A stretch of 57,492 nucleotides of DNA, from positions 1 through 57,492 of the forward strand of contig CAYHGT010000004.1 of the NCBI GenBank assembly GCA_964356375.1, read 5' to 3'. The notes under the pieces are model-generated. The model worked only from the letters and a program-made list of their open reading frames with translations. It did no database searches and had not been told where the DNA came from. A program made the position numbers and the translations under genes. Positions within the stretch are counted from its first letter, which is position 1; each line of letters begins with the position of its first letter. Source of the DNA: an uncultured Candidatus Saccharibacteria bacterium. Lineage in GTDB: Bacteria > Patescibacteriota > Minisyncoccia > UBA6257 > GWB1-50-10. Of the stretch, positions 1 to 57,492 are shown in pieces.

Positions 1-45
1 CCACCGATATTATCAAAGTGTTTCCAAGGTATTGACTGGAAAACG

Positions 46-147
46 TCCCGTTAGAGGCGAGTTACCGTCGCAAATATTCAGAGATTCTCTTTGCTCATAA
101 CTACACACATTAATACTTGAAACAGCAAACTTAGGTCTCTAACGGGA
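46..147. repeat. Inverted-repeat pair 1: TCCCGTTAGAG (46..56) / CTCTAACGGGA (137..147) bracketing an 80-nt spacer
   Basis: Perfect 11-nt inverted repeat read directly from the sequence. It lies just downstream of the uvrB stop on the minus strand. Confidence 0.8.
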
Positions 148-181
148 TCAATCAGCCACAGTACCAAGGATTAGACGGCTT

Positions 182-2230
182 TTATGCTTTTTTCTTGGTA
201 GGTCGCTCCGCTCTCGCCTTTTTTGCTTCTTTTTCTACGTCTTCAACTTTTTGAGAAAGCACTCTAATTTCTTCGCGCAAAATGGTTGCCAATTCAAAAT
301 TCAATTCTTCGGCTGCCTCACGCATCTCCTTTTCTTTTTCCTTAATTAATATGCTGAGCACCTTCTTTGATTTCGGTAGGGCGCTGAATTCTATATGCTC
401 AATCTTGTCTATCGGCAAAATATCCTTAATTTCTTTTTTGATAGTGGTCGGAGTTATATGATGCTTCTTATTATATTCAAGCTGAATCTTTCTGCGTCTC
501 GCCGTTTCCCGTATCGCGCGCTCCATTGAACCAGTGATATTATCCGCATACATCAATACCTCACCACTTACATTACGCGCCGCGCGCCCGATTGTTTGGA
601 CGAGCGCCGTCTCACTTCTCAAAAACCCCTCCTTGTCGGCATCTAAAATTGCAACCAGCGATACTTCCGGCAGATCCAATCCTTCGCGAAGCAGGTTTAC
701 ACCCACCAACACATCAATCTCTCCTCTTCGTAGTTTCGTGAGAATTTTAATACGGTCAAGCGTTTTCACATCACTATGCAAATAGGTAACTTTTATTTTT
801 CGCTCCTCTAAATATGCCGACAAATCTTCCGCCATTTTCTTGGTAAGCGTGGTTACGAGCACGCGTTCCTTTTCGGCATCGGGTCTATTTACTTGTTTCT
901 CAATACGCGCGATTAAATCCTGTACCTGACCCTTCGCGGGAAGAATGGTTACAACCGGGTCCACAAGACCCGTAGGACGAATAATCTGCTCTACAATCTG
1001 TCCGCCATGCTTTTTTGATTCCTCTATTTCATATTTCCCAGGAGTTGCGGATATGTACACTACCTGCCCAATACGTTTGTTAAATTCTTTAAATGTAAGT
1101 GGTCTATTGTCCGCCGCCGAAGGAAGACGAAATCCGAACTCAATGAGCGTTTTTTTACGCGCCGCATCGCCCGCGGACATTCCCGAAATCTGCGGTACCG
1201 TCACATGCGACTCATCAATAAATGTAATAAAATCCTTCGGGAAATAATCTAAAAGTGTGTCCGATGGCTCTCCTGCGGGACGTCCTGAAAGATGGCGCGA
1301 GTAGTTCTCAATGCCATTGCAATACCCCACCTCGCGTATCATCGCCAAATCAAACTTTGTTCTCCGTTCCAGACGCTCTGCCTCCAAATACTTTCCTGTT
1401 TTTTCAAAATATTTGAGCTGGGCTTTCAGTTCGTCCTGAATCGCGTTAATCGCGCGCTCGCGCTCTGCGGGTAGGGTTATGAAGTGCTTTGCTGGCGCGA
1501 TAAAAATAGCATCGCGCTTCGGTGTCTTCCCAGGAATAAAACCCGCAACTGGGTCAACTTCATAAATGGCCTTGATTTTGCCGTTTTTTAATTCAAAATT
1601 ATAAATAATTTCCCTGTCCGTTGGCATTATCTCCCAGTTATCTCCACGAAGTCGGAATGTGCCACGTGTAAGATCGGAATTCGTACGTGAAAAATGCAAT
1701 TCAACAAGCTTGCGCACAAACGATGCACGTTCAATCGTGTCACCCTTCTTAAAATGAAAAATGTGGTCAGCATAAACCTGTGGGGTACCAAGCCCATAAA
1801 TACAAGAAACAGACGAGACCACAATCACATCGCGACGAGTGAGAAGCGCAGTTGTTGCTGCGTGGCGCAATTTATCAATCTCCTCGTTTATCATCGCTTC
1901 TTTTCCAATATACGTGTCGGAGGTCGGAATATATGCTTCCGGCTGATAGTAGTCGTAATAAGAAACAAAATAATGCACGGAGTTCTCAGGGAACAATTCG
2001 CGCAATTCGTTCGTAAGCTGGGCTGCGAGTGTTTTGTTGTGTGCAATCACGAGCGCGGGACGCTCAATCTTTTGAATGACGTTCGCCATTGTAAACGTTT
2101 TTCCCGAACCCGTAACACCGAGAAGCGTCTCATGAGACACGCCATATTCAATACCCCTTACCAGCGCCTTAATCGCGCTTGGTTGGTCACCCGCCGGTTT
2201 ATTGTTACTGACCAATTTAAAGAGACCCAT
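182..2230 (-). CDS. uvrB: Excinuclease ABC subunit B (UvrB)
   Basis: ORF 182..2263 starts at TTG. The first ATG (2230) gives MGLFKLVSNNKPAGDQPSAI, the canonical UvrB N-terminus. Walker A GVTGSGKT, helicase motifs and a C-terminal UVR coiled coil are present. Confidence 0.95.
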   Translation of the reverse strand: MGLFKLVSNNKPAGDQPSAIKALVRGIEYGVSHETLLGVTGSGKTFTMANVIQKIERPALVIAHNKTLAAQLTNELRELFPENSVHYFVSYYDYYQPEAYIPTSDTYIGKEAMINEEIDKLRHAATTALLTRRDVIVVSSVSCIYGLGTPQVYADHIFHFKKGDTIERASFVRKLVELHFSRTNSDLTRGTFRLRGDNWEIMPTDREIIYNFELKNGKIKAIYEVDPVAGFIPGKTPKRDAIFIAPAKHFITLPAERERAINAIQDELKAQLKYFEKTGKYLEAERLERRTKFDLAMIREVGYCNGIENYSRHLSGRPAGEPSDTLLDYFPKDFITFIDESHVTVPQISGMSAGDAARKKTLIEFGFRLPSAADNRPLTFKEFNKRIGQVVYISATPGKYEIEESKKHGGQIVEQIIRPTGLVDPVVTILPAKGQVQDLIARIEKQVNRPDAEKERVLVTTLTKKMAEDLSAYLEERKIKVTYLHSDVKTLDRIKILTKLRRGEIDVLVGVNLLREGLDLPEVSLVAILDADKEGFLRSETALVQTIGRAARNVSGEVLMYADNITGSMERAIRETARRRKIQLEYNKKHHITPTTIKKEIKDILPIDKIEHIEFSALPKSKKVLSILIKEKEKEMREAAEELNFELATILREEIRVLSQKVEDVEKEAKKARAERPTKKKA

Positions 2231-2278
2231 ATGTGAGAGCTTATCATAAAGAACACTAACCAACTTCGCAAGAATGGC

Positions 2279-2506
2279 TTATTCCGTAATTTCAACAATC
2301 TTCGTCTTTGCCATATGCCACGCAAAAATCTCAACCTCGTAGGGTTTGAGACCACAATGCTTTGCAAGTGCCAGTTCAATGGCTTTATTTGCTTTTCTTT
2401 CTTTTGCGGGCGCTTTTACAAAAACCACTAAATGTGTTTTATCAATTTCTTCTACCTTCTCTACCTTTGTACCCAGCTTGCTATAACAAATACTTTCACG
2501 CTGAAT
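2279..2506 (-). CDS. DUF167 (YggU)-like small protein with no canonical start codon at the expected position
   Basis: Not in the ORF track. The minus frame reads IQRESICYSKLGTKVEKVEEIDKTHLVVFVKAPAKERKANKAIELALAKHCGLKPYEVEIFAWHMAKTKIVEITE*. The VKAP..(G)KAN...L...K.V.I pattern matches DUF167. The open frame begins at an ATT that overlaps the upstream TAA by 1 nt. Confidence 0.4.
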   Translation of the reverse strand: MQRESICYSKLGTKVEKVEEIDKTHLVVFVKAPAKERKANKAIELALAKHCGLKPYEVEIFAWHMAKTKIVEITE

Positions 2507-2955
2507 TAATACTGCTTCACGATCGGTGGATATAAGTCCTTATCAATGGTACGCGTGAAGCACGTTCTTCCAGCATCATGTTTCCACTCATCACTCGGCG
2601 TGACGTACCCCTGCCCCGCGCGCACAAACGTTGCGCATAATTCAAATTGATTACTGCCTTTGATTTTATATTCATACGCGGAGCCGGTTTCTGGATCGCT
2701 CGGAATAGCGACTCCGCGAAGATCGTCTTTTAATGCGAGAAGCGTGTCGGGGAGTTTCTCCTTTGCCTGCCAATAATTAATGATTTGATATTGCAAATTA
2801 GTGAGATCATTTATGCGACGCAAATCAAGTTGTTTTGCCCGCTCCTCGCTCGGTGACCCAACCACAAAGAACCCAACAATAATGGTGGCGCACACAACAC
2901 CAATAACTCCATAGACAAAATATTTCATCCCGTTAGAAATAGGAAACGTTTTCAT
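2506..2955 (-). CDS. N-terminally membrane-anchored extracytoplasmic protein, unknown function
   Basis: 149-aa ORF with one N-terminal TM helix (YFVYGVIGVVCATIIVGFFVV). A second ATG at 2928 (MKYFVYG...) sits directly after the conserved ATTTCTAACGGG motif, as at 11027, and may be the true start. Confidence 0.6.
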   Translation of the reverse strand: MKTFPISNGMKYFVYGVIGVVCATIIVGFFVVGSPSEERAKQLDLRRINDLTNLQYQIINYWQAKEKLPDTLLALKDDLRGVAIPSDPETGSAYEYKIKGSNQFELCATFVRAGQGYVTPSDEWKHDAGRTCFTRTIDKDLYPPIVKQY

Positions 2956-3112
2956 TTTTTATCATAATTGCGTTCGCTTATATTTTTTATTATTTTCGAC
3001 TTCTTTTGTTTGCAATAACGTTTCCGTGCCTTATCACGCATCTCACAGACCATCGTCTTTTCCTGATTTGTGGCATATACGCAAGATGAAACGGAGTAAT
3101 TTCTAACGGGAT
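2927..3112. repeat. Inverted-repeat pair 2: ATCCCGTTAGAAAT (2927..2940) / ATTTCTAACGGGAT (3099..3112) bracketing a 158-nt spacer
   Basis: Perfect 14-nt inverted repeat. On the minus strand the proximal arm ends in the AT of ATG 2928, and the distal arm starts 4 nt after the stop at 3117. Confidence 0.85.
2987..3015 (-). promoter_or_regulatory. Candidate sigma70-type promoter inside IR pair 2 (TTGCAA-17-TAATAA)
   Basis: On the minus strand, TTGCAA is at 3015..3010 and TAATAA at 2992..2987. The module TTGCAAnnnAAAnnAGTCrAAAATAA is shared with the promoter in pair 3. Confidence 0.35.
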
Positions 3113-3116
3113 CATA

Positions 3117-3608
3117 TTACTCGGTGTTGTGTTTCTTAATGTCAGAAAAATAGTAGAAAAAGATTGAACCCGCTACAAAAAATACCGCAAGTGTTTTAAG
3201 ACCAAACCGAGGCGTTATTTCTCCGCTCAAAAAATTATTGATGAGCATAACAATGTCTCCAATTACAACGAGCGAGGCAACAAATAACGTAAAATAGATG
3301 AGCCACTTTCTGATTCCTAAATCACGCTTTGTCGGATTTGCTTCGTAGCTTTTGCTCAAAAAACGTGTCGTAAAAAGATATACGGGAAACACGACAAACA
3401 GTGATGCAATCGCAAATCGCATTGCGGAATATGCTCCCTCCATTCTGTAATAATCCCCCGCGAGCACATCGGGAAATTGCACATTTATAAACTGAAACAC
3501 TAGCACCAAAAAACTGGTTGCACTCGCATACAACGCGACTATTGCCAAAAGATGTGTGAATACATCCTTCGGCGAAACTTTTTTATCCTGTTCGCGAGTT
3601 ATTTCCAT
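3117..3608 (-). CDS. Polytopic membrane protein (DUF5671-like, from memory)
   Basis: 163-aa ORF with four predicted TM helices and a short polar N-terminus. The family call is unverified recollection. Confidence 0.6.
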   Translation of the reverse strand: MEITREQDKKVSPKDVFTHLLAIVALYASATSFLVLVFQFINVQFPDVLAGDYYRMEGAYSAMRFAIASLFVVFPVYLFTTRFLSKSYEANPTKRDLGIRKWLIYFTLFVASLVVIGDIVMLINNFLSGEITPRFGLKTLAVFFVAGSIFFYYFSDIKKHNTE

Positions 3609-3617
3609 ATACTAATT

Positions 3618-3771
3618 ATACCACGCCTGCACATACGCGCTTCTGCGCTTTAGTGCTTCCTACGTTCGCACTGCTGTGCTCAGTACTTCCTCGCTCACGC
3701 TCGGTCGTCGCTCTCGCTCGGTCGCTGTTTTGGCATTTCCTCACTCACGTTCGGTCATACCACGCCTACAC
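3618..3771 (+). mobile_element. GC-rich ~125-nt insertion flanked by a 15-nt direct repeat (MITE-like)
   Basis: ATACCACGCCTGCAC (3618..3632) and ATACCACGCCTACAC (3757..3771) flank a GC-rich low-complexity element. The element core recurs at 53282..53381. Confidence 0.45.
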
Positions 3772-4440
3772 TAAAAGCACCGAGAGGCCAGTTGCGGTAA
3801 GTAAAAAGCTACTAAATAAGAAAGTGATTAATGTAGCAAGAATAAATGGCCAACCAAGCGTCGTATATGCCTCCTTCCACACAATAAGACGAGCAAGCGA
3901 TGTAAGAACGACAGAAAGAAAAACAAGCGGAACAAAAAGGGTAAATGCGGGCCAGCCCACAAGAAGCGCCACCAAGAATCCAAGTTCAATCTCCTCCTCA
4001 TCAAAAAATCGCTCCCTATACCGCTTTAATAAAATAAGAAATCTATAAAAAATCCACGCCACAAACAAAGAAAGTACGACATTCACCCAAAAATGCAAAA
4101 GTGAATAAAAAATGAAATAACCCCATTGCGAACCAAATATCCACGGCAAACTCTGAATAAATGGAATTGGCAATGACTTATCAATAGATTCCCGCAAAAA
4201 GAATTCGCCTATTCCCCCGCTCGCCCACGTAACATATTGCAAACCCGTAAGCAATCCCGCATATATAATTCGAAACCCAATAGTAGCGAATATGAGCTTC
4301 TTAATGCTGATTGTTTTACGAAACCCGCTCCACCGCTCGCTGTGGCGAACAACATATCCGAATATCGCAAATACAAAAAGCGCCCAAAAAAACAATGTGG
4401 GCAACATCGCGAGCCATGTAGCCTGAATTCCCAAAAACAT
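3766..4440 (-). CDS. Polytopic membrane protein, unknown function
   Basis: 224-aa hydrophobic ORF that abuts the downstream dehydrogenase gene. No diagnostic motif recognised. Confidence 0.55.
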   Translation of the reverse strand: MFLGIQATWLAMLPTLFFWALFVFAIFGYVVRHSERWSGFRKTISIKKLIFATIGFRIIYAGLLTGLQYVTWASGGIGEFFLRESIDKSLPIPFIQSLPWIFGSQWGYFIFYSLLHFWVNVVLSLFVAWIFYRFLILLKRYRERFFDEEEIELGFLVALLVGWPAFTLFVPLVFLSVVLTSLARLIVWKEAYTTLGWPFILATLITFLFSSFLLTATGLSVLLV

Positions 4441-4442
4441 GA

Positions 4443-5447
4443 TTATGGAACAAGATTTTTCGGAGTACCAGCAAGAAACCCGGCGATATTCTCCATCGTA
4501 GTATTCAGAATTCTCTCCAACGCCTCTTGTGTGTTAAATGCGTTGTGTGGCGTGATAAGCACGTTGGACATCTTCATAAGCGCGTGATTCTCCAGCATCA
4601 CCCGGACTCGTTCTTCTTGCATTCCAGAATTGCCCAAAAATTTCATCTCATCCTTCACATCGCCTTCTTCTTCCAACACATCAAGCCCCGCGCCCGCAAG
4701 TGTGCCATCCATCAGCGCCAATACAAGCGCGGTCGTTTCCACAATACCGCCACGCGCGGTGTTCACAAGATATGCCCCACGCTTTATAAATTTGATATTG
4801 TCCCTATTAATTAAATGCTTTGTCGCGTCATTCAGTGGCGCGTGAATTGTAATAATGTCTGCAACCTTAAGCGCTTCTTCCAACGGTAAATAAGTAAAGC
4901 CGAGTGTTTTTGCCGCCTCTGCATTCGGAAACAGGTCATATGCGACTACATTCATCCCAAATCCTTTTGCAATCTTAATTGATTCCTTCCCAATACGACC
5001 AGTACCGATAATACAAAGTGTCTTGTTCTTAATATCAATACCACGAAGCCCAGAAAACGAGAACGTCTCGGACTTCTTCGTCTGGTCTATTGCCTGATAC
5101 ATCTTGCGCGTAAGATTCAAAATCAAGCCAAATGCAAATTCTGCAACGGTGTTGTCGCCATACCCTGGCACATATGCCACTTTTATGCCTTTCGCAGTAC
5201 ACGCAGAAACATCAATATGATCAAACCCAGTTGAACGCGTAGACACAAGCTTCAGATTCGTGAATTTTGAAACAACGTCATGGGTAATTTGGGAATTCAC
5301 AAATGTGCAAATAATATCAAAATCAAGCTGCGTAGGCATGCTGGCTTCCGTTATCTTCTCATTGCTGAAGCGAAGATCGTGACCAGAGAATTTCTCTCGC
5401 ACAATCTTCTCTTCCCACCCATCAAGTTCAAAAAATCCTATTTTCAT
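4443..5447 (-). CDS. D-isomer-specific 2-hydroxyacid dehydrogenase (D-lactate dehydrogenase-like)
   Basis: 334 aa with an NAD Rossmann motif (GIIGTGRIGK-like: CIIGTGRIGKE), the RGxxVD/E region NTARGGIVE, and a catalytic His region ITPHNAF. Confidence 0.85.
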   Translation of the reverse strand: MKIGFFELDGWEEKIVREKFSGHDLRFSNEKITEASMPTQLDFDIICTFVNSQITHDVVSKFTNLKLVSTRSTGFDHIDVSACTAKGIKVAYVPGYGDNTVAEFAFGLILNLTRKMYQAIDQTKKSETFSFSGLRGIDIKNKTLCIIGTGRIGKESIKIAKGFGMNVVAYDLFPNAEAAKTLGFTYLPLEEALKVADIITIHAPLNDATKHLINRDNIKFIKRGAYLVNTARGGIVETTALVLALMDGTLAGAGLDVLEEEGDVKDEMKFLGNSGMQEERVRVMLENHALMKMSNVLITPHNAFNTQEALERILNTTMENIAGFLAGTPKNLVP

Positions 5448-5471
5448 ATCTGTTTTTTAATGATACCACAA

Positions 5472-7916
5472 TTATTTTCCACCCGCTTTTGCCCTCGGTT
5501 TCCTGACCTTCTTGCCTAATTCCATAATTATCTTAATAACGGTGTCAGGATTCAAAGACATACTCTCAATGCCCTCCTCAACAAGGAAACGCGCGAAGTC
5601 AGGATAGTCCGATGGCGCTTGACCGCAAATACCAATATATTTCTTTTTTGCTCTACACTTTTGGATAATCTCGGAAATAAGTTTTTTAACCGCGGGATTA
5701 TTTTCATTTGCGATATGCGTTACGATTCCAGAATCACGATCAAGTCCGAGCGTGAGCTGTGTCAAATCATTTGAGCCGATTGACATACCATCAAACAATT
5801 CCAAAAACTCGTCAGCTAAAAGAATGTTGGATGGTATCTCGCACATTACATACACTTTTAATTTTTTGTCTTTCGTTTTATCAAGTCCGTGTTCTGCCAT
5901 CGCGTGAAGTACTTGTTGTCCCTCTTCCGGTGTGCGACAAAATGGAATCATCGGCACCACATTTGTGAAGCCCATATTCTCGCGTACATGCTTCATCGCA
6001 AGACACTCCAAGCCAAACGCTTTTTTGAACTTTGGGTCATAATAACGCGAAGCGCCTCTCCACCCGAGCATCGGGTTTTCTTCGTGCGGCTCGTATAATT
6101 CTCCGCCAATAAGTTTGCTGTATTCATTCGTTTTGAAATCGGAAAAACGAATAATCACTTCATTCGGATAAAACGCCGCGCCAATCTTTGCAATACCGCG
6201 CGCCAATCGATCCACATAATAATGCTCTTTGTTTTCGTACCCTTCCGTAAGTTCTTCTATCTCTCTAAGCGTCCTTTTTATTGCTGGTGTTTTCTTACCA
6301 TGCTTAAACTTTTTGTAATCAATGAGTGCATTCGGATGGATGCGAATGTGCGACGCGATAATGAATTCTAAACGACCGAGTCCGACACCTTTCACTGGCA
6401 AATAATGGTTTTTAAATGCTTCGTCCGGTGAACCAATATTCACCATTATCTTCGTCTTAATCTTCGGCAATTTATTTAACTGATGTTCCAATATTTCAAA
6501 GGGCAAAATACCGGCATACACGTTACCCACCTCACCGGAAGAACAATCCACGGTTACCTCTTCCCCATTGTGCAATTTTTTTGTTGCAATCTTTGAACCA
6601 ACAATGCACGGAATCCCTAATTCGCGCGACACAATTGCCGCATGCGAAGTGCGTCCGCCCTTATCAGTGACAATCGCCGACGCAATCTTCATAATCGGCT
6701 CCCAATCGGGATCCGTAATCTCGGTTACAAGCACCTCTCCCTTCTGAAACAAACCGATGTGTTTCGCGTCATTTAAGATGCGTACCTTGCCCGCTCCCAC
6801 GCGCGCGCCGACCGCGATGCCGTTCATAATCACCTCGCTTCTTCTCCCAAGACGGTATTCCTTAGATACGTTTTTATCCTCACCCGCGTGAATGGTTTCG
6901 GGGCGCGCTTGCACAATAAACAATTCTCCCGTCTTTCCGTCCTTCGCCCACTCAATATCCATCGGTCTATAATGCCCCGCCTTACCAGAAAAATGCTTCT
7001 CTACCTCAAGACACCATTTTGCAAGCTTCATTACCTCTGCATCCGTCAAACAAAACTTTTGTTCGTCTTTTAACGAAACTGACTTCTGCTTTGTGCCAAA
7101 TAATGAGTAGACAAGTTTTATATTTTTCTTGCCCAACTCTTTTGCAATAAGCGCATCGTATCCCTTTTCAAGCGTCGGCTTGAAAATGATGAACTCGTCA
7201 GGAATAACTTTACCCTGCACAATAAACTCGCCGAGTCCGTAAATGCCGTTAATTACAATCACTTTATCAAATCCCGTCTCCGTATCAATCGTGAACGCAA
7301 CGCCAGATACGGATAAATCAGAACGAACCATCCGCTGAATACCAACGGAGAGTGCGGTATCAAAATGCGAAAATCCTTTGTCTGCGCGATAGGAAATAGC
7401 ACGGTTCGTAAAAAGCGAGGCAATGCACTTCCTCGTAAAATAAATGACATCGTTTACGCCACGCACATTTAAAAATGTATCTTGCTGACCTGCGAATGAG
7501 GCACCAGGAAGGTCCTCCGCGGTTGCCGATGAGCGAACAGCCACATCAATGCGTTTGCCATATTTTTTTTCCAATTCCGCATATGCTTTTGCAATTGCCT
7601 CTTTTAAATCCTTCGGAAGTTCTTCTTTTACAATTGCTGCGCGAATTTTTGCACCACGCACAGCAAGATTATGCATGTCGTGTGTATTAAGATCAGAAAG
7701 AATCTCGCGTACTTGTTTATCTAATCCCGTTTTTTCAAAAAAATACCGGTATGCATCCGCGGTAAGCGCAAAACCATCCGGAATATTTATGCCAAGCGGA
7801 ATAAGGTTGGAATACATCTCACCAAGCGCCGCATTCTTTCCACCCACAAGCGGGACATCTTCAATTCCCGTATCACTAAACCATTTTATAAAATTGGCAG
7901 TTTTTTCTTTTGTCAT
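5472..7916 (-). CDS. ppsA: Phosphoenolpyruvate synthase (pyruvate, water dikinase)
   Basis: 814 aa. Has the N-terminal ATP-grasp VPLVGGKNAALGEM, the phosphohistidine swivel TDKGGRTSHAAIVSRELGIP, and a C-terminal PEP-utilising TIM domain GSNDLTQ. Confidence 0.95.
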   Translation of the reverse strand: MTKEKTANFIKWFSDTGIEDVPLVGGKNAALGEMYSNLIPLGINIPDGFALTADAYRYFFEKTGLDKQVREILSDLNTHDMHNLAVRGAKIRAAIVKEELPKDLKEAIAKAYAELEKKYGKRIDVAVRSSATAEDLPGASFAGQQDTFLNVRGVNDVIYFTRKCIASLFTNRAISYRADKGFSHFDTALSVGIQRMVRSDLSVSGVAFTIDTETGFDKVIVINGIYGLGEFIVQGKVIPDEFIIFKPTLEKGYDALIAKELGKKNIKLVYSLFGTKQKSVSLKDEQKFCLTDAEVMKLAKWCLEVEKHFSGKAGHYRPMDIEWAKDGKTGELFIVQARPETIHAGEDKNVSKEYRLGRRSEVIMNGIAVGARVGAGKVRILNDAKHIGLFQKGEVLVTEITDPDWEPIMKIASAIVTDKGGRTSHAAIVSRELGIPCIVGSKIATKKLHNGEEVTVDCSSGEVGNVYAGILPFEILEHQLNKLPKIKTKIMVNIGSPDEAFKNHYLPVKGVGLGRLEFIIASHIRIHPNALIDYKKFKHGKKTPAIKRTLREIEELTEGYENKEHYYVDRLARGIAKIGAAFYPNEVIIRFSDFKTNEYSKLIGGELYEPHEENPMLGWRGASRYYDPKFKKAFGLECLAMKHVRENMGFTNVVPMIPFCRTPEEGQQVLHAMAEHGLDKTKDKKLKVYVMCEIPSNILLADEFLELFDGMSIGSNDLTQLTLGLDRDSGIVTHIANENNPAVKKLISEIIQKCRAKKKYIGICGQAPSDYPDFARFLVEEGIESMSLNPDTVIKIIMELGKKVRKPRAKAGGK

Positions 7917-7926
7917 AGTTTGTTGA

Positions 7927-9201
7927 TTAAAGTTTTATGCCTATCACCAAGTCCGATACATTAGAACCAGTACTTCCTGTCATAAGATAATCGCCAACGT
8001 ATTCAAAAAATTTATATGACTCGTTACCCTCCAAATGTTGGTCAACATCCAATCCAAACTTTCTCGCTTTTTCCTTAGTCATTATATCACAGAGCGCGCC
8101 TGCGTAATCCGTATTGTCTCGCCCATCGGACGCCACAGACATCACCAACTCGCCTGTTCCGACCGTACGACACGCGCTTAGAACAAGTTCAAGTCCGCGC
8201 CCTCCCTTCCCATTCTTTTTTATGGTGACCGTTGTCTCCCCTCCATACAGCAATGCGGTTTTATGTGGCGCGCTTTTCAATTCGCTTACAATCCTGGAAC
8301 CGACATCGCGCGCTTCTCCGAAAAGCGTTTTGAGTACTGGAGAAAATCCGAGTTCTTTTGCCCTCTCTTCCATTGCATGAAGCGCGGTGGAATTAGAAAT
8401 CACAATCGTATTCCATACATTTTTGAAATACATATCTTCTTTCGGGGTCTCAATAAGCGACGTCTCAATTGCCTTGTCACCCGTCAAATGATATTTCTCT
8501 ACAATTTTTTTTGCGTCTTCAATTGTAGTCCCGTCTTTTACTGTGGGACCAGAAGCCACAAATCCAATATCATCGTTCAATACATCTGAAAATATAAGCG
8601 AGATAACCTGCGCAGGATATGCATATTTCGCCAAAAACCCACCACGGGCAGATGAAATATGTTTGCGCAATGTATTGATTTCTTCAATCGTCGCACCATC
8701 ATCAAAAAGTGTCTTCAACATAGCCGCTTCATTTTCGCATGTCATATTCTGCGGTTGGCAAAGCAATGCGGAACCACCACCAGAAATAACAAACAACACA
8801 AGATCATGTTCCGTCATTCCAGACAATAATTTTATTATCTCGCTCGTGGCTTCCACATTCACCGCGGTCGGAAATGGATGCGTTCCGCAATATGTCCTCA
8901 CTTTCTTGAGATTGGTATCACCCACGCAAAGCACAATACCATCGGTGATAATATCCAACAATGTTTTTTCAATAACCTCAACGGCCTCCGCCGCGCATTT
9001 ACCCACACCAACTATAAATACGCGCCCAGCGTCCTTAATGGAAATTGGCTTCCCGCCAATAAAAAGCGTGCCGTTTGTAAGTACGAAATTCTTCTCCATA
9101 ATCGTCTTAGTATCAATCGCCTGGAGGCCTGTCTCCGCAAGCATCAACGCCACATCGCGTTCTTTGCCAGTAGCAAGGTCGTGAAAATTCTTTATTTTCA
9201 T
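7927..9201 (-). CDS. Glycerate kinase, MOFRL/DUF4147 family
   Basis: The ORF extends to 9261; ATG at 9201 gives MKIKNFHDLA. Contains GVGKCAAEA and ISGGGSALL motifs and a C-terminal MOFRL-like GGETTV...GKGGRG. Confidence 0.8.
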   Translation of the reverse strand: MKIKNFHDLATGKERDVALMLAETGLQAIDTKTIMEKNFVLTNGTLFIGGKPISIKDAGRVFIVGVGKCAAEAVEVIEKTLLDIITDGIVLCVGDTNLKKVRTYCGTHPFPTAVNVEATSEIIKLLSGMTEHDLVLFVISGGGSALLCQPQNMTCENEAAMLKTLFDDGATIEEINTLRKHISSARGGFLAKYAYPAQVISLIFSDVLNDDIGFVASGPTVKDGTTIEDAKKIVEKYHLTGDKAIETSLIETPKEDMYFKNVWNTIVISNSTALHAMEERAKELGFSPVLKTLFGEARDVGSRIVSELKSAPHKTALLYGGETTVTIKKNGKGGRGLELVLSACRTVGTGELVMSVASDGRDNTDYAGALCDIMTKEKARKFGLDVDQHLEGNESYKFFEYVGDYLMTGSTGSNVSDLVIGIKL

Positions 9202-9295
9202 GTAATACGTGAATTCTACCATTTTGAATCTATTTAGACCATTACAAAAAACACACCACAAATTTGTGTCGGTTTTTTGCTATATATCAAAAAAA

Positions 9296-16753: not shown

Positions 16754-17752
16754 ATGAAGAACTGGAAAATGATCCTTTGGCTCACCGTTGCTGTTGCAAT
16801 TGTATTAGCGCTTTTGAGCGTAATGTTTTCACTTCGCGCGAACGCCGCCACAAACATAAGCCCAACGTCCACAGAACATTTCGCATGGGACGATGTTGTG
16901 GGCTGGTGGGATTTTTATACTACAAACACAGTGAACCTAAGTAGCTCCCGTATGAACGGCTATGCGAGTTCTTCTGTGCAAGAAATGTCACTTGATTGCT
17001 TTACTTCGCCCACAGGCAATATTTGCGGAACGTCAAACTACGGCGTATGCAACGGACTTTCGGCAACGCATAATACAGACGGCACGTGTTCCAATTCCGA
17101 CGCAAGTGGCTGGCTCTCGGGCTACGCATGGAATGACGCTGTGGGGTGGATTAGTTTTAGTTGTCGCAACACAGATGCTGGATGTGGCACGCCTGGAATT
17201 TCCGGATACTGGGGCGTGACAGTAGACACAATTAGCGGAGTATTTAGTGGATATGCGTGGAGCGACATTGCGGGATGGATTAGTTTCAATTGCGCAAATA
17301 ATTCAAGTTGCGGAAGTTCCAATTTTAAAGTGATTACAAGTTATCGCGCCACATCAACAACTGCACTGCTTGACTCCGCAGTCATTGATACGCAATCAGT
17401 AAACGGCGCGAACTTAAATAGCATTATGTGGGACGGCACGCAAAATGCGAACGCCACCGCGCAGACCACATATGTTGATTTCCAAATTGCGGTATCAAAT
17501 AGCGCAAGCGGTCCGTGGAGCTTTATTGGCCCAAGCGGAACCAGTTTGGATTATTACAGCGCGGCGTGTGACGCAGGATATAAGGGTGGAATAAACTCGG
17601 GAGGCAATGCGCCAATTCGTACCTCAATTTGTATTGACCCCACACAAGTTAAAAATATGCGCTACTTTAAATATCGCGTACGCTTGCGAAGTGATAGCGC
17701 ACAGACCGATACGCCACGCATAGACAATATCATCTTAAATTGGAGTAAGTAA
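16754..17752 (+). CDS. Secreted protein with W(D/N)D(A/V)xGW(I/W)(S/D)F repeats
   Basis: The ORF track starts at 16454, but ATG 16754 gives MKNWKMILWLTVAVAIVLALL (signal anchor) and sits 6 nt after a TATAAT box. Three repeats are seen: FAWDDVVGWWDF, YAWNDAVGWISF and YAWSDIAGWISF. Confidence 0.7.
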   Translation: MKNWKMILWLTVAVAIVLALLSVMFSLRANAATNISPTSTEHFAWDDVVGWWDFYTTNTVNLSSSRMNGYASSSVQEMSLDCFTSPTGNICGTSNYGVCNGLSATHNTDGTCSNSDASGWLSGYAWNDAVGWISFSCRNTDAGCGTPGISGYWGVTVDTISGVFSGYAWSDIAGWISFNCANNSSCGSSNFKVITSYRATSTTALLDSAVIDTQSVNGANLNSIMWDGTQNANATAQTTYVDFQIAVSNSASGPWSFIGPSGTSLDYYSAACDAGYKGGINSGGNAPIRTSICIDPTQVKNMRYFKYRVRLRSDSAQTDTPRIDNIILNWSK

Positions 17753-17794
17753 TTATTACTACCGGATTTATACTGATAAGAACGCGGATTTATA

Positions 17795-17836
17795 CGGATT
17801 AGGACTACCGGATTAGGACTACCGGATTAGGACTAC
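17795..17836 (+). repeat. Perfect 14-nt tandem repeat (CGGATTAGGACTAC)x3 inside a CGGATT-rich block
   Basis: Read directly from the sequence. CGGATT occurs 8 times between 17763 and 17876, upstream of cysS. Confidence 0.9.
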
Positions 17837-17953
17837 CGGATTTATACGGATTGTTGCTACCAGATAGATACGGATTAAACTGCACGATTTATGCGGATGT
17901 GTTTGTGGTGTTATCCGTATTAATCAGCTAAAATCAGTATAAATCACCCAATA

Positions 17954-19390
17954 ATGAAACTGTTAAATACCCTCTCGGGACACAAGGAAGAACTACAAAG
18001 ACCAACAAAGGGCCCCATTAAACTTTTTGTGTGTGGGCCTACGGTCTATGATGTGGCGCATATCGGCCACGCGCGTACCTACATCGCATTTGACGCGCTT
18101 ACGCGTTTTTTACGTTCGGAAAATTTCAAAGTATTTTATCTCCAAAACATTACGGATGTAGACGACAGAATCATAGACCGCGCGCGACGCGATCACATAA
18201 CACCCGAGAAACTCGCTTCTCAAAATGAGCGGGAATATAAAAAAGTGATGAAACGCATCGGCGTCATCTCCGTTACCAAATACGCAAATGCGAGCAAATA
18301 TATTCCGGAGATTGTGAAACAAATTCAGACACTCGTAGCACGTGGACACGCGTATGAGATTAAAGGAAACGGATATTATTTTAATATCGCGTCGTTTCCG
18401 GACTACGGGAAACTTTCCAAACGAACCGTGGCGCAAGCCGAAGATTCTGTGACACGCATTGATGAAGGAATACAGAAAAAAAATAGGGGCGATTTTGCAT
18501 TGTGGAAATTTGTAGACGTGAATCAAAAAAATAGTAAGAAGAAATTTGTTCTGGAAAACGGCGAACCAGCGTGGAATACAAAGCTCGGCTTTGGAAGACC
18601 GGGCTGGCACATTGAAGACACTGCGATTACCGAATCATTTTTCGGCCCACAATATGATATTCACGGCGGTGGCGAGGATTTAAAGTTCCCGCATCACGAG
18701 GCGGAAATTGCCCAGCAAGAGGCGGCATCGGGCAAAAAACCATTTGTAAAAATCTGGCTCCATACGGGCTTCATTCGCGTGCGCGGTGAAAAGATGTCAA
18801 AAAGTTTAAATAATTTTGTAACAATTGACGATTTCTTAAAAATGCATAGCGCGGATACGCTCCGCTGGCTTGTGCTCTCGCATCACTACCGCTCACCCAT
18901 TGATTTCAATGAGGATGTGGTGCGCGATGCCGAAAAATCATTGGACACACTCAAAAGTTTTATAGAAAAACTGGCGTTCACGGTTAAGCACTCTAAAAAC
19001 ATAAAAAAGCATATAACGGATATAGCGCTTCGCGCAGATGCCACACAAGCAGAATTCGTAAACGCGCTTCGCGATGATTTCAATACTCCCGAAGCGATTG
19101 CCACACTATTTTCATTTGCAAACACCATAAATCCCACACTCCTCGGGATGAACCCGCGTGACGCCAAGACGGCGCAAAAACCACTCCTCTACGCCTTGAA
19201 ACTATTCGGAATCTCAATAAAAACTACGGCCGTACCATCAAAAATCACGAAACTCGTAAAAGCACGCGAGTTATCCCGTACCCATAAACAGTTTACGAAG
19301 TCCGATGACTTGCGCAAAGCAATAACTGAATTAGGATACTCTATAGACGATACGCCCTTGGGGCCGTTCGTCAGAAGAGTATGGCAGTAA
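17954..19390 (+). CDS. cysS: Cysteine--tRNA ligase
   Basis: 478 aa with the class I motifs HIGHARTY and KMSKS, and a CysRS-type anticodon-binding C-terminus. Confidence 0.95.
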   Translation: MKLLNTLSGHKEELQRPTKGPIKLFVCGPTVYDVAHIGHARTYIAFDALTRFLRSENFKVFYLQNITDVDDRIIDRARRDHITPEKLASQNEREYKKVMKRIGVISVTKYANASKYIPEIVKQIQTLVARGHAYEIKGNGYYFNIASFPDYGKLSKRTVAQAEDSVTRIDEGIQKKNRGDFALWKFVDVNQKNSKKKFVLENGEPAWNTKLGFGRPGWHIEDTAITESFFGPQYDIHGGGEDLKFPHHEAEIAQQEAASGKKPFVKIWLHTGFIRVRGEKMSKSLNNFVTIDDFLKMHSADTLRWLVLSHHYRSPIDFNEDVVRDAEKSLDTLKSFIEKLAFTVKHSKNIKKHITDIALRADATQAEFVNALRDDFNTPEAIATLFSFANTINPTLLGMNPRDAKTAQKPLLYALKLFGISIKTTAVPSKITKLVKARELSRTHKQFTKSDDLRKAITELGYSIDDTPLGPFVRRVWQ

Positions 19391-20742
19391 TTAAACACAC
19401 GCAATTCAAAGTTCCCCCACAGGACCTTGATGCCGAAGTTTCGGTATTGGGTTCGCTTATGCTTGATAAGAACGCGATTATCCATGTCGCGGATATTTTG
19501 TCGTCTCACGATTTTTATCATCCAGCGCACCAAAAGATTTATGAAGTTATTTTAGAGCTTTTTGAACGTGGTGAGCCAATTGATATTCTTACCGTCTCAC
19601 ATAAATTAAAGGGGAAAAAAATATTTAAGGATGTCGGGGGTACGGAGTATCTTTCCGAGCTTGTATCCCGCGTGCCGACCTCTGCACACATTGAGCAGTA
19701 TGCGACTATCGTAAAAGAAAAACACATACGCCGAGAAATTATTAATGCGTCATCCGTTATTAACGAACAGGCGTTTGAGCACGCGGACTTTGAATCATTG
19801 ATAGATGAGGTGGAACAAAAAATATTCGGCATCTCTCAGCGTTCACGTCCGCAAAAATTTGCGCACATCAAAGAAGGCCTTCCTGAGGCATATGAACGTT
19901 TGGAAAAATTGCATCAGGGTGATAAGAATACGCTCCGAGGCGTGCCAACACATTTTACAAAACTTGATAATCTTCTTTCTGGTTTTCAACGTTCCGATTT
20001 GATAATTTTGGGCGCAAGGCCATCGGTAGGTAAGACCTCGCTCGCGCTTGATATTGCGCGTCAGACCGCCATGAGCGGACACGCGGTAGGTATTTTCTCG
20101 GTTGAAATGTCCCGCGACCAGATTATTGATCGCTTTATCGCAAGCCAGGCGCAGATTCCACTCTGGCGGTTACGCAGTGGCCGATTGAATGACGAATTGG
20201 AATTCGCGCTCGTGCAACAAGCGCTTGATGAGCTTTCTAAGGCGCCTATATTTATTGACGACAGCTCCTCGCCCACTATTCTCCAAATGCGCTCAATTGC
20301 GCGCCGACTTCAATTGGAACATAAATTAGACCTCCTCATTGTTGACTATATTCAGCTAATTCGCCCAAATACTTCAAGCGATAATGTTGTGGCGCAAGTA
20401 AGTGAAATATCGCGTGGCTTAAAAGCCCTTGCCCGTGAACTCAATATTCCAGTGCTCGCGCTTTCACAGCTCTCGCGCGACATTGAAAAGCGCGACTCAA
20501 AACTCCCTCGCCTTTCCGATTTGCGTGAATCAGGCAGTTTGGAACAGGACGCGGACGTCGTGATGTTCCTTTCGCGCGACATGAATGAGCGCACAGACCT
20601 ACCAGAAGAAAGTCAGGGCATTGTGAAAGTATTTGTTCAAAAACATCGTAATGGCCCTACGGGCACATTTGAGCTCGGCTTTGATAAAGAGAGGGCGAGC
20701 TTCCGCAATATTGATGCCGTGCACATCCCTGAGGATTATTAG
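19381..20742 (+). CDS. dnaB: Replicative DNA helicase DnaB
   Basis: 453 aa with the N-terminal DnaB domain PPQDLDAEVSVLGSLMLD, Walker A GARPSVGKTS, and RecA-like C-terminal motifs. Confidence 0.95.
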   Translation: MAVIKHTQFKVPPQDLDAEVSVLGSLMLDKNAIIHVADILSSHDFYHPAHQKIYEVILELFERGEPIDILTVSHKLKGKKIFKDVGGTEYLSELVSRVPTSAHIEQYATIVKEKHIRREIINASSVINEQAFEHADFESLIDEVEQKIFGISQRSRPQKFAHIKEGLPEAYERLEKLHQGDKNTLRGVPTHFTKLDNLLSGFQRSDLIILGARPSVGKTSLALDIARQTAMSGHAVGIFSVEMSRDQIIDRFIASQAQIPLWRLRSGRLNDELEFALVQQALDELSKAPIFIDDSSSPTILQMRSIARRLQLEHKLDLLIVDYIQLIRPNTSSDNVVAQVSEISRGLKALARELNIPVLALSQLSRDIEKRDSKLPRLSDLRESGSLEQDADVVMFLSRDMNERTDLPEESQGIVKVFVQKHRNGPTGTFELGFDKERASFRNIDAVHIPEDY

Positions 20743-20769
20743 CGCATTTCTCGCATTCCCTCTTTATTA

Positions 20770-20931
20770 GGGGTCGTTTGTATAATAATTTTCGTAACAA
20801 AATTTTCAGATTTTAGGCGAGGCAAAGCAAAAATTTTGAAAGCGTATACGAAGAATACATTGAAAAATTTTTGCAAAGCCGTAGCCAAAATATGAAAATT
20901 GCAGTAGAAAGGTTATTATATAAAAGACCCC
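20770..20931. repeat. Long imperfect inverted repeat (~80-nt arms) filling the dnaB-recR spacer
   Basis: The arms start GGGGTCGTTTGTATAATAA... and end ...TTATTATATAAAAGACCCC. By-eye alignment gives about three quarters identity, with internal mismatched blocks. Confidence 0.7.
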
Positions 20932-20935
20932 CAAG

Positions 20936-21535
20936 ATGATACCTGAGCAGATTAAAAAATTTATTGAGATTTTCTCGCGCCTCCCTTCAATCGGTCCACG
21001 TCTTGCAACGCGTCTTTCATTTTATCTTTTGGAGCTTGATAAGGCGGAACGCAAAGAACTTGAAACAGTACTTATAGGGCTCAACGCGCTTGATAGATGT
21101 CCGCGCTGTTTTTTCTTGAAAAGCGAAAATGTGACGGTATGCGATATTTGCGCAAATCCGAGCCGAGACCCATTCACTATTGCAATCGTTGAAAAAGAAA
21201 CGGATATCATCTCACTTGAACGGGCGCGCAAATTTAATGGGCACTACGTAATCATTGGCGAACTTCCTGAAAAAGGAATGCTGGAAAGTGTGCATAAATT
21301 ACGCTTGCAAAATTTAAAATCAAGAATAGAGAATGAACTTGGAGGACGCGCAAACGAACTTGTTATTGCCTTAAACCCTACCACATTCGGCGACTTTGTT
21401 GCGAGCATTATAAAACAAGATTTCAAAAATCTTGCAAAACAAATCACCCGCCTTGGACGCGGAATTCCAACGGGTGGAGAGATAGAATTTGCTGACGAAG
21501 AGACGTTGGGTAGCGCCCTTGAGAGGAGAATGTAG
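20936..21535 (+). CDS. recR: Recombination protein RecR
   Basis: 199 aa with HhH LPSIGPRLATRL, the C4 zinc finger CPRC...CDIC and a Toprim domain. Confidence 0.95.
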   Translation: MIPEQIKKFIEIFSRLPSIGPRLATRLSFYLLELDKAERKELETVLIGLNALDRCPRCFFLKSENVTVCDICANPSRDPFTIAIVEKETDIISLERARKFNGHYVIIGELPEKGMLESVHKLRLQNLKSRIENELGGRANELVIALNPTTFGDFVASIIKQDFKNLAKQITRLGRGIPTGGEIEFADEETLGSALERRM

Positions 21536-21587
21536 GGCTCACCAACCCTTGCCTTTCGGAACCAGAATATTTTTCTTCTGAAAAATT

Positions 21588-21607
21588 CCTGCCTACCGGC
21601 AGGCAGG
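21588..21607. repeat. GC hairpin CCTGCCTACCGGCAGGCAGG (copy 1)
   Basis: 7-bp stem. An identical 20-mer recurs at 53105..53124. Confidence 0.85.
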
Positions 21608-21815
21608 TCTTCCCCCTCAGCCACCTTCGTGGCTTGTGGACGTTCCTCAAGGCAAGGGTGGGCTCACTGGAATAAGAAAAATCATCCGATCGCCTACCTA
21701 CGGTAGGCACTGGGGCGGGCTTTTTTAAGTATAGCGGTTCGTGACTTTGGTCCAACGATTAAAGAACGCGTATTAAAAACCCAAAACACAATGTTCGGGA
21801 TTTTTAGTTGTGATG

Positions 21816-23414
21816 CTAACGAGGAATCTGGATTGAGCTCAAGATAGAAGTAAGCTGGTCTACACTCAATAGTCCACGCGCTGCGGCTTGCTGTACGAGC
21901 TGGAGGAGCAAGGTGATGAGCTGAACAAGTTGCTGTTTGAGTGCCTGTGGTGAAGTATCGCTACCTGTCACTGTGGAAGTGGCGGACGTGCAACGCAATA
22001 TCATGCCACAAGATGTTTGAGGATTATAGTTCGGACCTTGGGTATAGGTACATCCCTGGGGTGGCGGGGCGTAATCACAGAGAGGCGCGGTGCTGGTACT
22101 GCTAACAGAACCAATAGTAAGGTCTACACTTGGAGCAAAATTTCCACCGAGAGGATTAGTAGCAACCATATTAGCTGGCTGAAGCCAAATATTCATGCTA
22201 TACGCTCCCGCGGGTACTGTTGTTGGAGTTTTATAACAACTCCAAAGAGGCTGGGTGTAATTACATGGATTATAAAACGATTTATCACGATTTGGATCAA
22301 GTCCATATACGGTACCCACTGAATTCCATGTATAGCTTCCTGTATTGGAAACACTGGCGACAAGATATCTGTATTTCAGTGAACCAATGTTCGTCGAAGA
22401 AAGCATATCTTCATTACTTAGTTTTTTGTCAATAAATACATGACCAGTAGCATTACTATCAAGTCCTGTTGTTTGCCAACGGATTGTTTGTGAACTTCCT
22501 GATGCCCAAGAACTATTTGCTACCGGTGAAGTAATGGTAATAGTTGGTGTTGCGCTTGATTCACCACTAGTACCAGAACCAGAATCAGTGAGATTGAAAG
22601 AAATTTTATTGGACCCTACGGTGCCTGTATGTTTGCCAGAAAGCATAATCCATATTTGATATGGCGACCCGCTTGCTGGTAAAGTTGTTGGCACCCAGCT
22701 TATTGCTGATGTTGCTGATCCAGAAAAAACTAATGCATCACCTGCTTTCCATGTGAAACTTCCTGTATTGGAAACCCCGTTTATGGGGACAATTGAATGT
22801 GATTTCCCATCTTTGTCCACAACACTGATTTTAACTACACTCGTCGCATCGGTAGAAAAAACGTCAGGAAAAGTCCAATTAATTGTCTGTGAATCACCTA
22901 TTTTCCAAGAATCACCAGCGCTTGGTGAAGTTATTGAAACTCCATTAAGTACTGTAAATTTTACCAACACATTATTCGATGTTGCCGATTCACCAACAGA
23001 GGGAAAACAAGTAACACTAAAAGGGATATCTCCAGAATTACCAGGAGGAACACCGCCATAAAGTGTAAATGTGGCTGAACCACTCGGAGTCATGTACACC
23101 CCGTACGGCAGATTTGCATTAGGTCCAAAAGAAGCGGGAGGATACCACCTAGTAGGTATGGTTGTTTCATTTGCTGTTGTCCAAAAGTAATTTGACCCCT
23201 TACAATAATCAGCACCCGTCGAAGCCCAAGCAAGAACAAACTTCTCCGATTGCAATCCATTAATAACAGATACATTCTGCGGAGTCGCCGTAAGTGTAAC
23301 CGTAACCGGCGCGGGTGGCGCCGTCTGCGCGTTCGCAACATTCACAAATGACCCCACATACCCAACTCCAAACAACACGACTAACACCAAAAACAATATT
23401 TTAAATATTTTCAT
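21816..23414 (-). CDS. Secreted Ser/Thr-rich repeat protein
   Basis: 532 aa with a signal peptide. Has repeated I(T)SPxxGxSWxxGxSQTIxW modules (Kre9/KNH-like small beta domains) and a C-terminal helical tail. Confidence 0.7.
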   Translation of the reverse strand: MKIFKILFLVLVVLFGVGYVGSFVNVANAQTAPPAPVTVTLTATPQNVSVINGLQSEKFVLAWASTGADYCKGSNYFWTTANETTIPTRWYPPASFGPNANLPYGVYMTPSGSATFTLYGGVPPGNSGDIPFSVTCFPSVGESATSNNVLVKFTVLNGVSITSPSAGDSWKIGDSQTINWTFPDVFSTDATSVVKISVVDKDGKSHSIVPINGVSNTGSFTWKAGDALVFSGSATSAISWVPTTLPASGSPYQIWIMLSGKHTGTVGSNKISFNLTDSGSGTSGESSATPTITITSPVANSSWASGSSQTIRWQTTGLDSNATGHVFIDKKLSNEDMLSSTNIGSLKYRYLVASVSNTGSYTWNSVGTVYGLDPNRDKSFYNPCNYTQPLWSCYKTPTTVPAGAYSMNIWLQPANMVATNPLGGNFAPSVDLTIGSVSSTSTAPLCDYAPPPQGCTYTQGPNYNPQTSCGMILRCTSATSTVTGSDTSPQALKQQLVQLITLLLQLVQQAAARGLLSVDQLTSILSSIQIPR

Positions 23415-23465
23415 AATTGTTATATATAAATACGACTTTATGTATTCAGTATAGCATATTAATAC

Positions 23466-23507
23466 TAAAAAATCCCCTTCGACGCAACATCGGAGGGGAT
23501 TTTTTTA
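23466..23507. terminator. Bidirectional hairpin terminator after rplU
   Basis: ATCCCCT...AGGGGAT stem flanked by an A-run and a T-run. Confidence 0.7.
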
Positions 23508-23508
23508 C

Positions 23509-23817
23509 TTAGACAGTTACAATTTCTATTTCTGTAAGATGCTGTTTGTGACCCTTCTTCCTGCGCGTGCGAGCCTTTGAGCTGTATTTGAAGGTAATCT
23601 TCTTCTCATCACGCGTCTGGCGGACAATAGTCCCCCTTACGGTTGCGCCTTTCACAAACGGGGTTCCTACCACCACAGAATCCTTGTCTGCGGTCAAAAG
23701 GACCTCGTCAAATGTGAGTGATTTTCCTTTCTCGCCTTCAAGTTTCTCTACTTTTAATATTGAGCCTTTGCGGACCTTATACTGCTTTCCACCAGTCTTT
23801 ATAATTGCGAATGCCAT
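23509..23817 (-). CDS. rplU: 50S ribosomal protein L21
   Basis: 102 aa. MAFAIIKTGGKQYKV is the canonical L21 N-terminus. Confidence 0.95.
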   Translation of the reverse strand: MAFAIIKTGGKQYKVRKGSILKVEKLEGEKGKSLTFDEVLLTADKDSVVVGTPFVKGATVRGTIVRQTRDEKKITFKYSSKARTRRKKGHKQHLTEIEIVTV

Positions 23818-23905
23818 ATCTGAAATAGGATACTAAAAACGCATAAAAAATGCAAGTATCGGTAAACCAAAATAACCGAGCATATGATACTATATAGACA
23901 ACGTC

Positions 23906-24178
23906 ATGAATTTACCACTTCACACAAACATCAAGGTCGCAGTATTGCTTTTTGCCATTGTCGGCGTTGGCGTAGTTATTTTTTATACACTTAGAAAATC
24001 TACCCCACCATTACTGCCAAAAGAAGGACTAAGTACTGAGGACGTGCAACGTATTGATGTTGCGCCCGAGAGTTCTCTACCAGAACATCAAGTAATTCTT
24101 CCAAATGGGCAATCGCTTGATGATTATGCAAAAAGTAGAGGTATAAGCGCAGGTATAGCAACCACGACAACAAAATAG
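23906..24178 (+). CDS. Small membrane-anchored hypothetical protein
   Basis: 90-aa ORF with one TM helix, followed by a strong hairpin terminator. No homology recognised. Confidence 0.4.
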   Translation: MNLPLHTNIKVAVLLFAIVGVGVVIFYTLRKSTPPLLPKEGLSTEDVQRIDVAPESSLPEHQVILPNGQSLDDYAKSRGISAGIATTTTK

Positions 24179-24223
24179 CAAGTCCGGTCCCTTTTTTAAA
24201 TTTTAGAAATAGTGTTGCCTTAC

Positions 24224-24256
24224 AAAAACCCCCACGTTATTAGCGAGGGGGTTTTT
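24224..24256. terminator. Bidirectional hairpin terminator between convergent genes
   Basis: AAAAACCCCC-13 nt-GGGGGTTTTT. Confidence 0.7.
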
Positions 24257-24275
24257 AAGTTCTAAGCAAGTTGAA

Positions 24276-24953
24276 TTAGCCAACGTGATCTTTCATCTTG
24301 CTGATGAGAGAGGCCGCATAATCCTTGCCACCAAGTCCGAATGCAATACCACCCGCAATCGCAAGCATTGCCATAAATCCAGTCACAAGTGCTTGAATTA
24401 TAGGAACTGCGATGCCGAGTTGCGTAAGCGTTGCGAAGAAACCGAAGATAACAACTGCCCACCACGTGAGTGATGATAAAAAGCCCGCCGCTGCGAGGCG
24501 CGAACTCTTGACCGCTGCATTTACGATTTTTCTCAACACATTTGCAATAACAACCGACGCAAGCATTATGAGTACTGCGACGATTACGTTCGGAACATAC
24601 AAGAGCGCCTCTTTAAGGAAGCTCGAGAGGGAATAGAATCCCAAAATATCGGTTGCCGCGAGAAGGAAGACCAACACGAGGAACCAATACACGATTTTTC
24701 CAAAAAACTTGCCTGCATTTACCGAAATACCCGCACGCTCAAAATACTCATTAAGGCCTAAGCTTGCGAACAATTTATCCAACTTTACGAGATTTACGAC
24801 TCTCTCAACAAGCGCCCCCAAGCCACCCGCCACCACGAGACCGATTATCAAAATGATAAGCGCGCCAAGCGTATTTGCGAGTACATCCACCGCACCTGCC
24901 CACAAATTCTGCAATGAATTAACAACCACAGATGTCCAGTTTTGAAATACCAT
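24276..24953 (-). CDS. Membrane protein with conserved-TM-helix repeats (MscS N-terminal-like)
   Basis: 225 aa with four or five TM helices carrying LGALIILIIGLVVAG-type repeats. Confidence 0.6.
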   Translation of the reverse strand: MVFQNWTSVVVNSLQNLWAGAVDVLANTLGALIILIIGLVVAGGLGALVERVVNLVKLDKLFASLGLNEYFERAGISVNAGKFFGKIVYWFLVLVFLLAATDILGFYSLSSFLKEALLYVPNVIVAVLIMLASVVIANVLRKIVNAAVKSSRLAAAGFLSSLTWWAVVIFGFFATLTQLGIAVPIIQALVTGFMAMLAIAGGIAFGLGGKDYAASLISKMKDHVG

Positions 24954-25053
24954 ATAGTATATTTGCTTTGTTTTGTGTTTACTTTGTTCTTCGACCTTTT
25001 ATCACTTATAATTATATCATACCGAACACTAAGAATCGGCTTACAATAATATT

Positions 25054-25731
25054 GTGAAAATTAAGATAAATCTGCATCTCCACACAAACGACGACGCGGA
25101 AGATTCAATTCATTACTCATTTATTGATGCATTGCGCGTAGCAAAAATGCATGGATTTGGGTGTCTTGCGCTTACCTGCCATAACAAATTTGTGGATAAG
25201 GAGGAATATCGCAAAACAGCAGAAATGCTTGGAATTCTCTTTATACCAGGCATAGAACGCACCATTGAAAAACGGCACGTCGTGATACTTAATCCCGACA
25301 AAGACGTGAATGCCGTAAAAACATTTGAAGCTCTTCGCGCATACAAAAATTTACACCCGGAAATATTCGTGCTCGCCGTGCACCCTTATTTCCCTGGTGG
25401 ATACTCATTACAGGAAAAACTTGAGGAACATAAAGATCTTTTTGATGCGATAGAACATTCTTGGTTCTACTCTACACATATAAATCGCAACAAAAAAGCC
25501 ACGTCTATGGCAAAAAAACTAAATCTTCCACTTATTGCCACATCGGACACGCACAATCTTAAATTCCTGAAGACAAATTACGCAGAAATTGAAGTTGAGG
25601 AAAAAACGATACCCGCATTATTTAAAGCGATTAGAAACAATAATTTCACTAATACCACATCTCCACGAAAACTATTTCGCGAAATGACGCCGTACATACT
25701 GCATAGCTTTTTCACACGAAGAGAAAGATAA
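25054..25731 (+). CDS. PHP-domain metal-dependent phosphoesterase
   Basis: 225 aa with a GTG start. Has the HLHTNDD N-terminal His motif and the C-terminal ATSDTHN motif. Confidence 0.8.
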   Translation: MKIKINLHLHTNDDAEDSIHYSFIDALRVAKMHGFGCLALTCHNKFVDKEEYRKTAEMLGILFIPGIERTIEKRHVVILNPDKDVNAVKTFEALRAYKNLHPEIFVLAVHPYFPGGYSLQEKLEEHKDLFDAIEHSWFYSTHINRNKKATSMAKKLNLPLIATSDTHNLKFLKTNYAEIEVEEKTIPALFKAIRNNNFTNTTSPRKLFREMTPYILHSFFTRRER

Positions 25732-25742
25732 TAGTGCGCATT

Positions 25743-27428
25743 TTAAAACTCCCCCTTTAAAGAAATGCTTCTCAAGAGTGCAAGGTCTTTTGTTTTTAGT
25801 TGTTCCAAAATCTTCATCTCGGAATCAATTGCGATTGTCTTTCCGAAATACTGGCCAGACGTAAGGTGTGGGAATAATACATAGTCCGCGCCCTCTTTGT
25901 AGAGCATCTCCACTTCGTGCTCAGTTTCTGCGCGAACCACCACTTTAGGGCGATGCTCAAATCCACGTATTTCGATAAGTAGTAATATGTTATCTTCAAT
26001 GTTCGGGCTTGTTGATATCACAAGCTCTGCATCTTGCACCTTTGCGGACTCAAATATCTCTGGATCCGAAATATCACCAAATAAATAATGATATCCGCCA
26101 TGTTTCAGTTTTTTGATAATCTCGGGGTCAAACTCAACCACAAGTAATTTTCCTTTCGTCAAACCCATAGCGATACTCTCGCCTAATCTATGGAATCCGA
26201 TAAGCACGATTGGCCTTTTTTCATCGGTAATTTTCATATCGCGCTCAATGTTTTTCTTTCGTTCAAAAATAAAGAGTGCGCGACTAAGTACCACATACAT
26301 CTTCTCGCTAAACTGAATCATATATGACGAGAAAAGAATTGAGATAACGCCTACAGCGGTCACAAGCGCCACCACGCGCTCGTCCACGTGGCCAAGTTGT
26401 AGACCAAGCACAATGAGCACCAAACTGAACTCCGAAATTTGCGCCATAGTAATACCAGTCATAAATCCGGTGCGTTTCCTGTATCCCATAAGCCCCATAA
26501 ATATGAATATGATAAGTGGCTTTATGAGCAACACAAAAAATGAAAATGTGATCACAGGAAGAAAAAGTCCGCGCAAGTTAGAAAATACTACCTCCGCGCC
26601 AAGCACTACAAAGAACGCAATAAGGAAAAAATCACGCAGTGGCTTTATACGCGCGGATATCTGGTGATGCTCCGATGAGTTTGCGAGCGCGAGGCCCGCA
26701 AGAAATCCCGCTATCTCAACCGAGAACCCCATTTTGGAAACCACGGCCGCAACCAAAAATACCCAGGCCAAACTCACAAGAAATAAAAGTTCATGCGAAC
26801 GCGCAACCTTGCCAAGTATATATGGCAATACTTTTCTTCCCAAATAAAGCATAAGCGCGAAAAGAATTGCGCCTTTCAAAATCGTAAATACGATTCCTAT
26901 AACTGAAATGGCCTGCCCCGCCTGAATGCCCGTGAGCAGTACGAGAATAAGAATTACGATAAAGTCCTGCACGAGAAGCAATCCCACGCTTATCTTCCCA
27001 TACAGACTGTTGAGATCGCTTTTGTCCGATAAAAGCTTAACCACAATAACTGTGCTTGAAAACGTAAGTGCGATGGCGATATAGAGCGCTGGCAACACCG
27101 CAAATCCAAACCAATGCGCGAGAAAATACCCAGCGAAGAATGTAACGAGAACCTGGCCAAGCCCCACGAATAATGACGCGCGTCCCACAAGACGCAGAGA
27201 CGAGTAGTTGATTTCCATGCCAACCAAAAAAAGCAAAAACATAATACCCAACTCGGAAAATGATTTAAATGTCTCATTCCCACCCACCTGGAAAAGTCCG
27301 ACCGCGCCAATAAAAATACCCGTCGCAAGATATGCGAGGATAGTTGGCTGTTTAAATATTTTTGCAATGACGCCAAATACTGCGCCAATCAAGACAACGA
27401 TTGCAAGATTAAAAACTGCGTCAGTCAT
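25743..27428 (-). CDS. Cation:proton antiporter (CPA2/Kef-type) with C-terminal RCK/TrkA-N domain
   Basis: 561 aa, with about 12 TM helices followed by the Rossmann-like segment IVLIGFHRLGESIA. Confidence 0.85.
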   Translation of the reverse strand: MTDAVFNLAIVVLIGAVFGVIAKIFKQPTILAYLATGIFIGAVGLFQVGGNETFKSFSELGIMFLLFLVGMEINYSSLRLVGRASLFVGLGQVLVTFFAGYFLAHWFGFAVLPALYIAIALTFSSTVIVVKLLSDKSDLNSLYGKISVGLLLVQDFIVILILVLLTGIQAGQAISVIGIVFTILKGAILFALMLYLGRKVLPYILGKVARSHELLFLVSLAWVFLVAAVVSKMGFSVEIAGFLAGLALANSSEHHQISARIKPLRDFFLIAFFVVLGAEVVFSNLRGLFLPVITFSFFVLLIKPLIIFIFMGLMGYRKRTGFMTGITMAQISEFSLVLIVLGLQLGHVDERVVALVTAVGVISILFSSYMIQFSEKMYVVLSRALFIFERKKNIERDMKITDEKRPIVLIGFHRLGESIAMGLTKGKLLVVEFDPEIIKKLKHGGYHYLFGDISDPEIFESAKVQDAELVISTSPNIEDNILLLIEIRGFEHRPKVVVRAETEHEVEMLYKEGADYVLFPHLTSGQYFGKTIAIDSEMKILEQLKTKDLALLRSISLKGEF

Positions 27429-27568
27429 ACAGTAATTCTACACGGATTTCAGGCCGTGCGCGAATATATTTGTACACCCAGTTAGAAGTGTCATTCAATA
27501 ATTCACAAACTATGCAAAAAACTTTTGCTGTGGCGATACAAAAAACATCCGAGATGCACAATGGGAAA

Positions 27569-27958
27569 CTAATTGAACACAATCTGAAAGTTATACATCC
27601 CCATACCGCAGAAAACCTGCATAATACTTCCCGCCTTTTGCGGTGGAATTTCAATTTCTTTTTCGCCCGTCGGTGGCAAATGCACGCTGTATCCAATGCC
27701 CGGGATTACCATATATGACGAGCAATCAAATGTGCCTTTTGTGGTCACGCGTATAATAGTGGGCATGTCCGCCTTCGCAGTACTTGCGTTGGGCGAATAT
27801 CCGCCTTTCGCGTTTATATCTACGTACTGCTTCCCATCGGTTATGCTCACGTTGTTTATTTTTGTTTGCGCACCATATGAATCACCCACACGATAAATAA
27901 TATATCCCGAGATAATAAGTGCTACTGCAATGATTATGGATATAGGTATTGCTTTCAT
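27569..27958 (-). CDS. Membrane-anchored cupredoxin-like protein
   Basis: 129 aa with an N-terminal TM helix and the Cupredoxin_1-like end ...GSIMQVFCGMGMYNFQIVF. Confidence 0.65.
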   Translation of the reverse strand: MKAIPISIIIAVALIISGYIIYRVGDSYGAQTKINNVSITDGKQYVDINAKGGYSPNASTAKADMPTIIRVTTKGTFDCSSYMVIPGIGYSVHLPPTGEKEIEIPPQKAGSIMQVFCGMGMYNFQIVFN

Positions 27959-27979
27959 ATGTTATACCTTAAATTAAGG

Positions 27980-29014
27980 TTAGAAAGTGAAAATCGGTGG
28001 AATAATACCAATCGCTGAAAGTCCGTTCACTAAATTGAATAGCGCGAACACTATCACAATAAGTCCTGCGGTTTTAAAGAATACGCTTGCCTTTTTCCCC
28101 TTCCCAAGGCCCACCGAACTGAAACTGATGAGCGCCAAAACCGGAAGTGTCCCTAATGCAAATGATAGCATGGTGAGTCCACCATTCCAAAAGCTACCCG
28201 CGGAAAGTGTGTATATCTGCATTGCCTGCGTAAATCCGCATGGAAGAAAAAACGTGGCGATTCCTACCAAAAACGGCGTAACCATATGGCTCATTTTGGA
28301 AACCGCAAGCGCCCGACTCGCCAAAAATCTCGGCATTGACGGCTGAAGCTTTTTTGCAAAATGGAACGTATCCAAAAGATTTAGACCCATTAAAAGCATC
28401 ACAACACCCACGGTAACACTCAACACAAAACTCCACGTCCCGTTCAATTGGAATGCAGAACCAATAGCGCCAATTATTCCGCCCAATAAAAAAAATGAAA
28501 GAAGACGGCCGATATGAAACATAATTGCAGGTCTTACCATATCGCCTTCTTTTGCAAACGTTGCGGACATTGAGAGCACGAGTCCGCCAACAACCGCTAC
28601 GCACGTAGAGAGTGATGCGACAATTCCAATCACAAATGCGGTACCGTAGGTTACGTTTCCTGACGTTATGAGATTTACGAGACCTAATTTTTGGAGCGCG
28701 AGAAATCCAACAATAAATGCGAGTGCGATAGGAATTGCAATTGCAAAATCAGAAGTTTTTTTACTATTCATTACCTCCGCTTCAATCGAAATCGTATATC
28801 CGTGTTTGGTCACAAGCCCGGAAAGCTCCTCCGCAATTGCCTCGGCGCTCTTCTCACCAAAATTGCCATTCACCACGACAGTGCGCGTATCTAAATCGGA
28901 GTGTACCGATTCAACCCCATCAATATCCTTAAGTTCGCTATCTACTAAAAGCACACATGCCTTGCAATGCATCCCACTCACATGAAATGTGTGTGTATGT
29001 ATGTCCGGATTCAT
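27980..29014 (-). CDS. HMA (heavy-metal-associated) domain fused to a DsbD_2/TauE-like permease
   Basis: 344 aa. N-terminal HVSGMHCKAC ferredoxin-like HMA domain followed by a polytopic membrane domain. Confidence 0.8.
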   Translation of the reverse strand: MNPDIHTHTFHVSGMHCKACVLLVDSELKDIDGVESVHSDLDTRTVVVNGNFGEKSAEAIAEELSGLVTKHGYTISIEAEVMNSKKTSDFAIAIPIALAFIVGFLALQKLGLVNLITSGNVTYGTAFVIGIVASLSTCVAVVGGLVLSMSATFAKEGDMVRPAIMFHIGRLLSFFLLGGIIGAIGSAFQLNGTWSFVLSVTVGVVMLLMGLNLLDTFHFAKKLQPSMPRFLASRALAVSKMSHMVTPFLVGIATFFLPCGFTQAMQIYTLSAGSFWNGGLTMLSFALGTLPVLALISFSSVGLGKGKKASVFFKTAGLIVIVFALFNLVNGLSAIGIIPPIFTF

Positions 29015-29051
29015 AGAATATCCAGTATATCATCACATATGCATGCCGCAA

Positions 29052-29765
29052 TCAGGTGCACTTTTTACACGTCCACGCAGTTGGTCTATCAAACTCCAAG
29101 GCGCCAATACGGCGGAACGCTCCGTTTCCATAACGATATATAATTGGTGAAGCGGGAACCAAATTAAGATGGGGTAATCGCTCAGGAGAAACTTTATCTA
29201 AATATTTTATTATGGCACGCAAAGTATTGCCATGACTGGAAATAATTACGTTCTTGTCCTCACGCAATAATGGAATCACTCGTTTTATAAAAAACGGAAC
29301 CGCGCGTTTATAGACGTCTTTTAAGCTTTCGCCACCAGGCGGATGCACGTCATAACTCCTTCTCCACGCCATCACCTTTTTTTCACCATACTTTTTTCTT
29401 ACATCGTCCTTATCAAGACCCTGCAATACCCCATAATATCGCTCATTGAGAAGATTGGTTACATGAGTCAATATTTCTGTTCGTTCGGAATGATGCACGC
29501 ACGTATACCAATTATCTTTTTTTTCGCCGGGATGCAAAAAAAGACCTGTTAGTTTTTGCGAAGATAATATGATATTGAGCGTTTCCTTAGCTCGCACAAG
29601 ATTGGACACAAACGCATGATTAATTTTAATTCCTTTAAGTTCTTTTGCGGCTCTTATCACCTCAAGAATACCGTTTTCAGTCAAGGGAATATCTACCCAA
29701 CCAGTGAATCTGTTTGTTTTATTCCACGCCGACTCACCATGACGAACAAGGATAAGCTTTGGCAT
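29052..29765 (-). CDS. gpmA: Histidine-phosphatase family, 2,3-bisphosphoglycerate-dependent phosphoglycerate mutase-like
   Basis: 237 aa. LILVRHGESAWNKTNRFTGWVDIPL is the dPGM signature. Confidence 0.85.
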   Translation of the reverse strand: MPKLILVRHGESAWNKTNRFTGWVDIPLTENGILEVIRAAKELKGIKINHAFVSNLVRAKETLNIILSSQKLTGLFLHPGEKKDNWYTCVHHSERTEILTHVTNLLNERYYGVLQGLDKDDVRKKYGEKKVMAWRRSYDVHPPGGESLKDVYKRAVPFFIKRVIPLLREDKNVIISSHGNTLRAIIKYLDKVSPERLPHLNLVPASPIIYRYGNGAFRRIGALEFDRPTAWTCKKCT

Positions 29766-29771
29766 AATTTT

Positions 29772-31955
29772 CTATAATTTAAGTTTGCGCTCTACTGCTT
29801 TGAGTGACACTGCATTCAGCGCAACAATAATGGAGGAAACTGACATGAGCAACGCCGCTATCTCCGGGCGAAGCGATATTCCAAAACTAGGGTAGAAAAC
29901 ACCGGCAGCGACGGGAATTGCCAATACATTATAAATTACCGCCCAAAAAAGATTCTGCTTCATTTTGACAACGGTCGCCTTAGAAAGACGGATTGCGGCG
30001 ACAATATCATAGGGATCGGACTTCATAAGCACTATGTTTCCAGTCTCTATTGCTACATCCGTGCCCGCACCTATTGCTATGCCAATATCAGAACGCGCAA
30101 GCGCGGGGGCATCGTTTACGCCATCACCCACCATCGCCACAAATTTACCCTCGTCCTGTAATTGCTTCACATATTTTTCTTTTTCTTCCGGCAACACTTC
30201 GGCGAAAAATCTATCAAGACCGAGTTCATCGGCAACGCTTTGCGCAACACGTTTATTGTCACCCGTCAGCATTATAGTCTGAAGTCCAAGCGCCTTGAGC
30301 GCGGTGATAGCTTTTTTGGAGTTAGGCTTAATTGTATCGGCAACCGCAATAACACCCGCAACCTTGCCATCAACCGCTAATACGCTAACGGTTTTTCCTT
30401 CTGTTGCAAGTTGTTCCAAAACCACGCGCTCATCCGCAGTAGCAATACCCCTCTCATTTAACAATCGTTCGTTGCCTGCCAAAACTGTTTTTCCATCTAT
30501 CACAGCCATTAATCCGTGACCTGTCACTGATTGAAAGCTGGAATTTGGAACGATGACAACACCCCTCTTTTTTGCTTCATCAACAATTGCTTTCGCAATC
30601 GGGTGATTGGAAACCGATTCTATTGATGCCTCGTATTTCATCACATCGTTCTCGATAAATCCGTTAAATGCGATGACATTGGTCACCTTTGGTTTACCCT
30701 CGGTTAATGTACCCGTCTTATCAAGCACAATGGCAGTCAAGCGAGAAGTATTTTCAAGTGTTGCGGCGTCTTTAATAAGAATGTTATTTTTTGCACCAAT
30801 GCCTGTCCCAACCGCAACCACGGTCGGGGTTGCAAGCCCAAGTGCATCTGGACACGCAATAACAACCGTAGAAATCGCAAATGTAAGCGCTACCAAAAAT
30901 GAAGCACCCGCAAACACATACCAACCCAAAAATGCAGCAAGTCCCGAACCAATAGCAACGAGGACCAACCAGCCCGCGGCTTTGTCTGCAATCCTTTGGC
31001 CTGGCGCCTTGCTGTTCTGTGCCGTTTCCACCATTTTAATAATATTTGCGAGCACCGTATCTGCACCAACTTTCATTGCTTCAAAATGGATGACACCCGT
31101 TATATTGACAGAACCGCCCACCACGAAATCACCAATATTTTTATTTATCGGAATTGATTCGCCTGTCACAAGCGATTCATCAATACTCGTCTCTCCATAC
31201 ACAACTTTGCCGTCCACAGGAATTTTGTCTCCCGGTTTTATAAGCACTATATCTCCTCGCACAATCGCGGAACTCAAAATCAATTCCTCTTTTCCGCTTC
31301 TTATCACAATTGCTTTGGGGGGTACAAGATCAAAAAGCGCGCGGAGCGCATCGGAGGTTCCGCGACGGGACTTCATTTCCATCCAATGCCCAAAAAGAAC
31401 GAACGTAACAAGAAGCGCCGCCGCTTCATAAAATGTTTCTGCGGAACCGATAAATGTAAGAAGAACGCTAAAGAGATAGGCGGCAAGTACGCCCGTCGCA
31501 ATAAGCACGGACATATTCAACTTTTTTGCCCTTAATGAATAATAAGTGCCAGTAATAAAAATGGAGCCGGCCCAAAATACGATCGGTGTGGTAAGAATAA
31601 AAAGCAACCAATTTATTGGAATGGGCGTAGGAAGATTCAGTTTAAACACGCTTACTCCAACTGGTGAATAGAGAAAAATAGGAATGGAAAGCAAAAACGA
31701 AACCAAAAACCGCTTGCGCATATCCACTTCCATTGCTTTCGCAATTTGCGGATTGGTCATCGCCGCCTCGTGGTCTGCGTGGTTCATGTTTTGCATATCG
31801 TGACCACCCATATCATGATTGGCATGCGATTTATCTTTCTTTTCCAAAATTAATTCCATTCCGCACGCAGGACATCGTCCTGGTTCTGATTTGCGAACCT
31901 GCGGATGCATCGGGCATGTGTAGACCTCGTTTTCTTTGTGATTTAAGTGATTCAT
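29772..31955 (-). CDS. P1B-type heavy-metal-translocating ATPase (CopB-like, His-rich N-terminus)
   Basis: 727 aa. The N-terminus has CPMHPQV...CPACGM and the His-rich HANHDMGGHDMQNMNHADH. DKTGTLT and GDGVNDAPAL are present. The TM6 motif reads CPD rather than CPC or CPH. Confidence 0.9.
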   Translation of the reverse strand: MNHLNHKENEVYTCPMHPQVRKSEPGRCPACGMELILEKKDKSHANHDMGGHDMQNMNHADHEAAMTNPQIAKAMEVDMRKRFLVSFLLSIPIFLYSPVGVSVFKLNLPTPIPINWLLFILTTPIVFWAGSIFITGTYYSLRAKKLNMSVLIATGVLAAYLFSVLLTFIGSAETFYEAAALLVTFVLFGHWMEMKSRRGTSDALRALFDLVPPKAIVIRSGKEELILSSAIVRGDIVLIKPGDKIPVDGKVVYGETSIDESLVTGESIPINKNIGDFVVGGSVNITGVIHFEAMKVGADTVLANIIKMVETAQNSKAPGQRIADKAAGWLVLVAIGSGLAAFLGWYVFAGASFLVALTFAISTVVIACPDALGLATPTVVAVGTGIGAKNNILIKDAATLENTSRLTAIVLDKTGTLTEGKPKVTNVIAFNGFIENDVMKYEASIESVSNHPIAKAIVDEAKKRGVVIVPNSSFQSVTGHGLMAVIDGKTVLAGNERLLNERGIATADERVVLEQLATEGKTVSVLAVDGKVAGVIAVADTIKPNSKKAITALKALGLQTIMLTGDNKRVAQSVADELGLDRFFAEVLPEEKEKYVKQLQDEGKFVAMVGDGVNDAPALARSDIGIAIGAGTDVAIETGNIVLMKSDPYDIVAAIRLSKATVVKMKQNLFWAVIYNVLAIPVAAGVFYPSFGISLRPEIAALLMSVSSIIVALNAVSLKAVERKLKL

Positions 31956-31959
31956 TGAT

Positions 31960-32685
31960 TTATTTTATATGACGCTTTGATAATCTACGCCACATGATGT
32001 GCTCATACATACTGGACCAGATAAACCCGAAGCTTGCCGCGAACAAAAGTTCTTCAAGTGGAATACCGAATATCAAGATTCCTGAGATTGCTTTCAGATT
32101 CCACACCTGCGAAACATACCCGGGATATGTGAAAATTAACAATGAGAAGAAAATAAAATAGAGATAAAGAAATATTATTGCACTCGTGAACATTTTCTTT
32201 TTTAAGTCCGGACGACAATACCAAGACAAAAGACCACCTACCGTCATAGCTATGATTGCGGAATAAATAGGATTAAGTGAGGTCACACCCACAAGAAGCA
32301 AAAATATTGCCGGCATTGATAAAATAGCGAAGAGATGGAAACGATGATGTGGCAAATGCTGTTCGTGCGATATAACACCAGCATGTGAAATGTGAAAAAG
32401 GTGCTCGTATATCACCACCGCGATTCCACCAACCGCAAACGCAAAAATAAAACTCTCAATATCAAACCCGGTTCTATGCGCCAAATCAAAAAGTGAGGGC
32501 GGATTCCAATATGCGGGGACGAAAAATGGCTCTGTAAATCCAGTGATAAGTGTCAACACACTCACCCAAAACATCTCCTTCCTGCCCTCCTTGCTTTTCA
32601 AAAAAAGGTACAGTACGAACCACGTAGCCAAAAATGACAGACTCCATAGAAACCATGCGAGTTGGGGTTCGTGCAATGCGTTCAT
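31960..32685 (-). CDS. Polytopic membrane protein, unknown function
   Basis: 241-aa hydrophobic ORF packed tightly between the redoxin and ATPase genes. Confidence 0.55.
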   Translation of the reverse strand: MNALHEPQLAWFLWSLSFLATWFVLYLFLKSKEGRKEMFWVSVLTLITGFTEPFFVPAYWNPPSLFDLAHRTGFDIESFIFAFAVGGIAVVIYEHLFHISHAGVISHEQHLPHHRFHLFAILSMPAIFLLLVGVTSLNPIYSAIIAMTVGGLLSWYCRPDLKKKMFTSAIIFLYLYFIFFSLLIFTYPGYVSQVWNLKAISGILIFGIPLEELLFAASFGFIWSSMYEHIMWRRLSKRHIK

Positions 32686-32691
32686 TTAACC

Positions 32692-33357
32692 CTAATTATT
32701 GAGTCCAGCAATCTTACTCACAAGCAGATCATTTGCCATTGCCATATTCGGATCGTCTCTTACTTCTCTCACTATACCATTTCTATCAATCAAGACGTAC
32801 GTATGTCCGGGCAACGAACCCCTGTGCATTGACGAAGGAAGCGTCAGCAAGCCTAGTTTTGCCGACGAGCTTCCACCGACATCAAATAATGTCGTTGCTT
32901 TTGCAAGCTCAGGCATCTTCTCAATTGCTCTCTGCCAATCTTTACTCGGATCCAATACCACCGAGATTGCCTGAACCTCACTGGTGTTAAAACGCGCATC
33001 GCTACCAAATCCCGCAATCTGATTCCAACACGCCGGATAACACATCAATCCCTCGTTAAAAAACAAAACCGTTATTTTCCCTTTAAAGCCTTCCGCGGTG
33101 TATGTCTTTCCGTTTTTATCAACCAACTGAATATCGGGAAGGGGCTTCCCCACCAACAAATCCGCATCGCCGGCACTCGCGGACACATTCCCCTGCGCTG
33201 AATGCATGGGGTCAACGGCCTGCGGTGCCGGCCTTGATGCTGTCTGTGGCGAAGTCCTAAATAAGAAATATCCAAAACCCAAAACGACTAAACCGATGAT
33301 AACGACTGACCCAACTGAAAATTGTTTATTGTTCATGATTTTTATATTGTTTAACAA
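32692..33357 (-). CDS. Membrane-anchored redoxin (AhpC/TSA / TlpA-like thioredoxin fold)
   Basis: 221 aa. The segment VGKPLPDIQLVDKNGKTYTAEGFKGKITVLFFNEGLMCYPAC carries a CxxxC in place of the usual CxxC. An alternative ATG lies at 33336. Confidence 0.7.
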   Translation of the reverse strand: MLNNIKIMNNKQFSVGSVVIIGLVVLGFGYFLFRTSPQTASRPAPQAVDPMHSAQGNVSASAGDADLLVGKPLPDIQLVDKNGKTYTAEGFKGKITVLFFNEGLMCYPACWNQIAGFGSDARFNTSEVQAISVVLDPSKDWQRAIEKMPELAKATTLFDVGGSSSAKLGLLTLPSSMHRGSLPGHTYVLIDRNGIVREVRDDPNMAMANDLLVSKIAGLNN

Positions 33358-34183
33358 ATATGTATGTGCAATACCCTACAATTCCGATGAATGCGAGCGC
33401 CCAAATATATTCGGGAATTATTCTTACAAACCCGTTTATATAATTCAAAAACTTTGCGGATGTGATATTCATATCCAATTGATAATCCGAATGACTATAT
33501 AACTTGTTATGAAATGCCAAGTAGGTTATGTAGATTCCCATGCCCAAAAATATAATGCTGGAAACGAGCTCCGATATAGTAATCTGCCAATGATACGAAC
33601 CAATTCGCAAACGAACTGTCTTGCCGACCTTTGCAATCTTTTCGGCCAGATTATATTTATCCAATAACATGGCGATAATGAATAGTGGCAGAGTCATTCC
33701 CACCACATACGCGAGCGTATAGATGGCTCCCCAGACAATTGTTCCACTTGCAACCGACAACGCAAGAACCCCCGCTAATACGGGCGCACAACACGTAGTG
33801 GCAATTGCGGAAAAAATTCCGAGCAAATAGATGGAAGAAACATGCTTCTTAAAACTATCGCGTACCGTCGTGGGAGTTGAAAACTTTTTACCAAACAGCA
33901 TAGAAAGCGCGAGTGTGATAAGAAAAATTCCCCCAACCGCGAAAATAACATTGTGATAACGGCTAAATAACTGCGCTAAAAATGACGCCCCGAGCCCGAT
34001 TGGCAAAAACACAGTAAGTATTCCAAGAAAAAATATAAAAGTCATAAAAAATACCTTATATCGCTCCTTAAATACATTTGCTAAATAGGAGGGCAGAAGC
34101 ACGCCCACACAACAAGGGGCGAATAATGCCGCAACTCCGGCAACAAACGCGGCAATTAATGAGGTTCCTACAAGTAGTTCCAT
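33326..34183 (-). CDS. CcdA/DsbD-family membrane protein
   Basis: The ORF extends to 34243; ATG at 34183 (MELLVGTSLIAAF) removes the overlap with the upstream gene. Has Cys pairs FAPCCVG and ATTCCAPV. Confidence 0.7.
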   Translation of the reverse strand: MELLVGTSLIAAFVAGVAALFAPCCVGVLLPSYLANVFKERYKVFFMTFIFFLGILTVFLPIGLGASFLAQLFSRYHNVIFAVGGIFLITLALSMLFGKKFSTPTTVRDSFKKHVSSIYLLGIFSAIATTCCAPVLAGVLALSVASGTIVWGAIYTLAYVVGMTLPLFIIAMLLDKYNLAEKIAKVGKTVRLRIGSYHWQITISELVSSIIFLGMGIYITYLAFHNKLYSHSDYQLDMNITSAKFLNYINGFVRIIPEYIWALAFIGIVGYCTYIFVKQYKNHEQ

Positions 34184-34190
34184 TAATAAT

Positions 34191-34658
34191 TTAATTCTTA
34201 ATACTCCACGCAAAACTTTTTGCTGGCAGACCACCGCCCGCAATAGTAAGTTCCACGGATTTCGGCGCCGGTACGATTGGTTTGAATATTAGAACACCTT
34301 CGCGATGGTGCCCACTAAGTGCGCCCTCCCATTTTTGTGGACTATATGTGTTGCCTCGATCATCCACCAATGTAGATACCTTCACCATATCCCAATCCAA
34401 TTCAACCGAATGAGTATTGAGTACCACATCAAACTTCCATTCTCCGGCGTTAGGCGAAAGTTCCAACGGTGTCACAGTTGCAGAAACCACCCCAAGGTCA
34501 TCACTTTTTGCCTCCCACTTCGCCACGTTGACGGCGCTATCCGCTACTGGAATTTTTTGTGTGAGAACCGGATGATTAACATCTCTGTAAAATATCACAA
34601 GAACCACGACACCGACTACAATTGCACTTATTAACAAAATTTTTTGTTTTGTATTCAT
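34191..34658 (-). CDS. Membrane-anchored extracytoplasmic protein, unknown function
   Basis: 155 aa with an N-terminal TM helix followed by a beta-rich domain. No family recognised. Confidence 0.55.
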   Translation of the reverse strand: MNTKQKILLISAIVVGVVVLVIFYRDVNHPVLTQKIPVADSAVNVAKWEAKSDDLGVVSATVTPLELSPNAGEWKFDVVLNTHSVELDWDMVKVSTLVDDRGNTYSPQKWEGALSGHHREGVLIFKPIVPAPKSVELTIAGGGLPAKSFAWSIKN

Positions 34659-35137
34659 ATACTTTGCTTTTTAAATTTTATAACCCGACTACCGACATAG
34701 AAAATACCGAGAAGATTGAACAACAACCCAACCCAGAAAAGTTGTACCTGATACTGCGCAACGAGCGTTATCATTCCTACCGTACCAAGAATGGGAAGCA
34801 AATTCACAAGATAATGCGCGCAACACGAAACCATTGATACCACGGATGTCGCGCCCGCTACTCCAAGCACCTTTCCTTCTCCATGTGTGCGCGTAATGAG
34901 TCCTCTCAAATACACATAAAAACCGACCTGAATACCGAACCCGACCGCAAGACTCACAATAAAATACCAGAACAGGGAAAATTGATTTATCGCAAAACCC
35001 CATCCAGACACAAATGTGAGCACCGCAAAATACATAAGAAGCAATAAGATGCTCGCAAGTGTTCCATAGAGTGTTGATTTTATTGTTGTGTTATCCAAAT
35101 TCACAAGTATTAATTTTTTAGTGACAACATCCTCCAT
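34655..35137 (-). CDS. Small polytopic membrane protein with CC(A)H motif
   Basis: 160 aa with four TM helices and the motif SMVSCCAHYL. Overlaps the downstream gene by 4 nt. Confidence 0.55.
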   Translation of the reverse strand: MEDVVTKKLILVNLDNTTIKSTLYGTLASILLLLMYFAVLTFVSGWGFAINQFSLFWYFIVSLAVGFGIQVGFYVYLRGLITRTHGEGKVLGVAGATSVVSMVSCCAHYLVNLLPILGTVGMITLVAQYQVQLFWVGLLFNLLGIFYVGSRVIKFKKQSI

Positions 35138-35405
35138 GCCAGCCCTCGCCCTTTTTTTCTGGTTGTTTTTCTAACGCCTCATCATGTTTTTCTTCCATAT
35201 TGGCATCATTATGACCGCTTTGATTTCCCCCATGCCCGCGAAACATCATCCAGATATGCGCCACTATCATAAGACCTACCAGAATTGGCCCCACATATCC
35301 GCCAGAAAACAAGGCGTTACCACCAAAAAGCACAACGGCTAAAATTGCTAAACACGGTACCATCATCCACCACATAGAACGCCCACCATTATGTTTGTTA
35401 TTCAT
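35118..35405 (-). CDS. Small membrane protein with His/Cys-rich tail (DUF2933-like)
   Basis: The ORF extends to 35429; ATG at 35405 avoids overlap. Two TM helices and a tail ending ...GHGGNQSGH...GWHGGCCH. Confidence 0.55.
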   Translation of the reverse strand: MNNKHNGGRSMWWMMVPCLAILAVVLFGGNALFSGGYVGPILVGLMIVAHIWMMFRGHGGNQSGHNDANMEEKHDEALEKQPEKKGEGWHGGCCH

Positions 35406-35413
35406 ATTATTGA

Positions 35414-36427
35414 TTAATTTATGCCACACCCGCTCTGCTCACGACGTGGTTGAGGCGCGGGCGTTGGTTGTTCACCACTTACCGCACAGCCACCTCCGCT
35501 TTGTGAACCGCTCGCAGGAACGGTGACTTTTGATGCAATGTTTCTATACCCCGAAGCACTTGAGTACGTTGCGCCAAGCATTTCTTTTGCATCCACGTTA
35601 TTCCACTCAACCCCCTTGCTTTTCATATATGTTGCAATAGTAAGATGTGTATCGGGAAACCAGTACGAATTTACCGAGAGTGCAGCAGCATACATATCCT
35701 GTTCACTTACTCCTTGAGATGCCATAAGCTCCAAAAGTCCGAGCATTGCCATGCCGTGATTGCAATCCGGGAAATTCGTTGAGTTGCCACAACACGGTCT
35801 ATAGATATTGCGCGACACTTTGTCCACCATTGCTTGCTGATCTGCGGTGAGAGTGAAAAACATATGCTTGCTGTAATGTTCCATCGCGTCCCCACGAGCC
35901 ACCGTCCAACCGCCCGTTGAAGCAAAGTTTTGCGCGCCACCGTATTGCGGATTTACCATCTCGCCCGTCTCCAATATTTGGTTTTTTTGTGCAAGCCCAA
36001 GCGCCCAAAAAAGATTCAGAACATATCCTGCATTGTCGTTCGTTATTCTAAGCTTTCCATTACTCTCGCCGGACAACAACACTTCATACTCCTTGGTAAA
36101 TCGCGGTCCATATATTGCCTTGAACTTTGTAGCATCTATTGCGCCAGCACTTACGAGTTTTGAACCAAGATCTCCCCAAATAACAGGAAGGGTGACCCCG
36201 CGCGAAGGAAGCACCGCCTCTTCCAATGCTGTACGCGCCACCTCAAATCCTTCCACCACATTTGCACTTTGTTGTTTTACCGTGCCCGCCTTTAGTCCGG
36301 TGTTGTATGTCCACGCGCCCGCAAGAATGATTGCAGAAACAACAATGCTCGCCGGAATTGTGTAATCTCTTTTTACCGACGCCCCCTCCGAAATTTCAGT
36401 ATTATGGTTATGTGTTTCGTGTTCCAT
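35414..36427 (-). CDS. Membrane-anchored protein with conserved RPCCGNSTNFPDCNHG motif, unknown function
   Basis: 337 aa with a His-rich N-terminus (MEHETHNHN), one TM helix and a large extracytoplasmic domain. Confidence 0.6.
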   Translation of the reverse strand: MEHETHNHNTEISEGASVKRDYTIPASIVVSAIILAGAWTYNTGLKAGTVKQQSANVVEGFEVARTALEEAVLPSRGVTLPVIWGDLGSKLVSAGAIDATKFKAIYGPRFTKEYEVLLSGESNGKLRITNDNAGYVLNLFWALGLAQKNQILETGEMVNPQYGGAQNFASTGGWTVARGDAMEHYSKHMFFTLTADQQAMVDKVSRNIYRPCCGNSTNFPDCNHGMAMLGLLELMASQGVSEQDMYAAALSVNSYWFPDTHLTIATYMKSKGVEWNNVDAKEMLGATYSSASGYRNIASKVTVPASGSQSGGGCAVSGEQPTPAPQPRREQSGCGIN

Positions 36428-36453
36428 AGTTTTTGTTTATTTATTACCTTGAT

Positions 36454-37233
36454 TTAGATGAAGAAAATTAAGATTCCGACGACTATCATTGCAATACCCG
36501 CCCATAATCGCACCCCGCTCATATTTGTTTTTTTCCAATCCTGCACCTTAGCCAAAAGCACTTTGTCCGCCGCAATCCAAAGCACCGCAATCAGTGGCAC
36601 TGCGAGAATCAGATTATAAAGAACAAGATATCCGAAACCCGCAAAATAGGTAACCTGGTCACGCAAAAGTCCTATGACCATAAGATATGGACCACCCATA
36701 CATGGGAACTGGCAAATGCCAACCAGAAGTCCAAGCCCGAACGCCGCGGGAAGCGACGCGCGCTCCATAAGCCGTCCCATTGCAGTATGCGAGACCGATG
36801 GAATTTTGAGTTTGAGCGGAAACTCTGGGAAAAACCAATTGATAAGATTTATCACACCAAATCCAATGAGTAATGTAGCGCCAAGTTTTCCCATGAAGTG
36901 TGGCGTGCTAAATAAATGAAGTACCTTGAGAATTCCGAGTCCAATCAGAAAATACGCGGTAAAAATGCCAGCAATATATATTCCTCCTATTTGTAATATC
37001 TTTTTTCTCGTCATCTGCATGCTAAATAAGAATGCGATGGTAATAAGAAGAATTGAGAATGAACAAGGATGAATGCTGTCCAAAAGCGATGAGATAAGTA
37101 CGAGTGGTAAAAGCCACGTACCTTTATTGCTTAGATTCCACACGAGCGTTGCGGTACCGGAACTATGATTTAATACCACGAGTCCGATAATGACCGCGAG
37201 AACTACGGAAAGAATAATGAATATTCTTTTCAT
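36454..37233 (-). CDS. CcdA/DsbD-family thiol:disulfide membrane transporter-like protein
   Basis: 259 aa. Has LDSIHPCSF and FPCMGGPYL, and is a clear paralog of 10245..11027. Confidence 0.7.
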   Translation of the reverse strand: MKRIFIILSVVLAVIIGLVVLNHSSGTATLVWNLSNKGTWLLPLVLISSLLDSIHPCSFSILLITIAFLFSMQMTRKKILQIGGIYIAGIFTAYFLIGLGILKVLHLFSTPHFMGKLGATLLIGFGVINLINWFFPEFPLKLKIPSVSHTAMGRLMERASLPAAFGLGLLVGICQFPCMGGPYLMVIGLLRDQVTYFAGFGYLVLYNLILAVPLIAVLWIAADKVLLAKVQDWKKTNMSGVRLWAGIAMIVVGILIFFI

Positions 37234-37238
37234 GTGAA

Positions 37239-37757
37239 TTACGGGGTTACTACCGCCTTGATTTCCAACTGAATCCTCCCGCCAGCTTCATCAGTCAAAA
37301 ACACATATCTATCAACCGCTCCCACGCCAGACGGTCCGTGTGCATTCGGATCATATACGACCTTTATATCTCGCGATTCTCCCGCCTTGATGACTTCGTT
37401 CGTCTTTGTGATTGCGCCGCCATGACCAGGCATTCCATATGGTCCTTTTTCTCTGCCAGCATTTACAATATATGCGGTAGTGCACATACAAGAAGTTTCT
37501 ATATTTACAAGTTTCACATCCTTGTCTGAAGAATTGGTGACTTTAAATATTTTATTTGTCATTCCATTCGCCATTGAGATTGTGCCAAAATCATAGAGTG
37601 TCTCGGAGGCGACGAGCGAGCCCTGCTGCGTTTCACCACTTTCCAACGCGCCTTGTATGGATGCCGCAGTTCCACCCTTTTGCGTGGTACCCCAAATAAT
37701 GAGACCGACGAACAGAATACTTGTAACAAATACGGTAATTATTGTTTTTGATTGCAT
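37239..37757 (-). CDS. DUF1573-domain protein (membrane anchored)
   Basis: The ORF extends to 37826; ATG at 37757 gives MQSKTIITVFVTSILFV. Contains YDFGTISM...FKVTNSSDKDVKLVNIETSCMCT. Confidence 0.7.
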   Translation of the reverse strand: MQSKTIITVFVTSILFVGLIIWGTTQKGGTAASIQGALESGETQQGSLVASETLYDFGTISMANGMTNKIFKVTNSSDKDVKLVNIETSCMCTTAYIVNAGREKGPYGMPGHGGAITKTNEVIKAGESRDIKVVYDPNAHGPSGVGAVDRYVFLTDEAGGRIQLEIKAVVTP

Positions 37758-37852
37758 AAATATAATTGAATTAATTAATGTACGAAACAGAAAAACGCGC
37801 GAATGTGCGCGAAATAAAGCACCCAAAAGCTAACGCTTTTTAGGTGCTTCCA

Positions 37853-38266
37853 TTATAAGGACGGCGAATTCTCAAAAAGAGAGAGCCAGCGCGTAATTTT
37901 TCTATAAGATGCGACTGATGGCGAAATAGCGCGACTATATTCAAATGATTTTGAAGATTCAAGTAGGCGAACCCGTACCAATGTGAATGCCACAAGCAAC
38001 ACAAAAAGAAAAGAAATTATGGAAATTACCGCGCCAAATTGCGTGGGAATGCTAAAAAGCGATTGATACGCAAACATCTTATGGAACACCACCGCAAATG
38101 TGTCTTGTGGGCAAAGTGATGCTCCAAATGCAGAAAACGGGCACCCACCCTGCATCCGCCCATTCTGTTCGTGTGTCATTGCCGTAAGGCCCAAAAACAC
38201 AAGCATCATAAATGACACGAGCGTAAGCATTACCGTTATTTGTTTATGTTTTTGGAAAAACGACAT
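37853..38266 (-). CDS. Small membrane protein, unknown function
   Basis: The ORF starts at TTG 38290; ATG at 38266 avoids overlap with the upstream gene. Three TM helices. Confidence 0.5.
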   Translation of the reverse strand: MSFFQKHKQITVMLTLVSFMMLVFLGLTAMTHEQNGRMQGGCPFSAFGASLCPQDTFAVVFHKMFAYQSLFSIPTQFGAVISIISFLFVLLVAFTLVRVRLLESSKSFEYSRAISPSVASYRKITRWLSLFENSPSL

Positions 38267-38276
38267 GATTAATGTA

Positions 38277-38537
38277 TTATTTATTTTCAAGACTGGAATT
38301 GTGCATCCAGACCATATACATACCGAATATCATAGCGAACACACCAACAAGAATCGCGCCCCAAATAGTGCTGGACCACGTAAGCCACGTGAAGCCCGGA
38401 ATTGTCTCAAACAATGCGTGATGTAATTCAATGCCACGCATTGAACGGAACGGAATCAGCCCACCCGCCACGCACACCGCATATACAATCTCCATTCCAA
38501 ACACGCATTTCGTAATATATTTTTTATACGAGAGCAT
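38277..38537 (-). CDS. Small membrane protein, unknown function
   Basis: 86 aa with two or three TM helices. Confidence 0.45.
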   Translation of the reverse strand: MLSYKKYITKCVFGMEIVYAVCVAGGLIPFRSMRGIELHHALFETIPGFTWLTWSSTIWGAILVGVFAMIFGMYMVWMHNSSLENK

Positions 38538-38561
38538 AGATATAGTATAGATTAATTAAAG

Positions 38562-38801
38562 TTAATTTGAAAGGATGTCTTTTTTCATGGTCCTAAACTC
38601 CTCCTTGTTAATCTCGCCCTTCGCATAGCGCTCCTCCAATATATCTAGCGCCCGTCCGCCGGACTTGGAACTGTCATGCTTCGCTTCACGCACAATCCAA
38701 ATAATAAATAGCACGAACAATGCCCAAAATACGAGCATCATAAGCCCGCCACCAAACCAACCCATCATTCCGTCAAAGCCATTATATAATCCGTACATCA
38801 T
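38562..38801 (-). CDS. SHOCT-domain small membrane protein
   Basis: 79 aa with a Gly/Met-rich TM segment. C-terminal LDILEERYAKGEINKEEFRTMKKDIL is the SHOCT pattern. Confidence 0.65.
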   Translation of the reverse strand: MMYGLYNGFDGMMGWFGGGLMMLVFWALFVLFIIWIVREAKHDSSKSGGRALDILEERYAKGEINKEEFRTMKKDILSN

Positions 38802-38827
38802 AGTTGTTTAAATTTATTTTTCGCCAG

Positions 38828-39028
38828 TTATTGATTCTTGTTATCTACATGAAAAATGCGGTGAAGCCCGCACCAACCAAGAAAACTCTCAACGAGTGCT
38901 ATTACGGCTACTACAAATACTAACGTATTTACCCAGCCAATACCAAATTGTGGTGCGAGCGGACTAAGCCACAATATTCCCAAAACAAACCTGAAGATTC
39001 TATCTAATTTTCCTAAATTTTGTGTCAT
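38828..39028 (-). CDS. DUF2892 (YgaP-like) small membrane protein
   Basis: 66 aa with N-terminal NLGKLDRIFRFVLGI and two TM helices. Confidence 0.6.
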   Translation of the reverse strand: MTQNLGKLDRIFRFVLGILWLSPLAPQFGIGWVNTLVFVVAVIALVESFLGWCGLHRIFHVDNKNQ

Positions 39029-39064
39029 AAATATATGTTATTTTAATTTATCGTATTCGACCTT

Positions 39065-41335
39065 TTATAATTTCATTGTTTTTAATCTGAGCGAATTACT
39101 CACGACCGATACGCTTGAGAGCGCCATTGCAAGGCCGGCAAATATCGGATTCAAGAGCCAACCGAATAGCGGATAAAACGCACCCGCCGCAAGTGGAATG
39201 CCAATTACATTATACGCGAAAGCCCAGAAAAGATTCTGCTTGATGCCACGCATGGTTAGTTTTGAAAGTGATATTGCTTTTACAAGCTTTGAAATATCTC
39301 CATGAAGGAGCGTGATTCCAGCTGATTCAATAGCCACGTCCGTTCCCGTTGCCATTGCAATACCAATATCGGCTTGCGCAAGCGCGGGCGCATCATTTAC
39401 ACCATCCCCCGCCATTACAACAATCTTTCCCTCTGCCTGGAGCGCCTTTATTTTATTAAGTTTATCTTCCGGCAGAACTTCTGCCACCACATCATCAATG
39501 CCAACCTGCTTTGCAATATAATTTGCAGTGTTCTTATTATCACCCGTCAACATAACTACTTTGATACCAAGCTTATGGAGACGTTGGATCGCTTCAACCG
39601 CCTCCGGCTTAACTGCGTCCGCCACCATTACAATACCAAGTATCTCTTTCTTAGTTGCAAAAATAATCGGCGTCTTTCCGTTATTTGTCTCTTCCTCAAT
39701 CAATTTTTTATCAAACGGAAGTTTCAAATCCTCAATAAGACGCGTATTGCCCGCAAAATACTCCACGCCACCAACGTTCGCGCGAACCCCCTTACCTTTT
39801 ATCGCCTCAAACTCATCGACAGCGAATACTACATTTTTTTTCTCCTCGGCATACGAAATGACAGCGCTCGCAAGTGGGTGTTCTGATTTTTTCTCAAGCG
39901 AGGCGAGAAGCGCAATAAATTCGTCGTCACTTTTGTGCGAAAAATTTTTAATTGAGACAACCTCCGGCCTTCCACGCGTTATAGTTCCCGTTTTGTCCAC
40001 CACAACTACGTTCGCTTTATGCAACTTTTCAAGTGTCGCTGCGTCTTTAATCAAAATTCCTTCACGCGCACCCTTACCTACACCAACAATAATTGCAGTC
40101 GGTGTGGCAAGACCAAGCGCGCACGGACATGCGATAACAAGCACGCTCACAAACGAGACCAAACCAAAGGAGAGCGCCTGCGAAAATGAAAGATACTGTG
40201 ACCCAATAAGAAGCCAAGCCCCAAGAGACGCGAATGCGATAACCAAAACAATCGGCACAAACACACCAGATATTTTATCTACAAGCGCCTGAATCGGCGC
40301 CTTACTGCCTTGCGCCCCTTCTACCATCTGAATTATGCGCGCAAGCATTGTTTCCGAACCAACCCTCGTCGCTTTAAATGTAAAAGCTCCACTTGTATTA
40401 ATGGTACCAGCAACTATTGTATCCCCAATACTTTTTTTCACAGGGAGTGGCTCACCCGTAATCATTGATTCATCTATATATGAAGAGCCCTCGGTAATCA
40501 CGCCGTCAACGGGAATTTTTCCCGCAGGTTTAATCACAATAAGGTCACCGTGTACCACATCGGATATCGGAATTTCAACCTCACTTCCATTTCTAATAAC
40601 GGTGGCGAATTTTGCTTGTAAATTCAAAAGTTTTTCAATCGCATCGCCGGTTTTCAATTTTGATTTTGATTCAAGATATTCGCCAAGATATACAAACGTG
40701 ATAACAACAATAACCACATCAAAATACAAATTTTCAACATTGATATATGAGGAGAGCGATGCGCTAAATACCGAAACTATAACGCTATACAAATATGCAA
40801 CGGACGTACCGATACCAATAAGTGTGTCCATATTTGCCTTTCCATATCGCAAAAATCTATATACACCGAGCAAATATGGTTTTCCTACTACAAAAAGAAC
40901 CCATGTGGCTGCAAATGGTAAGGCATATGAAAATGCAGTATTAAGACCAGCTGATCTGAGCGCTACAAGACCAATCTTTGCGAGAATATCCCAAATAATA
41001 ACGAAAAAACCGAACGCAGAAAGTGGAATAGCAAAAATTAACTTGCGCTTCATCTCTGCAAGCTCGGCAAGTTTTTCCACTTTTTGCGTATTCATTCCAA
41101 CGCGCTCCGCGTGTTCAATCCGTTCATCCTCAATAATCAAACTATACCCGAGCGGTTCAATCCGCTTGGAAAGCGCCTCGGCGTTTATTATATGTTCGTC
41201 GAAATTTGTTTTTATTGTTTCCGTGCCAAAATTAACATCCGCGGAAATAACACCTTTAGTGTTGCGGAATTCTTTCTCTATGGTAATTGCGCATGAAGCG
41301 CAACTCATTCCTCGTATTTTAAATGTTTTTTCCAT
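39065..41335 (-). CDS. copA: Copper-translocating P1B-1-type ATPase
   Basis: 756 aa with the N-terminal HMA GMSCASC, the TM6 CPC motif, DKTGTIT and GDGVNDAPAL. Confidence 0.93.
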   Translation of the reverse strand: MEKTFKIRGMSCASCAITIEKEFRNTKGVISADVNFGTETIKTNFDEHIINAEALSKRIEPLGYSLIIEDERIEHAERVGMNTQKVEKLAELAEMKRKLIFAIPLSAFGFFVIIWDILAKIGLVALRSAGLNTAFSYALPFAATWVLFVVGKPYLLGVYRFLRYGKANMDTLIGIGTSVAYLYSVIVSVFSASLSSYINVENLYFDVVIVVITFVYLGEYLESKSKLKTGDAIEKLLNLQAKFATVIRNGSEVEIPISDVVHGDLIVIKPAGKIPVDGVITEGSSYIDESMITGEPLPVKKSIGDTIVAGTINTSGAFTFKATRVGSETMLARIIQMVEGAQGSKAPIQALVDKISGVFVPIVLVIAFASLGAWLLIGSQYLSFSQALSFGLVSFVSVLVIACPCALGLATPTAIIVGVGKGAREGILIKDAATLEKLHKANVVVVDKTGTITRGRPEVVSIKNFSHKSDDEFIALLASLEKKSEHPLASAVISYAEEKKNVVFAVDEFEAIKGKGVRANVGGVEYFAGNTRLIEDLKLPFDKKLIEEETNNGKTPIIFATKKEILGIVMVADAVKPEAVEAIQRLHKLGIKVVMLTGDNKNTANYIAKQVGIDDVVAEVLPEDKLNKIKALQAEGKIVVMAGDGVNDAPALAQADIGIAMATGTDVAIESAGITLLHGDISKLVKAISLSKLTMRGIKQNLFWAFAYNVIGIPLAAGAFYPLFGWLLNPIFAGLAMALSSVSVVSNSLRLKTMKL

Positions 41336-41351
41336 AGAATTATGATTTAAA

Positions 41352-41639
41352 TTAATTTAAAATATCGTATATTTTCATCAACTCTTTCACGGCCTCGCTC
41401 TTATTTGCTTTCAATTGATTTAATGCGCATGCATCCAAGTGACCCGCGAGAAGTTCTTTGCGAAGCGTCTTCAAAAGTCCAGACACGCTGTCCGCCTGCT
41501 GAATGATTTCGGGACAATATGCGTCCGCCTCAATCATTGCAATTACTTTTGTAAGTGTGCCCTGCGCTTGTCGCGCGAGCTTCAATGATTTCGCCTTCTT
41601 AGCGGAAAGCGGTTTGTGTGGATGTGGACAGTGTTTCAT
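41352..41639 (-). CDS. csoR: CsoR/RcnR-family metal-sensing transcriptional repressor
   Basis: 95 aa. DUF156 pattern with the Cys-His-Cys ligand set (DAYCPE...GHLDAC). Confidence 0.85.
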   Translation of the reverse strand: MKHCPHPHKPLSAKKAKSLKLARQAQGTLTKVIAMIEADAYCPEIIQQADSVSGLLKTLRKELLAGHLDACALNQLKANKSEAVKELMKIYDILN

Positions 41640-41657
41640 TGGGGGTTTGTTATATTG

Positions 41658-41674
41658 AACCTCCCCCCCAGGTT
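41658..41674. promoter_or_regulatory. Candidate CsoR operator AACCT-CCCCCCC-AGGTT
   Basis: A GC-tract pseudo-palindrome 19 nt upstream of the csoR ATG. Known CsoR operators are G/C-tract palindromes. Confidence 0.4.
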
Positions 41675-41766
41675 ATACCTTCGGCTTTTAATAGTCAAAC
41701 ACCCACTCCTGTGGACATCTACTTCCTCTCTCGCGCTCCTAACTCATTACTCAGTTCTCATTACTT

Positions 41767-42165
41767 TTACTCGGTTGTCTTCTCGTCAAAGTGGTCCGCC
41801 TCGTCTTTTATGGCATCCGCCTTTGTTTTATGAATCGTGCCGTCCTTGTGTTCCGCGGGAGAATAAATGGTATAGAGCTTCATCTCCTTAAGAGGTGAGG
41901 TATTAATAATGTTGTGTTTCGTGCCCGCAGGGACAACAACCACAAAATCCTTTTTAATCTCGTGTCGCACATCATCCAAAACCGCGGCGCCCTCCCCTTC
42001 TTCCACGCGCAAAAACTGGTCCAAATGATGCACCTCTTCGCCAATCTCTTCTAATGGCTTCAAACTCATCACGACAAGCTGAATGTGATGCGCAGTATAG
42101 AGTACCTTCCTAAAATTCTCATTTTCCAGTGTCTCCTTTTCAATGTTTGCAATGTATCCTTTCAT
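41767..42165 (-). CDS. Cupin-domain protein
   Basis: The ORF track extends to 42324, which runs through the tRNA-Ala gene. ATG at 42165 gives MKGYIANIEKE. Contains the cupin motifs EVHHLDQFLRVEEG and VVVPAGTKHNI. Confidence 0.75.
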   Translation of the reverse strand: MKGYIANIEKETLENENFRKVLYTAHHIQLVVMSLKPLEEIGEEVHHLDQFLRVEEGEGAAVLDDVRHEIKKDFVVVVPAGTKHNIINTSPLKEMKLYTIYSPAEHKDGTIHKTKADAIKDEADHFDEKTTE

Positions 42166-42202
42166 GTCTTTATTATACGCTTTTCCTGTTCGCTCATCGC
42201 AA

Positions 42203-42230
42203 TAAAAACAAAAAAACCCATTAAGGGTTC
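42203..42230 (-). terminator. Terminator downstream of tRNA-Ala
   Basis: On the minus strand: AACCC-TTAAT-GGGTT followed by TTTTTTGTTTTT. Confidence 0.6.
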
Positions 42231-42240
42231 TTTTGTTTTG

Positions 42241-42311
42241 TGGACCCAGCGAGAATCGAACTCGCGCCTGCGCAATGCGAATGCGCCATAATACCACTTT
42301 ACTATGGGCCC
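42241..42311 (-). tRNA. tRNA-Ala: tRNA-Ala (anticodon CGC)
   Basis: A manual cloverleaf fold works: acceptor GGGCCCA/TGGGTCC with G3:U70, anticodon loop TTCGCAT, T-loop GTTCGATTC. No CCA is encoded. Confidence 0.85.
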
Positions 42312-42369
42312 AAAAACAAGACATCTACAATTGTAGCGAATCTTTACGGATTTACAATATCGGAAAACA

Positions 42370-44124
42370 CTATTCTCCTTTTAGATTTTTCAGCTCATCC
42401 AACTCCGATTTAATATCTTTTTCTATTGTTTTGATATCTCCCGCAAGATGTTTATACTGTTTGTTATTTGTATGCCTGCCTGCGCCCGATGACGATTCTT
42501 TTGTTTCGCGTAAATCTTTTTCAACGTGTTGAAGGTCGGAATCTAATTTTTCCTCAAACTTCTTCACATCGCCAAAAAATCTCTTGCGCATCTTGAGTAA
42601 GCGCGAATAGAAATATATTGCAACCGCGATAATCAATCCAAGCGCAATAATCATTGCCATTCCAATAATGCCGTACTCCCCAATACTTGCGAGCATATTG
42701 GACAGCCAACCCCCAACCTTAACCTGCTTCTGCTCACTTTCCTCGCTACGAGCGCCACGATCGTCTGCAAGATATGCCGAGAGTAAATATTCACCCGCGG
42801 TAAGCCTATCAGAAATCGTTATTGCCCACGTACCATCGTTATTTATAGGAACCTCAAACACATTGCTGTTACTCCCACCGCGCAACAACACTGCTATGCG
42901 CTTAGTAAACGCCACAACATATTTAGGAACAAATCCGCTTATCAATAACGGTTTTTGTGGCGGACTCACATTATAACTATAGGAAGTTATCTCGGGAGCC
43001 TGAAGTGGCTTGATATCAACTTGAAGTAGTCCATCAGTATAATTGCGAGCACTGTCGTATGCACGCACCAAAATAAGATGGCTTCCCGGCAAAAGCGCAG
43101 GCACAATATATACATTGCCACGCTTTAGCGGTCCCGCATCAATGATTGCTCCACTATCAATACTAATGGTATATCCGCTAATCGGAGAGGTTGTATCTGT
43201 CGTATTGAATGAGAGCGCAGGACTTGGATTGGTGGGGTCATCCTTATCCACGCGCACAACTGCAAATGGCTTCGGCTCCGAAAAATCCATAAGCACTGCG
43301 CGCGAAGCGGATGGTCCCCACCCATTTTTGTTATGCAGTCGCACATAGAAATACCATATCCCGTCCTTGTACTTTGAGAGATCGTACGCGACACTATCAA
43401 TGAGTCCCTTGCTCATGGGCGAAAGATAATAATTGGAATCCCTTACAAGCGCGTACGCGACGCCATCCACATCGCTTGCCAAATTCCAGGACATTTCAAA
43501 TGATTTTGATGCATACCACGCGCGCTCATTTGAATACGTTCTAGAAAAAAACAGGGGGGCGTCGGGAACACCAAACGCCTGAGCGGGAATTTCTCCCTTT
43601 GGTGTTGGCAAATCTGCGGATCGTGATGCCACACTAATCTGATATGTGGGCTCCTGATTGAATGATATAATATTCGTTCCAAACCCGTTATTTGCAAGAA
43701 TAGCACCATCTGTAACTTTAAGTTTTGCAATTCCAGAACCGAGCGCTTGAAATGTAATTGAAAAAGCGGTTCCGCTTGAGCCAGTAAATCCCGGCGTGGG
43801 AAGTCCTCCGCTGAATATTATAGTGCCATCTATATTAGAATATGTTGGATCCTGAACCCAAAACTTGAAAATGGAGTTCGCTTTTGAAACGCTTGTGACC
43901 TTGAGCAACTTCGTGGGGAAAGATATTGTCGCATCTGCGGCATTTATGGCGTTTCCTTTTGTGTCAATTGAGACCGTAACCAAAATAGTAGAACCGCTCA
44001 TGTATGCTCCGCTTGTAGGAGTAAACACGAACCCTGCGCCGGAATCGCTTTGCGCGCGAGAAATAAGCGGCGCATACGTCGCTAACAAAACAAAGAACAG
44101 AAAAAATGTTAGTTTCTTCGCCAC
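42370..44124 (-). CDS. Cohesin-like domain surface protein with C-terminal TM anchor and cytoplasmic coiled coil
   Basis: 584 aa with a signal peptide and a cohesin-like N-domain (GSTILVTVSIDTKGNAINAADATISFP...IIFSGGLPTPGFTG). An Ig-like module with SPISGYTISID...VRAYDSARN follows, then a TM helix and a KE-rich tail. Confidence 0.7.
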   Translation of the reverse strand: MAKKLTFFLFFVLLATYAPLISRAQSDSGAGFVFTPTSGAYMSGSTILVTVSIDTKGNAINAADATISFPTKLLKVTSVSKANSIFKFWVQDPTYSNIDGTIIFSGGLPTPGFTGSSGTAFSITFQALGSGIAKLKVTDGAILANNGFGTNIISFNQEPTYQISVASRSADLPTPKGEIPAQAFGVPDAPLFFSRTYSNERAWYASKSFEMSWNLASDVDGVAYALVRDSNYYLSPMSKGLIDSVAYDLSKYKDGIWYFYVRLHNKNGWGPSASRAVLMDFSEPKPFAVVRVDKDDPTNPSPALSFNTTDTTSPISGYTISIDSGAIIDAGPLKRGNVYIVPALLPGSHLILVRAYDSARNYTDGLLQVDIKPLQAPEITSYSYNVSPPQKPLLISGFVPKYVVAFTKRIAVLLRGGSNSNVFEVPINNDGTWAITISDRLTAGEYLLSAYLADDRGARSEESEQKQVKVGGWLSNMLASIGEYGIIGMAMIIALGLIIAVAIYFYSRLLKMRKRFFGDVKKFEEKLDSDLQHVEKDLRETKESSSGAGRHTNNKQYKHLAGDIKTIEKDIKSELDELKNLKGE

Positions 44125-44855
44125 TTATATACAGTATATACCAATGCTAAGATTATTACTGCGCCGATTGCCACTGCGTATAACTGAATATTCAAAACTG
44201 TGATTAATGTAGATATTGACTCGGTTCGCGCATTCCCAGCACTGTCATATGCGCGAATCTCAAGCGTGGTAACGTCTGAATTTATCACATACGGACTCTC
44301 CGCATTCCTCCAATCGCCCATGCCCCTCGCAGTTGTTTCTCTAACCTCGTATTTTTGGATACCAGAATCCAAATCGCGCGCGGAAAATATCACAACAGGA
44401 TTACTGCCAAATACTGTTGCGTCGCGATAGATTTCTGGCGTAAATGGCTCTGGAGGAACGGTGTCACGAGAGTAGGACGAGGATGCGTATGAAACATTCG
44501 CATTTGGAACAAATGAAATACCTACTACTCCCACCTCTGTTCCCTTCCCATCACTCAAATAAAGCGCGGTATCGTTGGAAAATGAAAGTGAAGAAACTGG
44601 TGTGCGAAGTGTAAAGCGGAAAATAACCATATCGCCCGTAAATCCATTCGGCAAACCACCCGCGAATTGAATTCCCCCCGCCCCAACGCTCGGAATTGTT
44701 TTCCAAATTATTCCATCGCTATCTTTCATAAGGATTGACGCGATTGCGTTTGTATCGGCCATCTCTACAACCCCACTCCATGCGTTTACCGCCATATCAG
44801 TTTTGGCGTGCACCGCGATTATATTTCCATTTTGTTCAAAATAAAAATTGGTCAT
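44109..44855 (-). CDS. Cohesin-like domain protein, C-terminally TM-anchored, no recognisable signal peptide
   Basis: The ORF extends to 44903; ATG at 44855 gives MTNFYFEQNG. Contains GGIQFAGGLPNGFTGDMVIFRF and SGIQKYEVRE...IRAYDSAGN, paralogous to 42370..44124. Overlaps that gene's start by 16 nt. Confidence 0.65.
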   Translation of the reverse strand: MTNFYFEQNGNIIAVHAKTDMAVNAWSGVVEMADTNAIASILMKDSDGIIWKTIPSVGAGGIQFAGGLPNGFTGDMVIFRFTLRTPVSSLSFSNDTALYLSDGKGTEVGVVGISFVPNANVSYASSSYSRDTVPPEPFTPEIYRDATVFGSNPVVIFSARDLDSGIQKYEVRETTARGMGDWRNAESPYVINSDVTTLEIRAYDSAGNARTESISTLITVLNIQLYAVAIGAVIILALVYTVYKWRRN

Positions 44856-44862
44856 GTGTATA

Positions 44863-45915
44863 TTATCCGGTCCAGTTATAAAGCAAAATACTGAAATCAA
44901 CAATGTTCACTTTTCCATCGTGGTTAAAATCCGATACCGCAAACGCGGATTTTGTTGATTTATTCCAGTTATAAAGCAAAATACTGAAATCAACCATATT
45001 CACGCGTCCGTCCTTTGTAACATCTCCCGAAATATTTTTTCCTACTGTTTTTGTTCCAACCTGAAATGAGACTGATTGCGAATCGGATGAGATAAGACTA
45101 TCGGAAAGTGCGGCCTGACTTTTCACTGTGTGGTTTCCCAACTCAAGAACACTGGTATCAAATATATATGTATACTTTCCCTTAATATCAGATATCACAT
45201 CTTTCATAATTTCGTTTGCGGAATTTATTACAATGCTCACGGTACTTGAGGGAGCGGTCTGACCAGTAATGGTAAGCATATCTCCCCTTCTTACTTCCGA
45301 TTTATCAACCTCAATAATCGGCGCCAAGAAAATACCAGACACCGCCGCAACCGTACCTGAATTCAAAGAGAGCGTAAACGTAAACGCGAGAGAGCGCCTT
45401 CCCCTTATATCAGTAGAATAGACGCCGAAATGACGAACCCCAACCGGCGCCTCAATCGTTTTAGAAAATAACGCCCCCGCATCCGCGGTCACGCTTGCTA
45501 CAAATGCGCCATCCAAAAGAATATTGACCTTGCTTACGGGATAAGCCATTCCCGAAATATTCACACTAAGCGTTTGGGAAAACTGCGGTGGCGCGACATA
45601 TACGCCTCCCCCGCCTCCCCCTCCGCCACCACCAGACGACGCTGGTGTCGCCGAAGTACACGCCGATGTATTAAAAGTACAATTTACATTACAACTCAAC
45701 GTCCCCGCTGAAAATCCACGAGTGACGCAGGTTTGGCTCTTCAAATCCGTTCCATCACACTGCTCATTCCACTCCGCAACCCCGTTGCTACAAACACCAT
45801 TCACTTGAGCGGTGATGGTTACCGATTGCGCTAAAGATAGGGAAGGAAATAAAAAATATGGCAGAACGGAAAAAAAAGATGAGACAAGAAAATAAAAAAC
45901 GAACAAGAACTTCAT
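44863..45915 (-). CDS. Secreted Cys-rich-repeat / Ig-like protein with two C-terminal dockerin-type repeats
   Basis: 350 aa with a signal peptide. Has CSNGVAEWNEQCDGTD...C (Myxococcus-type Cys-rich repeat), a G11 linker, and the dockerin-like repeats DVTKDGRVNMVDFSILLYNW and SDFNHDGKVNIVDFSILLYNW. Confidence 0.75.
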   Translation of the reverse strand: MKFLFVFYFLVSSFFSVLPYFLFPSLSLAQSVTITAQVNGVCSNGVAEWNEQCDGTDLKSQTCVTRGFSAGTLSCNVNCTFNTSACTSATPASSGGGGGGGGGGVYVAPPQFSQTLSVNISGMAYPVSKVNILLDGAFVASVTADAGALFSKTIEAPVGVRHFGVYSTDIRGRRSLAFTFTLSLNSGTVAAVSGIFLAPIIEVDKSEVRRGDMLTITGQTAPSSTVSIVINSANEIMKDVISDIKGKYTYIFDTSVLELGNHTVKSQAALSDSLISSDSQSVSFQVGTKTVGKNISGDVTKDGRVNMVDFSILLYNWNKSTKSAFAVSDFNHDGKVNIVDFSILLYNWTG

Positions 45916-45948
45916 CTGTTTTATAATACCATTAGAGAGCGTTACTTT

Positions 45949-46878
45949 CTACTTTCTCGCCTTGCCGATAATCCACGCATTGTATTTTTTTATTCCTCTC
46001 GGAATCACAAGGAACATGAGAGCCAAAAAGATAATAAGGGTAATAAGCGTTCCCCACGGCAAGATAAAAAACCAAACATTCTTGGTTACTGTTTGTTGTT
46101 GGGTACCATAATTCAGCTCCAGCGTCGCTCTGTAGGGACCGAAGAAAAATCCATTTGGATTGAAAGTAATATTGAAGCTTTTACTCACTTGAGGGAATAT
46201 ATTTGAACCAAACTCGTTCACGGGGGCCTCCATTACAGTGCCACCAAAGAGATTTTTTATTTTCAGCGTGCCCGCTGGCTTCAAATATGAATTACCGCTA
46301 TTTTCAAAAATGATAGAAAAATTAAGAGGAATGGATGTAAAAAATCTAGTGGAAGGGTAAAAATCTTTAATTGAACCAGCTTCTTTTATATCACCCGAAA
46401 CAGTAAGATACACTAAAATACCCGCCCGCGTTACGATTGAAACCTGACCCCTCTCTCCTTTTGGCGGTGAAGAGCTCCACCAAATAACCGCGAAATGACC
46501 GCCAGGCGGAGCATTTTTTGGAACACGAACAGTGAAGGGAATTTGACGCGATTCTTTAGATTGCAAGGTAATGGAGGGGGCAATATTAAACCACGCGGAG
46601 AGGTCGCTTTCTTCTTTAGTAAAGTTTTTTTGCCCGCTGGAATTTTCCGTAAATCTTTCAAAAGAGGGGTACAGTTTTTGAGTAACCAAGCCTTCGTTCT
46701 GAAGAAAGAGTTCGCCTTTTAACGTTTTCCCCGGATCTACACTATATTCCAATTTTACAGGCCCCACCGTAACCGCGTGTGAAATTGTAGGCAAAATAAG
46801 AAATCCAATCCCAACTATTAGGGAAATGAATAGGGTGAGAACGAAGTGCCTTGAAAGATTTTTATTCATTCTAATCAC
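45949..46878 (-). CDS. DUF916/DUF3324 (CscA)-like two-Ig-domain protein with C-terminal TM anchor
   Basis: 309 aa with a signal peptide. Contains VTVGPVKLEY...GELFLQNEG, VPKNAPPGGHFAVIWW and a second beta domain, then the C-terminal TM LITLIIFLALMFLVI. The family call rests on pattern only. Confidence 0.6.
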   Translation of the reverse strand: MIRMNKNLSRHFVLTLFISLIVGIGFLILPTISHAVTVGPVKLEYSVDPGKTLKGELFLQNEGLVTQKLYPSFERFTENSSGQKNFTKEESDLSAWFNIAPSITLQSKESRQIPFTVRVPKNAPPGGHFAVIWWSSSPPKGERGQVSIVTRAGILVYLTVSGDIKEAGSIKDFYPSTRFFTSIPLNFSIIFENSGNSYLKPAGTLKIKNLFGGTVMEAPVNEFGSNIFPQVSKSFNITFNPNGFFFGPYRATLELNYGTQQQTVTKNVWFFILPWGTLITLIIFLALMFLVIPRGIKKYNAWIIGKARK

Positions 46879-46957
46879 AAAAAACCAACTCCATTACTAT
46901 ACATTGAACGTGTCGGAAAGTAAATAAAACGAGCAATTGATTTAAATTACATTACTA

Positions 46958-47605
46958 CTAATTACCCGCACAACTATACGTAATTGTATCAGTGTAACTT
47001 GCCGCCTGCGTGATACCACTTATCGCCGCTTTGTGTCGCACCACAACCTCACGGGCACTGATTGACGCCGTAGATGAAGCAAGAGTAAGAGTTGAGGTGG
47101 TTAATCCACCAACCGTATTCCCGGTAAAAGTCTGAAGATACCTTGTTGCTATACCAAGCGTTCCGCCACTTCCAACCGCGGTCGTGGTAGCCATAACGCC
47201 ATACCCTTCAGTTCCCGCGACTAATGTTGCGCTGGCAGCAAAAGCGCCATTGGGAGAAGGAATTAAATATGCCGGACTGCTAGTAGAAAGACCTCCGTTT
47301 ACTGTATTACCCGCATCGTTAATAGAGAGGGTGCAACCAGTGCCAACATTGCAAGACATAGTTGTAGAGGCGTTCAGAGTGGACGTAGTTATTGCTCCAG
47401 AAGTTAATGTTCCAAAAGAAGTTGAGGTATTGTCGGTTGCACAAGTAATGCTTGAACCTACTGTAGCACTAACAGTAACAGTGGCTCCATACACCATGCC
47501 AGTTGAAGAATACAAAAACACGACCGCTACAGTCAGAACACACACACCCACATAATACGCTTTCTCTAAATTCACACTTCCAAATCTTTGTTTTATTGAA
47601 TTCAT
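46958..47605 (-). CDS. Secreted fimbrial-type (SCPU/WxL-like) beta-sandwich subunit
   Basis: 215 aa with a signal anchor ending VYGA. The mature part is TVTVSATVGSSITC...FGTL...MSC...C and the C-terminus is AASYTDTITYSCAGN. The whole mature part is homologous to the C-terminus of 47702..49513. Confidence 0.6.
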   Translation of the reverse strand: MNSIKQRFGSVNLEKAYYVGVCVLTVAVVFLYSSTGMVYGATVTVSATVGSSITCATDNTSTSFGTLTSGAITTSTLNASTTMSCNVGTGCTLSINDAGNTVNGGLSTSSPAYLIPSPNGAFAASATLVAGTEGYGVMATTTAVGSGGTLGIATRYLQTFTGNTVGGLTTSTLTLASSTASISAREVVVRHKAAISGITQAASYTDTITYSCAGN

Positions 47606-47701
47606 ATTTTTTTTATTTAATTGACCTTCATATCAACTTCTTTAGTATATGCACAGTATACCAAATCCGTATATAGATTGCTGTGTATAACTCTGATTGG
47701 T

Positions 47702-49513
47702 TTAAGGATTCCCAATACAACTGTAGGTAATCGTATCGGTATAACTGCCGGCTTGGGTCATGGTGCTAATCGCTGCTTTATGTCTTACCACCACTTCCCG
47801 GTTGGTAACCGCCGCGGTGGAAGACGCGAGCGTCTGATTCGCGATAGCCAACTTGCCGACCGTATTGGTGTTGAATGAATTATAAATGGAGTTAAACCCA
47901 AGCGTTCCACCGGAACCTGTCGCGGTTGACGTCGCTTGTATGCCGTATCCTTCCGTTCCAGCCGTAAGTGTCGCTGTCGTGGGGAATCCAGAGGCGGGCG
48001 AAGGGATGAGATAGGCGGGAGTTGTGGTCGCGAGTCCCCCGTTCACGCCGTTGCCGGCGTCCAAAACCGAAAGGGTGCAACCCAAGGCGCCGCTGCAAGT
48101 CATCGTGGATGAAGCGTCCGCCGTGGAAGTGATTATTGACGCGCCGGATAATGTGCCGAAAGCGGTGGAAGTGATGTTGGTGGAGCACGAAACGGTCACG
48201 GCCGCGGCAGTGGTGATTTGGGGAATGACGGTATAAGTGTTCAAAACCGTGCCATCGGATTTTACTGCACGCAAACAATAGGCAGTGCTTGCCGTAGCGC
48301 CGTTGTCAAAAAGCGAGAAATCCCATTTGCCGTCTTGGGTCGCGGGAATAGCCGCCACGGAATTAGTGAAGTTATTTAACTCCTCGTAGGTTTGATTGAC
48401 AATCGTATCCGCGCCGTGAGTCGGGTCATTGGCGTTAGCGGTCAGAGTCGCGCCGTCAGCTGGTGTCGCGTTATCTTTATATGCGATCACGGTCGCGGCG
48501 GTAACATCGGCATAGGTCTCGCCGACAAATCCGGTATCACAGGTACCGGACTGCTGAGCAAACTGGAGCTTGAATTGCTGGCCGCTTACGATAAGTTGAT
48601 TCGCGCCGATATGCAAAAGCGTTCTCAAACGAAACGCCGCGCCGGCCGAACCCAAAGTCGCGGCCGTGTCCTGCACCGCCAGCGCCGTCCCCACATCAGT
48701 GGAATCCAAATTATTAAACAGGCGATAGGTGGCTTGGTTGTATGTCGGCGGTTCCGGTTTAAGAGCCAGTACTATGCCGCCTGCGCCAACTGGAATTGCC
48801 GTATTCCAGTTAACCGAAACATTTCCGGTGGCGCCGGCGGTTGTCCGAGCCGCCTCACTAAACGTAACAACTCCGTCCGCGCCCGTAGTTGATTCTACAT
48901 AATGTTCGGTGTAAGCTGCCGGATCGGTTCCTGTTGTTATAATGGACGCGTTATTGTTGTCCTCACCAGGAACCGCCGCCACTACCAGCGAGTTATCGGT
49001 GAGCGTTGTAATTCCGGTGAACACTGACGGGTCAACGGCCGTGGTGCCAGCCGTTCCTTTGACCTCCCATGGGTCACCGGTCGTAATTGCCCCGCTAAAA
49101 ATAATAACAGCGGCGTAGGTCTCGCCGGTCGTGGTGTTTTTATCTACCAGAGGATTTGTTTCTGCGCTGGATGCTGCCCGTTTCCAAGCCCACCAGTAGC
49201 GAGCAGTCGTGCCGCGATCCACTGTCGCGATTTGCGCCCAGCCGGTGGGCCAAGTAATCGTGTCATTTACATCGCGGACAATAACCCCAATCAGCATAAT
49301 ATCATTGGTCGCGTGGGTCCCAAGCGTCACTGTTACATCCACTCCAGTGCTTGCCGCAATGGCGCTGAATGATTTGAAAGCAGGCGCTGGCGCTTGCGCG
49401 TGCGCTTTTTGAATTTCAGGAGGGAAATTGAAAATCTGTGGCCAGCCGGAAAAGACCCAGGTCGTGGCAATAATTAATATCAAAATAAATTGTCCTGTTT
49501 TCTTTACACTCAT
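47702..49513 (-). CDS. Large secreted protein carrying the same C-terminal fimbrial-type domain
   Basis: The ORF extends to 49537; ATG at 49513 (MSVKKTGQFILILII) forms an ATGA overlap with the upstream stop. It ends AGSYTDTITYSCIGNP. The gene is visibly more GC-rich than its neighbours. Confidence 0.7.
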   Translation of the reverse strand: MSVKKTGQFILILIIATTWVFSGWPQIFNFPPEIQKAHAQAPAPAFKSFSAIAASTGVDVTVTLGTHATNDIMLIGVIVRDVNDTITWPTGWAQIATVDRGTTARYWWAWKRAASSAETNPLVDKNTTTGETYAAVIIFSGAITTGDPWEVKGTAGTTAVDPSVFTGITTLTDNSLVVAAVPGEDNNNASIITTGTDPAAYTEHYVESTTGADGVVTFSEAARTTAGATGNVSVNWNTAIPVGAGGIVLALKPEPPTYNQATYRLFNNLDSTDVGTALAVQDTAATLGSAGAAFRLRTLLHIGANQLIVSGQQFKLQFAQQSGTCDTGFVGETYADVTAATVIAYKDNATPADGATLTANANDPTHGADTIVNQTYEELNNFTNSVAAIPATQDGKWDFSLFDNGATASTAYCLRAVKSDGTVLNTYTVIPQITTAAAVTVSCSTNITSTAFGTLSGASIITSTADASSTMTCSGALGCTLSVLDAGNGVNGGLATTTPAYLIPSPASGFPTTATLTAGTEGYGIQATSTATGSGGTLGFNSIYNSFNTNTVGKLAIANQTLASSTAAVTNREVVVRHKAAISTMTQAGSYTDTITYSCIGNP

Positions 49514-50223
49514 AGATTGATGACATTTATCTGGCAAATTGTTGTAGAATTCCCGCTGGCATAAATAATTGGAACGCTGAAATTTCCCTTTTGCGAACCG
49601 GGCTGGTTGGTAATTTGCAAAACCGCTCCACTGTCGCTTTTTTGAGAAGAGAACGAATAGCTGGCGTTGTTTAAAAATGTAATATCAATACCCAACGGCA
49701 AACTGCCGATTTCAATATCCTCGGTGTCGCTCCGCGAACCGGTCAGTTCAAGTTCAATAATGACCCGGTCTTGAGCCGAAAGATTGACGCTAAAACTCTT
49801 TGCCTGGCAGGAATGACGCGCGTTTTTATCAAGCCGGACATCCCCATTAAATTTTCTTTCTTTAAGCGGTGGAGGAGGCGGTGCGAATATAGGCGCTTCT
49901 TCCGTCTGGATTTCTTCTGTTTGAGTTTCTTCCCCTACTTGCGCTTTCGTTGAAGTCGCCGTCACCTCTTGGCCCGACAAGCCAGATGGTGTTGTAGTAG
50001 CGGTGCTTGTCGCCGCTTCTTGCGTCGCGGTCGTTTGCGACGACGTCGCAGTTTGCAATTCAGGAGGAGTGGAAGTCGCCGCCCGCGGCGTGGAGGTTGC
50101 CTCCTGGGCGTACAGTAAAATCCATGGTTGTCCAAAAAAAGTCCAGCCAAAAATCACCGCAAAAATAAGCAGAAATCTACTTGTTTTAACAATTTTACTT
50201 TTCCACAGTTTTGGATTTGACAT
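49510..50223 (-). CDS. Membrane-anchored Thr/Ser/Glu-rich surface protein, first gene of the operon
   Basis: 237 aa with a signal anchor, a T/S/E-rich linker, a PPPPP stretch and a beta-rich C-domain of about 120 aa. An extended -10 box lies 19 nt upstream of the ATG. Confidence 0.65.
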   Translation of the reverse strand: MSNPKLWKSKIVKTSRFLLIFAVIFGWTFFGQPWILLYAQEATSTPRAATSTPPELQTATSSQTTATQEAATSTATTTPSGLSGQEVTATSTKAQVGEETQTEEIQTEEAPIFAPPPPPLKERKFNGDVRLDKNARHSCQAKSFSVNLSAQDRVIIELELTGSRSDTEDIEIGSLPLGIDITFLNNASYSFSSQKSDSGAVLQITNQPGSQKGNFSVPIIYASGNSTTICQINVINL

Positions 50224-50242
50224 TTTTTTGGGACTTGTTAGT

Positions 50243-50251
50243 ATTATATCA
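50243..50251 (-). promoter_or_regulatory. Extended -10 promoter TGATATAAT for the surface-protein operon
   Basis: On the minus strand it ends 19 nt before ATG 50223. There is no Shine-Dalgarno sequence in the short leader. Confidence 0.5.
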
Positions 50252-50791
50252 TCACGAACGGAAAGGGTGCCCTGACGAGGTTTTGTCCTCGTTGGGGTCT
50301 TTCTTTTTTTGGACCTTATTTTTTATATCAGCTACAAATCTTGTATGTGGCAGAAAATCTTTTTGTTTCAAAAGTCCGGAATATTTTTTATGATTTGGTA
50401 CCATCAGGGCAAGTAGTTTTTTCTGTTCCAAGAGATGCCCAATAAGGCAGTGAAAATCTCCGTCGCCGCTAACGATGAGTGCCCGGTCAAAGTCATTGAT
50501 ATGTATCATGGTGTGCAAGACAAGCTCCGCATCCACATTGCCCTTTACATCTCCGTCGGGTAACTCAAGAGTCGGCTTGAACACGCAAATATACCCGCTC
50601 TCTTGCAGATACTTGTATAAACCTTCGTTGCCCTTTACGTAGCCGATACAAAGGAACGCTTTGGTGATGCAATATTTGTCCTTGAGATATATACAAAACC
50701 GCGCGAAATCAAGCTCCCAACCTTGAACGCGAATGCCAAGATTGAGATTTTGGCTGTCTATAAACGCAAAATTGTTTTCTTTTGGAATCAT
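50252..50791 (-). CDS. NYN-domain (LabA/DUF88-like) putative ribonuclease
   Basis: The ORF extends to 50899; ATG at 50791 gives MIPKENNFAFIDSQNL. Has the NYN acidic motifs ...GNVDAELVLHTM... and IVSGDGDF. Confidence 0.75.
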   Translation of the reverse strand: MIPKENNFAFIDSQNLNLGIRVQGWELDFARFCIYLKDKYCITKAFLCIGYVKGNEGLYKYLQESGYICVFKPTLELPDGDVKGNVDAELVLHTMIHINDFDRALIVSGDGDFHCLIGHLLEQKKLLALMVPNHKKYSGLLKQKDFLPHTRFVADIKNKVQKKKDPNEDKTSSGHPFRS

Positions 50792-50795
50792 GGTT

Positions 50796-50933
50796 TTACG
50801 TCGCCGCCCGCGCTTCCTGAATTTTCGGCGGAAATTTGGGATATCTTGAAATCTGCAACCATCCGGAAAAAATCCATACAAGCACAAAAGTAAATACAAA
50901 AATAAATTTAAAAACGTGAAAGATTTTTTTCAT
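50796..50933 (-). pseudogene. Orphan 45-aa ORF equal to the N-terminal signal anchor of a 47702..49513-type protein (probable gene remnant)
   Basis: Not in the ORF track. Reads MKKIFHVFKFIFVFTFVLVWIFSGWLQISRYPKFPPKIQEARAAT*. It aligns to WVFSGWPQIFNFPPEIQKAHAQ of 47702..49513. Its stop lies 4 nt before the NYN ATG. Confidence 0.45.
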
Positions 50934-51056
50934 CACTTATTTTAAAGTATAGCATTCTAAACCAATGAGGGATAGGGACTTGAATATTAAACATGTCGTA
51001 CTTTATTCACATAATATAAAAGCGCCTTTATATATGTGGTACCAATAAATAAAAGG

Positions 51057-51076
51057 CCCCCGACAAACGTCGGGGG
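51057..51076 (-). terminator. Hairpin CCCCCGAC-AAAC-GTCGGGGG after the GC-rich orphan gene
   Basis: 8-bp GC stem 11 nt past the stop at 51087, followed on the minus strand by CCTTTTATTTATT. Confidence 0.65.
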
Positions 51077-51086
51077 TGATTGACCA

Positions 51087-51608
51087 CTAGATAACCGCGA
51101 TGTACGCGTTCTTCCCGAACACATCGTGCTTCCCCATCATGAGGTCGCTCCAAGACCAACCACAGTTGTCGTAGAGGCAAGGGATGCACGGGTCGCCGTT
51201 CGGCGCCCCGAAAGTCGTCGCGGGAAAAAAGATGCTCTTCTTCTTCCACGACCCAGGGATGGCCTTTCCGTTCTCGGCGAAAAAATCGCGCGCGCACGAG
51301 TTGAGGGGCCTCCGCCCGGCCAACACCTGCGTGAGCACCACGTCTCGCTCAAGCATCGCGTTCGTCTTCGGGTCCGCGCAAGACACGAGCTCAACCTTGC
51401 GCCCGTTCGCATAGACCTCATCGCCACGAAGCTCAAATTTCAAAATACCAAGTCGCGTGTGCTCCTTCAGCGTGAGCCGAGGAGGGACCTTCGCGTTCGC
51501 CCCACAATCAACTTCGAAAGCGGGCTCTTTCTTTTCTTCGACAGCGCCACTCTTCTTGGCGTACGGGAATCTCCCGTCGGTTTTGTTTTTCGTGCTGTTA
51601 TTGCCCAT
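51087..51608 (-). CDS. Orphan GC-rich hypothetical protein (compositionally foreign)
   Basis: The ORF extends to 51734; ATG at 51608 is preceded by GGAGAAG. All six frames are open here, which is typical of GC-rich DNA, and the plus-strand shadow ORF is Arg-rich. No family recognised. Confidence 0.6.
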   Translation of the reverse strand: MGNNSTKNKTDGRFPYAKKSGAVEEKKEPAFEVDCGANAKVPPRLTLKEHTRLGILKFELRGDEVYANGRKVELVSCADPKTNAMLERDVVLTQVLAGRRPLNSCARDFFAENGKAIPGSWKKKSIFFPATTFGAPNGDPCIPCLYDNCGWSWSDLMMGKHDVFGKNAYIAVI

Positions 51609-51736
51609 ATAACTTCTCCACGAAGTAGTTGGCCGCTTAGTTGCAGCGTGCAGTTCACGAATATGCGTATCGCGAACTAAATGCCACAACCAAGCGCAGT
51701 AATATAATGTAAATGTACTATTTTTAGAACTCACAA

Positions 51737-51765
51737 ATTCTAACCGATTTATGGCTAAAAGTCAA
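51737..51765 (-). promoter_or_regulatory. Near-consensus sigma70 promoter TTGACT-17-TAGAAT for the GC-rich orphan gene
   Basis: On the minus strand, TTGACT is at 51765..51760 and TAGAAT at 51742..51737. The implied 5' UTR is about 125 nt. Confidence 0.6.
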
Positions 51766-51784
51766 CCCCGACAGTACGTCGGGG
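51766..51784 (-). terminator. Hairpin CCCCGAC-AGTAC-GTCGGGG after nadK
   Basis: 7-bp GC stem 19 nt past the nadK stop. It belongs to the same hairpin family as 51057 and 53125. Confidence 0.55.
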
Positions 51785-51802
51785 TCAATGGCGCACACTT
51801 CC

Positions 51803-52480
51803 CTATTTTGGTCTCACAATTTTTGCGAACTGCTTTGATTTATAGACAATAATCACCTCTCCTCCTTGCAAAGTAATTGAATCCTCCTGATTATCCGCAT
51901 AGACAACCGCGGGTCCTCGCAAAATATGAATTGAAACCTTGCGCTCTTCATTCAACACAATATGGTCCGCCTGCTCGGTACTATTATTAAATGCGAGACC
52001 CAACCCAACTTCAAAAAAGCTGTCGGTAATACTTCTATAATATCCCGTGGACCCAAATGGTGTCGCGACCACAACTCCGTCACCAATAATACTGTTCGCA
52101 ATCTGCGCGCCATCAACCGACACCGTGTAGCGCATCGCGTGACGCATATCGGTGTTGTGTATCACAATATCATTCAATCCAACGAGCACTTTCCCGTTCG
52201 CGTGTGCCTCAAGCTTCCACGCTTTTCCAATTGTATATTTCTTGGCACGTATGCGCTTCAATACCTCGTCATTGGGAAATGGTGATGCCTTCTTGCACAC
52301 CAAACTTCCCTTCAAAATTATTTTGGGGATTCCAGGATACAAATGTTCGGCGTGCATAAGTGTGCCATCGCCTCCATAACTTACAATAAAATCCGGTTTT
52401 GTTTTCACAATTGTAAACCCCGACTTTTTGACCAACGGAATTATTACCTTCGCATTTTGTCCAACCACAATAACTTTCAT
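51803..52480 (-). CDS. nadK: NAD kinase
   Basis: The ORF track starts at TTG 52540; ATG 52480 gives MKVIVVGQN and lies 7 nt after a TATAAT box. Has the GGDGTLM motif and the NAD-kinase C-domain. Confidence 0.88.
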   Translation of the reverse strand: MKVIVVGQNAKVIIPLVKKSGFTIVKTKPDFIVSYGGDGTLMHAEHLYPGIPKIILKGSLVCKKASPFPNDEVLKRIRAKKYTIGKAWKLEAHANGKVLVGLNDIVIHNTDMRHAMRYTVSVDGAQIANSIIGDGVVVATPFGSTGYYRSITDSFFEVGLGLAFNNSTEQADHIVLNEERKVSIHILRGPAVVYADNQEDSITLQGGEVIIVYKSKQFAKIVRPK

Positions 52481-52487
52481 ACTGCTC

Positions 52488-52493
52488 ATTATA
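52488..52493 (-). promoter_or_regulatory. -10 box TATAAT placed 7 nt before nadK ATG 52480 (leaderless-type start)
   Basis: The minus strand reads GCTATAATGAGCAGTATGAAA. The geometry matches that at 16742. Confidence 0.45.
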
Positions 52494-52601
52494 GCTCGCT
52501 GAGAAAAATTAATCTCGTTAGAAATGTTGCGCAGAAACAAACTACCAAACTACGCTCCTAAAGGCTTCGGAGCTTCGCGTGGTTATCTCCAGTTGGGAGA
52601 T

Positions 52602-52626
52602 AAAAAAACGCCCCGCATTGCGGGGC
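52602..52626 (-). terminator. Terminator after the PDZ gene
   Basis: On the minus strand: GCCCCGC-AAT-GCGGGGC followed by GTTTTTTT. Confidence 0.75.
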
Positions 52627-52633
52627 ATGGATT

Positions 52634-53047
52634 CTATGGTTTCTCCTGTTCGCCTAACTGAAGGGAAATGGATAGCGTCTCTTTATCGCGTACGATTCCG
52701 AGTACTATCGTATCGCCTGTGTTGTATTTTTGTAGAATTTTTTTAAGCGAATTTCCTTTGGTGAGCTCTTCTCGGTTAATGGAAATGATGACGTCCCACT
52801 CCTGTACCCCCGCCATTTTAGCAGGCATATCTTTTATACACTCAATCACTAGAGCGGTACCGTCCTTCAATGGGTAACACCAGATACCCATGCGTAGCAC
52901 CTTAAAGCTCTCACCATCATTCTGTTCTTGACTAAGAGAAAGCACGGATACGTTGTTCCGCGAAATAGGCATCGCGTACCCAAAAGATACGAGCATGAAT
53001 GCAATTGCGATACGCGCGCACCAAGCTTGAAGCAGAGTCATGGTCAC
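52634..53047 (-). CDS. Small membrane-anchored PDZ-domain protein
   Basis: 137 aa with a signal anchor. The PDZ pattern is ...MPAKMAGVQEWDVIISINREEL...GDTIVLGIVRD. Confidence 0.7.
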   Translation of the reverse strand: MTMTLLQAWCARIAIAFMLVSFGYAMPISRNNVSVLSLSQEQNDGESFKVLRMGIWCYPLKDGTALVIECIKDMPAKMAGVQEWDVIISINREELTKGNSLKKILQKYNTGDTIVLGIVRDKETLSISLQLGEQEKP

Positions 53048-53104
53048 CCTCCCTTTTGTGAAGTTACTGTATTACTAATGCCACGCCTTGCCATATAAAT
53101 CAAC

Positions 53105-53124
53105 CCTGCCTACCGGCAGGCAGG
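53105..53124. repeat. GC hairpin CCTGCCTACCGGCAGGCAGG (copy 2)
   Basis: Identical to 21588..21607, and immediately followed by a CCCGAC-AGAGC-GTCGGG hairpin. Confidence 0.85.
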
Positions 53125-53281
53125 CCCGACAGAGCGTCGGGGTCAAGTATTTATTTTGTATGGTACGAAATTGAATAAAAAAAACTAAAATAGCTCATCT
53201 GGGCTATTTTGTTGCCACCGCCGTTGGCGGGGCACTAAATTTTGTGCCCACTCGCAGACTTGTGAACAAAATTTGTGTCGG

Positions 53282-53381
53282 GCACATACGCGCTGGTGCG
53301 CTCAGTACTTCCTACGTTCGCACTGCTGTGCTCAGTACTTCCTCGCTCACGCTCGGTCGTCGCTCACGCTCGGTCGTCGCT
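53282..53381 (+). repeat. Second copy of the GC-rich element
   Basis: 58-nt perfect identity (3656..3713 = 53308..53365) within about 97 nt of similarity, in the same orientation. This explains the shared peptide VLPTFALLCSVLPRSRSVVA in two spurious ORFs. Confidence 0.8.
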
Positions 53382-53515
53382 CACGGCGGACTCAAGCAGA
53401 GGCTCGCGGCGCATTCTTCTGAGTGCGCATCGCTCCGCCCTTCGATTCCAGCCGAAATGCGATAAATCGCATTTCTAAGCCCGACAATAAAAGAACCCTC
53501 ACGGGTTCTTTTATT

Positions 53516-53537
53516 GTCGGGCTGCTGGGAAGCGAAC
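53516..53537 (-). repeat. Direct partial duplicate of the tRNA-Pro 3' end
   Basis: GTCGGGCTGCTGGGAAGCGAAC versus 53690..53711 GTCGGGCTGCTGGGAATCGAAC (21 of 22). Both copies are preceded by a long hairpin plus a T-run. Confidence 0.8.
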
Positions 53538-53690
53538 GTCGTTCGCATGCAACATTGCTCCCTCCCTAAAACCCCTCGGTTTTAGTATTTCCGCCACGGA
53601 GAAACTTTCGTTTCCCCGACCCCTTTCCCGTTCGATTCCCAGCAAAACACGAAAACAAAAAATAGCCCCGTTGGGCTAGTTTTTGTTTTG

Positions 53691-53761
53691 TCGGGCTGCT
53701 GGGAATCGAACCCAGTCTGCACGAACCCGAATCGTGCGTACTACCGGTATACGACAGCCCG
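53691..53761 (-). tRNA. tRNA-Pro: tRNA-Pro (anticodon CGG)
   Basis: A manual fold works: acceptor CGGGCTG/CAGCCCG, anticodon stem CACGA/TCGTG with loop TTCGGGT (G37), T-arm CTGGG-TTCGATT-CCCAG. No CCA is encoded. Confidence 0.85.
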
Positions 53762-53820
53762 AGTGCTACAATCCAAAACGACTTATCTAATATATATGAG
53801 ATGAATTATTTAGTAAATAA

Positions 53821-55323
53821 CTATTGCACCTTGTGCTTCTTCTTCATCTCCTCCTCCACGCCCGCCTCAAACTCGTCTTTGTGTTCCGTAGCGCGTTCTG
53901 CCATCTTTGCAAGTTCCACCTCATCCAAAAAATTTAATTCTTTGGCGCGTAGAATAAGAGATTCTTTCTCATTTTTTTCGGGATCTTCAATTACATCTTC
54001 CAAAAGAATAGACAGAATATATCCAACCTTTCTGCTTGGCGGAATTGAAAGAAGCTCCATAAGTTCATTGCCATTCAACTTCACCATTTTTGGACTTATG
54101 GGGTCGTTCTTCACCTTATCAATCATAAAAAGTAGGTGACGTAATTTATATGGGAAGGCCTTCGGCACACCCGAACCAATGCGATCCGCCTCGCGCACTT
54201 GCAAAAGGTCTGGAACGTTTTCGGGCCCTACACGACTCAAAAAACGACGCACGCCCGCCTCCGTCACCTCGCCCACGTTGTAATAGAAAAGATGGCATCG
54301 CACGAGATGCGAGACCGCCTCAATAATTTCTTTTGAGTAGCGCAACCTGTCCAAAATTTTTGTCGTCATTCGGGCCCCTACGACTTCGTGATTGTAAAAA
54401 GTTGAATTAGGTCCATCGCCACCCTTCGTACGCGGCTTTCCCACATCATGCAAAAGCGAAGAGAGACGCACAATAAGTGAGTAGTTTTTCTCTACCGAAT
54501 AATGAAGGGCGCGTACATTGTGGTCAAACACCGTATAGATGTGATGCTTATTCTGTCCGCACGCGATTCCCTCGCGCAGTTCAGGAATCACAAACTTCAA
54601 AAGCCCAAGCTCCTCCATCGCAACAATTCCCATTGCCGCATTCGGCGTCATAACCAATTTTGAGAGTTCATCACGAACACGCTCTTTTGCAATCATTTCC
54701 AATAACCCCGCATTTTCTTGTATTGCGTGCTTCGTTGCGTGTTCAATCTCAAATCCAAGTTGCGCCGAAAATCGAACCGCGCGCATAAGACGAAGCGCGT
54801 CCTCCTCAAATCGCTTGTTCGCATCCCCCACGGTACGCAACTGTTTTTTCTCTAAATCACCCATTCCATTGAATGGGTCTACGAGATGCGATTTTGTAAG
54901 TGCATGATTAGAAAGATTGAATGCGATGGCATTCACGGTAAAATCCCTACGACTCAAATCCTCCTCAATTGTTTTTGCAAACTGCACCTCATCGGGATGA
55001 CGCTTATCCGTATACTTCCCCTCAATACGATAGGTCGTCACCTCCACAATTTTTAACGTCTCATCTTCCGACTCAGTTTTAATACCCACGGTACCAAATG
55101 AATTTTCATAGACAGTCGCGGGGTCTTCTATCGTACGACCGCCATAGGTTGCAAAAAGTTTCTGCACATCTTCGGGGCGCGCATTAGTCGCAATATCCCA
55201 ATCTTTTGGCGCAACACCCAAAAGCATGTCGCGAAGTGATCCGCCCACAAGGTGTGCCTCAAAACCCGCGTTAGAGAGTACGCGTGCAATATCCTCTATT
55301 TCATTCGGAATCTTGGTCTTCAT
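53821..55323 (-). CDS. cca: CCA-adding tRNA nucleotidyltransferase (class II, HD domain)
   Basis: 500 aa with GGSLRDMLLG...DWDIAT (PolyA_pol head), RRDFTVNA and the HD motif LLHDVGK. Confidence 0.88.
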   Translation of the reverse strand: MKTKIPNEIEDIARVLSNAGFEAHLVGGSLRDMLLGVAPKDWDIATNARPEDVQKLFATYGGRTIEDPATVYENSFGTVGIKTESEDETLKIVEVTTYRIEGKYTDKRHPDEVQFAKTIEEDLSRRDFTVNAIAFNLSNHALTKSHLVDPFNGMGDLEKKQLRTVGDANKRFEEDALRLMRAVRFSAQLGFEIEHATKHAIQENAGLLEMIAKERVRDELSKLVMTPNAAMGIVAMEELGLLKFVIPELREGIACGQNKHHIYTVFDHNVRALHYSVEKNYSLIVRLSSLLHDVGKPRTKGGDGPNSTFYNHEVVGARMTTKILDRLRYSKEIIEAVSHLVRCHLFYYNVGEVTEAGVRRFLSRVGPENVPDLLQVREADRIGSGVPKAFPYKLRHLLFMIDKVKNDPISPKMVKLNGNELMELLSIPPSRKVGYILSILLEDVIEDPEKNEKESLILRAKELNFLDEVELAKMAERATEHKDEFEAGVEEEMKKKHKVQ

Positions 55324-55388
55324 CCTTTCTTATTCTATGCGATGGGGTTTATTTTTGCCAGAAATCGGCTACAATGCTTGTGATGTCC

Positions 55389-55460
55389 GCCCCTGTAGTG
55401 AAACGGATATCACGACAGGCTTCGAACCTGTTATTGGGGGTTCGAATCCCTCCGGGGGCA
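55389..55460 (+). tRNA. tRNA-Arg: tRNA-Arg (anticodon TCG)
   Basis: A manual fold works: acceptor GCCCCTG/CGGGGGC, anticodon stem ACAGG/CCTGT with loop CTTCGAA, T-loop TTCGAAT. It lies inside the spurious N-terminal part of ORF 55226..55900. Confidence 0.85.
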
Positions 55461-55501
55461 CACTTCAACTTGCTTCGCTCGCTCAGTGTAAACACCATTT
55501 C

Positions 55502-55900
55502 ATGCATATTATAGGTATTACATTTGCGCTTCTGGCGTTATTTAGCTGGGGATTTGGTGATTTTTTAATACAAAAAAGTACGCGAAAATTTGGCAATTGG
55601 ATTGCGCTTATTTATCTTGCTTCCACCAAACAACTTGGACAGATTGTGGGCGATTGGAAGAGGAATAAATATCTTATTTTGGGCGTGGGTTTTATTGATA
55701 ACTTGGCGTGGGTCGCATATTTCTACAGCACAACATATATTCCGATTGCGATTGCGACGAGCGTGAGTGAAGCATATATTGCATTTGCGGCAATACTTGG
55801 CGTTGTGTTTAATAAAGAAACGTTGCGCGCACACCAAGTTTTTGGCATCGTTCTTGCGGTCGTAAGCGTCATTTTGCTCTCCGCCATCACGGCGCAATAG
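55502..55900 (+). CDS. Single EamA-domain (DMT superfamily) small membrane protein
   Basis: ATG at 55502 gives MHIIGITFALLALFSWGFGDFL. 133 aa with four TM helices and an EamA-like pattern. Confidence 0.65.
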   Translation: MHIIGITFALLALFSWGFGDFLIQKSTRKFGNWIALIYLASTKQLGQIVGDWKRNKYLILGVGFIDNLAWVAYFYSTTYIPIAIATSVSEAYIAFAAILGVVFNKETLRAHQVFGIVLAVVSVILLSAITAQ

Positions 55901-56007
55901 AATTGATTTTGAAAGTAGAATTGGATATAGTAGGAATCTGATGCCCAGATAGCAGAATGGCAGAATAGTTGTATCTTCCGTAGTTAAAAATTGTTTCAAC
56001 GCGCATT

Positions 56008-56079
56008 GCCCCTATAGCTCAACGGTAGAGCAGCTGCCTCTTAAGCAGTTGGTTCTAGGTTCAAATCCTAGTGGGGGCA
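56008..56079 (+). tRNA. tRNA-Lys: tRNA-Lys (anticodon CTT)
   Basis: A manual fold works: acceptor GCCCCTA/TGGGGGC, D-arm GCTC-AACGGTA-GAGC, anticodon loop CTCTTAA, T-arm CTAGG-TTCAAAT-CCTAG. Confidence 0.88.
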
Positions 56080-56183
56080 CAAACGAGTAAAATGCAAATG
56101 AGCCAGAAGGCATATTTGCATTTTCGAGTGCGGTGCCACCACGGAAGTACTCTTACTGCGGGGGCACATTAAAATCTGTTTGA

Positions 56184-56200
56184 CCCCACTAGGATTTGAA
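56184..56200 (-). repeat. Inverted 17-nt perfect copy of the tRNA-Lys T-arm/acceptor 3' strand
   Basis: CCCCACTAGGATTTGAA is the reverse complement of 56060..56076. Confidence 0.85.
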
Positions 56201-56349
56201 TGAGAAAGGGGCCACCTCGGTTACGGGCGCCTTATGAATTTTTGAACGCAACACGAATCTCATATCTTCATTATGGTGACACACGGCAAACTTGACGAAT
56301 TCTGCGCCTCACCTACCATACACATAGATACTTAACTGTGGAGGTTCAT

Positions 56350-56667
56350 ATGGAATATATTGTTAAAGGACCACACGGCATCCTGCATTGTATCTTTTGC
56401 AAACTGCAACTTCAGGTTACTGGCAAAATGGAACCATACTGTCCGCGATGCGACGTCACACTATCGGGGAATAAGGCGGAGACCGTATTGCTTTGTGAAA
56501 ACTGTGGACACCCAATTACAGTTACCGAAAAAGAAGTTTTTTTCTGTAATCATTGTAAGGCGCATCCATCAAAAGATGACGTACTCCAAGAAGAAATCTG
56601 CCCACGTTGCAGGACGGTTCGTACCTCCGAACATCGGTGTAAAGGACATCACAGAATAGATAACTAA
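56350..56667 (+). CDS. Multi-CxxC zinc-ribbon protein
   Basis: ATG at 56350 lies 5 nt after GGAGG (56340..56344). It has five CxxC pairs (CIFC, CPRC, CENC, CNHC, CPRC) and is followed by an intrinsic terminator. Confidence 0.65.
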   Translation: MEYIVKGPHGILHCIFCKLQLQVTGKMEPYCPRCDVTLSGNKAETVLLCENCGHPITVTEKEVFFCNHCKAHPSKDDVLQEEICPRCRTVRTSEHRCKGHHRIDN

Positions 56668-56670
56668 TTT

Positions 56671-56699
56671 CCCCCGTTTATCGCGGGGGTATTTTTTTC
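56671..56699 (+). terminator. Rho-independent terminator after the zinc-ribbon gene
   Basis: CCCCCG-TTTATCG-CGGGGG followed by TATTTTTTT. It can also serve the convergent minus-strand gene. Confidence 0.7.
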
Positions 56700-57037
56700 T
56701 ATAGCCCGCTCCCACTAATCGCGTTAATCGCGCTATATTGTTGTTCCAAAAATGCTGTTGAAATAACAACAACCGCAATTATGGCGACAACTGTTAATAT
56801 CAAAGATATAACTCCTATCATCCTCGCCTTTCGGTCCGTCTGCCGTAAATATTTAAAGGCGTACCCCAAGCCAAACGGCGCAAGAAAAAGGCTCACGAAA
56901 TAAACAAAAATTTGTTTTACAATAGAAGTATCTTCTGGCTTAGACCTTAATGACCTGCCACAGTTGGAACAAAAATAAGCGGTCTCCAAGATGTCTGCCT
57001 TACATTTAGGACATTGCATGTGTACGGTTAATTCCAT
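56699..57037 (-). CDS. Zinc-ribbon membrane protein
   Basis: The ORF extends to 57097, but that extension covers the cspA terminator hairpin. ATG at 57037 (MELTVHMQCPKC) or 57019 is more likely. It has CPKC...CSNC followed by two TM helices. Confidence 0.6.
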   Translation of the reverse strand: MELTVHMQCPKCKADILETAYFCSNCGRSLRSKPEDTSIVKQIFVYFVSLFLAPFGLGYAFKYLRQTDRKARMIGVISLILTVVAIIAVVVISTAFLEQQYSAINAISGSGL

Positions 57038-57055
57038 ATATATGTAGTATAACAG

Positions 57056-57088
57056 CAAATAAAAATATCCCCGCCTAAGCGGGGATAT
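57056..57088 (-). terminator. Rho-independent terminator after cspA
   Basis: 10-bp stem ATATCCCCGC/GCGGGGATAT with loop CTAA (TTAG on the minus strand), followed on the minus strand by TTTTTATTT. Confidence 0.8.
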
Positions 57089-57102
57089 TTTATGCATCGT
57101 GG

Positions 57103-57303
57103 TTAGATGCGGGATACGTTTACAGCGTTGGGTCCTTTCGGAGAATCGGCTTTCTCAAAAGATACTCTGTCACCTTTCTGGAGCTCATCAAAGGTTACTC
57201 CTTTGAGCTCGTTGCTGTGAAAAAATAAATCTTTCTCTTCGCCATCAACGGTAATAAATCCGAATCCTTTTTTTTCTGTAAGATTCTTAATTGTTCCTTC
57301 CAT
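57103..57303 (-). CDS. cspA: Cold-shock protein (CspA family)
   Basis: 66 aa with the RNP1 KGFGFI and RNP2-like DLFFH motifs. Confidence 0.93.
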   Translation of the reverse strand: MEGTIKNLTEKKGFGFITVDGEEKDLFFHSNELKGVTFDELQKGDRVSFEKADSPKGPNAVNVSRI

Positions 57304-57492
57304 GTTGTTAAGTTAGTTTAATTTGTATTTTAAGGTTTTATCCTAAAGTTTAGTTTCCCAAAAGAAGCTCGACGATTTTTTATCAGGTAACTATCTTAAG
57401 GTCAATAGTAGCACCATTCTATAAACTAGTCAAGCGGGCGTAATGCTTCAATAGCTTGGAAACACCCAAAGCATAGAATATGAACATGTATG

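What the first reader, a model, noticed from the sequence alone, without database searches (positions are those of the whole stretch)
42370..50223. Seven-gene surface operon: fimbrial-type subunits, CscA-like Ig protein and a cohesin-dockerin pair, with no usher or sortase
Seen directly: seven co-directional genes follow an extended -10 box (TGATATAAT, 50243..50251). Junctions are tight or overlapping, including an ATGA overlap at 49510..49513 and a 16-nt overlap at 44109..44124. Two products share a ~170-aa domain: 46958..47605 and the C-terminus of 47702..49513. That domain begins VTVS..V...I.C......FGTL, has spaced Cys residues, and ends A(A/G)SYTDTITYSC(A/I)GN. This layout and the terminal G/S-Y-T-D-T-hydrophobic strand are what I know from spore-coat-U/Csu-type archaic pilins, and more loosely from WxL surface proteins. 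The next gene (45949..46878) has the two-Ig-domain plus C-terminal TM layout of DUF916/DUF3324 (CscA) proteins of Firmicute WxL/csc loci. Its N-domain also reads like a PapD-type strand pattern. The last three genes encode a secreted protein with two dockerin-type EF-hand repeats and two TM-anchored cohesin-like proteins, one with a cytoplasmic coiled-coil tail. Inference: this is a self-contained, envelope-tethered fibre or adhesin assembly module for a monoderm cell. A membrane-anchored Ig protein would stand in for the chaperone/usher, and a cohesin-dockerin joint would tether cargo. I do not know of this combination being described.
Basis: partly seen in the sequence, partly recalled or inferred. 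Interest (0 to 1): 0.72.

Follow-up and report, generated by a model that had tools for sequence, protein, structure and literature searches.

The report
Usher-less pilus-like surface operon in CPR
This is a gene cluster conserved across ultra-small Parcubacteria (CPR) that appears to build a cell-surface fibre or adhesin by strand-swapping between subunits. It uses a membrane-anchored helper protein and a cohesin-dockerin "plug and socket" anchor, a combination I could not find described, which could explain how these bacteria attach to hosts.

Summary
Seven co-directional minus-strand genes (42370-50223) follow a TGATATAAT box, and both overlaps and the shared ~165-aa domain (63% identity) are real.

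**Gene assignments**
- g4 is a distant but real homologue of Firmicute WxLIP (DUF916/DUF3324 plus transmembrane helix). It also resembles PapD-type pilus chaperones.
- g5 has a bona fide type I dockerin.
- g7 and its short paralogue g6 carry cohesin-like domains on transmembrane stalks.
- The domain shared by g2 and g3 defines a large unannotated Parcubacteria family. It is always C-terminal, in proteins of 190-3576 aa. Its only sequence and fold resemblances are weak ones to SCPU/Csu and other chaperone-usher pilins. It is not a WxL domain.

**Conservation.** The order g2-g3-g4-g5-g6-g7 is conserved in about 20 divergent Parcubacteria genomes.

**New finding.** A strand motif, (T/A)VTV(S/T)AxV, follows the signal peptide in every small subunit (g3) and every dockerin protein (g5). 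It is absent from every large subunit (g2-type).

**Best model.** This "domain+strand / domain-only / strand-only" split suggests a donor-strand chain:
- g2 is the tip adhesin.
- g3 is the repeating subunit.
- g5 is the terminator and adaptor, docked on g7/g6 cohesins.
- g4 is a tethered chaperone.

The parts are well supported. The assembly mechanism is inferred.

The parts
50243..50251 (-). Extended -10-like box TGATATAAT, 20 nt upstream of the g1 ATG; putative promoter of the cluster
   Evidence: Read directly. TGNTATAAT occurs 7 times in the window against 2.7 expected. No -35 box. Function not shown.
49510..50223 (-). g1: 237-aa secreted or anchored protein with a signal-like leader, a T/S/A/P/E-rich linker and a ~115-aa C-terminal domain; peripheral and only partly conserved
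   Evidence: ORF. No Pfam family. The C-terminal domain matches the C-terminus of larger upstream genes in L003 and L033 only (E 1e-22).
47702..49513 (-). g2: large subunit (603 aa from the ATG at 49513) with a leader, a ~400-aa passenger region of unknown fold and a C-terminal pilin-like domain without the N-terminal strand motif; proposed tip adhesin
   Evidence: ATGA overlap. 63% identity to g3 over 164 aa. Large forms lack the motif in 0 of 63 cases. Orthologues carry variable passengers such as BNR, Kelch, fn3 and Gly_rich_2.
47705..48196 (-). C-terminal pilin-like (SCPU-like) domain of g2 (residues 448-611 in the 611-aa numbering)
   Evidence: BLASTP against g3, E 1e-62. In 710 representative clusters this domain always lies at the C-terminus.
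46958..47605 (-). g3: small subunit (215 aa) with a signal peptide, the N-terminal strand motif and the pilin-like domain; proposed repeating (major) subunit
   Evidence: More than 421 homologues, all CPR and unannotated. AF2 model pLDDT 88.7. Foldseek top hit CsuA/B, followed mostly by other donor-strand pilins, all with E >= 0.019. Weak SCPU Pfam hits in 12 of 49 homologues.
47459..47485 (-). g3 N-terminal strand motif ATVTVSATV (residues 41-49); proposed donor strand
   Evidence: V43, V45, A47 and V49 are invariant in 49 homologues. The strict motif is in 118 of 137 small forms, with near-variants in all the rest but one (P0266, probably a fragment of a large form), and in 0 of 63 large forms. 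It aligns positionally with the CsuA/B N-terminal donor strand.
45949..46878 (-). g4: WxLIP-like / PapD-like protein with two Ig domains, a signal peptide and a C-terminal transmembrane helix (about residues 278-296); proposed membrane-tethered chaperone
   Evidence: AF2 pLDDT 91.8. Foldseek 9i1y_A WxLIP E 8e-13, then the CU chaperones CfaA, CsuC, Caf1M. hhalign against 7 WxLIPs: probability 94.4%, E 8.7e-8, 235 columns. Pfam WxLIP_PGBD is weak in 43 of 52 homologues. TM helix.
44863..45915 (-). g5: secreted 350-aa protein with a signal peptide, the strand motif, a Cys-rich CGNG..GEQCDG module, a Gly linker, two Ig-like domains and a C-terminal type I dockerin; proposed fibre terminator and adaptor
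   Evidence: Pfam Dockerin_1 E 4e-9, Big_6, Big_7. The family profile hits PDB dockerins. Alignment of 19 orthologues.
45802..45828 (-). g5 N-terminal strand motif QSVTITAQV (residues 30-38), the same motif as in g3
   Evidence: Only two matches to the motif in 131 all-frame ORFs of the window, in g3 and g5. Present in 21 of 21 g5 orthologues and absent from 0 of 21 g4, 0 of 16 g6 and 0 of 22 g7; 1 of 397 other ORFs.
44884..45027 (-). g5 dockerin: two EF-hand-like Ca-binding repeats (DVTKDGRVNMVD and DFNHDGKVNIVD)
   Evidence: Pfam PF00404, residues 297-344, 36.9 bits against a 22.9 cut-off. PDB dockerins 2y3n_B and 1daq_A matched with the family profile.
44109..44855 (-). g6: short paralogue of g7 (248 aa) with a cohesin-like domain, an Ig-like domain and a C-terminal transmembrane helix; N-terminally truncated here (no signal peptide)
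   Evidence: hhalign of the g6 family against the g7 family: probability 100%, E 2e-41. The g6 family profile hits cohesins 5aoz_A and 5m2o_A, E 0.003-0.008. Start corrected. Truncation relative to L034 and other orthologues.
42370..44124 (-). g7: 584-aa type I membrane protein with a signal peptide, an N-terminal cohesin-like domain, Ig-like stalk domains, a transmembrane helix (residues 485-503) and a ~80-aa cytoplasmic coiled-coil tail; proposed membrane anchor (socket) for the g5 dockerin
   Evidence: Pfam Cohesin 19.9 bits here (residues 42-146). 7 of 15 orthologues hit Cohesin, best 2e-10, and L001 reaches 35 bits over the whole profile. Big_13. TM helix.
43687..44001 (-). Cohesin-like domain of g7 (residues 42-146)
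42240..42311 (-). tRNA-Ala(CGC); downstream boundary of the cluster, not part of it
   Evidence: ARAGORN and Rfam.

Best explanation
This is a conserved Parcubacteria (CPR) surface-fibre or adhesin assembly module. It works by beta-strand complementation between subunits, without an usher or sortase.

Proposed mechanism:
1. All components are exported by Sec.
2. g2 (variable passenger plus C-terminal pilin-like domain, no N-terminal strand) is the distal tip adhesin.
3. g3 (N-terminal strand plus the same domain) adds one or many times. Each copy donates its N-terminal strand, xVTVSATV, to the preceding subunit.
4. g5 carries the same strand but no pilin domain. It therefore caps the chain at the proximal end, and its C-terminal dockerin plugs into the cohesin of the membrane-anchored stalk protein g7 (and/or its short paralogue g6).
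5. g4, a WxLIP/PapD-like two-Ig protein held in the membrane by a C-terminal helix, holds newly exported subunits by transient strand complementation. In a cell with no periplasm, tethering replaces the soluble chaperone.

Shown: the identity and relatedness of the parts, the conserved gene order, and the distribution of the strand motif.

Inferred: the strand exchange itself, polymer length, the g5-cohesin contact, and the chaperone role of g4.
For: **Conserved gene order.** g2-g3-g4-g5-g6-g7 are in the same order in about 20 loci from Jorgensen-, Wolfe-, Lipton-, Brenner- and Portnoybacteria, Paceibacterota and Minisyncoccia, at 37-75% protein identity.

**The three-way split of one motif.**
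- Domain plus strand: 118 of 137 small forms match the strict motif, and all the others but one (P0266, probably a fragment of a large form) carry near-variants.
- Domain only: 0 of 63 large forms have it, and the upstream sequence there is variable.
- Strand only: 21 of 21 dockerin proteins have it, followed directly by a Cys-rich knot rather than a sandwich it could belong to.
- Background: 1 of 397 other ORFs in the loci, and only g3 and g5 in the whole 57-kb window.

**g3 resembles a pilin.**
- The Foldseek top hit is CsuA/B, and the following hits are mostly chaperone-usher pilins, with TasA and cannulae fibres among them.
- SCPU is the only recurrent Pfam hit, and it covers profile positions 2-136 of 138.
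- The layout is colinear with CsuA/B: strand, Cys, FGTL, then a terminal Y-x-D-T-hydrophobic strand.

**g4 resembles a chaperone.** It matches WxLIP and chaperone-usher chaperones, and has a low-confidence loop at about residues 136-151 before the conserved RAGILVYL strand. In Firmicutes, a WxLIP hairpin is predicted to complete the WxL sandwich (PMC10599100), and PDB 9i25 shows WxLIP bound to a long WxL.

**Anchor parts.** Dockerin and cohesin assignments rest.

**Architectural parallel.** Firmicute WxL clusters also contain a small protein, a large protein with the same C-terminal domain, and a WxLIP (PMC10599100, PMC9772566). In three Enterococcus loci the LPXTG anchor protein shares its mature N-terminus with the small WxL protein.
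Against: - No multimer prediction or experiment was possible, so strand exchange, polymerisation and cohesin-dockerin binding are untested.
- The structural matches of g3 to pilins are weak: best E 0.019, TM 0.35/0.52, none below 1e-3.
- The window's own g3 has no Pfam hit, and the best homologue stays just under the SCPU cut-off.
- hhalign against a CsuA/B-family profile is not significant (E 0.067).
- In the monomer model the strand region (residues 35-52) is not assigned as a strand, and I could not inspect coordinates to see whether a groove is open.
- The motif could be an ordinary first strand of the domain, or a processing signal.
- g6 in this genome lacks a signal peptide.
- g7's cohesin is sub-threshold in this genome.
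Confidence: 0.5

Rival explanations
1. A non-polymerising surface complex of the WxL/Csc type. One large protein, one small protein and the WxLIP-like g4 form a fixed platform that displays the g2 passenger domain. g5, g6 and g7 tether it. No fibre is formed, and strand complementation (if any) only stabilises a defined hetero-oligomer.
For: g4 is a WxLIP homologue. The cluster has the small, large and WxLIP architecture described for Firmicutes, where a platform rather than a fibre is the published model (PMC10599100, PMC9772566). There is only one small-subunit gene per locus.
Against: The groove domains of g2 and g3 are 63% identical, and the g3 and g5 strands share one motif. Nothing visible would stop g3-on-g3 addition. 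The fold and profile resemblances of g3 are to polymerising pilins, not to WxL domains.
Confidence: 0.28
2. Two separate modules that merely travel together: an adhesin set (g2, g3, g4) and an unrelated cohesin-dockerin display system (g5, g6, g7). The shared N-terminal motif would be a signal-peptidase, secretion or modification tag rather than a donor strand.
For: Non-cellulosomal cohesin-dockerin pairs exist independently of pili (established knowledge). The motif sits right at the predicted signal-peptide cleavage site in both proteins.
Against: g2, g4 and g7 are also Sec-exported, as are most g6 orthologues, yet all lack the motif (0 of 63, 0 of 21, 0 of 22, 0 of 16). It is therefore not a general export tag of the cluster. 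The six genes are never seen apart in about 20 loci. The motif's alternating V-x-V-x-A-x-V pattern is that of a beta-strand.
Confidence: 0.12
3. A self-assembling TasA/TapA-like fibre. g3 polymerises spontaneously by N-terminal strand donation, and g5 is a TapA-like nucleator or anchor that mimics the donor strand. g4 is not a chaperone but a wall- or host-binding accessory.
For: TasA fibre, a TasA-like protein and archaeal cannulae appear among the Foldseek hits (8aur_A, 9ikj_A, 9h8b). From my own knowledge, TapA is reported to share a donor-strand-like N-terminus with TasA. Monoderm and archaeal donor-strand fibres need no chaperone.
Against: These hits (E 0.05-0.4) rank below CsuA/B. There is no Pfam TasA/camelysin match. 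g4 is invariably present and resembles pilus chaperones.
Confidence: 0.1

Closest known systems
WxL / Csc cell-surface protein clusters of Lactobacillales and Bacillales (small WxL, large WxL, WxLIP = DUF916-DUF3324-TM, small LPXTG protein)
   Same: - The cluster architecture is the same: a small protein that is essentially one domain, a large protein with that domain at its C-terminus behind variable passengers, and a two-Ig protein with a C-terminal transmembrane helix (PMC10599100, PMC9772566).
- g4 is a detectable WxLIP homologue (Foldseek E 8e-13; hhalign 94%, E 9e-8).
- Strand insertion from WxLIP into the partner is predicted in the Firmicute systems.
- An anchor protein that shares the small subunit's N-terminus is seen in three Enterococcus loci.
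   Different: - The shared domain is not a WxL domain. There is no PF13731 hit in 142 family members, hhalign gives E 0.56, and the terminal strand reads TITYSC instead of TLTWxL.
- There is no LPXTG protein or sortase substrate. A dockerin protein and two cohesin membrane proteins take its place.
- The organisms are CPR, not Bacillota.
Archaic (sigma) chaperone-usher pili: Csu pili of Acinetobacter, SCPU family PF05229
   Same: - Best structural match of g3 (CsuA/B 6fqa_B, probability 0.98) and the only recurrent Pfam hit.
- Colinear layout: N-terminal strand, Cys, FGTL, terminal Y-x-D-T strand.
- A two-part tip protein with a C-terminal pilin domain lacking the N-terminal strand, as in CsuE, FimH and PapG.
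- A two-Ig helper that resembles CsuC, CfaA and Caf1M.
   Different: - There is no usher and no outer membrane.
- The helper is membrane-anchored and closer to WxLIP.
- Sequence similarity is below family thresholds, and the profile-profile test against CsuA/B relatives is not significant.
- Anchoring is by cohesin-dockerin.
Cellulosome-type cohesin-dockerin anchoring (type I dockerin on cargo, cohesin on an anchoring scaffoldin)
   Same: - A C-terminal two-repeat Ca-binding dockerin on a secreted protein.
- Cohesin modules at the distal end of cell-bound stalk proteins.
   Different: - There are no glycoside hydrolases or carbohydrate-binding modules.
- Anchoring is by a transmembrane helix with a cytoplasmic coiled coil, not by SLH domains or sortase.
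- The dockerin protein carries a pilin-type N-terminal strand.
TapA-TasA biofilm fibre of Bacillus subtilis
   Same: - A monoderm donor-strand fibre with an N-terminal donor strand.
- An accessory anchoring protein whose N-terminus mimics the subunit's strand (my own knowledge).
- Weak Foldseek hit 8aur_A.
   Different: - There is no sequence or Pfam relationship.
- TasA needs no Ig-type chaperone.
- There is no SipW-type peptidase gene in this cluster.

Membership tests
SCPU / archaic chaperone-usher pilins (PF05229) | Sequence match to PF05229 at or above the gathering score | tested here: not met
   Window g3 and g2 give no hit. 12 of 49 and 3 of 93 homologues give weak hits. The best is P0022 at 21.2 bits against a 22.4 cut-off, E 4e-4, covering profile positions 2-136 of 138. 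hhalign against a CsuA/B-family profile gives E 0.067.
SCPU / archaic chaperone-usher pilins (PF05229) | Pilin fold similar to CsuA/B | tested here: inconclusive
   The AF2 model (pLDDT 88.7) has 6fqa_B as top PDB hit (probability 0.98) but with E 0.019 and TM 0.35/0.52. Most of the next hits are chaperone-usher pilins.
SCPU / archaic chaperone-usher pilins (PF05229) | N-terminal donor strand on polymerising subunits, absent from the two-domain tip adhesin | tested here: met
   At the level of sequence pattern only. The motif is in 118 of 137 small forms, with near-variants in all the rest but one, and in 0 of 63 large forms. Strand exchange itself was not tested.
SCPU / archaic chaperone-usher pilins (PF05229) | Outer-membrane usher encoded with the subunits | tested here: not met
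   No usher family hit in any of the seven products or in ten other large window ORFs. None is seen in the related loci.
SCPU / archaic chaperone-usher pilins (PF05229) | Soluble periplasmic PapD-like chaperone | tested here: inconclusive
   g4 resembles CfaA, CsuC, YadV and Caf1M (E 1e-9 to 1e-7), but it is membrane-anchored and closer to WxLIP.
WxL / Csc cluster | WxLIP protein (DUF916 + DUF3324 + C-terminal transmembrane helix) | tested here: met
   Foldseek 9i1y_A E 8e-13 and 9i25_C E 1e-11. hhalign against 7 annotated WxLIPs gives probability 94.4%, E 8.7e-8 over 235 columns. TM helix at 278-296. Pfam scores remain below the gathering cut-off (14.5 bits here; 43 of 52 homologues weak, best E 3.5e-6).
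WxL / Csc cluster | Small and large proteins sharing a C-terminal WxL domain (PF13731, two Trp-x-Leu motifs) | tested here: not met
   A small/large pair with a shared C-terminal domain is present, but there is no PF13731 hit in 49 + 93 members. hhalign against 10 WxL domains gives E 0.56, with only 9 columns aligned at the last strand. No W-x-L motifs are present.
WxL / Csc cluster | Small LPXTG (sortase-anchored) protein in the cluster | tested here: not met
   No LPxT[GANS] motif in any of the seven products.
Cohesin-dockerin system | Type I dockerin (PF00404) with two Ca-binding repeats | tested here: met
   g5 residues 297-344 score 36.9 bits against a 22.9 cut-off. The repeats are conserved in 19 orthologues. 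PDB dockerins are hit by the family profile.
Cohesin-dockerin system | Cohesin domain (PF00963) | tested here: inconclusive
   Window g7 scores 19.9 bits against a 24.1 cut-off. 7 of 15 orthologues hit, best 2e-10, and L001 reaches 35.2 bits over the full profile. g6 is a paralogue (hhalign E 2e-41), and its family profile hits cohesin structures at E 0.003.
Cohesin-dockerin system | Physical Ca-dependent binding of the dockerin to the cohesin | not testable with these tools

The most novel reading that the evidence does not exclude
Parcubacteria build a previously unrecognised type of pilus: a chaperone-assisted, usher-free and sortase-free donor-strand fibre in a cell without an outer membrane.

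- The terminator subunit is a dockerin protein plugged into a transmembrane cohesin stalk.
- The hypervariable tip proteins (up to 3,500 aa) are the host-recognition adhesins of these episymbionts.
- The system would be the evolutionary and mechanistic link between Gram-negative archaic chaperone-usher (Csu/SCPU) pili and Firmicute WxL complexes. That would imply that WxL clusters also work by strand exchange, with the LPXTG protein as a strand-only anchor.
Probability: 0.35. Interest if true: 0.88.

Novelty: new variant of a known kind. Interest (0 to 1): 0.74.

Why it matters
How CPR/Patescibacteria attach to hosts is largely unknown beyond type IV pili.

- **A candidate attachment organelle.** This cluster is widespread in Parcubacteria, entirely annotated as hypothetical, and encodes proteins with very variable passenger domains on a conserved assembly and anchoring chassis. 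That is what a host-attachment organelle would look like.
- **A new assembly route.** If the model is right, donor-strand assembly with an Ig-type chaperone extends to cells with no outer membrane. Cohesin-dockerin would gain a new role as a pilus anchor.
- **A testable mechanism for WxL clusters.** The model suggests how the long-enigmatic WxL clusters of enterococci, listeriae and lactobacilli might work.
- **Better annotation.** It defines a new protein domain family (about 710 clusters at 50% identity) and gives annotations for five further families.

Tried and rejected
- **WxL identity of the shared domain.** I fetched real WxL loci from plasmids and ran hhalign. g4 matched WxLIP, but the g3 domain did not match WxL. 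The shared domain is therefore not filed as WxL.
- **SCPU homology by profile-profile comparison.** I confirmed a recalled CsuA/B sequence against PDB (100% identity to 7zl4_A), collected 76 relatives and ran hhalign. The alignment was colinear but not significant (E 0.067). The profile was narrow, consisting mostly of Acinetobacter sequences.
- **Sequence searches against PDB.** Searches with g3, g4 and their family profiles found nothing significant. A weak WxLIP line was later borne out by Foldseek.
- **The g7 profile against PDB.** It gave no cohesin, only an Ig-domain hit.
- **Literature searches.** I searched for WxL with donor strand, for Patescibacteria with donor strand, for CPR with cohesin and dockerin, and for spore coat protein U with CPR. 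None describes this cluster. The paper behind PDB 9i1y/9i25 is not in the library.
- **Organism names.** Cluster look-up for the closest relatives returned none.
- **Non-coding RNAs.** Rfam found no RNA element in the cluster.
- **The 44903 TTG start of g6.** Rejected as an off-frame artefact.

Full report
**1. What is in the sequence**

The region 42370-50223 holds seven co-directional minus-strand ORFs.

| Gene | Coordinates | Length |
|---|---|---|
| g1 | 49510-50223 | 237 aa |
| g2 | 47702-49513 | 603 aa from the ATG |
| g3 | 46958-47605 | 215 aa |
| g4 | 45949-46878 | 309 aa |
| g5 | 44863-45915 | 350 aa |
| g6 | 44109-44855 | 248 aa |
| g7 | 42370-44124 | 584 aa |

- TGATATAAT lies at 50243-50251, 20 nt before the g1 ATG and directly after the stop of an upstream NYN-domain gene.
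- TGNTATAAT is enriched in the window (7 copies against 2.7 expected) and often precedes genes.
- The g1/g2 ATGA overlap and the 16-nt g6/g7 overlap are real.
- g5/g6 are 7 nt apart once the g6 start is corrected. The ORF lister's TTG start at 44903 merely reads g5's duplicated dockerin repeat in another frame.
- g2-g3 and g3-g4 have 96-nt and 79-nt gaps with promoter-like boxes. Internal promoters are therefore possible.
- A tRNA-Ala bounds the cluster downstream.
- The surrounding genes are housekeeping: UvrB, PPDK, P-type ATPases, CCA-adding enzyme, NAD kinase.

**2. The shared domain (g3 and the C-terminus of g2)**

- g3 and g2 residues 448-610 are 63% identical over 164 aa (E 1e-62).
- g3 has more than 421 homologues. 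Those with a source name are Parcubacteria, Paceibacterota or Minisyncoccia hypothetical proteins without any Pfam domain.
- A profile search of 1.84 billion representatives finds 710 clusters. In the 150 best matches listed, the domain reaches or nearly reaches the C-terminus of proteins 126-3576 aa long.
- Passenger regions are diverse: fn3, BNR, Kelch, Gly_rich_2.
- No PDB sequence relative exists.
- The AlphaFold model is confident (pLDDT 88.7). Its PDB fold matches are all weak (none below E 1e-3) but coherent. CsuA/B is first (6fqa_B, probability 0.98, E 0.019). CfaB, Caf1, FimG, PapE, FimA and PapA follow, with TasA and cannulae fibres among them, so most hits are donor-strand fibre subunits.
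- SCPU (PF05229) is the only Pfam family hit repeatedly: 12 of 49 and 3 of 93 members. The best is 21.2 bits against a cut-off of 22.4, covering the whole profile.
- WxL (PF13731) is never hit. hhalign against ten genuine WxL domains taken from plasmid loci is negative (E 0.56).
- hhalign against a CsuA/B-family profile aligns strand, Cys, FGTL and SCN motifs colinearly but is not significant (E 0.067).

Conclusion: this is a new domain family with a pilin-like fold, possibly a very remote SCPU relative. It is not a member by any threshold.

**3. g4**

- The g4 family has more than 274 CPR proteins.
- It gives weak WxLIP_PGBD hits in 43 of 52 members and WxLIP_HBD hits in 5 of 52.
- Its model (pLDDT 91.8) has two beta-sandwich domains, a signal peptide and a C-terminal helix.
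- The best PDB matches are E. faecium WxLIP (9i1y_A at 8e-13; 9i25_C, 'bound to long WxL'). Pilus chaperones CfaA, CsuC, YadV, Caf1M, EcpB and DraB follow at 1e-9 to 1e-7.
- hhalign against seven annotated DUF916/DUF3324 proteins gives 94% probability, E 8.7e-8 over 235 columns. Cross-controls are negative.

g4 is therefore a distant WxLIP homologue with a chaperone-like fold. Published work predicts that a WxLIP hairpin completes the sandwich of its WxL partner (PMC10599100).

**4. g5, g6 and g7**

- g5 has a type I dockerin above threshold plus Ig-like domains. The two Ca-binding repeats are conserved in 19 orthologues, and the family profile hits solved dockerins.
- g7's N-terminal domain is sub-threshold for Cohesin here (19.9 bits). 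It passes in 7 of 15 orthologues, up to 2e-10 with full profile coverage.
- g6 is a short paralogue of g7 (hhalign E 2e-41). Its family profile hits Ruminococcus cohesin structures at E 0.003.
- Both have a C-terminal transmembrane helix. g7 adds a cytoplasmic coiled-coil tail of about 80 aa.
- The window's g6 lacks about 45 N-terminal residues, including the signal peptide that most orthologues have.

**5. Conservation**

- Three look-ups by exact protein and one genome-collection scan give about 20 independent loci. They come from Jorgensen-, Wolfe-, Lipton-, Brenner- and Portnoybacteria, Paceibacterota and Minisyncoccia.
- Wherever the contig is long enough, the order is large form, small form, g4, g5, g6, g7. 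The one exception is L003, which has no g7-type gene after g6 and instead carries a g7-like ORF on the opposite strand at the far end of the locus.
- g1 is only partly conserved. Its C-terminal domain recurs at the end of larger upstream genes in two loci.
- The core is therefore six genes.

**6. The key new observation**

- Every small subunit begins, right after its signal peptide, with (T/A)VTV(S/T)A(T/S)V. V43, V45, A47 and V49 are invariant.
- The strict pattern occurs in 118 of 137 small forms. All the remaining forms but one (P0266, probably a fragment of a large form) have one-residue variants.
- It occurs in 0 of 63 large forms, where the sequence before the domain is not conserved.
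- The same pattern opens the mature dockerin protein g5 (QSVTITAQV). There it is followed immediately by a Cys-rich CGNG...GEQCDG module, not by a sandwich domain.
- In the 57-kb window the pattern occurs exactly twice in 131 all-frame ORFs, in g3 and g5.
- Across 21 loci the counts are as follows:

| Protein class | With motif |
|---|---|
| g5 | 21 of 21 |
| small g3 | 17 of 17 |
| g4 | 0 of 21 |
| g6 | 0 of 16 |
| g7 | 0 of 22 |
| other ORFs | 1 of 397 |

Three states therefore exist: domain plus strand, domain only, and strand only. An integral first strand cannot explain the last two. Complementation in trans can.

The strand also lines up with the experimentally defined donor strand of CsuA/B.

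**7. Most likely mechanism**

The following steps are inferred.
1. g2 is the tip.
2. g3 copies add by donating their N-terminal strand to the previous subunit.
3. g5 donates the same strand but offers no acceptor domain, so it terminates the chain.
4. g5 links the chain, through its dockerin, to the cohesin at the distal end of the g7 (and/or g6) membrane stalk.
5. g4, tethered in the membrane because there is no periplasm to retain it, caps the grooves of newly exported subunits.

No usher is needed without an outer membrane, and no sortase because the anchor is non-covalent.

Rival readings are a fixed WxL-like platform without polymerisation, two unrelated co-located modules with the motif acting as a processing tag, and a chaperone-independent TasA/TapA-like fibre. 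They are listed with their tests in the rival explanations.

**8. Comparison with known systems**

- The cluster works most like, and is partly homologous to, Firmicute WxL/Csc clusters: same architecture and a homologous WxLIP. It fails their defining feature, the WxL domain, and lacks the LPXTG component.
- It resembles archaic chaperone-usher pili in subunit layout and helper fold. It fails on the usher and on sequence thresholds.
- The cohesin-dockerin pair is a non-cellulosomal use of that module.
- In three Enterococcus WxL loci fetched for comparison, the small LPXTG protein shares its mature N-terminus with the adjacent small WxL protein. For example, DVRQVETNGTIGF is paired with EVRDVTTDGKIEF. 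This is the same 'strand-only anchor' logic, and it suggests a common principle. I looked at only a few loci.

**9. Novelty and verdict**

- I found no paper describing this cluster or the domain family. All database entries are 'hypothetical protein'.
- The parts belong to known kinds, but the combination and the inferred anchoring logic are new. I rate it a new variant of a known kind.
- Component assignments are solid. The assembly mechanism has about even odds and is directly testable by multimer prediction and simple biochemistry.

Noticed in passing
L007:4605-5751, L011:5576-6733, L036:4555-5732 (Enterococcus plasmid WxL loci): The small LPXTG protein and the adjacent small WxL protein share a mature N-terminal motif, for example DVRQVETNGTIGFTG paired with EVRDVTTDGKIEFRPAG. 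This suggests that the sortase-anchored protein is a 'strand-only' anchor for the WxL complex, parallel to g5 in the CPR cluster.
   Followed up: partly
L003:4426-4800, L005:7388-7747, L034:7975-8319: Small genes of the 23S_rRNA_IVP / bAvd family (accessory proteins of diversity-generating retroelements, among other roles) are inserted at different positions inside the cluster in three genomes. None is present in the window's cluster.
   Followed up: no
window 49400-49513 (g2 leader) and 50110-50180 (g1 leader); L020, L022, L027: Large-form proteins share an unusual conserved leader, ...GW(I/V)FSGWPxI(W/F)xNPxVPPEIQxAxA. g1 has a related one (BLASTP E 0.002). It may be a dedicated export or processing signal distinct from the signal peptides of g3-g5 and g7.
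   Followed up: partly
window 44109-44903: g6 in this genome lacks the signal peptide and first strand present in most orthologues. It is only 30% identical to the orthologue in the closest relative, whereas g4 is 74% identical. It may be decaying or may have changed role.
   Followed up: partly
window 3615-3623, 16475-16483, 25011-25019, 50243-50251: Extended -10 boxes (TGNTATAAT) are enriched, with 7 found against 2.7 expected. Two of them end 7 nt before a start codon, which hints at leaderless or very short-leader transcripts in this organism.
   Followed up: no
window 48001-50000: G+C rises to 0.52 against about 0.43-0.44 elsewhere. This coincides with the Thr/Ala/Ser/Gly-rich coding of g1 and g2 and probably reflects composition rather than foreign origin.
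   Followed up: no
L005:260-1417, L003:44-1006 (minus strand): Extra g7-like (cohesin stalk) paralogues lie a few kb from the cluster in some genomes. One Parcubacteria genome (KatS3mg095) has two small-subunit genes on different contigs, so there may be several such systems per genome.
   Followed up: no
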